Source of the DNA: Camelus dromedarius
Lineage: Eukaryota
Reading direction: 5' to 3'
DNA: 64,000 bases
NCBI RefSeq assembly: GCF_036321535.1
Contig: NC_087436.1
Location: 54,562,001-54,626,000 of the forward strand
Part shown: positions 1-64,000 of the stretch, piece after piece
Numbering within the stretch: the stretch's first letter is position 1
Layout of the letters: each line of letters starts with the position of its first letter
Position numbers and translations under genes: made by a program
Notes under the pieces: model-generated
What the model was told of the DNA's origin: nothing
What the model saw: only the letters and a program-made list of their open reading frames with translations
The model's database searches: none

Positions 1-3000
1 GAAAAGTCTCATTGCTTTGGTATTTTAGTTTATCTAGTCTTTGTTGTTTCCTCGACACTCTAATATCTTTAAAAGCATGTGACTTTTTCAAATGGTTTGT
101 TTTACTAATTGTTCTTTACTAGTTGTTGCAGTGTGAGCATTGGCCTTCACAAGGTATTTGATCCTATGCAGAAATGGAAGTTCCCCACCCTAACCTGAAG
201 CCTGTTTGTGTTTTTTTAGGGTTCTCATAACACTGCAATACTCTGTGCTTATCTTTGTCATATTTTTCTCATTTGATAATAATAATCCTTCCTGTATCTG
301 TATGCATGTGTGTATTTAGGGGACAAGGAATATTGCAGATGTTTATCTGTCTCTGTCCCTAGATGGTAGGGTTTCTAGAGTCAGTGTCCCCAGCCTTGCG
401 TCTGTGTTGGATGGAAGGTGAAGTATACACGTGGAACAAATCAGTGATCGGCAGTTATCCCCATTCTCGGACACGGATTATTAGAAGTTTGGAATCAGCC
501 ATTGCCTGAAATGTTTAAAACAGCTTGTTGTAAAGGTTTACAGTCTCCACACTGTCTCCACACTGATGTATAATTTAGTGCTGAAGAAGGAACTTTGATC
601 CTAACAAGACTTACCAGTTTACCCTGGTAACCACAGTACTTCCGCTGCTTTGTATCTTTCCCAGGGCTCAGTAGAGGGCTCTGTTCTTAGACACTTAGAG
701 TTTATATGTAAAGCTATTGCTGTGGTTTTAGTGTTCTTGAATTTTCAAGAATTAATTCTATGTATGACAGATGTTAGCTGGAGTAGACTATTATGGGATG
801 TCATCTGTAATTCTGAAGCACAGACTCCTGTTTTCCCTCTTCAGAGTGGAGGCCCTTCTTTTCTCTTTAACATGTGGCAAAAGTAGGGGACACAACAGCA
901 GTGTTTTACGTTTAATTTGCCCTTACATTATGTAATGCTAAAAGTGCAGATTTTCTTGATTTAAAATCAAATACTGAGTAACTTTCTAATGTTAACACCT
1001 ACATAAGGCTTTGTTTTTAGATTTTTATATTTTAATGACATAAATCCTAATTAAGTTATTCTTTCACACTTTTCTTTCTCATTTGGAAATTCTCTATGAT
1101 TCTCTGAACAATGTGCTAATAAACTTTGTTGTTCTTTATGGTTTGTTTTAAGGCAAGACACTATTACAATTTCTTGTAAGATTTTTCTGAACCTAATTAA
1201 AACTTAGTGCATCAATTCTAATTTTATAGATTGGATGTCTAAAGCTCATAAGGAGGAATAAAGTTTCATCTTAAAAACTTAAATGGAATCTTTTTCTCTG
1301 TTATCTGATTGCATCTGAGGCTTCTTAGAATTTTCTCATGAATTGGAGTTTTTTAATTTCATATTCCTCGTGTAGTCAAATTATATTTACTATACTTTTT
1401 CTGTTAAAACTCTTGTTAATTTAAATAACAAAACTCTTCATTAGTTATTTAGGAAAGAAAATAAATCATGAAATTAGTGAATAATAATGTGATATTACAA
1501 ATATATCTGAAGTCAGGTTCCAAGGACTGTCTTATAAAGCTTCCTACTTTCTTTTTCCAGTATAATCTTATTTTGAAATAAATGATTTGTTAATAGCCTA
1601 TAATATGTGGTTTTACATTTTAAAATAGAATATAAATGCTTGTCAGTTGAAAAACACAAGTTAATGAAATGGGAAACAGCAAACTATTTTGAGTATCACA
1701 GTAATACTGAGTTCATTTTTTGTTGATATGTTGTATTTTCATTATCATTCAATGCAAAATGTTATCTTACTTGCATTCTAACTTTTTTGATCCATGAATT
1801 ATTTGAAAATATATTACCTATTTTTATAGTTTTTACTTCTCTGGGTTATAGTGGTATGGTAGGAAGACACAGTCAGCTAAATAGGCTTTTAGTATAGAGT
1901 TATTCAAAGGAAATATCTAAATATTTAAGAGGAAAAAAATTGAGTCAGTTAAAACTATAATTTCATATGCATGGATTTGTTCAGATTTGTTCGGAAACCT
2001 TAGTATTTAACCTAATATTTTAACTCGTTTACTATCAAATATGTACTTGGTTCAACTGATCTAAAGGAAGAGGTGGATTCACTAGGGAAACCTATGTGGC
2101 TAGTTCCCAAGAGGTTCTAAAATGTGGCACTACCGTAGTAAATTTATTGTCACCCAGGGTCTGAACCTCAGCTATTCTATTTCAGAAATCTAGCACATCA
2201 AAGACAAATAACTTTCATGGGCAAACTTATACTAACCAAGCTCAGGAGACTGATATATAAAACCCAAATATCACCTTACAATAAGAACTGTAATTGCTAA
2301 AGGTACCAAATAAGGAAAGCTACCTACAAAGCCTGATTGTAATCAAGGAGCCAGTCGATAAATTTACAGTAAGAAATACAACTATCCAGGGAACCAGACA
2401 CTTGAGTCTTCTGGTAAGCACATTTTCTCCCTAGGTGCCATGTGAGAAACTATTATAATTGAAAGGAATTTTAGTGAACATCTAATCAGGGCAAGGCAGA
2501 TTAGTTATGTGATTTGAAGTTTAAAAGCCTCAAGTTAAGATGCTTCTCGAGGACCATGACAGTGTTTTCTTCATTTTTGTATCCTGATTGTGTGGCACAT
2601 GCTAGAGATTAAAAAAAAGTCTGTTGAATAAATGAACACACTATACAAAAAAACATACATATTCCAGGTGTTAGGAAATATTTTATTTGCTGCACTGAAC
2701 ACATTGCCTTTAAAAGTATATTATTGCTAACAACGATAGCATGGAGAAAATATCTGTAAAAATAGTAGCTGGTCAATTTTGTATTAAAAAAACCCTCTTC
2801 AAAATGAACATAAACATGTAAGGTAGGACGTGCCCATTGCACAGCCCCATGGCCACCGTTTAGATAGGGGGCAGTGTGGCCCGTGGTGTTGCACAGCGCA
2901 GCAGTACTGACCTGTAGTTAGCTGATTTTTACATTTTGAAGTAAGGAATAAGAAATGTAAAGTGGATTATCCAAAACATGTGCAACTATTATAGGCTAAG

Positions 3001-5229
3001 TGCTGAAATTACACATTCACAATAGATAGCTCATCATTCGAGCAGTATCAGTGCACAGTTTCAAAGCACAGTAGTCGAAACAGTGCCATCAAGAACTCAG
3101 ACCTCTGCATTTTCCAGCATGTGACCAATTAAATTGCCTTTGTCACCCTAACCCCTTTGTACGTGAATCACTCTGCTTTTTTGTGGTAATTTTCCTTTCT
3201 TTCCAACTATTATCCTTTCAGTAAACATGATTGCCAGAAATCTTGTATCAACGACTTTCAATTTCTATTTTCATCTTCTGGGTTAGATAAGTTAAGTGTC
3301 TTGAATAGTACGTATTTGCTGATGCTGCTCATTGTAAGAGTGATAATGAGCAAAGAGCATCTGAGGGTAATAATTGTGAAAACAGGAGGAATGCTGCTTG
3401 GGGTGATGGGCCCTTTCCTCATCGTTGGGCTCATCCTGAGCAAACACTTTGACTGCTGGTTAGATTGGTACTTGAGTGCAGTCTTGTTTCACTAGCTGCT
3501 TGTAGGCTAACGGTCCAACTCAGATTACCTAAATGAAGAAATACCTCTGGAACATGTCACCATTAGTGACTGCCCTTTTGTGCATGGGCTTCAGTCTTCC
3601 ATTTTTTAGCTTTGCTGCTTTGGGCAAGCTTAATTCCTATGAATGTTGGTCTTGCCTTGTCTTTAACAGGGTGACAACAATAACTTCCTTTCAGAACTGT
3701 GAAAAGCAAAACATATTACATTACAATTGCTATTGAATAGTTCCTGGGACATAACAGGTTTTTCTTTGGGCATTCAGCTACTTGTAAAGCAAAATGATTT
3801 TTTAACTAAAACCTCAAGCACTTTTTTTTTTTTTTTTTTTTTTGCTGTGTGTACATTTTAACAATCCCATAAGAAATTTCATATAAGCACTTTCATTGCT
3901 AATCTGCTGCATTGTATGCAGTTTTGGCTGTTTTTCTATTTTTTGAATGACAGTATAGATTGAGAAAAGAGAACATTCAGACTTTAAGATCCTAAAGGAT
4001 AAAAAGTTTAACCAGAAATTATTATTTTTCTATTGAATATAATAATTGGTTATTTGGAACATGGCTTAGAATTTAAAAACTTTGAGATAATTATTTTTCT
4101 CATATTATTTCCCATGGGTACTTTTTAAATTTTTCTCATTATTTTTCAGTGATGCTCTTTTTCCCCACTTCCCCTGCCACAAGATCTATACAGCTTATTT
4201 AAATGCAGAAGTACGATTTTAATAACAAACCAGAATCTTGTTGATTATAAACTATAGGCCAGTTTTAGCTATATGTAATAAGAATCTTAAAGAAATTAAT
4301 ATTCTTTTCCTGTATAATCCAATTCTAGAATACATTTTAAAGAAGTAACCAGAAAACAGGAGGGAAAAAAGTACACAAAAACATTCCTCAGATAATTTTG
4401 TATAATTGCAAATATTTTGAAAATATTTAAATATCCGACAAGTTCAGGATGTTTGCACATAATGTTATTTCCACTTAGTAGATTAGTTTATTAAAATGTT
4501 GCTCATTGGACACTTAAGCATAGGGAAATAGTTGTGTTGCAGTGTAAAGAATGAAAAAGTAAGTAGCATTTTAATTTTAAAAAACATACATACTAAGAGT
4601 TTATAAGGAAATATGCAAGTATATTGGCGGCTGTTATGATTAATTGATACAATTGAAATACATTTTCCTTTTCCCTGCTATTCTAATTGTTTTCAAAAGA
4701 GTATTTTTTTTATGGTAGCATTTTGAAAAATATGGTGTCTCGTCAGTGGAAACAATGATTCTAAGTTATTAATAAATGTATTATTATCTATAAGCCCTGT
4801 TGATAGCATTTGACTATTTCTGTGGTGTGAATACTTTCACTGTGACAAATTTTAAGCAACTGGTGGGTGAAAATTCTGAAAATTTAAGAACTGTTATGTG
4901 AGCTGGTATGAGTCATTCTAGCATTTCAGAGATCTAATTAATCATCCTGAAAACTAGGCCCATAAAAGGAAAATCAAATATTTATGATCCTTTACAATTG
5001 AATTATCCCCTTGGTAACCAAGTAATATCAAGAAGTATCTCTTTATAAATAATTATTTTAGCTACAAATGAAAACAAAATAATAGACTTAACTATCTCAA
5101 CTTTTCTGTCTTCATTGAATTCATGATAGACTTTGAGCATCAATAGAAGAGAAAGAGTGAGGAGGACAGCCTACACTAGAAAGTAAAAAGACATGGTCCT
5201 TGCTACTGCCTGTGTAATGGAGGGGAAAA

Positions 5230-6600
5230 CAGCAAATAAAGAAATGCTTTTAACTATGTATTTCTATTTAATCTGCATGTAGTGACTCCTTGCTCTATAA
5301 ATTAAAGTACGTTTTACCATTCATCCTCCTTTCTAATTATGTCGCCAATACTAATTTTCTTTGTCAGGATTTATATTATAGACTCTCCTATGCCTTAATT
5401 TTTCTAGAAGGTATGTCCCAGTACCCTAAGTGAATTCAACATTGACCACCATCCTTTTACTAACCATAGCTACATCATTAATGCCTTTTTAATTCTTGAT
5501 TTTTTAATCATCATTTGGTTGTCCGGATTTAAACACTGAATACTTAATTTTTAAACATCCATAAACTCTTGGGTACTTTTATGTGTTGTTTCATGTATGT
5601 AAATGTTTGCCATTTGCCTTTATATCCAAAATGCAACTTGTTGAGGAATAACAATATTCACTCAGACATTTTTTTCCCATCAGATATTTGAAGACAGTGT
5701 TTCACTGAATTCTGGTATTAAATGTTGTGGTGATGACATTTGAGGCCAGCTTGAATTTATTCCTCTTTGAAGTTGATTTGTGTTTTCTGCTCATGACTGA
5801 GAAACTCTTTTTATCATGGACACAAAATAGTTTAACCAGAGTTTGTGTCATTTCTGAATGTTCCTTTTAAGTTCTTTCTGGTATATATTGTAACATATTT
5901 AGATTCAGTTCTTCCTTCATTTCTTCAGAGAAATGTTATTGTATTATATGTCTTCAATTTTTTATTCCATTTACCAGATTTCTAATAGGTTGTTGTCCAT
6001 ATATTTGATTATCTTAGTGTGTCTGCTTATCAACATTGCTCAGTGAGAATCTTTAATATCTGTTTCTATTTTCTCTTACTTTTCTGTAACTGCCTCAGAT
6101 ATTGTTTTATGTCATTGATTTGACTTTTGCATTTTTCTGACTCTATTTCTATACATTCAATTTGAATATTTTGGCTCTCAATTAATTTCCTTAGCTGTGA
6201 AATCTTACATTCCAACTCATTTTGTTGTCTTTCCTCTTATTTCTGTAATCCATCTTATTGACTCCTAATTTCTCCCATTAAATTCTTCTATATTTCAAAT
6301 TAATCTTGAGAATATGCTGTTAGTCCTTGGATTATGTTTCAAATCATTTGTTTTAATTTTGCATATGATTTTTTTTTAACTTTTCCCCCACCTCTAACTT
6401 TTTCCTTTTTCCTACTATAGTATGTTTGCATAGTTTACATATGCTATTTCCTTTATTTAAAAAAAAAAAAAAAACTCTTAAAATGAGCAGCTATGTTCAG
6501 ATCTTGTATTTGCTCTGACTTAATGTGAATTATCCTTGGCACTTTTTCTACTTTTTATAGACTACTTTCTCTATTTTACTAGATTTAAAGGCTAAATATT
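5230..6600 (-). mobile_element. Old L1M-type LINE fragment (ORF1/5' region), heavily decayed
   Basis: T-rich antisense L1 motifs such as ccatcagatatttgaagacagtgtttcactgaattctgg (about 5680-5715). Confidence 0.55.
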
Positions 6601-6639
6601 CTCATCTACGCAATTTCTGTACTTGCTTATTTGGTAGTA

Positions 6640-8200
6640 TTGATGAACTTTTCCGGCACCTGTCTAAGGCTCCCTAACTCCGTCATGTACTGGATCAGGG
6701 CGTCTCTCATAGAAGGACATTACTTCAGCAACTCTCCTCTCCCCTTTCATCATCAACACTTCTCTTCTAGATCATCCCAGCACCAGACAAACAGATTCTT
6801 ATCACATTTTTTAAGTTCTTGGCCGATCCCTCCTTTCCTCCAGTCACTGCTGCATGTCTCTGTCTCCACTTACTGCAAACTTCCTTAAAATATTTTCTGT
6901 GCTCACTCTCCCCAACTCCTCTTTTTTTTATTCTCCCTTGAAGCTAAGAGGCTTTCACTCTCCACACTGCACAGAAACCACTTTTGTCATGACCAGCAAT
7001 AATTGCCATGTGGCCAAATCCAGTTGGGTTCTCAGTCTCCCTCCTACCTGTTAGCAGCATTTGACTGAGCACGTGACACTCTGTGCACGACATCCAGGAC
7101 AACTCCCTGTCCCACTGAGCAGCCATTTTCAACTTCCTTTTCCAGTTCCTTTTCATATCCCTAACTTTATTAAAGGTGGAGTGCTCTTAGGCTCTGCTTT
7201 TCAATTTCTGTTTTATCTCACAACCTTGATGACAGTTTTAAATGCTACCTTTATGTTGACAAGGTCCCATGTTTTACCCCCAGTCAAGATCTCGTCACTG
7301 AACTTCAAATATCAAACCCCCAGTTGGAAGTCTCATGTGCATTTCAAAATTTCCATATCCAAATCCTAACTTATGCATTGACTCATCTCCTTCACACCCT
7401 CATGCAGTCAGTAAGAAAATCCTACTGACCCTGCTTTCCAAATATATACAAATTTCAACCAACCTCTTTTTATAACTTCTTGCTGCTACCACTGTAATCA
7501 GCTTTTCTCTGAATTATGGATGTAACTTCCTAATGGGACTCCTTGCTTCTATGTTTGCTCCTCCAGGTGTCTATTCTCAAGACCAAGACCATAGTCAGAA
7601 AATACCAACTGAAATATAAATCAGATTAAATCTCTCCTCTGTTCAAAACCCTCCATGGCTTCACTTCTCAACCTATGTAAAAGCTAAAATACTTACAATG
7701 GTACAAGGCCCTATGCAACATACCTGCTTCCACCTCTAACCAATTACTCTTTCATCTCATCTCCTACTCACCTCCCCGCAGCTCACTGCACGTAGGTGAC
7801 ACCGTCTAGCTGGCTGTTCCTCATACTTGCTTTTGTTCTTGCTGCTTTTGATGCCTGGAAACCTGTCCACATGGTCCACTCTCTTTGTCTTTGCTCACTT
7901 GTCACCTTCTCACAGAGGACTTCCCTGGCCACACTGAAAAACTGGAGCTCTTCTCCCCCAAGGACTTCTCTCTCTTGTCTTCTTTTCTAGGTAGTCATAT
8001 TCTAATAAACTATAGACATACTTGGGTTTTGTTGGGTTTTAATATGTTTCTAAATATTATAGTGTAAGTTCCATAACACTAGGTATTTTTGTCTGATTTG
8101 TTGACTGCCATTTCTTCAGGGCCTGGAACAGTGCCATATACTTACTAGGATCTCAATAAAGAGCGGTTAAATGAATGGATAAAAGAATGAATGAATGAAC
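6640..8200 (+). mobile_element. L2 LINE 3' fragment
   Basis: C/T-rich L2 body motifs (ctgttcaaaaccctccatggcttc) ending in the L2 tail gggcctggaacagtgcc...ctcaataaa...(gaat)n. Confidence 0.8.
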
Positions 8201-9183
8201 TGTGGAAGGGCTAGGTCTCATCTGCAGCTAAGTGCAATCCATGCTATGGAATCTGGGTTCTTTTTCTTACTGTTTAATTGCCATGTTGGGGCCCACTCAT
8301 CCCGGGTAAAGGTGTGGAACTCCCATAGTTTTAGATCTCTTACTTAACTCCGTGTAGTATCGTGAAATTTGGAAATTCCTGGTGATACTTTCTCTCTCTG
8401 CTGATGTTTTCCTGCATCACAGAAGTTATTTGTACTTACCCTGATTGTCCCAGGGCTGATGAAACACTCCAGTCAGCTTTGCTAAAAATTAGAAAGTATA
8501 AATGAGAATTTGTAGGATTTTCTTGACTCATAGTTTCCTAAGTATTGCATTTTGGGGGGCAAGACAGGGCAAAAAAAATACTTTCTTTTTTTTTTAAACT
8601 GAGATCATCTGTGTTATTTTTGTTGGCTACTACTTTTTTTTTAGGTTGAGCATCTTTTTGTATCCCTCTCATAGCTTTGGTCTTGCTGGTGAATTTTTTT
8701 GTTATTTTTACTATTTTTCTTCATTTTGTTAAATACCAAAGGAGTAAGATGTTTTCAGTACTGTTTTAATCCTCTATCTTTGCAGGAAGTCTACTTGTTT
8801 TATTTTATTTTTAAACATGAAGCAATATTTAAAAATAAATCAGCAGTCTGTGCTATTGGCATGTTTTTGTTTCTTTGTTTCTTATTTTAGCTAAAGTGTG
8901 CAGTTACTTGTTGCAAGTTTCAAGACCCTTATATTTTTATTTAGGCTGCTTTTTTATTTTTCCAGCTGTAGATTTTACTGTGAGAATTTCTAGCTAACAT
9001 TTTCCTAAACTGTATGATTATATACTTTTCTTTCGTTTTATACATGAAAGCACTTGTTTTGTGATTTATAAAAGTCTTTATAATTAAATAACAGCAACTT
9101 TCAGCAAGTATTACTTATCACCAAGAGCAAAAAAGTCTTCTCAAATGCAAAAGCAGATCTTCGTGAGACTTTCCTTAATCACC

Positions 9184-9371
9184 TTTTTTTTTTTAATTGA
9201 AGTGTTTTTTTTCTTTACATTTTCTTGGTGATTTTACTTACTTATTTTAGATTTTTTTTGAGGGGGAGATAATTAGGTTTATTTATTTATTTTTGGAGGC
9301 CATACTGGGGATTGAACCAGGACCTTGTGCATACTAAGCATGTGCTCTACCACTTGAGCTATACCCTCCCC
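9184..9371 (-). mobile_element. tRNA-derived SINE, camelid vic-1-like, long-tail form
   Basis: Reverse strand reads ggggagggtatagctcaagtggtagagcacatgcttagtatgcacaaggtcctggttcaatccccagta (A and B boxes), then an A-rich tail. TSD ttccttaatc at 9171-9180 and 9378-9387. Confidence 0.85.
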
Positions 9372-11198
9372 AAGATGTTCCTTAATCTTAAACTTCATAA
9401 TATAAAAATGGAAGCAAATGGACTTTTTATTAAAACTCTTTTAATACCTTGCATGAAAATGACACATAATATGATTTCAAAAATACTCCTCCCACTTAAG
9501 GAACATTACTCCTCATGAAAATGTTCTCTACAACTTTAAAAGTCTACTGTTTAAAGGTGGGCAGCTTCAGAAATGAAAACTTAGTCATTGTTTGAGAGTG
9601 CCTAGCGCATGGAGGACCCACAAAGACTAAATTGAGTATTTCTTTCTTAAAATTCCTTGATTTAACAAACATATGCCCTAATTACATACCTTTATTTTCA
9701 GGAAAGAGTAAAGGTCTGTGGGATTCTGATTTCTCTCCAGGGCTGGCTTAATAAGTGCTGTGTGTAACTGCTTCTTCCTGCACATGGTCAGGAGAACTGG
9801 TTCCCAGGCTGTTAACTGTTAGAATTTGTTAAGCCTCAGTATCAATCAATTATGTTGAGGCAACAGGAGACTTGGAATACGTAACAGAAAGCATAGAAAT
9901 AATGAAAAATATAGGAATCAGGAAAACATGCACATGAATATGCTAAGAATGGAAAAATTCATAGTGATAGCTTGCTAATTTATGTTTTCCTTATCAATAT
10001 TTTGAAACGACATGCACTTCCCTGACAGACATAGCATACAACAACTCTAAGACTGTTGCAAAAAGGAGACAAAGTAAGGTGCCGTGGACACTTGGGGGAT
10101 TACTGTTTATGTTGCTGAAATTTTTTAAAAGTATTAACTCACCATAATAATCTTTTAATTATCGTTTCCAAGTAATGAGTGTAACATAATTCAAAATAAT
10201 TTAATTAGCTAACAAAGAAATTAGCAGAAATATATGTTTGTTTAAAATAAAAGAAGTATATCTTTCACTATTAGTGAGATGATTGATTTCTTTTGGTAAA
10301 TGATTCCTCAAGATGTGAAGAATGATTGGGAAAACATACGATAGGACAGAAAAGTATTGCCTTTTTCCTGTTATATTAGAACTTAACTGGGGCATTTATA
10401 TCAGTGTTACATATTTTGTTTATGTAATCTGATAAATAATGCTAATGACATTTATTAAGTATGTTATGCTAGATACTACAGTGAAGTGATTGTCACTGGA
10501 CATGTAGTAAAGGACGTGGTATCAAAAGCTCTTTATAATTAATTTCTATCTGTTTTTAGGTTGAATTGGCAAGTTGTCAGAATTGTATATGCTACCTGCA
10601 TGTGTTATTTTCTGTTTGGATTATCCTTAATACTTGGAGGAAGTAAAGGAAATGAGTAATACTTCAAAATTACTTAATCATTTTTATTTTAAATAATGCT
10701 ATTTTTCTGGTATAACTCATCTTAAATAATGCTTCTTTTGTTCTATGTAAAACAGTGACAGGAATTCCTGCTTTTTTTTTAAAAAATATGGAGTTACACA
10801 GGAGATATTTATTTTTCTTAGCATTTTAATATAAATGTTGCATTCTTTTCTCTCATGGAGTCGTGAACTTCCAGCTAAAGTGTAACAGCAGAAAAACAAA
10901 CAACTTCTAAAAAAATATTTGGCAGACAAAATGAATGCTCCATGGTGATTCTCACCTTTGGGGACAGTCAAAGACAATGCAGGTATATTTGTAAGAGATT
11001 ATTAGATAAGAGAAATGATTCACACACCGCTGGGAAACACATACTGCTCTGCGGGAACTTCCTTCAGAGTTAGGATGTTTCTAAGAGAATGCATTAAACT
11101 GTACAGATGTCTACACAAGCATAGAGGGCATGTGTATGACTTCCCAACAGAAAGATCATTTCATTTTCCAAACCTAATGTTTTCTTTCCACCTTCTAG

Positions 11199-11237
11199 AT
11201 TATGCAGTGTATTTCACTGGGTAACCATGGCAGTGCA
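11199..11237 (+). CDS. Internal coding exon (39 nt, phase 2-2) of unidentified gene A; encodes (x)LCSVFHWVTMAV(Q)
   Basis: Branch-like cctaat at 11173, pyrimidine tract ttttctttccaccttctag, donor GCA|gtaatt. The frame is open and joins in phase to 31673. Confidence 0.62.
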
Positions 11238-11535
11238 GTAATTCTTTGGTTAAAGCTTTTTCATGAAACAAAGCTTACATTTTTTTTTTTCTAGCAGCGG
11301 GAAACATTTGACTGCAAAGCAAATCACACTCTTTTGAGACTAGATGCATGCTGTGTAATTCTGAGTTCAGCATGTGTCTTGAGGGGCGTGTTTAATAATT
11401 TTTTTTTCCCTGAGGCAGTTCTATTTTGTCTGTCTAGTAATACAGAAGACATTCTATTCAACTGTTAAAACTCTATATTGATGTAGGGAAGAACTTGTAA
11501 TTGTTAAAATCAAGTGAAAAATTGCAAAATATTTT

Positions 11536-11566
<31 letters not shown>

Positions 11567-11654
11567 CAATATATTCTGGTTGAAAACACTTTCCTTTCTG
11601 AGCATTTAAGTAGGTTCTTTGAAAATATTTTCATGTTTAGGGTAATAAAAGTAG

Positions 11655-11964
11655 AAACCTAAGGGCCAATGATGTATGTTCCAGTCTGAATATGAAGGCA
11701 GGAGAAGACTGATGTCTCAGTTCAAAGACGGTTAAACAGAGAGAGTGAATTCTCTATTACTCAACTTTTTGTTCTATTGAGGTCTTTAACTGATTGGATG
11801 AGGCCCACTCACATTGGGGAGGGTAATCTGCTTTACTCAGTCTACAGGTTCAAATGTTAAGCCCATCCAGAAACAGCCTCTTACGTAAAGCCCAGAAAGA
11901 TATTTAACCAAATATCTGGACATGCTTGACCCAGTCATGTTGATACATAAAAACAACCATCAAC
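11655..11964 (-). mobile_element. MLT2-like ERVL solo LTR fragment
   Basis: Motifs gattggatgaggcccactcacattggggagggtaatctgctttactcagtctac and terminal gacccagtcatgttgatacataaaaacaaccatca. Confidence 0.8.
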
Positions 11965-13534
11965 ACTAAACATCAGAAAAGTATTCCTTATATTTAATAG
12001 AGAAGTTGTACCAGTGTTACCCATTTACCCTTCATTATTTCCTTCCCTATCCTCTTAATTTCTAATTGTTTGCTTCCAATATCATTCCCTGCCATCTTCA
12101 TCAGTGCCATCCAAGAGTTCTCTGCAAATCTGATTGTCACTTCCCTTCTCAAATCATCCATTAGGTCTTCAATGCTTTGAGAATACATTTTTCACACGTC
12201 TTTTCACATCGTATGCAGACCTTCGTAAGCTTTCCTTTGCCTACCTGTCTAACCTGCTTTCTCATGCTTGCAGCACTGTTTAGCCATGAGTTAAAATCTT
12301 TAGTTCCTCAGGGTATCATGCCGTCTGAAGTCTCTCTGCCTTTGCGTATACTTTTCCCTTCATGTTAAGTATCCTCCTGTCCCTTCTCCATTTGTTCATA
12401 CCTGCTTATCTTTCAAAGATTCAGTTGAAGCTTTATGTCCTCTGAGAGGCTGTTCTTTTACATCTCTAGTTTCTGTTCAGAGACCCTCTTCTGTGCAATT
12501 TGCTATGTCTTCTACACCTTTGTAACTCTGACACCAAGCACAAAACCTTTGCTGTGGAGATTTTATTAAATAAATGTTTGATAATATAAGAAATGAGTTA
12601 CTGGAAGTAGGCTCTCTGATGCTGTTGGAGGCTGAAATAAGAAGCTGGAAATTTATTTAAGAACTTACTTAAGAATGTTCAGTTTTTACAGAGAGACATG
12701 AAAAAGCTGAAAACAATTTTATTTCTCACAGGCAGGAGTGTGGGGTTGGGGACAAAAGCCCAGGGTTGCATATATGAAGGACTTTCTGTAGGAAGCATAT
12801 ACTAACTAAAAAGTAAGTTTAGAGTGATTTGTGAAAGATCATTTTCTGCCAAAACCTGAAATAGTGGATTTAGGGCTCAGCCCAAGTGAGGTTAACATCC
12901 CATTATAGATTTAGAATGAGTTAACAAAGACAGTAATTTCAACTGTCACAATTAGGAAAAATAAAATCCAAAAAATTTTAAGTTAGTGAATCAGAAACAG
13001 AATCCAAAATGCATTTGCTAAGTCAACTGAGGTTCTGTAAACTAAATTCTCTATTCTCTAAATCGGATTTAGTTAGATAGGTACTTGCCTTTTAGTGCAT
13101 TTATTTGTATGCTTTTTGCCAATGACTAGTGTTCAGGAAATGGGGTAGTTACCATTAGAAAAGAGAAAACTGAAAGGTCGTAAATCTGAGCTCTTGAAAG
13201 GAGCTTTTATATGGGTACTTTGGCCAAATGACAACTCTAGTCATTGGAATGTGGATGGAAATGGTGTCTGCCACTTCTAGTCCCGGCTCTTAAGCATTTT
13301 GTTGTCCTCTATGCTCTTTCTGTCTGTTTAATTGTGATTGTCAGAGTTATCCTGGAAGCCAATTTTTGAGGATGGCTGATTGGCCATAAGTGTGGGGTCC
13401 TGAATACCTACCCACTCCCCTCACTTCATCCACCAGGCTGACCTGAAACATTCGTTCTTCACTCTTAGCTGAATAGGATACAATTTATGTTGTGTCTGTT
13501 TATTACAGCAGTTTATGTGAAAACTATATTTACA

Positions 13535-13780
13535 CATAATAGAGTGGGTAAGAGCTCAGATTCTGAGGGTAGACTGAATAAATTGCTGTTTGATCTTCAG
13601 TGAAATACTTACATTTTCTATGCCTCACTTTGCTCATATGTAAACTGGGCTCGTCTTGGAGTTAATATATGTGTTGAGTTATATATGATGAGTTACATAT
13701 AATGAGTTAACATATGTAAAGTCCTTAGAACAGTGCGTAGCACATAGAAAAAGCCTAAAGTACTTTGATATTGTTATTAT
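13535..13780 (+). mobile_element. MIR SINE
   Basis: Core ctatgcctcactttgctcatatgtaaactggg and tail gtaaagtccttagaacagtgcgtagcacatag. Confidence 0.75.
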
Positions 13781-14386
13781 ACATTCATTTCTTGATTTTT
13801 CTCCTAATTTAAGGTCTCAAGATTGATCTCTATTGATACATGTGGATTTAGTTCATTTATTTTGACTGTTAGGTAGTATTCTATTATTTTAAGACTCATA
13901 ACTTAGTTATTTCTTTACTATGAATACCAAGTATAAGAATATAGGTGTTAAGAGGGTTATAGTTATTTTTCTGGAAAGAAAAGTAAAGGGAGTAGGGAAG
14001 GAATTGTGTTTTTTTGTTTTTTGTTTTTGATCATTGTGGATGGTAAACATAGGTTTCTATTATATTATACATTATACTCTACATTGTCTCTCATTTTGAA
14101 ATACATAATTAAAATGCAAATTACTTCTTATGATATTTTATATTTGTATATAATTATATACACTGATAAATAATTAATTTTCCTATTAATCAGTATACTT
14201 TGCTTATGGGTAACTTTTTATCTAAATAGTTAAAAACATTTACAAGATTAGTATTTTTATGTACCATTAATGGCATAGTACAGTTTCAAATATACCTCAG
14301 GGTATTCAATTCCCTGAAACACACATAGTATAAACATGACATAGCAGAATTAGCTTAACTCAACTTTTTATACTAAATATATATTA

Positions 14387-14571
14387 CCATATTTCATTGA
14401 ATCTAACATGCCATCAAAGGTAAGAAGACTCATTATTTTATATAGTGCCAAGAGAAGAAAAAAATGTTTCACCCATTCTCACGGTAAGAAACCATCCATT
14501 GTAAGGTGCATTTTAGTTTTAGAGATGTTAAAATGTGAAAAAAACGGGTGTCTAAGAATCAATAAAGTACG
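14387..14571. mobile_element. Non-autonomous Tc1/mariner (Tc2; MER104/Kanga-like) DNA transposon
   Basis: Imperfect terminal inverted repeats ccatatttcattgaatctaa ... taagaatcaataaagtacg, flanked by TA. Confidence 0.6.
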
Positions 14572-14639
14572 TATTATTTTCCCTAGTAGCAGTTTTTATT
14601 CCTTCAATAGACAGAAATATCATGAAATTATTAATTTAT

Positions 14640-15749
14640 TTGTTAATCAAGTTTATTGAGGTATGATTTATATAAAAAATTTAAATTTAAAGGTTCAATT
14701 CAATGAAATCAGATAGTTGTATAGCCACTATTAAATCACATAATAGAACATTTCCATCACTATTTATTTACTTATTTGTATTGAGTTATAATTGAAGTAT
14801 CACATGTTGTATTAGTTTCAGGTATACATCATGGTTCAGTATTTGTATATATTGTAAAATGACTACCACAATAAGCCTAGTTAACATCCGTCACCGTGCA
14901 TAGTCACAGAATTTTTCTTGTGATGAGAACTTTTAAGATCTGCTCCCTTAGCAATGTTCAAATATGCAGTGCAGTATTACTAACTACAGTTGCTATCCTG
15001 CACATTGCATTCCCATGACCTACATTTTATAACTGAAAATTTGTATCTTTTTATTCTCTTCACCCATTTCACCCACTCCCCTACACCACTTCATCACTTC
15101 TTTACAATAAGTTTTCTTTCAGTGACCCCTTGCCTGAACAGGGCCACTTTTCTGCTTTCTATGACTGTAGTTTTTCTATTTTTTGGAAATTCATGTAACT
15201 GGAATCATACTACTGTATGTGGTCTTGTTTATATATACCACTTGGTATAATAGTTTTTGGATCCGTCTGTGTTGTTCAATGAGTTAGCAGTTTTTTATTG
15301 TTCAGTTGTGTTTGATTATAAAGCTATACAATATTTTGTTTATTCAACAATTGACAAGGAATTAGAGTTGCTTCCAGTTTATTACTATTATGACTGAAGC
15401 AGTTATGACCATTTGAGTACAAGTCATTATATGAACATATGTTTTCATTTCTCTTGGGTAAATAAGTAGGAGTGAGATTGGAGTGTACGTTTAATTTCAC
15501 AAAAGACTGCCGAAGAATTTTCCACGGTAGTTGAAAAATCGTACATGCCACTAGAGACATACGAGGGTACCAACCGGTATTTATCATCATCAAGATTTGA
15601 TATTGTTTTTTAAACTTTTAGCTATTGTATTTGGTGTGTAATTTAATTTGCATTTCCCTTATGACTAATATTATTGAGCACCTTTCCGTATGCTTATTTG
15701 TTGCGTATAATCTTCTGTAAAATGCCTCCCATTCAAATATTTTGCCTAC
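14640..15749 (-). mobile_element. Old L1M 3' fragment with a younger L1MA-like 3' UTR piece (about 14762-15090) nested in it
   Basis: L1 3' motifs (ttttcatttctcttgggtaaata; tttgcatttcccttatgactaat). The nested piece is flanked by the degenerate direct repeat atttccatcact/acttcatcact. Confidence 0.7.
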
Positions 15750-16310
15750 TGTCAAAGATAAACAAACCCAGACACTAGTTAAAGTGGTAAGGACAGATTT
15801 TAATCAGTAATATACTATTACACTGGGGAAAAGAATCCAGCATGAACTGAACTCAACTTCAGTTTGTATAGGGGTAATTAGGTGTTTTAAACGGAAAAGG
15901 AGGGAAATGGGAGGGAGGTGAGCAGGGGCTCAGTCTAGTCAGGGAAGTGAAAATTTGAAAAAATCAGAAGGGTGCTGGTCCATGAGAACCCACTGGCTTG
16001 TTAACCAGCACTTGGGGAAGCTAGGCTTCTACCCTCCCACAGAGACTGGGAGACAGGGACTCCATCTTGCAGGTGTTGACCGAAACTAACAGAAAATTCT
16101 TTTGGCAGCCTCGCACTCAAAAGAGCAAAATTTTGGCAGTTTTCTCAGGCAGGCACTTTAAGTGAGGCTAGGGTCACGTTAGGGATATGGCCTTGAGCTG
16201 TTAGAAAGCATGTTACAGTTTTGTTCAAGTGTTTATTGGCCAAGGTTGAGGCTAGTAGAGAAAGGGCTCAGAGAGCCTGGACAGAGTTTGGTCAAGAAGA
16301 GATCTTTGTC
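15750..16310 (-). mobile_element. ERV1-class solo LTR, MER31/MER67-like
   Basis: Reverse strand starts gacaaagatctcttcttgaccaaactctgtccaggctctctgagccc and ends ...tttatctttgaca. It interrupts the old L1. Confidence 0.7.
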
Positions 16311-16442
16311 TTTAATTGTTTTTTGCCTCCTATCATTGAGCTGTAGGTTTGTTTGTTTGTTTGTTTGTTTGTTTCATATTCTGCCCATAATTCTCAACAA
16401 TATATGTTTTTTCAAATATTTTTCGCCCCAGACTGAGGCTTG

Positions 16443-19400
16443 ACTTTTTTTGACCGAAGCATAGTTGATTTACAATGTTGTGTTAGTTTCTAGTGTACAG
16501 CAAAGTTATTCACTTATATGTATATTATATTCTTTTTCAAATACTTTTCCATTATAGGTTATTACAAGATACTGAATATAGTTTCCTGTGCTATACAGTA
16601 CGACTTTGTTGTTTATCTGTTTTATACATAGTAGAGTGTATTTGTTAATCCCAAGCTCCTAATTTATTCCTCTCCTCACCTTTCCCCTTTGCTAACTATC
16701 AGTTTGTTTTCTATGTTCATAGGTCTGTTTCTGTGTATAAGTAAGTTCATCTGTTTCACTTTTTTTAGATCCCAAATAGAAGTGATATATGATACTTGTC
16801 TTTCTTTGACTTCACTTCCTATGATAATCTCTAGGTCCATCTGTGTTGCTGCAAATGGCATTATTTCATTCTTTTTATGGCTGAGTAGTATTCCGTTGTA
16901 TACATAGATACTACATCTTTATCCATTTATCTGTTGGTGGACACTCAGGTTGCTTCCATGTCTCGGCTATTGTAAATAGTGCTTCTGTGAACACTGGGAT
17001 GGATGTGTCTTTTCAAATTAGAGTTTTCATTTTTTTCCAGATATGTGCCCAGGAATGGGATTGCTGGATCATAAAGTAAGTCTATTTTTAGTTTTTTAAG
17101 GAACCACATGCTGTTCTCCATAGTGGCTGCACCAAGTTATATTCCTACCAGCAGTGTAGGAGGGTTCCCTTTTCTTCACTCTCTTTCCAGCATTTATTAT
17201 TTGTAGACATTTTGATGATGGCCATTCTGACTGATGTGAATACCTCACTGTAGTTTTGATTTTCATTTCTCTGATAATTAGTGATGTTGAGCATCTTTCT
17301 ATGTGCCTATTGGTATGTCTTTGGAGAACTGTTAGGTCTTCTGCCCATTTTTTGATTGGGTGGTTTATTTTTCTCATATTTAGCTATATGAGCTGTATGT
17401 ATATTTTGGAAATTAAGACCTTGTAATTTGCATCATTTGCAAATACCTTCTCCTATCCCATAGGTTGTCTTTTCATGTTGTTTATGGTTTCCTTTGCTGT
17501 ACAAAGGCTTATAAGTTTGATTAGGTCCCCTTTGTTTATTTTTGCTTTTATTTCTTTTGCCTTAGGAGACTGACCTAAGAAAAGCTTGCTGCGATTTATG
17601 TCAGAAAATGTTTTGCCTATGTTCTCTTCCAGGAGTTTTATGGTGTCATGTCTTATATTTAAGTCTTTAAGCCATTCTGAGTTTATTCTTGTGCAGTGTG
17701 AGGGAGTGTTCTAAGTTTGTTTATTTACATGCAGCTATCCAGCTTTTCCAACATCACTCGCTGAAGAAACTGTCTTTTCACCATTGTGTATTCTTTCCTC
17801 CTTTGTTGAAGAGTAATTTTTAAATTTATTGAGTGTTGCTCTGTGGCCTAACATGTAATCTATCCTGGAGAATGTTCCAGGTGCACTTGAAAAGAATATG
17901 TTGTCTGCTGCTGTTGGATGCAATGTTCTATGTATGTTTTTTTCAGTTCACCTCATTTAATACATTTTTTAAGGCCAGTGTTTCTTATTGATTTTCTGTC
18001 TAGATGACCTGTTGGTATAAGTATGATGTTGAAGTCCCCAACTAATAGGTGTTGCTATCAGTTTCTCCCTTTATGTTCAATATTTGCTTTATGTGTTTAA
18101 TAGCTCCTATACTTGGCTCATATGTATTTACAATTTTTATGTCTTCTTGTTGGGTTGATCCCTATTTCATTATGCAGTGTCCTTTTTCTATTGTTATAGT
18201 CTTTAACGTGTTTTGTCTGAAAAAATGTATTGCTATCCCAGCTTTCTTTTTATTTCCCATTCCCTCACTTTCATTCTGCATGTCTTTAGAAATGAAGTTA
18301 GTCTCTTGTAGGCAGTATATATGTGAGTCTTTTTTTATCCATTCAGTTACTCTGTCTTGATTGGGGTATTTAGTCCACTTACATATAATTATTGATAGGT
18401 ATGTACTTATTGCAAATTTGTTAATTGTATTGGGATGGTTTTTTACCGTTTTTTTTTGTTGTTGTTGTTGTTGTTCCTTTCCCCTTCTTTTGCTCTTTTC
18501 CCTTATGATTTGATGACTATCTTTAGTTTATTTTTGGTTTCCTTTCTTTTTTTCTATGTGTAGGTATTAGATTTTTGGTTTGTGGTTACCATGAGGTTCA
18601 TATGGCCATATATGCATATAACTACACAGTACTTTAAGTTGATGATCTCTTAAGCTCAAACACATTTTTTAAGAACCTTGCACTTTTTCTTCCCCTACCA
18701 TGTTCAGTGTTTTTTACGTCATGCTTTGTCTTTTTGTTTTGATTGTCCCTTTACTTATTGTGGATAGTGATGATTTTACTACTTTTGTCTTTCAATCTTT
18801 CTACTTTTATAAGTGGTTGATCTGCTACCTTTACCATATGTTTACCTTTACCAATGAGATTTGTTCCTTTTCTAATTTCTACACTTCTATGTGTGGTCTT
18901 TTCCACTTAGTTAAGTCCCTTTAACGTTTCTTTTAAAGCTGGTTTAGTGATGCTGAACTCTTTCGGCTTTTGCTTCTCCATAAAACTCTTTCTCTCTCCT
19001 TCATACTGAATGGTAGCCTTGACTGATAGAGTATTTTTGGTTGTAGGTTTTTTCCATTCATCATTTTGAGTTTATTGTGCCACTCCAATCTGGTCCACAA
19101 AGTTTCTGCTGAAAACTCAGGTGATAGTCTTATGAAAGTTTCCTTGCACATAAGTTTCTCTTGTTTTATGATTACTTTTAATTTTTTGCCATGTTAATTA
19201 CAGTGTGTCTTGGTATGGTCTTCCTTGGGACCCTCTGTGCTTCTTGGACCCAAAAGTCTGTTTCCCTTCCTAGATGAGGGAAGTTTTTTTGCTGTTATTA
19301 CTTCAAATATGTTCTCTACCCCTTTCTCTCTCTCCTCCTTTTCAGATCCCTATAATGCAAATGTTAGTATGCTTGATGTTGTCTTAGAGATCTCTTAAAC

Positions 19401-20547
19401 TATCCTCACTTTAAAAATTCTTTGTTCTCGTTTCTGTTCAACTTGGGTGATTTCCACTACTCTGTCTTCCAGATCTGTTCCTTTGTATCATCTAATCTAC
19501 TATTGGTTCCTTTTAGTGTATTTTTAAAATCAGTTTATTATATTCTTAAGCTCTGCTGGTTCTTTATATCTTCTAACTCTTTGAAATTCTCCCTGTGTTC
19601 ATCCTTTCTTCTGAGTTTGGTGAGCATCTTTATGGTTATTACTTTAAACTGTTCATTGGGTAGGCTGTTTATCTCCATTTGGTGTCTTTTTCTGAGTTTA
19701 TGTCTTATTCCTTGGTTTGGAACATATTCTTGTGTCTCATTTTGTCCAGTTCTCTGTGTTTATTTTCATGGGTTAGGTAGGTTTCCTGATTTTGGAGTGG
19801 CCTTATGTAGGAGATGTCCCATGAGGCCTAGAAGCACACTCCCCTCTGTTTACCAGAGGTATATACTCTAGGAGTGCCCTCTATGTGGGCTACTGTTGCC
19901 TTTCTGTTGTCGCAGGGCTGACTACTGTGGGTACACTGGCAGGTGGGCCTGGCCCCTGGCCCAGTTTGCTACAGTATTGTGTCTTGTGCAGTGGGCCTGC
20001 TGAAGTGCAGGGTAGGCTTCCTATCTGGTTGGCTGCATAGACTGGAGGAGGCATGAGCTGCTGCCAGCCAACTCTTGGGTGGGGCTGGGTACACATGTGG
20101 CTATCTTTGTGTCCCTAGGGAGGCATGTATTGCCAGCCTGCTGGAGGGCATGGTTGGGTCCCTGTTTAGCTGTCTGCAAGGCTCAGGGGATTCTACATTT
20201 ATTTTAATTTCAATATTCCCTAAACTTGTTTTTGGAGGTCATTTATCTGTCTTCTGGAACTTAAACGCCATGACTGCCAGAGCCCGATGTGTGACTTAGA
20301 CCCCTTGCTTCATGGAGGGAACCTCTGCAATTGTAATTCTCTCATTTGTGGGTTGCCTATCCAGGGATATGGTCTTGACTGTACTCCATTTCCACCCCTC
20401 CTACCCATCTCGTGGTTCTTCCTTTATATGTTTAGTTGAGAAAATCTTTTCTGCTAATCTTCAGGTCTTTCTCATAGATAGTTCTCTGTAAATAGTTATA
20501 ATTTTGGGGTGCTCAGGGTCATACTACTTCACATCTTGGTCACATCC
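16443..20547 (-). mobile_element. Artiodactyl-type L1 (5' UTR, decayed ORF1, endonuclease, ORF2 C-terminus, 3' UTR) lacking the RT domain
   Basis: ORF1 motif IRLSPEFSAETL...NLQPKILY (18933-19151). EN motif FFSSAPGTFSRIDYMLGH joined at about 17817 to ORF2 C-terminal sequence. The 5' end resembles 25293-25600. Confidence 0.85.
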
Positions 20548-22611
20548 ATAATGAATATTTTGATCCGTTTACAGTAACCATGGATATCTAAATTCTAAAA
20601 CCTTAAAGACTCTAAATCCAGTTAGTTTAAAATTGATGGAATGTTTTTGAGACTTCATCCGAGAGAGAGTGATGCTACTCAGTTCTGTAGCTATTTCTAT
20701 TACTGAACTAGAATGTAGATCTAGCACTAAATATCAGAATGCCAGAATGCCAGATTCTAAAGAGCATTCATAGTCCATAAAATTATTTGTCTTTAAAAAT
20801 AAACTCTGTAAGGTACTATATAATCATGAATTTTGAGTAAACTGAGAACTTTTTATGGCATTTCTATAGTGTGGAAGATTTTGCACTTGGTACCATTTAT
20901 GATCTGCTGCATTTTGATGAGGATAAAGTGGTCATGCTAAGTGTACTCTGAAGTACTTTCAGAGTAATAGCTTTGTTCCTTCATCATCAAGTTGATAATC
21001 TCTGAACCTACGCTGCACACTATCAGCACTTTAGGAAATTAGCAATATTTTTATTCTTTTTACTTTCTGATTCTTGTATAAATAATCATTTTCTACCCCA
21101 CATGCAACACATTCTTCTCTATGTATCCTACCAATAGTTTTAAAGTATTTGTTTTTACATTTTGATATTTAACAAATCTATTATTTGTGAGTATTTTGTA
21201 TGCTCTTGTTATAGGGATTTAAATACTTCAGTGTAGATAATTGTTTTCTTATCCATGCTCCAATTGTTTATAGTGCCTTGTCTTGGTTTCTAGGCTCCAT
21301 TTGATTGGCTTGGTTTCAAGGTGCCTTACCATTGCAATACTTGTCAGTCAGTTTAATTAGTCTAGTATGGCAAACTATTCCTTATTCATTTTGTTGCAGT
21401 TATCTTGTTATCACTCTTTGAATTATTAGGAAACAGTAGCATAATTAAGTTGAATATCTTAGTTTACTTTTAGTAAAATTAACTAACTCTTTGATAAGTT
21501 TATTAGGTTTACTCTTCTATAACAAAATAAGAACAACAAACATTAATTTGGAGACTGTTAAAAATACTTTAGTAGGACTCAGGACAAAGTGAGATCCAAT
21601 CTAAAAGCAAATCCTACCTTGCTTATTGACGGTCCTTGAGATTATCATAAGAAAATTATAGCAGCATTCTACTATAAATTTTTCTAATTCATATTTCAAG
21701 TTCATATCATTTTACTCTACCTATATAGCAAAATTCAACTAGATCACTGTAAGTAAATTCTTCACTTACTCCAAAGCTTTCCATTTCCTGATCCTAATAT
21801 ACTTTTTAAACAATTCTTCCTATTATTTCATTTCATATGCATAAGTTTTAGCTTAAAGTGCTTGCCATTCACCATATTACTTGATGACAATATGCTCACT
21901 TTGTTTACTTCTTCTGTTCGCTCTTCTTTGAGCATCACTTATTCATCTCTACACTTAAAAAATCAATTTATATTTCAAAGCCCAGTTTAAATGTTGACTT
22001 GCCTGTCACTAACATAAATATTGACTGCTTCCTTTGAATCTTTATCTTTTCCCTTTATATCATAAATTATTAGTTATATGATAGCTCCATCTCTTTTAAT
22101 AGACTGTCTATTCTTTACAAGCCATACCTGTGTCTGGTTCACCTTTATTTACTCAGAGTGTCTATTATCATATAGTAGTGGATTTACCACTATCTGTTGG
22201 ATTAATATAAACTATCTTTTTAATAAATCATATTAAAAAGATACCAAAAAAGTATAATAAATGATGACAATAAGTTAAGGAAGAGATTGTAAACATTAAA
22301 AAAAGACAAACAGAATCATAGAATCATAAGGAATACTTGATGACTGAGGGTAGATGAAAATAATATGAAATATTTTGTTACAATTATTCTAGGAAGACAA
22401 TGGTAGATCAATCCCTAGAACTCATGGTATCTAGCCAGGCAAAAGGAATTCAGAGCTGTACATGGGAAACTGTTATCCAAATTATAAATAACCCATGTAT
22501 CAGAGAACAAGTGTGACTTGCATAAGTAAGTGCAAATAGCAACAATTTATATAAAATAAAATAACAACAATGGCAAAACAACAACAGTTAATGATTAGTG
22601 AGGGTTTATAT

Positions 22612-22630
22612 ACACACACACACACACACA
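22612..22630. repeat. (CA)n microsatellite
   Basis: Read directly from the sequence. Confidence 0.95.
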
Positions 22631-23071
22631 GTCACATTCAGAGATACAGCCAATGGACAACTATGAAAGATGGAAGACTCTAGTTGCTGTTCATTATCAG
22701 AAACAGGGACCTTGAAATTGTTATAGATTGCTCCCTGATGATGCAGGCTTATGTGCTGCTTTTATTTGAGAAAACAGTCATGGTTATCACTAAGACATAC
22801 TGAAAATAAAACAAAATAAGCTAACGCTCATAGTAGTTCTGAGTCTTCATTTCATCTAACTTTCTAGTCAGATTTATCAGATGAGATCACGGCTACTGGG
22901 ATATCACACTTTCTTTGTTTTCCTCTTAACTTACTGGCTGCTGCTTCTGGATTTCCTATACTAATTCCTCTCATCAACTTGATTTAATACATTGGAGAGC
23001 CCATGACACATTTGCTGGACCTTTTCTCCTTCACTAACCTAAAACTTTCCCTACTAAACTACATCACAGGC

Positions 23072-23345
23072 AAAATCCCAACCTCTGATTTAATCCTCCC
23101 CACTCTCTCCCCACCCGGGTAATCAATAGTTTTCTGTCTCTGTGAGTCTGTCTGTTTTGTAAATAAGTTCATTTGTATCGGGGTTTTTTTTAGATTCCAC
23201 ATATAAACAATATCATACGGTGCTTTTCTTTCTCTTTCAGGCTTACTTTACTTAGTATGATGATCTCCAGGTCCATCCACATAGCTTACATTCTAATGGT
23301 AGAGACAGAAAATGTAAATAAGTATTTATTTAGGGAATTATAGAT
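23072..23345 (+). repeat. Direct-repeat copy of 24543-24827
   Basis: Near-identical 274-bp copy spanning an L1/L2 junction. Confidence 0.95.
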
Positions 23346-23479
23346 CTACTCCACCCGTATGCTGATAATTCCCAATTATATCTCTAACCTGGTTCTAGTT
23401 CTCTCCTCAAAACTCCACAAAATTTATCCAACTGCCGATTTGATATCTTTATTTGGAGACATCACTTGAAATAGTGTCA

Positions 23480-24260
23480 GGTATTTACCAGGTAATCAAT
23501 AAATACTTACCAAATCAAGAAATTAAAAGGATGATATTTACAACCAAGTAGAGTTTATTCCTGGAATGAAAAATGGCTCAACATTAGAAAATATTTTAAT
23601 GTAATTAACTGCATTAACAAATTAAAGAATAAAATAATGTAACTATTTTAAAACACTGCAAAACTGTTTTCAGAGTTAAAGGATCTTTCCTAATAAAAAG
23701 CTGAACTAAAATAGGATTTGACATTGTATTAAAATGATTTTAAAACTATGTAGAAAATCCTGATAGCAAGCATAATATTAAATATTAAAATTTTAGTCTT
23801 ATTCCCATTAAAACTGGGATGAAGACAGTGATTCAACCATCATTTAACTTTGTTCCAGAGGCTCTAAAAAATGAAATATGAAAACAATAATGAAATAAGA
23901 AGAGCCAATATTAAAATAAGAGATGCAGATGACATGAGTGTATGGCAAACAAAAACAAGAAGTGGTATTGAAACTATTTGGAGAATATTGCAAAGTTGCC
24001 AGAAAAAGATATTATTGAAACAAATTCTTCATAGTTAAAATAACAAATTAGGAAATTCTGATTACACACAAAACACTAGACACTATAATGTCCAAAATAA
24101 AAAAAAAAAGTATATCAGGGAATAAAACTGTAAAAGTTTGTTGTATAATATAAACCAAAACCTGCACATATATGAGAAAATATATGTGCCACAGACCTGT
24201 ATAGGGAAATTGAACATCATGCAAATATTTACCAGATTATAAATCTAAGGCAATTTTTTT
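23480..24260 (+). mobile_element. Very old L1 ORF2 (RT region) fragment
   Basis: Decayed caaccaagtagagtttattcctggaatgaaaaatggctcaacattag and gcagatgacatgagtgtat (ADDM-like). Confidence 0.6.
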
Positions 24261-24264
24261 TTAT

Positions 24265-25150
24265 ATATTTACTGATTCAACAAATGTTTATTGAATTGAA
24301 TACCCACTATGTTCCTGGCACTAGGCATGCAGGGATGAGGAAGATGACTAAGATTCTAGCCTCCTAGAGCTTGCTATCTATCTGAAGTATTGTTGATCTA
24401 CAATGTTGTATTAAATTCTGGTGTACACATAGTGATATTCGTATATTTTTTAATTATAAGTATTTCATTACAAGGTATTGAATATAGTTCTCTGTGCTAC
24501 ACAGTAGGACCTTGTTGTTTAACCATTTTATATATAGTAGTTAAAATCCCAACCTTCTGATTTAATCCTCCCCACTCTCTCCCCACCCGGGTAATCAATA
24601 GTTTTCTGTCTCTGTGAGTCTGTCTGTTCTGTAAATAAGTTCATTTGTATCGGTTTTTGTTTTTTTTTTTTTTAGATTCCACATATAAACAATATCATAC
24701 AGTATTTTTCTTTCTCTTTCAGGCTTACTTTACTTAGTATGATGACCTCCAGGTCCATCCACATAGCTTACATTCTAATGGTAGAGACAAAAAATGTAAA
24801 TAAGTATTTATTTAGGGAATTATAGATGGTACAAATGAAAAAGTAAGGGCATAGAAAGGAGCCTGATGGTGGTGGTGGGGCTGGTCTTTTAAAAATAGGG
24901 GTGGCCAGCAACAGTCTCTTTGAAGAGGACCTTTCAGGAGAGACATTTAAGCATTGAGGGGTCATTACGGGAACAGTATGAGAGGAACACCTTCTACTTA
25001 GAAGCATCAACAAGTGCAAAAGCCCTTAGGCCAGAGTGTGTGTGGTATGTTTGGGAAGAGCAAAACAATTAAGAGTGTCTGGAGCAGAAGGGGAATGTGG
25101 TAGAAAATTAATTTGGGTGACTAGTTAAAAGAAAACTCGTGTAGGACCCA
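24265..25150 (-). mobile_element. L2 3' fragment interrupted by a 5'-truncated L1 3' UTR (about 24383-24764, also minus strand)
   Basis: attcaacaaatgtttattga is the antisense L2 tail. L1 piece tgaagtattgttgatctacaatgttg...tccaggtccatcca. Degenerate TSD agcttgctatcta/agcttacattcta. Confidence 0.75.
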
Positions 25151-25292
25151 CACTCACATATGTACATATATGTGCACTGTATTATATTTAAACTTTTGGA
25201 TACACTTTTGAATACATTATAATTAAAAGATAAATATTCCTAGTAGGCCAAAAAAAAAAAAGGAAAAACCAGTTCTTAAAAAACATTAAATA

Positions 25293-28200
25293 GGAGAGTG
25301 GCCAAGATGGTGGAGTAGGTGGTCTCTGCGCTCACCTCCTCTCATGAGCACAACTACCTGCAGAACAACCATTGTTGAAAAAGATTGGGACCTACCAGAA
25401 AAGATCTTCTACAACTAAAGACATAAAGAAGGGACCACAGTAAGACAGGTAGGAGGGTACACTCAAGACAGAATCAAATCCCATACCGCCCAAGGTGGGA
25501 GACCCACAAGCTAGAGAATAATTATATTGTAGTGGTTATTCCAGAGGGGTGGGAGTTCTCAGCCCCACATCAGGCTCCCCAGCCTAGGGATCCAGCAGTA
25601 GGAAGTAGAGGGAGGCCCTAGAGCATCTGACTTTGAAGGCCAGCAGGGTTTAACTGCAGGAGCCCCATAGGACTAGGGGAAAAAGAGATTTCACTCTTAA
25701 AGGGTGCACACAAAATCTCATGCACACTAGGACCCAGGGCAAAAGCAGTAGTTTGTTAGGAATGTGGGCCAGACCTACCTGCTGGTCTTGGAGAGTCTCC
25801 TAGAGACTCCTGGAGAGGCAGAGGGTGGCTACAGCTCACCCTGGGGCATAGACATTGGTGCAGACTTACTTAGGAACATTCAATTGTGTGAACACTGCTG
25901 CTAGTGGCTGCCATCTTAGCTCAAAGATTTTTCAATATCCACAAATCAATCAGTTTGATACACCACACTAAAGAATTGAAGAATAAAAACCATATGGTCA
26001 TCTCTGTAGATGCAGAAAAAGCTTTTGATAAATTTCAACATCCGTGTATGATAAAAACTCTCCCGAAAGTGGGCATAGAGGAAACATACCTCAACATAAT
26101 AAAGGCCATATATGACAAATCCACAGCTAACATCATCCTCAGTGGTGGAAAGCTGAAACCATTCCCTCCAAGATCAGGAACAAGACAAGAGTGCCCACTC
26201 TCGCCACTTTCATTCAATGTGGTTTTGGAAGTCCTAGCCACAAAAAGCAAGAAACTAAAATAAAAGGAAGCCAAATTGCAAGGAAGAAGTAAAACTGTCA
26301 CTGTTTGCAGATGACATGATACTGTACACAGAAGATCCCAAAGACACTACCAGAAAACTACTAGAGCCTATCAGTGAATTTGTTAAAGTTGCAGGATACA
26401 AAAGGAGTATACAGAAATCGATTGCATTTTTATACACTAACAACAGAATATCAGAAAGAGAGATTAAGGAAACAATCCCATCTACTAACACATCAAAAAG
26501 AATAAAATACCTAGGAATAAACCTACCTAAGGAGGCAAAAGACCTGAACTCCAAAAAACTGTAAGATGCTGATGGAAGAAATTGAAGATGACAGAAACAG
26601 ATGGAAAGATATACTGTGTTTTTGGATTGGAAGAATCAATATTATTAAAATGTCCATACCACCTAAAGCAGTCTGTAGGTTCAGTGTAATCCCTATCAAA
26701 TTACCAATGGCATTTTTCACAGAACTGGAACAAATAATCTTAAAATTTGTATAGAAACACAGAAGATCCTGAGGAGCCAAAGCAATCTTGAGAAAGAAGA
26801 ACAGAGCTGGAGGAATCATGCTCCCTGACTTCAGACTATACTACAAAGCTGCAGTAATCAAAACAGTCTGGTACTGGCACAAAAACAGATGCATAGATCA
26901 ATGGAACAGGATAGAAATTCCAGAAGTAAATCCACACACTTACAGTCAATCTGTGACAAAGTAGGCAAGAATATACAATGGAGAAAAGACAGTCTCTTAA
27001 ACAAGTGGTGCTGGGAAAACTGGACAGCTATGTATAAAACAATGAAATTAGAACATTCTCTACCACCATATACAAAAATAAACTCAAAATGGATTAAAGA
27101 CCTAAACGTAAAACCAGATACTTTAAAACTCCTAGAGGAAAAGATAGGCAGAACACTCTTCGACATAATTTGCAGCAGTATTTTTTTTTTTTTTTTGATG
27201 TCTTCTAGAGTCATGGAAATAAAAGCAAAAATAAACAAATGGGACAAAACAAAATCTTTTGCACAGCAAAGGAAACCATAAATAAAATGAAAAGGCAACC
27301 TATGGAATGGAGAAGATATTTACAAATAATGTTACCAACAAGGGACTAATTTCCAAATATACTAACAGTTCATGCAGCTCAATATCAAAAAAATTAAAGA
27401 ATGGGCAGAAGACCTAAATAGACATTTCTCCAAAGAAGACATGTAGATGGCCAAGAGGCACAAGAAAAGATGCTCAACATTGCTAATTATTAGAGAAATG
27501 CAAATCAATACTGCAATGAGGTACCACTTCATACTGCTCAGAATGGCCATCATCAAAAAGTCTACAATAATAAATGCCAGAGAGGGCATGGAGAAATGTT
27601 GTTGGGAATGTAGTTTGGTGCAGCCATATGGAGAACAGTATGGAGGTTCCTTAAAAAACTAAAAATAGTTACCATATGATCCAGCAATCCTACTCCTAGG
27701 CATACATCCAGAAAAGATGAAAGCTCCAATCTGAAAAAATACATGCACCCCCATGTTCATAGTAGCACTATTTACAATGGACAAGTCATGGAAGCAGCCT
27801 AAATGTCCACTGCCAGATGAATGGGTAAAGAAGATGTGGTAAACACACACACACACGAAATGTTACTCAGCCATAAACAGAATAAAATGATGCCATTTGC
27901 TGCAACATGGATGGACCTAGAGATTATCATACTAAGTGAAGTCAGACAGAGAGAGACAATCACTTATATGTGGAATCTAAAAAAGTGATACAAATGAGCT
28001 TATTTACAAAAGAGAAACAGATTCACAAACATAGAAAACAAACTTGTGGTTACCAAAGGGGAAAGGTAGGGGAGAGAGAAATTAGGAGTTTAGGATTAAC
28101 AGATACACACTACTATATATAAAATAAACAACAAAGACCTACTGTACAGCATGGAGAATTATATTTGATGTCTCATAATAACCTATAATGGAAAAGAATC

Positions 28201-28310
28201 TGAAAAAGAATATAAAGAATATTATATATGTATATTTATACCTGGATCACTTTTCTGTACACTTGAAACTAGGACAATGTTGTATGTTAACTATACATCA
28301 ATTTAAAAAA
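25293..28310 (+). mobile_element. Artiodactyl-type L1 with an intact-looking 5' end fused directly to the RT region (ORF1 and EN absent), frameshifted ORF2, 3' UTR
   Basis: Starts ggagagtggccaagatgg. From about 25921 the ORF2 motifs [62 protein letters not shown] follow. Ends ctatacatcaatttaaaaaa. Confidence 0.92.
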
Positions 28311-31300
28311 CCCGTAATATAAAAGGAGGAATTATATTAGTATGAAGTTTACTATGGAGGAAGGAAATGACCAATAAACATAGTAAGAAATTCGAATTCC
28401 TTAATAGAGAAATATGAATCAAAACAATGGGCTACTGTTTTCACGAAATGTGTGGCACAAGAAAGAATAAAAGCATCCAGTGCTATAACATTTTTTGGAA
28501 AAGCAGTATTTATTTGCCCTACCAAAATCCAGTTTTAGAAAATATCCTTAAAAAATAAAATTTTATGTAAGGATTTATTTCTGAAAATGGTTATTCGGTA
28601 TTTTTACAGGCAGCACAGTCAAAATAATCCTCACGTCTATCAAAAGACAAGGTTTGAATAAATGATAGTACTGTATCTATGAAAACTATGCTGAAAGAGA
28701 AAATGAATACGATTGACAGTGAACTAATGCTCTGTTAATTGACTTGTAGAGATATCCATAATACAGCATGAAATAAACAAGCATATTAAAGAATTGTATT
28801 ATATAATGCCATGTATTTATGAGATAAATCTATATATGCATAATTTTTTTCAGCACAGAGAAGAGTACAGATGGATTCACATGGAAAAGTTGTTACCTGC
28901 TGGGGGAGGGTTAGTGGTTTAGTAACTTTCAAAACCTGCAATTGTTTCATTTATTCCAAAAATCAGATAAAAAAGGAAAATGATATTAATTTAGGCTTTT
29001 CCCTAAAAATCGTAAAATCTTCTGGTCCACTGGCAAGGCTTTCTCCCATGTCCCTGGTGTACTAAATGGTGGGGTGGTAGGAACCGTTTGTCCTACATGC
29101 AAGCAATAAGTAAGTATATTGTAGAAAATTTAAAAACAATAATCAAACCCACTAAAAGTCAGTTGGATTTTTATCATCACTATGAGCTGGCAATTCTAAA
29201 AAATGTCAGTGATAGTGCCTCTCTCTGCCATTGTCACCCCCACTATAGCATCATTTTCCCATGTCCCAACTTTAGTTAAGAAACTAAACTAAAATAATGT
29301 TAAATGTCAGTTATATCTCAATAAAAAAGTTTGTCTAGGTAATGAATTTACTGACCTCTAGCTTCTTCTATCCTGTCTCAGTTTTAGACCACTCTTTCTC
29401 TAGTTAATCTTTGCTGTTAACAAATGTGTGTATGCATCTGTGCGTGTTTGAATATATAGTTTGTGTGTGTAGATATATGTATGAGTATAGATGTTTTGGG
29501 GGTGGCAATTAGTAGTTATAATGAACTACATTTTTCTTCTGTTAAATCTACTTTAGTCACAAAAATATATGTTCTTAAAAAAGAAAATATCCTCAAGAGA
29601 ATTCATAGAATTTCCAATTCTGTCTCAAAAGGAAAACCAATGTTAACCTTAGACTAAATATAAACAAATTCAACCGTTTCAAAATTCAGTAACATAGTTT
29701 TCTAAGTGCTCTTAAATATGCATTATCCTCTATTGTGCCATTTATCAAATTAAGTAACTTGACTTCACATATATTCCAAATAGCTTGACTTTTATGAAGT
29801 ACTATATGCACTCAATATAAACATATTCTCAGCCATTTTGAAATTTTGTATGATGTATATTTTATGCATATCTAATTTGAGAGTTTAAAAGGAAGAACGC
29901 TTTTTATTTACCATTTAGATCTGCTTGCCTTATAAAAGTTGGTTTTGCATTATATGTGAAACTGAAGAAATAACAGTGCTTAGATAAGTCAGTAAACACT
30001 CAGAAAATGTTTTCTTCAAATTCGAGTGGTATTGTATTTACAGTATTAAACCTTAACTGCTGTGAACCTCTTCTTGGAGTATTACTTTTCATTTTTTTCC
30101 CCAACAGTGAAACATTGTTTTCAAATGAATTTTTAAATAAGAAGCCAAATAGGATAAACAGATAATATTGCAGCTGTTGTGGGGACTGGCTGGGTGGCTA
30201 TCCTAATGTGCCCTCCTTTCTCCCTAAAGCTTACGTCCAGGAGTCCCTGAGGTACCGTCTCAGAATCTCTGTGGGTCCCCAGGGCAGTATTTTAGTATTT
30301 CACTGTGGATGAAATGTATGCCATATTAAGGAAACACTTCAATGGCTACATCATTCGGAGAAATATTTGAGAAACACTGAAATAGGAATAACATTATTTG
30401 AATAATATGAATATTGCTATTTCATTTTATTGTTTCAACTAGAGACTATGATCAGGAGACATTTCCTCAGATAAATGAGACTAAACTGTATGGTCATCAA
30501 TATATTCTACATGACATAATAGTGTATGAAAATTCTATAAAGATGCATTTTGTACCATAAAATCATGAATTTTAAGAAGTGTATATTTCAGATTGTACAC
30601 TAAATACTATTTATATATGTATAGAAATATCATTCTCCTTTGCAAAATAATGAGATTTTTTCCACATTATAAATCAAAGAGAATATGTAGTAAAAAAAAA
30701 CTTTGACAAAGCAGCACGTACCAGCACAGCAGATGTGCCTCAGATCTCAGTCAGTTGTAGCTCCATTAAAAGAGTTCGTCCACAATATTTCCCTCATCTC
30801 ATGGCCTCCACATTTTATTTTATTGTTAATTCTGTCTCCTGAGAGAGGACTTGGGTCCAAATCACAAAATAATTGTCTCAATCTTACTTTCATTTTATAT
30901 TGTAAAATGAAAATGTATTTTATAAGCCGAAAACTCCCATAACCATAGCTTATTGAATACAGTTGTTCTAACAGAATCCACTAATATGTAGTATTTTTTA
31001 CTCACCTGTTAATTTCTATTTCTGTGTATACCCATAGCTCCTAAAAATGAGGCATGCTCAACATAGAATATCCTTAACTGTCTGTCCATTTGGTTACTGG
31101 GCCTTTAAATTCTGTTAGATCATTCCCTCACAACGCCCTGACCAGCACATAAAAGTGAGCAAGGAGTGATAAAACCTGTTCTAGGTACTTGCACTCCCTC
31201 TTGCCTTCCTGACACCCTGACAAAGAGATTCTTTTAGCTTCTATTCTTCTCTGTCTGTGTCTTTATGTGCCATTTCTCCAGTCTTCCTTTTTGGCTCTTT

Positions 31301-31672
31301 AAGCTTGGACTTTCTATTTAGTTTTGCCTGCATCTCTGGGTTTTTGTCTTCTTTGTAGTCATGGGTCAGAAACAATTCTACCTCTCCTGTCTTGTGCATG
31401 CTGCTGCCTACTGCCTTCATCGCCTTCCCTCCCTCAGTATCGCAGACTCCCAATGTCCAGAACTCAACCTAGCATCTTCCTCCCCGATTCTGCTCTCCGA
31501 CTGTTCTTCTCTATTGGTGAATTATAGCAACATCCTGCCTGTTATGTTGGACTCCTTCCTCCATACCACGGCCATATTTAATGAGGCAACGCACACAGTA
31601 TTTCCAACGAACTGTTAGTTTTCTCTTCTAGATGTTATTATAGACTATCTTTATTCAATAATATCTTTTCAG

Positions 31673-31713
31673 GTTTTATTTCATTTTATTCCAAAAGAAG
31701 ACAAATGACCACA
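31673..31713 (+). CDS. Penultimate coding exon (41 nt, phase 2-1) of gene A; encodes (Q)FYFILFQKKTNDH(T)
   Basis: Acceptor atatcttttcag|G and donor ACA|gtaatt. Phases match both neighbouring exons. Completes a ~19-aa hydrophobic segment followed by QKK. Confidence 0.7.
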
Positions 31714-32205
31714 GTAATTCCAAATCCAAATTCTTCAGAGTGAACTGAGTTTTTACTATAGCATACTAATGTGGATTTTTAAAATTTTATAAATGTTACT
31801 GGGTTGTTATTATAGAAAAATGAGCCCTCTGTTAGGCCAATAAACGGGTGGATTTTTAATACTACTACCTGAATATCATGATTATATATATATATTTTGC
31901 CTGATTTTTAAAAAATGCTTCATGCTGTGTGGGATGATTTCTAATCTTTGTTTTTCTGACCCATGTTTCCTAGAAAAATGGCAGCTTGTTTAATTGCCTG
32001 ACCAAAATACCATAATGTTTTGAATGTTTTGAACTTTGGTTGTAGGTGGTTTTTGAGTTCTGTTATAGTTTTTGCTTTTGTGTGGAAAGAGAAGCTAGTT
32101 GGTAGAGAGAAGGGAGTTTATAGTTTTTAGTTATCTGTGAGGAATCTGAAAGCAGCCTGACTAACTAAAATACATTTCTCAAATATCTTTTTCTTCATTC
32201 CCCAG

Positions 32206-32243
32206 CTCCACTGCATGGGCCAAATTACCGCAAGGCTGTTTGA
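32206..32243 (+). CDS. Coding part of terminal exon of gene A; encodes (T)PLHGPNYRKAV*
   Basis: Branch point ctgactaac at about 32157-32165, long pyrimidine tract tctttttcttcattccccag, phase-1 entry, TGA at 32241-32243, followed by sequence with no obvious repeats and with poly(A) signals. Confidence 0.72.
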
Positions 32244-33720
32244 CATGGAAGAACTTTCTCTGCCTCAGGGGAAGGAAATGGGATTCAGTTCAACCAGGAG
32301 GGAGCTGATTTGCTGCTCTATAGTGTTTATAGAGCAGAGGAAAAAATTTAGTAGTTTAGGGATTAGGTTCATAATGGCCACCTCCAGAGAAACTTTGAAC
32401 TATTTATTACCACTTTTAAGAATCTTTCCTTCTAAAAAGCTCCAAGCCTCCAGATATAGAACTTTACATGGAAGTGCATGTTATATATTTTGGATTTGAG
32501 AGAGAAAATGCTGTAAAGCATGGAAGGAGAGAGGACTGATTAAGAGCTCCCATTCTAGATGACCTCAGTTATAGCAACCTATCCAATTAAGTTCTCATTT
32601 CCACATAGCACAGAGGTCACTGGAGCTTTACTTTTTTCCTGATGGTCAATCAGAAAAGAAAAACATAGTGCTTACCTGTGATTAATTAAAACAAAAGAAA
32701 ACGAAACTTGTTTGGACATAAATATGAATTTGAAACCCAAAGAAATCACTCTTCATTATTGCTTTCGAATATTAGTAAGACTATACACAAGTTTGTCACT
32801 ATCACAGATTTTTAAAGAAATCATTAAATGAGGAAAAAAGTTTACCAGAAATATTTTATGCACTAATTTCTTGGAGTCATAAACATTCATTTCTTTTAGT
32901 TTTCATTGTTTATGCAAGACATTGACGATAGGCTGTTAAAGTACAATTTAATCACAGGATTTATCTTAAAGAGAATATATAGTAAAATAATTTACATATG
33001 CTGTCACCTGACTTTCTTCTTTCAGAGGTAATATAAAGCTTATTCTCTGTAGTCTACAGTATTCCAGACAGATGCCCTACCAAGTAGAGAATCCATTCTC
33101 ACTGCAGTATACAGTTCTCTATCTTTAAGAAAAAAGCGGCAAAGCAGTTTCAATAATTCCATCAGCCATATTCCTATTTAAACCACAGAATGACTTTTAT
33201 TTAGTGTAGAGTTCCTGGCAGTGTTCCTTGAGCACAATTTGTCTCCTCTGAGTTTGCATTTATCTACTGATCCAGTCACCAAAACAGTCTAAATATTTTA
33301 ACCTATTTACCAGCTTTCTCGTTTTTTCCCTCTCCAATTCCATTTTTAATATAATTGGCTAACAGACTGGTCTTCTTTCACTAGGCTCTAAAATTATTAT
33401 TCATATTCCCTGTGGTTCATATAACATGAATACCGTATGAATGTAAAATGAATTCCTAAACATGTTATACACGTGATTTATTTTAAAGTTGAAAACTTCT
33501 TTTCATGAATCATCATCTGGTGATTCTGTTTTACTTTTGTCATTAGTAAATGAATGATGATGCTTTGGGAATTTTTTTCTGTATAAATAAAAGAAGTAAT
33601 TATAGTGGTATATAATTGAGAATTTATATGCTTTTATCCGGTTAAAATACTTAGTGTTCTTTTAATCATATACTTTTTAAATTTTTAATTTAAAAATAAA
33701 AAAATCTCTTACAGTTGCCA
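32244..33720 (+). other. Putative 3' UTR of gene A
   Basis: AU-rich stretch with no recognisable repeats between the stop codon and the AATAAA signals. The end point is inferred. Confidence 0.45.
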
Positions 33721-33745
33721 TGAAAACCAGTAATGTTTATTTTGG
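33580..33745 (+). terminator. Candidate cleavage/polyadenylation signals of gene A
   Basis: AATAAA at 33586-33591 preceded by TGTA. AATAAA at 33695-33700 followed by CA dinucleotides and GU/U-rich tgtttattttgg. Confidence 0.45.
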
Positions 33746-34639
33746 AAGATTTTGAGTATATTCAGTGAGTCTGGCTTATAACTTCCATCTGCAGTAATGT
33801 TGAAGCACTGTCTGGTTAATACTTCCCCATAAGATGGGGTTAAATTCAGTGGCTATGCAATTCTCATGACCTTTTTCAGATACTGGAGATAACTTAGTCA
33901 TTTTCCATTTCTCAGCTATAATATTTCTTTTGAATGTTGTGAACTTTTAAAAAATGTCACCAAAATGTTAACTATTTTTTTTTCTTCACACATTTGTGGG
34001 TTTTGACTATACTAACATGGGTGCTAAAAAGTCTATTGCAAATATCTTTAACAAACTCTGTAACTTTCTCAATTTATAGATAATCCCGTTTCACACTTCA
34101 ATGCATGATTTATGGTATCGAATAATCTATGATCTAGTCTTCAGAAAGGACACCAAAAAATATCTTTGGTTTCCTTCTTTACTCATTATTATTTATTTAA
34201 AGTAATTCATTTTTTTATTCTAACATTTTTACTATGTTGTTCATATACTTTTTGGATGATTTTTTAAACTCTAGGAGGGTGTAAATAATGTAACCATAAA
34301 ATGGAAGAACACCACAAAAGACTTTTTGTGATAGACATATCCATCTAAAAAGTAAAAACTTTCATGCGAAAAATAAACATTTAAAATCCTCAGAAAGTAG
34401 TAGAAAACTACTGTTAAGAAATACCACAGATATCTGACAGATGTGAGTCATTTACTACGTGCCCACTTCTCTTCTAAGAACTACTCATTCCCGTCAATGG
34501 AAAAGAAAACCGATCACCTATTCCTGTTCACAGAAGTATGCAGAGGCAGCTCTGGCTCTACATCTAGAAAAGATAGCTCGAGAGAACATGCTTTTAATCT
34601 CTCCACTAAGAGTTAAAATACAAAGTTATTTCCACTATG

Positions 34640-35129
34640 AGTAAAGGCAGTCAGAACATGTCACGCCAAAATATGCCACTCTGGCATATTGACTATTTTG
34701 AGTTAAAGGCACTTGCAAAATGGCAAATACAAAAAACTCAAACTTTCCTTCTTTTTTGTAAAAGCAGGAGATGAATTCCCATGTGAAAGATGTCTTCCCT
34801 ATACTGGGAGGAAAGTAACATCCCTATCATCAAGGATGAGAATTCTACGCAAGCAGACCTTGTTAACATCATTCCTACCCCTTTTAGCTTCTCCACAAAG
34901 TCTTGTTACTTTTCCACAGTTGCTTCTCTTTGTTCAGCCTAATATCAAAGCCTATAGGTTTTACTATTTCTTCGGGTCTTCACTCCTTACGAAGGCTCCC
35001 ATGTCACACAAAACTTTATTAAAAAACTTGTATTTTTTTTTCTATTGATCTGTCTTAAGTCAATTTAATTCTAAGGCCCAGTTGTAAAGAACTCTAATGG
35101 GGTAAGGGTAAAATTTAGACTCCCCTAGA
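34640..35129 (+). mobile_element. ERV1-class solo LTR, MER34-like
   Basis: gtcagaacatgtcacgccaaaatatgccactctggcatattgactattttgagttaaaggcacttg ... aaaatttagactcccctaga. Confidence 0.75.
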
Positions 35130-36099
35130 CTAGTAATCAAAGTAAAATCATTAAAAGAAGCAGATGACATTACCTATCAATCAAGTCAACAAAAAAATTT
35201 TTGTTCAAAAAATACACAATGATGAAAAGAGCAGTATGAATCAGGCCTCTTAAAAATTCAAAATATGGTTGCCTCTGGCTAAGTAATTCTATGTCTGATC
35301 ATCTATCGTACAAGTAAAAAACTGAAAACAATATAAATTATATATATATGTAAAGTAAATGTAGAAGTAAAACATGACATGACAACACTGGCATATTATG
35401 CAGCCCTAAAACGTGTTTTTGAAAGGTTTGAATAGCCTTGGGGAAATTCTGGCATTGTATAAACAGTGTAACCATTGCGACATTACACAGAAACAAGCAC
35501 GCAGTGGGCAGCAATAATAACAAATCCCATAAAGCAACACGTAGAACAATGATTAGGAAACACCTAGATATTTTTAAATTAAACTGAAGCAGATGAATCC
35601 CAGCTTCTACCAATTACATTTCAGAATGTCTGTATAAACCCACAAAATTTACAGGCTCTGTGATGTTGAGGCTGGAGGTGGTGTGTGTCTGGCTATTGAA
35701 CAGAAGAAATCTGAACCATAAGCCTCCCATTGTCATAGGTGTGGGCTCACTTTTTATTACCTTTTGGAATGATAATAAATAGATATAAAGAATTATTTTG
35801 AAAACCTTAGAATCTTGTAAAAGCAAACACACCACTTCTCTAGGATTATTTTCAGTTTTGAAAAGATTTTTCTTCCCTAACCTCTGAAAATGAGCTAACA
35901 ATAAAACATTACAAACCCCTATGACAGAGAATAAACATATGTAAACAACAGGAGAATTAGCAGACCGGAAAACAATATATGATAAAATAGTCTACTGAAA
36001 CTATAAAATACATTTTAGTAATATCAAAGATTTATTAGAAACCAGAGTGAAAAATCTAGGAAACATACAAAGATTTTAAAGACTTTTAAAGTATCCATA

Positions 36100-37925
36100 G
36101 AGTTCTGGTTTCAGCTCTAATATGTGTAGAGCTTGGAAATCATCACTCCTGTCTTCACAACAAGAAAAAGCTGGACAAAGTGCAAACTGATGACTTTTCT
36201 GACTCATCAGACTCATCTAAAAACTGAAGTTGCAGGGACAACCACCACTCTGAAATCTGAAGAGACAGACACATCCAGAGAGATTCAGGAACCAAGATCT
36301 ACTTACCAGCAGCAGAAGCCACTGGAGCTATAAACCGGTAGGGACACTTACACGGAAAATTCAAGAAACTGCTGGAGGCTGAGAGTGGAATAGCCTAAAA
36401 ATGAGAAAATTATGGGGGCTGCAGGCTTAAGGGGGCCCCACACTTGCATGGGCTTTCTCTCCAATTACTCCAACTAGGTTTTTCTGGTAAGGATCCTAGA
36501 AAGATCCTCTTGTCAGCCCAGCAAGGAGAGTAACCATTGTGAAACAAGCCCAGAGCCTTCCCCATAATAAGGTCTGCTCTCCAGGGGAAAGGACTTTGCC
36601 TGATGCAGTTCTGAAACTTTATCCCAGGTGAAGAAGACTGAGGCAGGAAAAAAAAATAAATAGATGACTTTTTTTTTTTTCCTAAGAGTGCATCTTTTAA
36701 AAGGGCAGTAGTTATTGAAGTGGACATGACTGTGACCTTTTATGACTATTAATATATGCCTAAGTGATGCCTAATGCATCTAGAATCCTTGCAAATATTC
36801 TGTGAAATAATTCAGTTCACTCACTATTATCACTACTATAATATAGTGATATATACCAGGCATAGTGACAGGGCCTATAAGCATATAAAAATATGCTCAA
36901 CATTATTTATCATTAGAGAAATGCAAATTAAAAGCAATAAGATCCCACTACACACCTAGTCAAATTACTAAAATTCAGACAACTGGTAATACAAATTGCT
37001 GGTGAGAATGTGCAGCTACAGAGACAGGAACAAAATTCATTCTTGGTGGGAATGCAAAATAGTACTGCTACTTTGAAAGATAATTTGACAGTTTCTTACA
37101 AAGCTAGACAGTCTTACCATATGATCCAGCAATCATGTTCCCAGGTATTTACCCAGGTGATTTGAAACTAATGCCCACACAAAAACCTGCACATGAATGT
37201 TTATAAGCAGCTTTATGCATAATTTCCAAAGACTAAAAGGAATCAATATGTCATTCAATAGGTGAATGGAAAAACAAACTGTGATACATCTATACAATGA
37301 AATATTTAGTGATAAAAAGGAATGAGCTTTGAAGTCACAGAAAGACATGACTACTGAACCACAGATACTTTATGACCCAACAGTTAGTCTTTTAAGTATA
37401 TAACCAACAGAAATGTGTACATATGCACACCAAAGAACATGTATCATGACGGATAGCAGCGCTATTTATAATTGCTGAAATATGGAAACAACCTACAAGT
37501 GGTCTTCAGAAGTAGAATGCATGAAATACATTGTTTATATAGTGGAATGCAAGAGGGAATGGAGAAGGAATGTTAAACAGAACTCCATGAATCCGTATCA
37601 CAAGCATACTGTTGAATGAATTAAGCAAGGCACAAAAGGAGATTCTCTTACGTGATTCCACTTAACGTAAAACTCAAAACCAGGCAAAACTTATCTAATA
37701 ATGGTCTTAGAAGTCAGGATACTTGTGACTCTTGCAGGCTCTGAAGGGGATCTGGGGAGTTACAACTGTGTGCGGGCACATAGGAACTTTCTGGAAGACT
37801 GGTAGTATTTTATTTCTTGACCTGGGTGCTGTTTCCACAACACTGTTCACTTTTTGAAGATTCATTATATTATACTTATTTCTACATTTTTCTCTATGTA
37901 TGTTATGCTCTAGTAAACACTTAAA
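36100..37925 (+). mobile_element. Cluster of old L1M pieces: 5' UTR (about 36100-36650) and two 3' fragments (about 36870-37350, 37370-37925)
   Basis: tcattagagaaatgcaaattaaaa; ttaccatatgatccagcaatc; aaaactcaaaaccaggcaaaact. Confidence 0.7.
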
Positions 37926-38079
37926 TACATAGAGAATGTGTAAGAAAATTAAACAGTATCTAATACCAGTTCAAGAAAAAGGAAATAAGGAAAATGGAGA
38001 AGAGAGACACACATAATCTTAGCTGAGAATTTTCCAGAAATGAATGAAGACCTGAAATTCTCAGAATTTAAAAAAAAAC

Positions 38080-38245
38080 AAACAAACAAACAAGTTCATA
38101 CTGTATAGCACAGGGAACCATATTCAACATCTTGGTGAAGAAGAATATGAGAACGAATGTATGTATGTTCCTATGTGACTGAAGCACTGTGCTGTACACC
38201 AGAAATTGACAGCATTGTAAACTGACTGTACTTCAATAAAAATAT
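38080..38245 (+). mobile_element. Short 5'-truncated young L1 3' UTR
   Basis: actgtatagcacagggaaccatattcaacatcttg...gctgtacaccagaaattgacagcattgtaaactgactgtacttcaataaaa. Confidence 0.8.
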
Positions 38246-41034
38246 ATTGAAACAGACAAACATAAAACCTCTCAGGTCTCTGTATGAGGCATAGTTACAA
38301 GAACTACAGAGCAAAAGACAAAAACTACTTCTAGTAAGCTAGATAAGAAATAAAGCAAGACAAAATAAAACATATGATGTGCAAGTTAGTAGTAAGTAGA
38401 AAAAGCAGAGAAAGAGGCTATGAAATACTGGGTTTGGAAAGCAATGTTGAAATCTTAAATGGAGTTTCCAGGGATAGCCTTACTGAATGTGAGGAGGCAT
38501 AAAACATACAAGTCATGTAGGTGGGTAGATGTGGTTGTGAGAGTTGACAGAATAGGAGAAAGTAAGACTTCCTTCTACAAATACTGTAGCTAATTCTCTA
38601 TAGTTAAATTATAATTCAGTTGCCTATTACCTGATTGTGAGGGGTATTTCATGGTGTTATATAATGACTATGTAGATTCATTATTTACATCAGTTTTTAA
38701 CAAATTGTATCATTGGCATCTCCCCATCACTGTCTCTCCCCCTCACCCTCTCTGTCCCCCTTCTCCTCCAATACACTTAGTAAATGAAGCATAATGTTGC
38801 TTTCACCATCATCTTCTAATTATTTGAAAGAGGAAAATATCAAAAGACCATGCTATTTAAGAAGACAGACAGAAAGACAATAGGAAAAAAAAAACCACTT
38901 CTCTTTAGTACTTGTAAAGGTGTTGGATGGAGTTCATGCAAATAGCCTTGATGGTTAGGAGGACCCAACCAGCCCAATAATAAAGATTTTACAAATTTCT
39001 AGGAGGGAAAATAAATCTGAGGCTAACATGAAAGCTGATATCGTTTAAAAGAGGCATTCTTTGAGGCTCATGGTACAAGACTGAGTAAAGGAGAGAGGAT
39101 TTCTGATTCCAGGAAAAGAGGATTTGTAACTAGAATATTAGCTAAAAGGCAGTTGAATACTTGAAGCCCTAAAGAAGGGAGCATGTGTTGAGTTTAAGTT
39201 TTGTCTCAACGTTTATTTTGAGAAAAATTCAAACTTTGATAAACCAGTTAGTATATCGCATCATTTGCACTCTTGTTCCTGGTCTTTTTATCTTTCTGTC
39301 TCACACACTTACTCTCACATGTATACACACATATTTCACATTATTATTATTATTGTGGAATACATTATTATGGAAGTATATATGGTGTAACCATTTGAAT
39401 CTAGCAAATATTGTAGTCTTTCACCTTTAAATACTTCAGTACATATCTTCTAACAAAGATACTCTCTTACGTAACAAAACATGATCAAATCCTGGAAATT
39501 TTACATTATTACAGTCCTTATTCTAATTTTTTCTAATTGATCTAATAATATTCTGTATCCAGGATCATCTGTTGCCTTTAATCATCATGTTTCCTTTAAT
39601 CTATAACTGCTCCTCAGTCTTCTTGTCTTTCAAGACATTGACCTTTTTGAAGCCATTTAGTAAACTTAGTTTCAGTATTTGTTTATTCTCTCTTCTAAAT
39701 GCTTACTTCTAATCAGTAGTAGAAAAGTTATCAGCCATTATCCTTTCAGCCTTCTCTGACAGTGAATGATGTTATGCATTTTTTTTTTTTAATATCCCAC
39801 AGTGGCTTGAAAAGACATTCATCACCCCCGGAAAAATATAATGGTTGCCATCCTACCAAACATATGAATAAAAATACCCTAATGATTCGTTGTAACTAAA
39901 ACGTCTTAGGCAATGTGTTTTCCTTCATATAATGAATATGTACCATATTATTTACAAATTCAATGAAAACTATAAACATGGAAAATTACAATAGTCATTT
40001 TAGCTTTTATTTCGTTATGAGTTTGAGAAAGAAAACATATAGCTTTTAAGTTGTATTGATTTTACTTCAATTGCAATTCAAATTTGAAACACATTTATCA
40101 TAATTTCAATGAAATGGCATGTACAAATTGTTCTTTAGTTCAGATTAATTTTAAATCAGTTTTGCAGACCATAGAGTACATAATATAAAAAGTCCAAATG
40201 GACATTAGGTGACTCTTTGTGGCAGACAAATAGTTTCAGATATTTTTATATTCTGAAAGCTACAATCTGAACATAGTTTCAATGCAGATCAAATACACTT
40301 AAGAGCCATTTCATATTCATTCTAACTTCAGGTGGAAAATGCTTGGAATACAAAATAAATGTTTTTATTTCCATATAACCAAGATGGCAGTCTTTTTACT
40401 TCTCCCATTTGCATATGATTTAAGAAAAATCAAGTTGTTAATTCGAAGATTTTTTGCATAGTTAAGACTTCATTTTTTTTCTGATGATAAAATGAGTACT
40501 AAAGTTTAGTTCTTTAGATATTGTCACTTCTTCATCACATAGCTTAGTCTTTTTCAAAACTAAGCTGTCTCTTCATATACTTGTTTACTGTTCTTCTGCA
40601 ATTTATTTGCAGTATTAATGGCTTTTAACCATTTATTTTATGTTGCATATCATCCGCGGCATCAAAGGTTGTATTTTCAGTGATAATAACAAATAGATAC
40701 ATTCTTGAATAATTAATCATGAATATATTTCAACTTATATTAAAGAATATGATATGAAATTATACTATAGTCCAGTAGGATGAATTAATCTTGTTTGACA
40801 AGTAAGAGTTAGGGTGGAAAATGTAGGACTTGGTAACATTTGAGTTCGATTAAAGTTGTTTCCACACAAAAATCTGTCAGTAGCATACCAGTATATTTCT
40901 GTTTTAATCATTAAGGCTATTTAAATGATTTAATTTATAACAGGGCAAGTTTATCCTCATTATTTTAAAAAATTTACCCATCTATTCTGTCTTGTCTATT
41001 CTTTCAGATAAATGTCAGAATCACTCCACATCTT

Positions 41035-42575
41035 TAATAGAATGTTTTTAGAGCAGTTTTATGTTCATAGCAGGAGTGAAAAATACAAAGTTCCCATATA
41101 CTCACTGCCCCACCCAGCCTCCTTCACTATTAACACCCCCACCGCAGTGGTACATTTATTACAACTGGTGAAACAACACCGACACATCATTATCACTTGA
41201 AGTTCATAGTTTACATTAGCGTTCCCTCTTGGTGTTGTATAGTCTCCGGGTTTGGACACATGTATAATAACATGTATCCAGCATTATAATAACATATAGA
41301 ATAGTTTTACTACTCTAAAAATCCTTTGTGTTCCAACTATCCATCCTCACCTCCCCCCAACTAACCCTGTGAAACCTCTCACTTTTTTATTGTATCTGTA
41401 GTTCTATCTTTTCAGAATGTCATACTTGGAACTGTATAATATGAAGTCTCTTAAGCTAGGCAACTTTCACTTAGTATTACACATTTAAGGTTCCTCAAAA
41501 GCTTTTCATGGCTTGATAGCTCATTTCTTTCTAGCACTGAATAATATCTCATTGCCTGGGTGTACCACAGTGTTATTTGTCCATTCACCTACTGAAGGTT
41601 ATCTTTGTTGCTTCCAAGGTTTGGCAATTATGAATAAAACTGCTATAAACATCTGTGGGGAGGTTTTTTAGTAGACAAACATTTTCAACTCATTTGGGTA
41701 GATACAGCTTACGCGGACTGTATAGTAAAAATAAGTTTAGTTTTGTAAGAAACCACCAAACTCTTCCAAAGTAAACATATTTTACATTCTGACCAGCAGT
41801 GAATTTGAGTTCTTGTTCCACATACTCATCAGTATTTGGTGTTGTCAGTGTTTGAGATTTAGACCATTCTGATAGATGTGTAGTGGTATCTCATTGTTTT
41901 AGTCTTTAATTCCCTAGTGACATATGGCACTGAGCATCTTTTCATATGCTTATTTGCTATATGTATATCTTCTTTGCTGAGATATGTTTAGACCTTTTGC
42001 CCATTTTAAAATCAGGTTATTCAATTTTAAGAGTTACTTGTATGTTTTGGATAATAGTTCTTTATTCAGATACATCTTTTGCAAATATTTTCTGCCTATC
42101 TGTGGTTTGTCTTCTCATTTTCTTGATTGTGTATTTTGCAAACAGAAGTTTTTCATTTTAATTAAGCCTAATTTATCAGTTATCTCTTTCATGTGTTATG
42201 CCTTTGGTGTTGTTAACTAAACAGTCATTGCCAAACACAAGGTCATTTAGGTTTTCTACTATGTTATCCTCTAGGAGTTTTACAGTTTTGCATTTTACAT
42301 TTAGGTCTATGATCCAGTTTTAGATAATTTTTGTGAAGGGAGTAAGGTCTGTATTTAGATTCATTTTGTGTGTATTTGTGCTGTTTGTAGAAAAGACAGT
42401 TTTTGCTCTGTTGTATTGTCTTTGCTCCTTTGTCAAAGATCAATTGACTGTATTTGTGTGGATCTTTTCCTGGGCTTTATTCTGTTCCATGTATCTCTTT
42501 GTTCTTTCACCAATACCACATTATCTTGATTACTATGTCAGTTGTAATATATGGTAAGTCTTGAAGTTGGACATT
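41035..42575 (-). mobile_element. L1MB/MC-like 3' fragment (3' UTR and ORF2 end)
   Basis: tttttagagcagttttatgttcatagca; ccattcacctactgaagg; ttttacatttaggtctatgatcca. Confidence 0.8.
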
Positions 42576-43899
42576 TTTTGATAGTGAATGATAGCCACAT
42601 TTTAGAATCACACATGTAATTTTATAAAATGACCACTCTATGTTTTGCTGTATTGGGAATAATTGATAAAACGTTATCAGATGTTCTTCCTAGAAAATTT
42701 AAAAGACTTTATAGCATTCTTATTATATAAAACAATATAACAAGTATCATCTCAGATACCAGTTTGTGAAGACTCAGGATGATTTCCTAAAAATAAAATT
42801 CTAGACCTGCTATATACACTTGTGTTTTCTTCTATTTATTCTAATGTTCCATTTAAAAAAAAATTAAATTTACATGAGCCCGTAATGTGAAGATATAATA
42901 TATAGTCATTTACAAACCTCATTTTTCCAATACCGAAGACCTTTGAATACACCCTTTTCCTGTTGACTTGAAATGCCAGTTTTACCATATGCTAAATGCC
43001 TATGTTTACTTTAAGTTTAACACTTATTTGGGGGCCTGAACCACATTAAGTATGATAGATTTATATTATTTTATAGTATCTGGTACCATCTCCCACCCCT
43101 CCCCAAATCTCTGTCAGACAGACCTTCAATTTCAGACCCTGTCAGATCCAGAAGCCTTCAGGGAAAGGCTATAAGAGAGAATTGCCACTAGAATAGTTTC
43201 ATTTCTTTCCTCTGCTCTAGAGAAAGCCTGATGCCTCCACTCCACTTCTACTTCCCTGGTGCCCAGATTCAGACACGCTATTATCTCAGCTTTGTCTGGC
43301 TCCTGTTGTCAAAAACAAAGTTGACCATGCTCACATCTAAGTTTGCTCTGTGTGCCGCACCAGGATTGAAACTAGGAGCCTCTCAAAACTGTATTGACGC
43401 CAGTATTCCACCTTCAGTGATACTATACTACTTCATCATTTTTAGGTTGAGAATAACAAAATTTCAACTTCCTTAAGTGAATATTTTTCCTTGGAAGCTG
43501 GTTGAGGATGGGAGATAGGAAGCCTGACTCAGCCCTTCAGATCATTCCCATCACTATTGTATCTAACAGTAATTCTTTGAAAATTTCAGGAGAGAAATGT
43601 CCTATCCCTGTTTTTCAACATTAACACGGGATTTCCCCTAATCATTCATGTATCTCCTTGGCCATTTCCATGGGAATTTGAGTAGGGGAAACACTTGATG
43701 CCAGCTTTAGAGGAAAACAAACAAAATGGAAAGTCTCATTTACATTTTAATTCATAAACTTACATACCTCTGGATTTATCTTATAATCCTTTCCAACTGC
43801 GACAACAGAATCACTTACTCTTTCCTATCTAACACCAATATCTCCAAGTATCTTAGTTACGAATAGAGGATAAAATCCATAGCCTATCACTTATGCTGT

Positions 43900-45130
43900 T
43901 ACTCTCATTAACAGGGGGATTCCCCTTGTCTTTAGTTTCAAACCTCTTCCATTAAAAAAAAACCCTAAAACTGGAAACATTAGCTTATAGGCTCTTTTTC
44001 TCTGGTTATTTTTCTTTCTTTTTTTCTTTTTTTGATGTTAACTTCTTGAAAAATTTTCTCATTACTGCTCTGCTTCCTTTTCCTCTTAGTTTCCTCTAAT
44101 CTGGTTTACACCACTTTATTTCACCTCAACTAAATTAATCAGTATACTTTTCTTTCAATATGAAGAACATTTTCAGTCCATTTAATATTAGATTTCTCAG
44201 CAGTGTTGAAGTCTTGGAAAACTCTTTTCTTGGCTTGGCTGACAAACTACTCTCTGATATTCCACCTACATCTCTACCTGCTCTGTTTTTACATCTTTTA
44301 TATCTTTCCCCATGAATGTGGCTCCATAAACTTTACCCTGGGCCCTTCTCTTGTGCTATAATCTCTCTGTGGTCTGTTTGCAGAAAACCTACAAGTTTTT
44401 TTCTTTAACCCATTCTTCTCTGACCCTCAGAATACAGACTTTTCCCTGCTTCCAGAAGGTAACCATAACCTGAAAAATCTCTTGCTGAGTAATTCTTATT
44501 TAAGAAAATAAACAAATCATTCTCACTGAAATTAGTGATACACAATTATTTCAGTAATTATATAAATTTACATATGATATTCAATGTTTACATAATAAAA
44601 ACATTGATGCAAAATATAGTAATGAATGATCTTTCCAAAATCATCTCTCACCCTCTTTTTAATAAACTTCACTGGTCTCTCATTGCTTTCATCATAAAGA
44701 CTCCTTATATTGGCTTACTTACCTCTACAGCATCATTTCTCATGATTCCTGTTCTATTCCAGTTCCACTGGTGTTCTTTCAGTTACTAGAAAATGCTACA
44801 GAGTCTTTGCTTATGTTGATCACTGAGCCAGGAGTACCGCCCACCATCTCCCCCATCACCATTGCCTAGATAAGTTCTGTCCTTCCTTCAGACTTTAGTC
44901 CGATCACCGATTCCTTACTGAACCATCTGATTGCCTTTACTCGGTCAAATCTTACTTGTCTTTGTGTGCCTCTTTAAGAGTTCTTATCACTGATTTTAAA
45001 ATTATTTTATTGATAGAGGATTTTAGAAGGCCTGGAATTTTGTCTTATTTTTTGACAATTTTATTATTAGACCCTAGTACAGTGACTGGCATATTATAGG
45101 GACTTGATATCCACTCATAGAATAATTGAA
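43900..45130 (+). mobile_element. Decayed L2 fragments
   Basis: C/T-rich L2 motifs ending accctagtacagtgactggcatattatagggacttgata...gaataattgaa. Confidence 0.6.
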
Positions 45131-45734
45131 AGGAAGGGGGAATAAATAGAATTGCCCCAGTCTTCCTTTCTTAAATCATAGAACAGTTTAGATTAGTATT
45201 ACAGCTTTGGGGGTAATTCTGTGAACACTGGTTCATTATTCTTTTGTATTATTTTATAAGCACTTGTATTTATATTTATATTTCTCTTTAATTCAGTAGT
45301 TACTTAAAATGCTCTTTTTAGATTTTTGAATGTTTGAGAGTTTATCCCTGAAGCCTATTTAGTTCTAATTTTATTTTTTTTCTGAAACATTTATTTGTTC
45401 ATATTTTAAATAAATATTAGAGCTTTTCCTTTACTCTGTTATTCAGATTACTATTTTCCTTTAGGCTGCATTATATTTATAGGAATTGTATAAATATATG
45501 TTTTCCTCATGCATTTAAAAGAGGACATCTATGAAAAATCTGCATTTTCTGATAGCAGGATGTATGAATTGCCCTGACTGCTCTCTGTCATCTGATTGTG
45601 GAAATAACTTCATTTTAATTTTATCCTGCTGGAGTCATGTATCCCAACAAACTTCCAGTGTTTTTGCAGACCACCATACTGAGGGCTAATTCCAACTGCC
45701 CTGCTTCATGCTTCTCTATCAGAATGAAAATTTA

Positions 45735-46165
45735 ATTAATTAATTGAAGTATAATTGATTTACAATATTATATTAGTTTCAGATGTACAACCTAGCGATT
45801 CAATATTTTTATAGATTATACTCCATTTAAAGGTATAAAATATTGGCTATATTCCCTGTGCTGTATAATATATCCCTGTAGCTTATTTATTTTTCACATA
45901 CTAGTTTGTACCTCTTAATCCCCTGCCCCTATCTTGTCCCTCATCCCTTCTCTCTCCCCTTTGGTAACCACTAGTTTGTTCTCTCTATCTGGGAGTCTGT
46001 TTCTTTTTGTTATATTCACCAGTTTGTTTCATTTCTTAGATTACATATGTACATGATATACAGCATGTGTTTATCTGACTTATTTCGCTAAACATAATAC
46101 CCTCCAAGTCCATCCAAGTTGTTACAAATGGCAAAATTTCATTCCTTTTATGACAGAATAGTATT

Positions 46166-46208
<43 letters not shown>

Positions 46209-46560
46209 CACATTTTGTTTATTCTTTATCTGTTGATGAACACTTAGGTTGCTTCCATATCTTGGCTATTATAAGTAATATTGCTATGAACACTGGCATA
46301 CATGCAGCTTTGCAATTTAGTGTTTTCCTCTTCTTTCAGTACATACCCAGGAATGAAATTGCTGGATCATATGGTAGTTCTAATTTTAGTTTTTGGAGGA
46401 ACCTTCCTACTGTTTTCCAAAGTGGCTGCACCAATTTACATTCCCACCAACAGTGTACAAGGATTCCCTTTTCTCCACATTCCTGGCCAACATTTGTTAT
46501 TTGTAGACTTTCTGATGATAGCCATTCTGACAGTGTGAGGTGATACCTCACTGTGTTGTT
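45735..46560 (-). mobile_element. Young L1, 3' half of a split element
   Basis: taattgaagtataattgatttacaat 3' terminus. ORF2 end [16 protein letters not shown]...LELPYDPAI (46336-46587). Confidence 0.9.
46169..46206. repeat. (GT)n microsatellite, about 19 units, within the L1 3' UTR
   Basis: Read directly from the sequence. Confidence 0.95.
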
Positions 46561-47211
46561 TTTTTTTTTAATTAAAGTATACTTCAATTTTTAAAAAAAG
46601 ACATGGATAAATTAAATACAACAGTCAACTCACCTAATTTAGTTGTTAAGATATAAAGCTCACATCCCCTAGACAATGTACATTATTTCGTGTATACACA
46701 GAACACTGACAAAATCATCATGTACTAACTTGATCATAAAAAAGGGAATCATTTTTGAAAATCACATTCTTGAATCACAATCCATAAAATTAGGCATAAA
46801 GAATAAAAGGGTGACCAAAAACTCTTAGATACTTGAAACATCCAGATAACCTTGAGATGAAAGAGGAAATCAAAACTGAAATAACATACTATTTGGAAAG
46901 CACTGAAAAAGAGAAGACAAAACCTTTGAGACTCAGTAAAAGCCACGGAGGAAATTTACCACCAGGAGCACCAACACTGAAATGCTTTAGCCCCAGGACC
47001 CCTCCTCTGCAATTTTTTCACATGGTCACAATTTTATAATGATTGAAAAGTAAGGTGCATCTACGTCCTTTCTCTTACAGAGCCTTTCCCAACACCTATC
47101 CCCAATTATATGAGTCCCACAAAACCTGGATCTGTTCATTTTAGTTTAAAATGCCTTCATGACTATGAGGTTCCTATAACCAGATCTATCAGGATGAAGT
47201 CGCTAAACTAT

Positions 47212-47390
47212 CAGTGTTTACCTGCTGGCATTTGGGAGGGACAAGTCTGTACTGAATTGTACCATCCCTGAACATTGCAGGCTATTTAGCATCCCTGCCC
47301 CCTGGGGACTAAATGCCAGTTGTCTCCTCTGCTCATTTTGACAGGAAAACTAAATCTCTCACATACCTGGAGGTACTACTAAGCATTGTT
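47212..47390 (-). mobile_element. MER20-like hAT-Charlie remnant inside the 2.3-kb block
   Basis: cattgcaggctatttagcatccctgccccctggggactaaatgccagt...tgacaggaaaa. Confidence 0.6.
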
Positions 47391-48640
47391 CAAGACCTAT
47401 GTGCTGGATTTCAATCAAATAGGAAAATCAGGCTGGATTTTCAACCATCTCAGAGCTTCTCCAACAAAATCTATCGCCATTTTATTCAAACCCCAAGAGA
47501 AACACTCCCTTTGGAAGCAAGGCTCTTGCAGTGTCTGGATGGAATAAACCGAGTTTGGAAATTTACTTCTAAGAGCCATACAACCAGGACTCTTGCAGCC
47601 AGATGGAGCAGATCAGTTTGCAGCCCGGCTACTTCCCAGGCATGCGTGTGACTGGTTACTTCCTAAGATCAGCTTTCTCCTTTGTAAAAAGTGCTAGAGT
47701 TTCACCTCTCACCTGAGCAGATAAGTAAAATGCCTGCAGGGGTCTGGAGGACGGTTATTCTCCAATATTACTTCTTTCTCCTAGCCATCTTGGTCTCTCT
47801 GGGGAGTTTTCTGGAGCTGGGCCTGACCACTGTCGGAGCACCCTGTTGAAAAATTGGCCATCTTTCGAAGTTACCTCCTTCAGGGGGTGTGGAACACATT
47901 TCTCCCTGGGAGAACTGAGACATGGCCCAAGGTCCTACACCTCTGGACAGAACTGAGATGAATTTATAGCCTGTCAGAGTCTCATGCTGGTGGGGGATGG
48001 ACAAGCTTGGGAAAGAATGCCAGACACTACCCCTAAATGTGAAGTCATAAAAAAGTGAAGGGAAAAGAAATGCCCAGACAGGGTGAGTCAGAATATATAT
48101 AATGCATTTAGATAGTAGGCCTACACAGAGCAGATTCTACGAGAATCAGGCCAATTTGGTATATGCACGGAGAGGTAGTCCCATCAGCATTGTGTTTAAT
48201 AGTGCGATTTCGGGAGGCAAAATGCCAATCAAGGAATAATTAACCAGCATTTGATACATAAACCATAATAACCAGAGGGTTGGATTCCTTGATAATCTAA
48301 AACCACCTGCAGCTTTGAGATTCTACCATCATATATTTATCCCCTCACAAATATGTAGCAGGTTCCTGGGATACACCAGGAACTTTGCTGGCTACTTTGA
48401 TACAACAGTAACATAAAGTATAAAGAAATAAGCATCTGATGAATAAACAAACACCTCCAGCAATTCCACTCCCAGGTACACACCCAACAGAAATGCAGAC
48501 ATGTGTAGAACAGAGAGATGTGAACAAAAATGGTCATAGCCATATTACTAGTCAGAGCCCCAAACAGAAATTACCCCCATACCCAACCCAATAGAAAAAA
48601 TAAACAAAATGTAATCTATTCCTACAACGTGGGAGGTTTT

Positions 48641-48751
48641 TTGGGGGGGGGGGGGGTTATGTTTGTTTGTTTCTTAATGGAGGTACTGGGATTGAATCCA
48701 TGACCTCATGTATGCTAAGCATGTACTCTACCATTGAACTATACCCTCCCC
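48641..48751 (-). mobile_element. tRNA-derived SINE, camelid vic-1-like, short form
   Basis: ggaggtactgggattgaatccatgacctcatgtatgctaagcatgtactctaccattgaactataccctcccc. TSD aa(c/t)gtgggaggtttt at 48626-48640 and 48757-48771. Confidence 0.88.
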
Positions 48752-48868
48752 TCTTTAATGTGGGAGGTTTTGATGAGGGAAGTGAAGTAACCCACCGGGT
48801 GGAGATGTTGGGACAGACACCAGCAGATATTTCCCAGAGACAATCCATCATGTGTCTCCACTGCAAAA

Positions 48869-49812
48869 ACCTCACTGTGGTTTTGGTTTGCATTTCACTA
48901 ATCATTAGCCATGTTGAGCACCTTTTCATCCATCTGTTGGCTATCTGTATGTCTTCATTGGGGAAACGTCTGTTCAGGTCTTCTGCCCATTTATTGATTG
49001 GGTTGTTTGGTTTTTTTGATACTGAGTTGTATGAGCTTTTCGTATACTTTGGATATTAATCCCTTGTCAGTCTCATCATTTGCAAATATTTTCTTCCATT
49101 CCTTAGGTTTTTTCATTTTGTTGATGGTTTCTTTTGTTGTACAAAAGCCTTTAAGTTTCATTTGGTCTCATTTGTCATTTTTGCTTTTGTTTCCTTTGCC
49201 TTAGGTAACAAATCAAAAAAATATATATATTGCTGTGATTTAAGTCAAAGAATGTTCTGCCTATGTTTTCTTCTAGGAGTTTCATGGTTTGCAGTTTTAC
49301 ATTTAGATCTTCAATCCATTTTGACTTTATTTTTGTATATGGTGTTAGAGAGTGTTCTAATTTCATTCTTTTACAAGTAACCATTCAGTTTTTCCAGCAC
49401 CAATTATTAAAGAGACTGTCTTTTCCCCATCTGTGTATTCTTACTGTCTTTGTTGTAGATTAATCAATCATAAATGAATGGGGTTTATTTCTGGACTCTA
49501 TTTTGTTCTATTGATCTACATGTATGTTTTTGTGGCAGTACCATACTGTTTTGATTATTGTGGCTTTATAGTATAGTCTGAGTCAGGGAGTGTGATACTT
49601 TCAACTTTGTTCTTTTTTCTCAAGATTGCTTTGGCTATTCATGGCTCCATATACATTTTAGTATTATTTGTTCTAGTTCTGTGAAAAGTATCATGGGTAT
49701 TTTGATAGGGGTTGCATTAAATCTATAGATTGCTTCAGGTAGTATGGACATTTTAACAATATTAATTCTTCAAACCCATTTACACAGGCTATCTTTCCAT
49801 CTCTTTGTATGA
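48869..49812 (-). mobile_element. Young L1, 5' half of the split element (ORF2 C-terminal region, 5'-truncated)
   Basis: Collinear continuation of 45735-46560; [25 protein letters not shown]. Outer direct repeat gaaaattta at 45726-45734 and 49813-49821. Confidence 0.9.
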
Positions 49813-49869
49813 GAAAATTTATTTTTCACTAACTGGAGACAAATATTTACTTTTGGGGACACTATACAA

Positions 49870-49870
<1 letters not shown>

Positions 49871-49905
<35 letters not shown>
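49871..49905. repeat. (TAA)n microsatellite at a MIR tail
   Basis: Read directly from the sequence. Confidence 0.95.
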
Positions 49906-49908
<3 letters not shown>

Positions 49909-50145
49909 GATATTTACCTAATGATGTTGATATACCAGGCATGATATGCTTTAAACAAATTAACTCATTTATTTCCCAAAACAATACTACAAAATAGGTA
50001 GTATTGTGTCATTCCCATTTTCCAAATGTGAAAACCAAAGCACAGAGAGGTTAAGTAAGTTGCTTATGGACACACAGAAAGCAGATAACAAGGGTGGGGT
50101 TCCAATCCATGGAAAGCCTATGCTTTTAACCACGAAGCTATATTG
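49906..50145 (-). mobile_element. MIR SINE
   Basis: cccattttccaaatgtgaaaaccaaagcacagagaggttaagtaagttgc. Confidence 0.8.
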
Positions 50146-51256
50146 CCTCTCAAGAGCAAAGACTACTTTACATACTTTAATTCAATTAATATGCCCAGAA
50201 AGTCTGTATAAGGTGGATAGCCTTGACTCTATTTGAAAAATGAGGAAACTCATATTCAAAAAGGGGAGACAGCCTTCCAAAGGCTGCAGAAATTTTAAGT
50301 GTCCAAGTCCAAATTTTCACTGAGATCTATTAATTATCCTTCATAAAACTGACTCTAAACCTGTAACTGTCATCCTATCACATGTCTACAATGAAACACT
50401 ATAAATCTATGAATGCAGTGTTCTCAAAAATATGTACTTATAAACTACTCATCTCAATTTCCAACTTCTCTGTATATCCTATAATACAATGTTTAGGAGA
50501 GGGGCATGAGAAAAAGGGATAAGTGTTGATTAGGGCTATGTTAGGACTGGTATCAGTCACATAGAAGGCACTCAAACCATATCGGGTGAAGAATATTCCA
50601 TTAATTTTTTTCATCAATTATCTTCTTTTGGCAAGAGATTTAGTGGACATTTCTCACAGCAGTTGTAAATTAGACACTGGGTTGTTGTTTGTTTTACTTT
50701 TTAGAGTTGTTTCAAAACTTGTCTTTCTCAATTTTATTGGTATGTGAATGGTGAATGTAAATGGATTTTTGTTACTTTATGTTCACAGTACTAAAGATAA
50801 GATAGTTTTGGGCAGATAAGCATTTAATAAATATTTGTTGAAAGGATAAATGTTGAGAGAAGGCACATCTAGGAAATCAATATGTACCTTCATTGGAAGC
50901 AAACTTATTTTGAGAATAAAATTATTTGATATTAACATATGTAAAAACTATATATTTCTTTTTTTTTTAATGGTTAAGATTTCACCAAAGATTTTTGTCT
51001 GTCTCAAATATGTATACTTTTTTGACAGAACTATTAAACATATTTTAGTAACCTCATGATTAGTATTTTTTTTTTTACACTTTTAAGTACATCTATAGAT
51101 ATTAACCCTAGGAGTCTAAATGTGTAAGTTATTAATGAATAGTGTTGATAAGTTGCAAGTTATTTACATTAATGAGTTCATTGATTTATGTAAAATAATA
51201 CATTTTCAAAGTTCATGAATAAGTAAAATATGCTATTCTTGTTTGCATATCCACAG

Positions 51257-51405
51257 CTCAGTCCATTTTTAAGACATTCTGTTCTGAAAAGAACATTTAA
51301 TGTCACTCTACCAAATCCTTTCCCAATTAAGAGAGAAAGTGCTTCTATTACGAAACAAAAAACCAAACAAATACGCCCAGGCAGCAAAGTAGAATCTTCT
51401 AAATG
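51257..51405 (+). CDS. Candidate coding exon (149 nt, phase 0-2) of a second unidentified gene B (possibly a pseudogene)
   Basis: Acceptor tattcttgtttgcatatccacag| and consensus donor ATG|gtaagt. Only one frame is open: LSPFLRHSVLKRTFNVTLPNPFPIKRESASITKQKTKQIRPGSKVESSK. Not recognisably a repeat. Confidence 0.45.
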
Positions 51406-52211
51406 GTAAGTGTGCTCACTTGTTCTCACTGAATCATATGGCTGCTACATTTTTACAGTCCATAATTTAACTGTCACACAGACTCTCTGGACCAAATAAT
51501 ATTTTTCTGTCTTTGAAGCAATATATTTGCATTTCTCTTCTAAAGATTGGTTATGTTTATGGCCCCAAGTAGTAACTAAGAGATTACAGTAGAGGACAGT
51601 CTGCATGCCTCTAGAAATAAGTGCTAATCTGGTCAAGAATAGCTATTACATTTTCATTTTTATAAAGTCTGCTTTTCATTTACCTTTGATACCAAGATAG
51701 AAGAGTTACCTTAATGAGGTGAAGGTGACAGACTTTCTTTTAATTAACTTATCTTTTTTAATACTAAATAATCTAAAAATTAATGCCATGCTTTAGTCAG
51801 TTATTGTAGATTGCATCTCATTGACATTTAGGTTTTTTTGAGTTTACACTAAGAATAGATAAATAGTTAATAGATACTGATTTATGGGTTAAGCACTGAG
51901 TATATAATAATGACTATGACAGTGGTCTTGACTTTGATTTTTAGAAGGGACTGGATGTGAACTATCTGATGTTATTGTAGTCCATACAGAAACTCCTTTT
52001 CATTTTAGTATACATACCACTAAGTGGCATTATATTTCAGGAACTTACTGAGATTATATTATTAGGGAACTCCAGATTCTAAACAGAAAATGACTTATTA
52101 AAGCAATACAATATAAAGTTTTGTATCTAAAATATCATTAGACTACTTACTGGTGCAGTAGATCAAATTCATAGAGATGCCCTTCAAGTTTATTCCTGCT
52201 ACAGTCTAGAC

Positions 52212-52496
52212 CTCTGCTGTCCATGATGGTAGCAACTAAGCACACGTGACTACTGAGCACCTAAATGTGGTTAATTCAAGTTGAGATGTGCTGTAAGTCT
52301 AAAATGCACACCAGATTTTGAAGACTTTGACAACAAGGGTGTAAAATATCTGATTAATAGTTATACTTATTACATGTTGAAATGATACTATTTCAGATAT
52401 GTTATATTAAATATACTATTATGCTTATTTTCATGTTTATTTTTACTTGTTTAATATGGTCATACACTCATACTATATTTCTATTGAACAGTACTA
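52212..52496. mobile_element. MER33/MER3-like hAT-Charlie element
   Basis: TIR remnants ctgctgtcca...ttgaacagtact. 8-bp TSD gtctagac (52204-52211) / gtctagaa (52497-52504). Confidence 0.8.
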
Positions 52497-52559
52497 GTCT
52501 AGAAAGAATCCATGTTTAGGAATAGTGAATTAATGTTGGAAAACACTTTCTACAATAAT

Positions 52560-54560
52560 GTCTTATTTTCAATTCCATTTCACACATTATACTTTTGCTT
52601 TCATTATATATTTTGTTATGACAGAGAGCAATAGCCCATTAACTTTACTCATAATCATTATTAGTTAATATGCAGTACTTCCTATAAAATGCAAAGATTT
52701 AAAACCTATCTTATTTCACTTAAAACTACTGCTTTGCCATTTATGCTATAATTGTCATAATTTTCAATTCTGTAACACTTTTTTAACCCCAGAGGGGTTA
52801 TTATTATCATTGTTTGAGTTACACTGATTAGATTTACCCACATGTTTATGCTCCACTGCTCATCATTCCATCCTCATTTCTGTGCTTATCTTTGGGATTA
52901 TTCTTCTATCTAATAAACTCCTTTTAATATATAGGTTCATGCAGGTTTGCTATGATGAGTTCTCTCAGGTTTTGTTTGGAAATATTTTTATTTCATCTTC
53001 ATTTTTGAAGAGTGTTTTTCCTGGATAAAGAATTCCTAGTTCACACATATTTTCTTTCAGCATTTTAAACATATCATTGCATTATCTTCTGCCTTCCATG
53101 GTTCTTTAAGAAACAGTTTTTCTTGTAATGTAATGTGTCTTTTATTTATCTGGCTGCTTTTTCAAATTTTCCTTATGCATTTTTTAAAAACTAATTTTAC
53201 TCTAACGTGCCTAAGGTTTTCTTGCTTCCCGCCCCAGTCCTCCTCCATGTTTCCTAAACTTCTGGATTGTGTGGACGGGTATCTTTATCAGTTGTGGGAA
53301 GTTCTCACCCATTATCTCTTAAATACTGCTTTTATAACATTTTATAACATTCTCTCTCTTCTTATTTTGAATATGCAATTGCAGCTGTTAAATCTTTTCA
53401 TCGATATCATGTATCTTGTATGTTCTTTTCTGTATCATAGACCCTCTTTTCTCTCTGTACTCCAGTCTGTATATATATATTTTTAACAACCTCTCTTCTA
53501 GTTCACTGATTGTTTCTTCAATAGTCTAATCTGTAATTAAATACATCTACTGCATTCTTAATGTCAATTATTATATTATGTCTATAATTTCCACTTGGTT
53601 ATTATTTATAGATTTCAATAACATGGTGAAATTTTCCATCTTGTCAATTTTGTTAAGCATTTTACTGTTCATAAAGGCCATAGTATGAAACTCCAGATCT
53701 GGTTCATCTTTGGATCTGCTCATATTTTTTATTTATCTTCTTAGTTTGTCTTTTCTATTTCCTGGCATGCCTAATAAGTTTGATCAAATGTTGGTCATAA
53801 CTTGTGAAAAATTTTAGAGATAATCACATTATCTTCCTCCAGACAGAATATCCTTCTGCTTTTTCAGGCACCTTAAATATGGGGCAAACCAATTTTTTCC
53901 AGCATGGAATTTTGCTTGTTAAGGACTGAGCTTCCCATTTTTGTGAGAGTTGATCTAATTCTCATCACCCATGTTCGTAGGGTGTAACCTTTCTGTGATC
54001 CCAACAGGAAGTCAGTGATAACGACTAGAGTTTCTCCTCCAGTTTTCTTCCCTCCATCACGTGAAATTGCCAAACACTCTGTTAGGCTGCTCAGATCTTT
54101 ACCTGCCACTTTTGACTCTACTTCCTATATTCTTGGCTGTACATCAAATAAAATTTAGCAAATGTCTTGAGGAGGGGAAAATGACACAATGCCAGACTTT
54201 CATCCACGTTCTTCCCTTTTCTTTGGAACCTTTGTCCCCTCAAGTCCTGCTGTCTTGGACTTGAACTATAAGGTTTATTTCTATAGACCCTAAAAAGGCC
54301 AATCTCTCATCTTAGAGTCCTACCTCCTTTGTGGCTGCCTTTTGGTCTTGTGCTGCTAAGGAACTAAAAGAGTCCTTCAGGGCAATGTAATGCTCACCTC
54401 AGTGTTGTTCCCTCCTCACCCTTCTCACTAGGTTCCTGCCCCTACAAGACATGGTTGTCTGTGTAGCTCTCCACTCTCCTGACAAGATAGAAACAAAAAT
54501 AAATTCCCTAATTTTTCTTAGAGACTTTGTCTGCAACAACTTACTCTGCCATATCTGAAA
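52560..54560 (-). mobile_element. Old L1M ORF1/5' region
   Basis: tttttatttcatcttcatttttgaagagtgtttttcctggataaagaattcctagt...ttttctttcagcattttaaa. Confidence 0.7.
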
Positions 54561-56899
54561 TCCTTCCTTTACTATAGTTTGCTAAGCTGTTTCCCTTTTA
54601 CCACTCAAGCAATTCTTGAAAGCCTATTATGTCTTTGATGAACATTTATAACTAAAAAGAATATTTCCTAGGCATAATATATCCTGACATGTAACTACTT
54701 ATCATCCTACTGGAATTATACATTATTTTTAAGGAAATATATTTATTTGTTAACTTACTTGCATATTAATTTCTCTGAGAATTATTATTGTCACATTATA
54801 AACTGAAAGAACATGTTAAGGTTATATGTTCATTTTTACATGATGTCACACAAAAATAGGACCCTCAAATATGTTTTTGTGTCCCAGATGTGCCCACCCA
54901 CATCCCAAGCCCTCTGTGCAGTAAACCTTCAGAAGATACATCAGACTAGCTCACTGTGCAACATTACCATGACAGATGAACAGAAAGACAGCTTCCATCT
55001 TTTCTGTTTATATATTCTCCTACCATTACCACTAGAGAACCTCAAAAAATGACATCAGCTTTGCATTCAGAATTATTCTGCATTTCAGTAAATATAGTGT
55101 CATTTAGAGGCTCCCTCCTTTAATTAACTTCCAAGAAAAACAATTTTATATTTTACAGTTAGAGAGGAGTTTAATGCTTGGCTGAGCTACTACACGAACT
55201 CTAAAGGAAAATAAATTAGTTAAACATGTTCAAATGGCTGCTATCAGCACCACCCATGTTTGGGTGAAGGGGAACAAGCTATATAACAGAAGAGTGTTGG
55301 ATGATTAAAAATTGGGAAGGAATCATCACTTGAATGTCAAATAGCAAGGGTGATATCACCAAATTCTCTGGACTTCACAGGTTTACTTTGGGTCAAATAA
55401 GTCACATTTTGTTAAGTGTTCCTGGCCATAATGGAAATGAATATAATATGTTTCTGACATGTATAGTCTTACATACATGAAACTTAGTGAGAAAAATGGA
55501 TGTTTCTCTTAAGATAAAATCTACTACAGCTTTTTATTGTTACAAGTGGCATTTTAAATCCAATTATATTATAAAGGATCACCACTCACCAAATATTCAT
55601 CAATGAATAAATCAGTATATTAAATTGTATTTTGAAAGTTTTAGCAGCTTATTTTGTTGCAACTTCTTTTCTGGTCTATCAGTTGATACTTCAACTTATT
55701 AAATTCACTATGATTATGATGTAACATCCAAACAATTGCAGGTATAATATGTATTTTAATACATACTTTTAACTAGTCTGGGTCTCCAGCATGGTCATTA
55801 GGACAATCCAAAAGCTAGGATTTTGACATAATCTGAAGTACCTGATAATCAATAATAGTCAATTTGGTTAGAAAAAAGGGTATTTTGCAGTTTTTTTTTT
55901 TTTTTTCACTTTGAGGTAATGTAACTAGCTTAGGTTGAAAAGTACAACAGAGACACCACTTACTGAAACAGCTTTTCTTTCCCCACAGATAGATTCCACA
56001 GGTATTATCTATTAATGTAAAGGTAAGCTGACAGGTTTCTCACAAAGTAATTCCACTTTGATGATGTCCTCCATCAACTGCTCAAAGGATCATAAATTGC
56101 TCTTCTAACCTCAAGAGAGAAGAATTTGTTCTTGCAAAACATTTAAGTCTCTATTTTTTCCTCAAAAAATTTCCCACCACAAAAACAGTATGTGTATTTG
56201 TTGCATTCTTTCTAAATATATATTACTAATGCTTTCATATAAAATATAATGCCAAATAAAGACATCTGATGAAAAGCCTTTCTTTTTTACTTTAGAATCT
56301 CATTCCCTGACCAGACGATGCAATTACTTTCCAAACACTAGGCATGTTGGAACAAAGTCAATGATGTTATTGTGCATGTGTTATCCACTTGATTTATTTT
56401 CTTACTCTTTATTTCTCTGAAATTGTAAAAGTGGAAAATAAAAATCATAAAAGGAATATTCAGTATGTCTTACTTTGTATAAATTTTATGTACAAATAGG
56501 AGAGCAAGAGAAAAAGATTAAAGTGTAGTAACAAATCCCCCAGTAGCCTATATATTTGAGGAAGATAAATATTAAATACCAAGCCTCTGGGGGTTAATGC
56601 TCTACTTCTGACGTGGCCCTGAACAACAAATCAGAGATACAGATTTGGAACAAAAGTTCTTCATTTTAAGGGGTAGTATAATTTCTTCTCCTTGAAATTT
56701 TTGATAAAAGTTATGGAAACTTCATTGATTAAAAATGGACTTACATAAATAACCTAAAATTTAGCATAAATTCAGAGGATTCAAGCCCTGAAATCTTTCA
56801 ATATATTCTAGTTTAAGAAAACTGTATCTAAAATTAATCATTTAAGATTGGAACAATAAAACTCAGAATAAATGGTCAGTGAATCCTGGATGAATTAAA

Positions 56900-57205
56900 C
56901 AGAACTGAGCTGGAAAAACAGCACAGAACTTATGGTTGATGGAAACCTTCAGCTCACGTCCTGGCTAGGTAAACCCTGAGCATATTGCTCAATCACCTAG
57001 TTCTTTGTTCTATGGCTGTAAAATAAAGCAGGTGATGTGCTTGATCAGTAGTTTTCAAACATAGATACTGCTTAACAATTACCAAATGAGTTGATAACAC
57101 AACAGAACCCCCCAACATCTAACAACTCCCCAGCTGCTATAGTCTGTACTCTTGGGTGGAGCCCTGGAACCTGTATTTCCCTCTAGGTGTTTATGTGATG
57201 AAGTT
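56900..57205. mobile_element. MIR fragment followed by a MER5A-like remnant
   Basis: tctatggctgtaaaataaag; cagtagttttcaaac...gggtggagccctggaacctgtatt. Confidence 0.5.
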
Positions 57206-58367
57206 AAACTCTAGCTACATAATCCCCAACTTACGGAGAAGAACAAATAAATAAAAGAATACAACTGCTTTTATCCATATGGTATTTCTTCAGTAGTTGC
57301 CTTTTTATATGCCATGTGAATCATGTAAAATATAATTCTGGTCACAGGAAGTTCAGATGATCAAGAGCATTTGAAGTGTATTACATATGTTGCAACACCC
57401 TTGCGTGTATTCATTTAAGATAAAACTTTATAATTTTACTGTCTTTTTCTTAATTCTGTTCTTCTGTATTACATAATATGAAAATATGTTCATAAAAGGA
57501 AAATAGAAAAATGAAAATTTAGAATGTAGGAGAAAGTTGCCAGTCACAACTCTTAAGATAACATATTAATTATTCAATTGAACAATTGTAACATCTGTAA
57601 AAATCGTTTAAATATTTTCTAGATCAGAACTCATTAGAAAAACAGAACTAGTTAGAAAAGCCTTCCCCCTACCACCAACTAATCCTTTCCAATAATTTCA
57701 TCCAATAAGTCTCTTATTTGCTTTAGTTTGTTCTCATCTCTTTCAATTGAATTATCAGTATCATTTGACATTAGGTTTTCTTGAGGAAACTCATCTCTTA
57801 TTTAATGATTATAGAGTTCATTGAGGAGGCAGTTTTTTGTTCAGGATTATTTTTTAATCATCTTTTGTCCTTTAGTATTACTGACCAATTGAATATTTGC
57901 TAAATATGTTAATGTTCAGGATATTAAATGTTATTACACAAGGGATTTCAGAAGTAGGAGTTGCCCAAGGTTATCATGAGCTGTGGTAACAGAAATAAAT
58001 TCCTGCTCTTCCTCACTCTGGGGCAGCTGCCTACAGTTCCCTGTGTGAGAAGCAGCTAAATTGCAAACAGGATCTGTTATTTGAATGATCTACCCTTGTG
58101 ACTTCTAAGTTTGTATCTGACTTTAAATTAGACATTTGTTTTCTTGCTCTCTGGCATTTTAATTAATATAGCTTATTTTCCCAATCAGCAGCTATTTTAA
58201 AACTAGTGTTGTAACTCAGTTTTAGCAGTTCTGGAATTTATTATCTACCTCATTATCACCAAGGTTGCTAAAAATGTATTTTATCTGCCTTATTTTAAGT
58301 TTTCCATTGTTTTAAATCAGACGTCCCCATGATTATCCTCAATAAATACTACATTGCCAAAAGAGAT

Positions 58368-58494
58368 CTGCAGTTAGTTGAATCCATGGATGCAGAACCA
58401 TGAGCTTGTAAGGCTGACTGCAAAGTTATATGTGTATTTTCCACTGCGCACACATTGGTGCCCCTAACTCCTGCATCGTTCAATACACTATGTA
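58368..58494. mobile_element. Tigger-family (Tigger2/MER28-like) terminal fragment
   Basis: gttagttgaatccatggatgcagaaccatg...aaagttatatgtgtattttccactgc...gcccctaactcctgcatcgttcaa. Confidence 0.65.
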
Positions 58495-58783
58495 TTTTAA
58501 AAGCTGAGTCTTACCTATAAAAATCAAGATAAAAAAGGTTCTTTGATTTGTAATCTTGTACTCATAATCAATACTAAATGTAATATTTATGTAGGGTAAG
58601 TATGATCCATATTACTTACACCTAGAATTCGAATAAATGTCAAGCACTAAGAAAATTTTAGAGTCTTGTCTACAAAAATCTCTCTTGTATGTATTGAACT
58701 TATAGTAAGCTACCTCTCCAAAATTTTTTTAACCTAATTCTTAAAAAGATATGGCATCTGTTTTCTTTATGTTTTTTTGAAAG

Positions 58784-58933
58784 TGAGATACTTACTACGG
58801 AAGAAACGATACAAGATTTTGGGAAGGACTTTTGAGCCAACAGTATTCAGTCAGAGATAAAACTTTGAGTGATGGTGATTAACGCAATGAAGAATATAAT
58901 TTCCTGAACAATAAGAAAGCCACACAGAAGAAG
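58784..58933 (+). pseudogene. Exon-like relic (150 nt, phase 0-0) with two in-frame stops; candidate decayed exon of gene B
   Basis: Acceptor ttttctttatgtttttttgaaag| and donor AAG|gtaaca. Frame 0 reads *DTYYGRNDTRFWEGLLSQQYSVRDKTLSDGD*RNEEYNFLNNKKATQKK. Confidence 0.33.
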
Positions 58934-60560
58934 GTAACATCAAATCATGAGATACCAGTTAATTTTTCACAAGGCAGTTCTATAATGAGGTGACATATTT
59001 AAAAGGCAAACTGACATCAAGAAAGAAAATTCAGAGCCCATGTCTTGGTCAGAGCCCCCTCAGGACTCAACCTGTTTATTATACATCTGTGCCTGAAACC
59101 ATATTTTGCTGTATTAAGTAACAAATATTAACTGATAATGACTATGGTGTCAAGAAAGCTTCATTAAACATCTTCTACTTAACATGACAGTGAAGCACAG
59201 AGTATGTTGAAGAAATGTGGCCTTTAAAAATAATTAAAAATTTTAATTGATAGTATTTAAAAGGTTATAGCTCAGGAATCTAGATAATTCAGATATCCAG
59301 AATGATATATGCCCTGTGGATTATGGTATTTTCTTTATGTGAGGTAGATCTTACTGATCAATTGTCTTTAGTTTACCTTGGAGCCTATACATATAATTTT
59401 CTCTACAAAGATCTGAAGTTGGATTTAACATTATTCTTAGCAGATGATATCATAGGGGAGGCATAAATTCTTTGCTGAAGCTTATCTTCTCTTCCCAAGT
59501 TTAAGTATGTCTTAAATCTTGTTGTAAATGATTTGTAAAAAGACTCTATCCCAAAAATACAAATGATATCATTTTGAATTTCATCTTGTAAACTGCTTCA
59601 GAAGTGAAAAGGGATTCTATGTAATCTATAGGATTATACAGATCATGACACTTAAACCCATCTTCTCAAGAGAGTGGTCTCACTTGCCTAAATTTTTGTT
59701 CTTTTTTAAACAGTAGTGAGACAAGGAAATTGAATTGCTATAGCATTAATCAGAATTTTATGTAAGAATGATAATATATTGTCTGCTGTTTGCTAACGGG
59801 TCACAGAGCAAATTTTTAGGCAAAGGAAATATTACTTTCCCAGATCCTGTGCCTAAAGTGGTTCACTCTCAACTGAAGCCATGCAATTAATACCTAAAGA
59901 TAAATTTTCATGAATGTCAAATAAATGTAAAATCCTAATCCTGTAACAAGAAGTTAACTACCAATTGAAACTTTTGTGCAATCAATCACTGTTTTATTCA
60001 GCAATAAAAATGCTTTAAATTTCCTTTATCAGTTGAAAAGGTCTTGTTCTATTATAATCAGTCTCAATATAAATGGAGGTATAAATTCATAGAATTACAA
60101 GATTCAAGGTCTCTTCACAACTTCCAGCTCTCAGAGTATAAACAAAACTCTGCAATGAAGAAATGTGTACAAAACCGAAGGACTCTAACATTTTTCTTAA
60201 ATTGCAGAGTGTAGAGTTAAATGTCTTTGTATCCTTGCTATTTTTATAAATACAATATTATAAATTATTAAAAAGCAAAGTCCTAAACTTGTGTATCTTC
60301 ATATCACCCAAAGTGTGTAGCAAAATGTTTTGCATGTAGTAACAGTCAATATATGTCAGTTTACTGAGATAAATTCTACCCATGTCAGATTGATGATAAA
60401 ATAAGACACGCAGCAAAACAAAGTATAAAGTTTTTCTTTTTCTTTTGCTCAGGCTAAATATTATAGCAATGTTACTGGAATTACTAGGTCATCTTCAATG
60501 TATATATCTTACTAGAATTTGTTGTAACTTAACTTGTGCATATGAAAAAATCTTTCATAT

Positions 60561-61001
60561 ATATATGGCTGAAATGTGTCCTCCAAGAAGATGTTGATAT
60601 CCAGACTTCCAGTATCTGTGAACGTGACTTTACTTGGAAATAGGATGTTTGCATACCATTACATTAAGTCAGATCATTAGGGTGGACTCTACTGCATTAT
60701 GACTCTGTCCTTATAAAAGGGAGAATTTTCTCTGTATGGATGCACACAGAGGTCCATGCGAAGATGAAACAGAAATCAGGGTAATGTAGCAGAAGCTAAG
60801 GGACACGGAAGTTTACCAGAAAACTACCAGAAGCTAGGCGAGAGGCATGGCATTAGCCCTCATAGCCCATAGAAAGACTCAACCCTGCCAACACCTTGAT
60901 CTCAAACTTTCAGCCTCCAGAACTGTGAGATAATAAATTTCTGGTGTTTGGGCCACCCAGTTTGTGGTGCTTTGTTCTGGCAGCCCTAGCAAACTAACAC
61001 A
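60561..61001 (+). mobile_element. MLT1 (MaLR) solo LTR, MLT1B/C-like
   Basis: ctgtgaacgtgactttacttggaaatagg ... cagcctccagaactgtgagataataaatttc ... gcagccctagcaaactaacaca. Confidence 0.88.
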
Positions 61002-61149
61002 GAATGCATAAATCACAAACAACTTAAAATTTAAATTTATATACTTAGGCTACGTAAGAATGAATTCAGTGTTGAATCCTTCTGTTATTAGTTAAAATGT
61101 GCCTTTGGAGGCCAAAAAAGTTATTGTGATGCAAAGCCAAAGGAAATCT

Positions 61150-64000
61150 TTGTGGGCATGTGCACAGAGGAGGCAAGGCTGGAGTCTGGGCTTATTCCTG
61201 GCACTCCCACAGTGGGTCAGGGTGTGTGTCTTCAGCCAATCTGTGCTGGTAGCTTTGTGAATGCAGTGCCTGAAGGACATCCATGCCAATTGCTAGCTTT
61301 CCCACAGCTGAGGTGGGCTGAGGGCAGTGCCAACAACGGTGTACTTTGTGAGCCCACAATGGGTGACAGGTGAGATCACAGAGCACATGTCCTGGTAGAC
61401 AGCTCCTGCAGAGAAATGCTCAGTGGCTTTTTTCTAAGTGAGAGTGCTCCAATCCTGCCTACCTCACACTGCAGCTTAGAAGTGGATCTGGAGGCTTCTA
61501 CTCCAATAAATGGAGAGCAGACCCTGCCCCCCAACAGGGCTGTGATGACCACAGAAAAAGAGGAAGCCATGTCTAATATCCAGTACAGGCTCTAGTTACC
61601 ACAACACCAATCACACTCCCTATCAGAGAGATGACTAATGGCCAGCACACCCTGAGGAAAGATGTGGCAGGCATCCAGACCAAACACAGCCCCTGCAACA
61701 AAAGTAACAGACTCACACAGGCTACGCAGGAATGCTTCTACATAAAAATAGACCTTCAAGAACAAAGTAGATAGCTGTTTCTCCTAAATCCATAGTCAGG
61801 GAAATATAAGTGAAATGGAGAAGCAGAGGAATTCCTCCCAATTAAAAGAGCAAGAGAAATTCCCTGAAAAAATAAACAATGAAACAGACATTTTCAGTCT
61901 ACCAGAACCCGAGTTCAAAAAGGACGTAATAAAAATGCTGAAGGAATTTTAAAAAGTTGTCAATAGAAATGCAGATCACTGTAATAAGAAACTAGAAACA
62001 AAGAGGAGCCACTCAAAATTAGGCAACTCAATTCCTATGAAAACTGAGCTAAAGGCAATAAATAGCAAACTAAATAATGCAGAAGAATGAATAAATGCTC
62101 TGGAAGATAGAATAACAAATCACCCAATCACAAAAGGAGACAGAAGAACAAGTGAAAAAAAGTCAATATATGAAACCTATGGAATATAAAGCATGCCAAT
62201 CTATGCATAATAGGAATCTGGGAAGGAAAAGAGAAAAGAGGATCAAAAATGTATTTGAGGAAATTATAGCTGAAAACTTCCCAAACTTAAAGAAGGAAAC
62301 AGATATCCACTTTCAGGAAGCACAGAGGGTCCCAAACCAGATGAATCCGAACAATCCTACACCAAGACATATTATAATTAAAATGGCAAAAGTTAAAGAG
62401 AAAGAGATGATTCCAAAAGCAGCAAGAGAAAAAACAGAGTTAGTTTCAATGGAACCCCCATAAGGCTATCAGCTGAATTCTCTACAGAAATGTTGCAAAC
62501 CAGAAAGAAGTAGCAAGATATATTCAGAGTCCTGAAAGGGTAAAAAACTAAAACCTAGGGTACTCTATGAGGCAAAATTATCATTTAGAGTAGAAGGAGA
62601 AATAAACAATTTCTCAGACAAGCAAAGACTGAAAGAATACAGCAATACTAAACCTATTCTAAAAGAAATATTGAAAAGTCTTCTCTAAATAGAAAAAAAG
62701 CAAGAATCTATAGGAAAGGAAAAAATCACAACAGAGAAAGCAAATATATAAAAGGATTGTAGATCACTTAAAAAGGCCAGGATGTAATTTCTTTTTAATT
62801 ATGAAAGCTATCATAATTAAAATGAACAGTACAAGGATAAACATGAAGATGTTGGCAGGACATCAAAATCATAAAATGTGGGGGAGGGGACTAAGAAAAT
62901 GTAGATTTCCTTTTTTTTATAAAGTGCTTGAGCTTATATAACTACTAGTCTAAAGCAAGTAGATTCAGTACTAGGTTAATATACTTAAAAACCAGGGTAA
63001 CCACAAATCAGAAACCTACAATAGATTCACAAAAACCAAAAGAAACCATCAAACCACAAAAGGAAAAATGAAAAGAAAAAGAAAGGAACAAGGAAAAAAT
63101 GGAAAATCAACTGGAAAACCAAGTTTAAAATGGCAATAAATACATACCTATCAATAACTATCTTACATGTCAATAAACTAAATGCTCCAAACAAAAGACA
63201 CAATGTGACAGACTGGATAACAAAATAAGAGCCTACAATATGCTGCTTACAAGAGACCCACTTTATGGTGGAGGACACACATAGATTGAAAGTGAGGGGA
63301 TGGAAAAAAAACGTTTCATGCAAATAGTAATGACAAGAAAGTGGGGATAGCAATACTCATATCAGACAAAATAGACTTTAAAATAAAGGTCATAAAGAAA
63401 GATAAAAAGGACTTATAAAATGATAAAAAGATCAACACAAGAAGAGGATATTGTACTCGTTTAGCATATATGCACCTAATATAGGAGCACCTAGATACAT
63501 AAAATACTAATAGACATAAAGGGAAAAATTGATGGGAATACAATAACAGTAGGAGACTTTAACACTCCACTGACATCAATGGACAGATCTTCCAGACAGA
63601 ATGAGTAAGGCAACAGACACTCTTAAGTGACACCATAGAACAGTGAGACTTAATTGATACCTTCAGGACATTACATCCAAAAAAAAAAAGAGTATACTTT
63701 CTTTTCAAATGCACATGGAACATTTTCTAGGGTAGACAACATACTGGGGCATAAGACAAGCCTCAACAATTTTAAGAGGATTGAATTATTTCAAATGTCT
63801 TTTCTGACCACAACGGCACACAATTAATAATCAACCATAGGAAGAGGAACAAGAAAAGAATGATTACGTGGAGATTAACCAACATGCTACAAAAAAACCA
63901 ATGGGTCAATGATGAAATCAGAGGAAATTCAAACAAACAAACAAAAAAGTCTCAAGACAAATAACAAAGAAAATACAATCGTACAAAGTCTTTGGGATTC
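61150..64000 (+). mobile_element. L1 5' portion: 5' UTR, disrupted ORF1 (about 61815-62688), spacer, disrupted ORF2 endonuclease from 63130; runs off the window
   Basis: ORF1 FEEIIAENFPNLKKE...QEAQRVP...TPRHIIIKM. ORF2 start MAINTYLSI, CCLQETH, IYAPN, GDFNTPL. Stops and frameshifts present. Confidence 0.92.

Follow-up and report, generated by a model that had tools for sequence, protein, structure and literature searches.

How a 2.3-kb block of ancient repeats came to lie inside an L1 element of the dromedary genome, flanked by a direct repeat and a run of T, is the question raised by this locus, which lies in a 64,000-nucleotide stretch of a Camelus dromedarius contig (hereafter the window). 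An original prediction, made from the letters alone, held the block to be an orphan transduction or a retrocopied RNA that had entered a young L1. The interrupted element, here called the host L1, lies on the minus strand from 45735 to ∼49810 and is broken by 2.3 kb at 46560/48869, with its 3′ half (3′ UTR and the end of ORF2) at 45735–46560 and its 5′-truncated upstream half (ORF2) at 48869–49810, both assigned from the junction motif, uninterrupted relatives and divergence. As predicted, the L1 resumes collinearly at 48869: the junction motif is present only once in three uninterrupted L1 copies (at 17242 and 27522 in the window, and at position 8629 of locus L039), so the two halves are one element and the duplication between them is a true one. 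The predicted outer direct repeat is also there, a plus-strand 9-mer at 45726–45734 and again at 49813–49821 that flanks both halves and is the probable target-site duplication of the host L1, though its support is modest because such a 9-mer recurs at 33 of 3000 random window positions. The GC-richer middle of the insert is equally real (0.49 at 47600–48100 versus 0.28–0.37 in the L1 flanks). The recipient site lies 5′ of two late plus-strand coding exons of STPG2, one at 51257–51406, downstream of the insertion and identified by protein match, and a second at 58785–58832; the insert is antisense to this gene. Both exons are 96% identical to a Camelus ferus protein, the remaining exons lying beyond the window, and with the earlier ones off the window the insertion site is probably within an STPG2 intron.

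The insert junctions carry the marks of L1 target-primed reverse transcription. The two plus-strand copies of the 16-bp duplication, 46545–46560 and 48869–48884, agree at 14 of 16 positions, as originally described, and their length falls within the range of ∼5–25 bp; they share the 11-mer ACCTCACTGTG, which is found in the window only at 46545 and 48869, while an exact repeat of at least 11 nt with the left junction occurs at 2 of 3000 random window positions. The predicted run of 11 T after the left copy is present at 46559–46569, the remnant of the poly(A) tail of a minus-strand insertion, but its first two T are also the final bases of the duplication, leaving nine T beyond it. The right copy is preceded by 4 A and ends in TTTT before G, an endonuclease-type site; this nick site reads TTTT/GG in the window's right copy and TTTT/GA, CTTT/GA and TATT/GA in the three uninterrupted relatives. 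TTTT/G is among the endonuclease sites listed in PMC12016303. The T-run and TTTT/G are both at the end where a minus-strand insertion should have them; the right end of the insert has only the 4 A before the duplication, with neither an endonuclease motif nor a signal hexamer.

The donor of the copied segment could be located. A search of the animal's own genome (G000) with the insert returned one long paralogue on another contig, C16, at 20695621–20697376, plus SINE matches (among the best 40 of 5948 candidates), and two unique sub-pieces of the insert each gave two candidates in the genome, the insert itself and the paralogue; these searches revealed no sibling copies bearing the same tag. 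The paralogue (positions 7622–9377 of locus L016) is part of the last intron of USP43 and aligns to window 46575–48344 over 1835 columns, of which 1468 are identical and 144 contain gaps, the window's minus strand corresponding to USP43 sense. It covers nt ∼482–2237 of this 7583-nt intron, beginning ∼480 nt past the splice donor. The exon upstream encodes a peptidase domain (PF00443) and is 99% identical to camel USP43, and when the full USP43 protein is mapped, the donor falls between the exon encoding residues 729–784 and that encoding 784–1146. A search with the USP43 protein found no USP43 exon in the window, and the copy is wholly intronic; among 120 USP43 proteins, none matches the last intron or the copy, and none has a C-terminus encoded by the last intron. 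The proposal of a segment copied from another locus through RNA by the L1 machinery is thereby upheld: a second copy exists, and the insert is an RNA-derived, L1-type target-primed insertion carrying USP43 intron sequence. A donor at another locus accounts for 1770 of the ∼2300 bp, the 520 bp at the 5′ end being without one. The donor match stops abruptly at L016:7621 (position 20695620 of C16), where part of the USP43 intron may have been deleted, and the sequence beside this point looks like a cut L2 relic.

Given this donor, it is extremely improbable that the block is an assembly artefact, or that two independent L1 pieces merely flank ancient local DNA: a mis-join is incompatible with 12.5% divergence between insert and donor, the two L1 halves line up as one element around a duplication, and sequencing runs contain the insert. 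Words sampled from it were present at 0.97–1.00 in 14 of 24 runs, and without four runs from a possible source sample they remained at 0.97–0.98 in six studies with three organism labels. Since the donor shares 42 of 2001 31-mers with the insert query, these runs hold the copy itself, which speaks for its presence and not for its position. Insert words also occur at 0.83–0.85 in two RNA runs of one study, at 0.49 in two unlabelled runs and at the small shares of 0.16, 0.10 and 0.00 elsewhere; STPG2 pre-mRNA or DNA carry-over would explain these, and we do not count them as evidence of expression.

The divergences remove the age paradox that had drawn attention to the locus. Insert and donor are 87.5% identical over 1674 ungapped columns, with K2P 0.139 (0.114 without CpG; bootstrap 0.12–0.16). 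The host L1, supposedly young, stands at K2P 0.22–0.30 from the other L1s of the window, and its closest scored relatives are 77–80% identical with gaps (best 40 of 18,445 candidates); as it is older than the copy, there is no paradox to explain. The truncated L1 that adjoins the donor segment scores 80–85% identity over full length, and up to 87% on part. Judged from these divergences, the order host L1, then donor L1, then copy is consistent. Under a generic mammalian rate near 2.2e-9 per year, the copy would be about 32 million years old. The rate of 2.5e-8 per 5-year generation given in PMC8605555 would make it about 14 million years old, and the two figures roughly bracket the camel/llama split, placed at 11–25 million years in PMC1939714. 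The copy has diverged evenly along its length (11 bins, χ2 p = 0.37) and its CpG count has fallen from 28 to 15, both as expected under neutral decay, and function appears unlikely; the copy probably does nothing. Separated by 1.5 kb, two other L1 pieces of the window (23072–23345 and 24543–24827) share 93% identity over 285 bp, well beyond what other L1 pairs in the window show, suggesting local duplication or gene conversion.

Which RNA was copied is a separate question. We favour, at about an even chance, that the insert is a 5′-truncated retrocopy, made by an L1 in trans, of an intron-polyadenylated USP43 RNA. On this account, a germ-line USP43 transcript would have left its last intron unspliced, and the RNA would have been cleaved and polyadenylated ∼25 nt into the 3′ end of a truncated L1 that lies antisense in this intron. 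Acting in trans on this RNA, the ORF2p of another L1 would then have made a nick at TTTT/G in an L1 of the STPG2 region, older and already dead, and reverse-transcribed ∼2.2 kb, halting short of the upstream exon and so producing an intron-only, 5′-truncated retrocopy with a 16-bp duplication, which would since have decayed neutrally. In its support are the single donor in a USP43 intron with a minus-strand copy in USP43 sense, the placement of T-run and nick motif, the uniform divergence, and the absence of a USP43-sense L1 body upstream at the donor. The promoter of the RNA, the polyadenylation step and the ancestral status of the unmatched 5′ part are what we infer; a USP43 promoter is not proved, because the copy includes no exon.

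The donor L1 (∼724 bp, L017:357–1080) is 5′-truncated and antisense to USP43, and its tail adjoins the copied segment; the copy takes in ∼30 nt of this tail region before the T-run begins, ending ∼25 nt inside the antisense L1. The original description of the insert as essentially without an L1 body is therefore not wholly right, given this stub of the donor L1 3′ end, at 46570–46599, a near-palindrome centred on TATA at 46578–46581 whose two strands both permit a reading as L1 end. The donor and the minus-strand reading of the copy both have C at position 14 of that end, a base found in one of 18 other L1 3′ ends (G in 11, A in 6). In the copy, TTTAAA, which we count as a variant poly(A) hexamer, begins 26 nt short of the tail, and at the donor a GU/U-rich stretch lies just past the break point. 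Against the USP43 retrocopy count the lack of a canonical AATAAA or ATTAAA before the tail in the copy, the absence of TTTAAA from the present-day donor, the want of any exon in the copy, the lack among 120 USP43 proteins of a C-terminus encoded in this intron, the 5′ 520 bp, unmatched in ∼227 kb around the donor or elsewhere, and the last 8 nt before the tail, which are two changes from the donor-type L1 end where a fold-back, discussed below, needs one. It is known that the 3′ ends of antisense L1s can supply poly(A) sites, which are reported to be twice as frequent on the L1 minus strand with hot spots in the L1 3′ end (PMC2553571), and intron-only RNAs ended at cryptic poly(A) sites have been retroposed elsewhere (PMC1687206).

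Around the donor L1 itself, we found no flanking duplication beyond T6. Old L1-like DNA lies on either side of it, with pairwise scores not above shuffles; a 3-copy profile gave one weak match (E 0.006), PDB matches included no ORF2p, and genome matches were self and paralogue only. Translations of 46600–46950 resemble part of a very old L1 ORF2, its endonuclease and linker region, with weak statistical support from that profile match (E 0.006). The 3′ end of the donor L1's family (L017:357–381 and others) is an imperfect palindrome around TATA, and such palindromic ends can leave the strand of a junction ambiguous.

That ambiguity leaves room for a plus-strand 3′ transduction that started from the donor L1 and involved twin priming, the two cDNAs being joined at the TATA palindrome. 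In this scheme, the first cDNA would have been primed at the right end, leaving 4 A, and the second on the L1 A tail, giving the T11 and ∼12 nt; we regard both the scheme and these details as unlikely. The donor L1 3′ end points into the copied segment, which is textbook geometry for a transduction, and beyond the T11 (46570–46589) the plus strand differs from an L1 end at one position, the minus strand at two. A palindrome with an arm of 10, as at the left junction, occurs at only 5 of ∼64,000 window positions, and cDNAs overlap in 42% of germline 5′ inversions, by a median of 12 bp (PMC12016303), such overlap thus being frequent in germline inversions. However, the donor L1 is 5′-truncated and therefore without a promoter, the right end offers just 4 A with neither endonuclease motif nor poly(A) signal hexamer, and the inverted parts described in the same source are usually hundreds of bases long. 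Twin priming would also make the donor's rare C a coincidence, while the palindrome folds no better than shuffles (z = 0.02), so that no stable hairpin is indicated, and L1 3′ ends are partly palindromic by themselves. The longest palindrome of the window lies elsewhere, at 62789–62826, near-perfect with an arm of ∼15 nt and one mismatch.

A related fold-back is similarly doubtful. Here both nicked strands would have been primed on A-runs of one RNA running antisense through the USP43 intron, the canonical nick making ∼12 nt and the non-canonical end 2.2 kb, from an RNA that a promoterless truncated L1 would have had to supply. If it were true, the insert would represent twin priming in reversed proportions, with a truncated L1 as the transduction tag.

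The other rival is the orphan transduction of the original prediction, now on the minus strand, in which a lost full-length L1 in USP43 sense would have read through ∼2.2 kb or more to the truncated L1, its source never having become fixed or having been deleted along with the missing 5′ part. The junction hallmarks fit this equally well, the donor match breaks off just where the source, lying upstream, would have sat, and precedents exist: PMC13009371 describes orphan transductions ending at a truncated L1 ∼2.4 kb downstream of the source, and also sources absent from the reference. Yet no L1 in USP43 sense, full-length on the same strand as required, lies upstream at the donor in L016–L018, one 53-bp match 13 kb upstream apart; the genome searches gave no sibling copies; and transcribed USP43 already provides RNA of that strand. 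The name orphan transduction thus wants a source element, and we consider both the read-through and the disappearance of its source to be poor candidates, though a lost source may still account for the missing L1.

The upstream end of the insert, 48345–48868, has no donor that we could find. Neither strand of 23 loci (∼227 kb) around USP43 contains one, comparison with 1.6 kb on the upstream side of the donor match is not above shuffles, and genome-wide none appears among the best 40 of 48 candidates or the single candidate (1/1) of a further search; the best genome matches are generic repeats at 69–79% over 80–170 bp, or short pieces. The simplest inference is that this part represents ancestral USP43 intron which the donor has since lost by deletion. 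The alternative is a second template, either by a switch from USP43 RNA to a second RNA for the 5′ 520 bp or through DNA copied in by break repair, and we hold this to be highly improbable. The lack of a donor for the 5′ part in the assembly is what speaks for it, but a second donor should still match at ∼87%, and DNA-level copying does not predict a duplication, T-tail and nick motif together. An origin of 48345–48868 as spliced exon was rejected, with no match around USP43 and no USP43 exon in the window.

Two repeats lie within this part. The predicted old L1M relic is present, a plus-strand L1M-type 3′ end at 48457–48628 (nhmmer E 2e-28), and no match extends it into 48757–48868. A minus-strand tRNA-derived SINE at 48641–48756, which we take to be vic-1, has a tRNA-like head and is 86–90% identical to 13 of 13 fetched relatives; its own plus-strand target-site duplications, 48626–48640 and 48757–48771, agree at 14 of 15 positions. 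The proposal to order events by asking whether this SINE is present at the donor comes to nothing, because the whole 520-bp part that bears it is missing there. The insert also contains what we presume to be MER20-like and MIR-like relics, dispersed copies of which our searches did not find; MIR/MER20-type relics would simply have been carried along passively with the copied segment. A cargo of snoRNA or miRNA was considered and rejected, none being found in the insert: the only Rfam match there is the tRNA-like head of the SINE, and L016 and L017 have none.

Set against known kinds of insertion, the copy resembles several and differs from each in some respect. With 5′-truncated retrocopies made by L1 in trans, that is, processed pseudogenes, it shares a cellular Pol II RNA, a poly(A) tail, a duplication and an endonuclease site (as described in PMC12016303), but it is wholly intronic, without the exon or splice junction of the classical definition. 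Like orphan L1 3′ transductions, it moves unique flanking DNA, shows the same hallmarks and has hardly any L1 body, and the operational definition in PMC12350158, an insert that aligns outside exons, would include it; the 9q31.3-1 orphan case of PMC13009371 likewise ends at a downstream truncated L1, and PMC4859970 adds further cases. Unlike these, however, the copy has no source L1 present and our searches gave no siblings, and its RNA ended in an antisense, not a sense, L1 end. Type-2 snoRNA retroposons (PMC1687206) are also retroposed intron RNA, some ended at a cryptic intronic poly(A) signal, but no snoRNA lies in the insert or donor region. The short inverted end of the insert could be an overlap of the kind seen in twin-priming 5′ inversions (PMC12016303), although the inverted part would here be only ∼12 nt plus the T-run, and the end that carries the endonuclease motif is the wrong one. 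The insert is a clean, ordinary product of L1 retrotransposition, of a mechanism class long known. Among the papers that a search for this USP43/STPG2 locus brought up, none concerns it, as judged by title and the opening of the abstract.

The locus offers a well-resolved case, in a camelid genome, of L1 moving unique intronic DNA and old repeats between distant loci, and it illustrates that old repeats in a younger-looking element require no special mechanism. Without its SINE, the unmatched part may preserve ∼390 bp of ancestral USP43 intron, and the insert may be a trace of an intronic poly(A) site that an antisense L1 once supplied and that has since disappeared. On a milder reading, intron-only retrocopies would document, as fossils, intronic polyadenylation sites once used in the germ line and intron sequence that the parent gene has lost; if so, they could be mined genome-wide. 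The insert could also be used as a presence/absence marker for camelid phylogeny. Finally, the three insertions nested here (the host L1 at 45735, the intron copy at 46560 and the SINE at 48640) all seem to lie on the minus strand, each with its T-run to the left, and the two inner ones, the intron copy and the SINE, both lie at TTTT/G sites.
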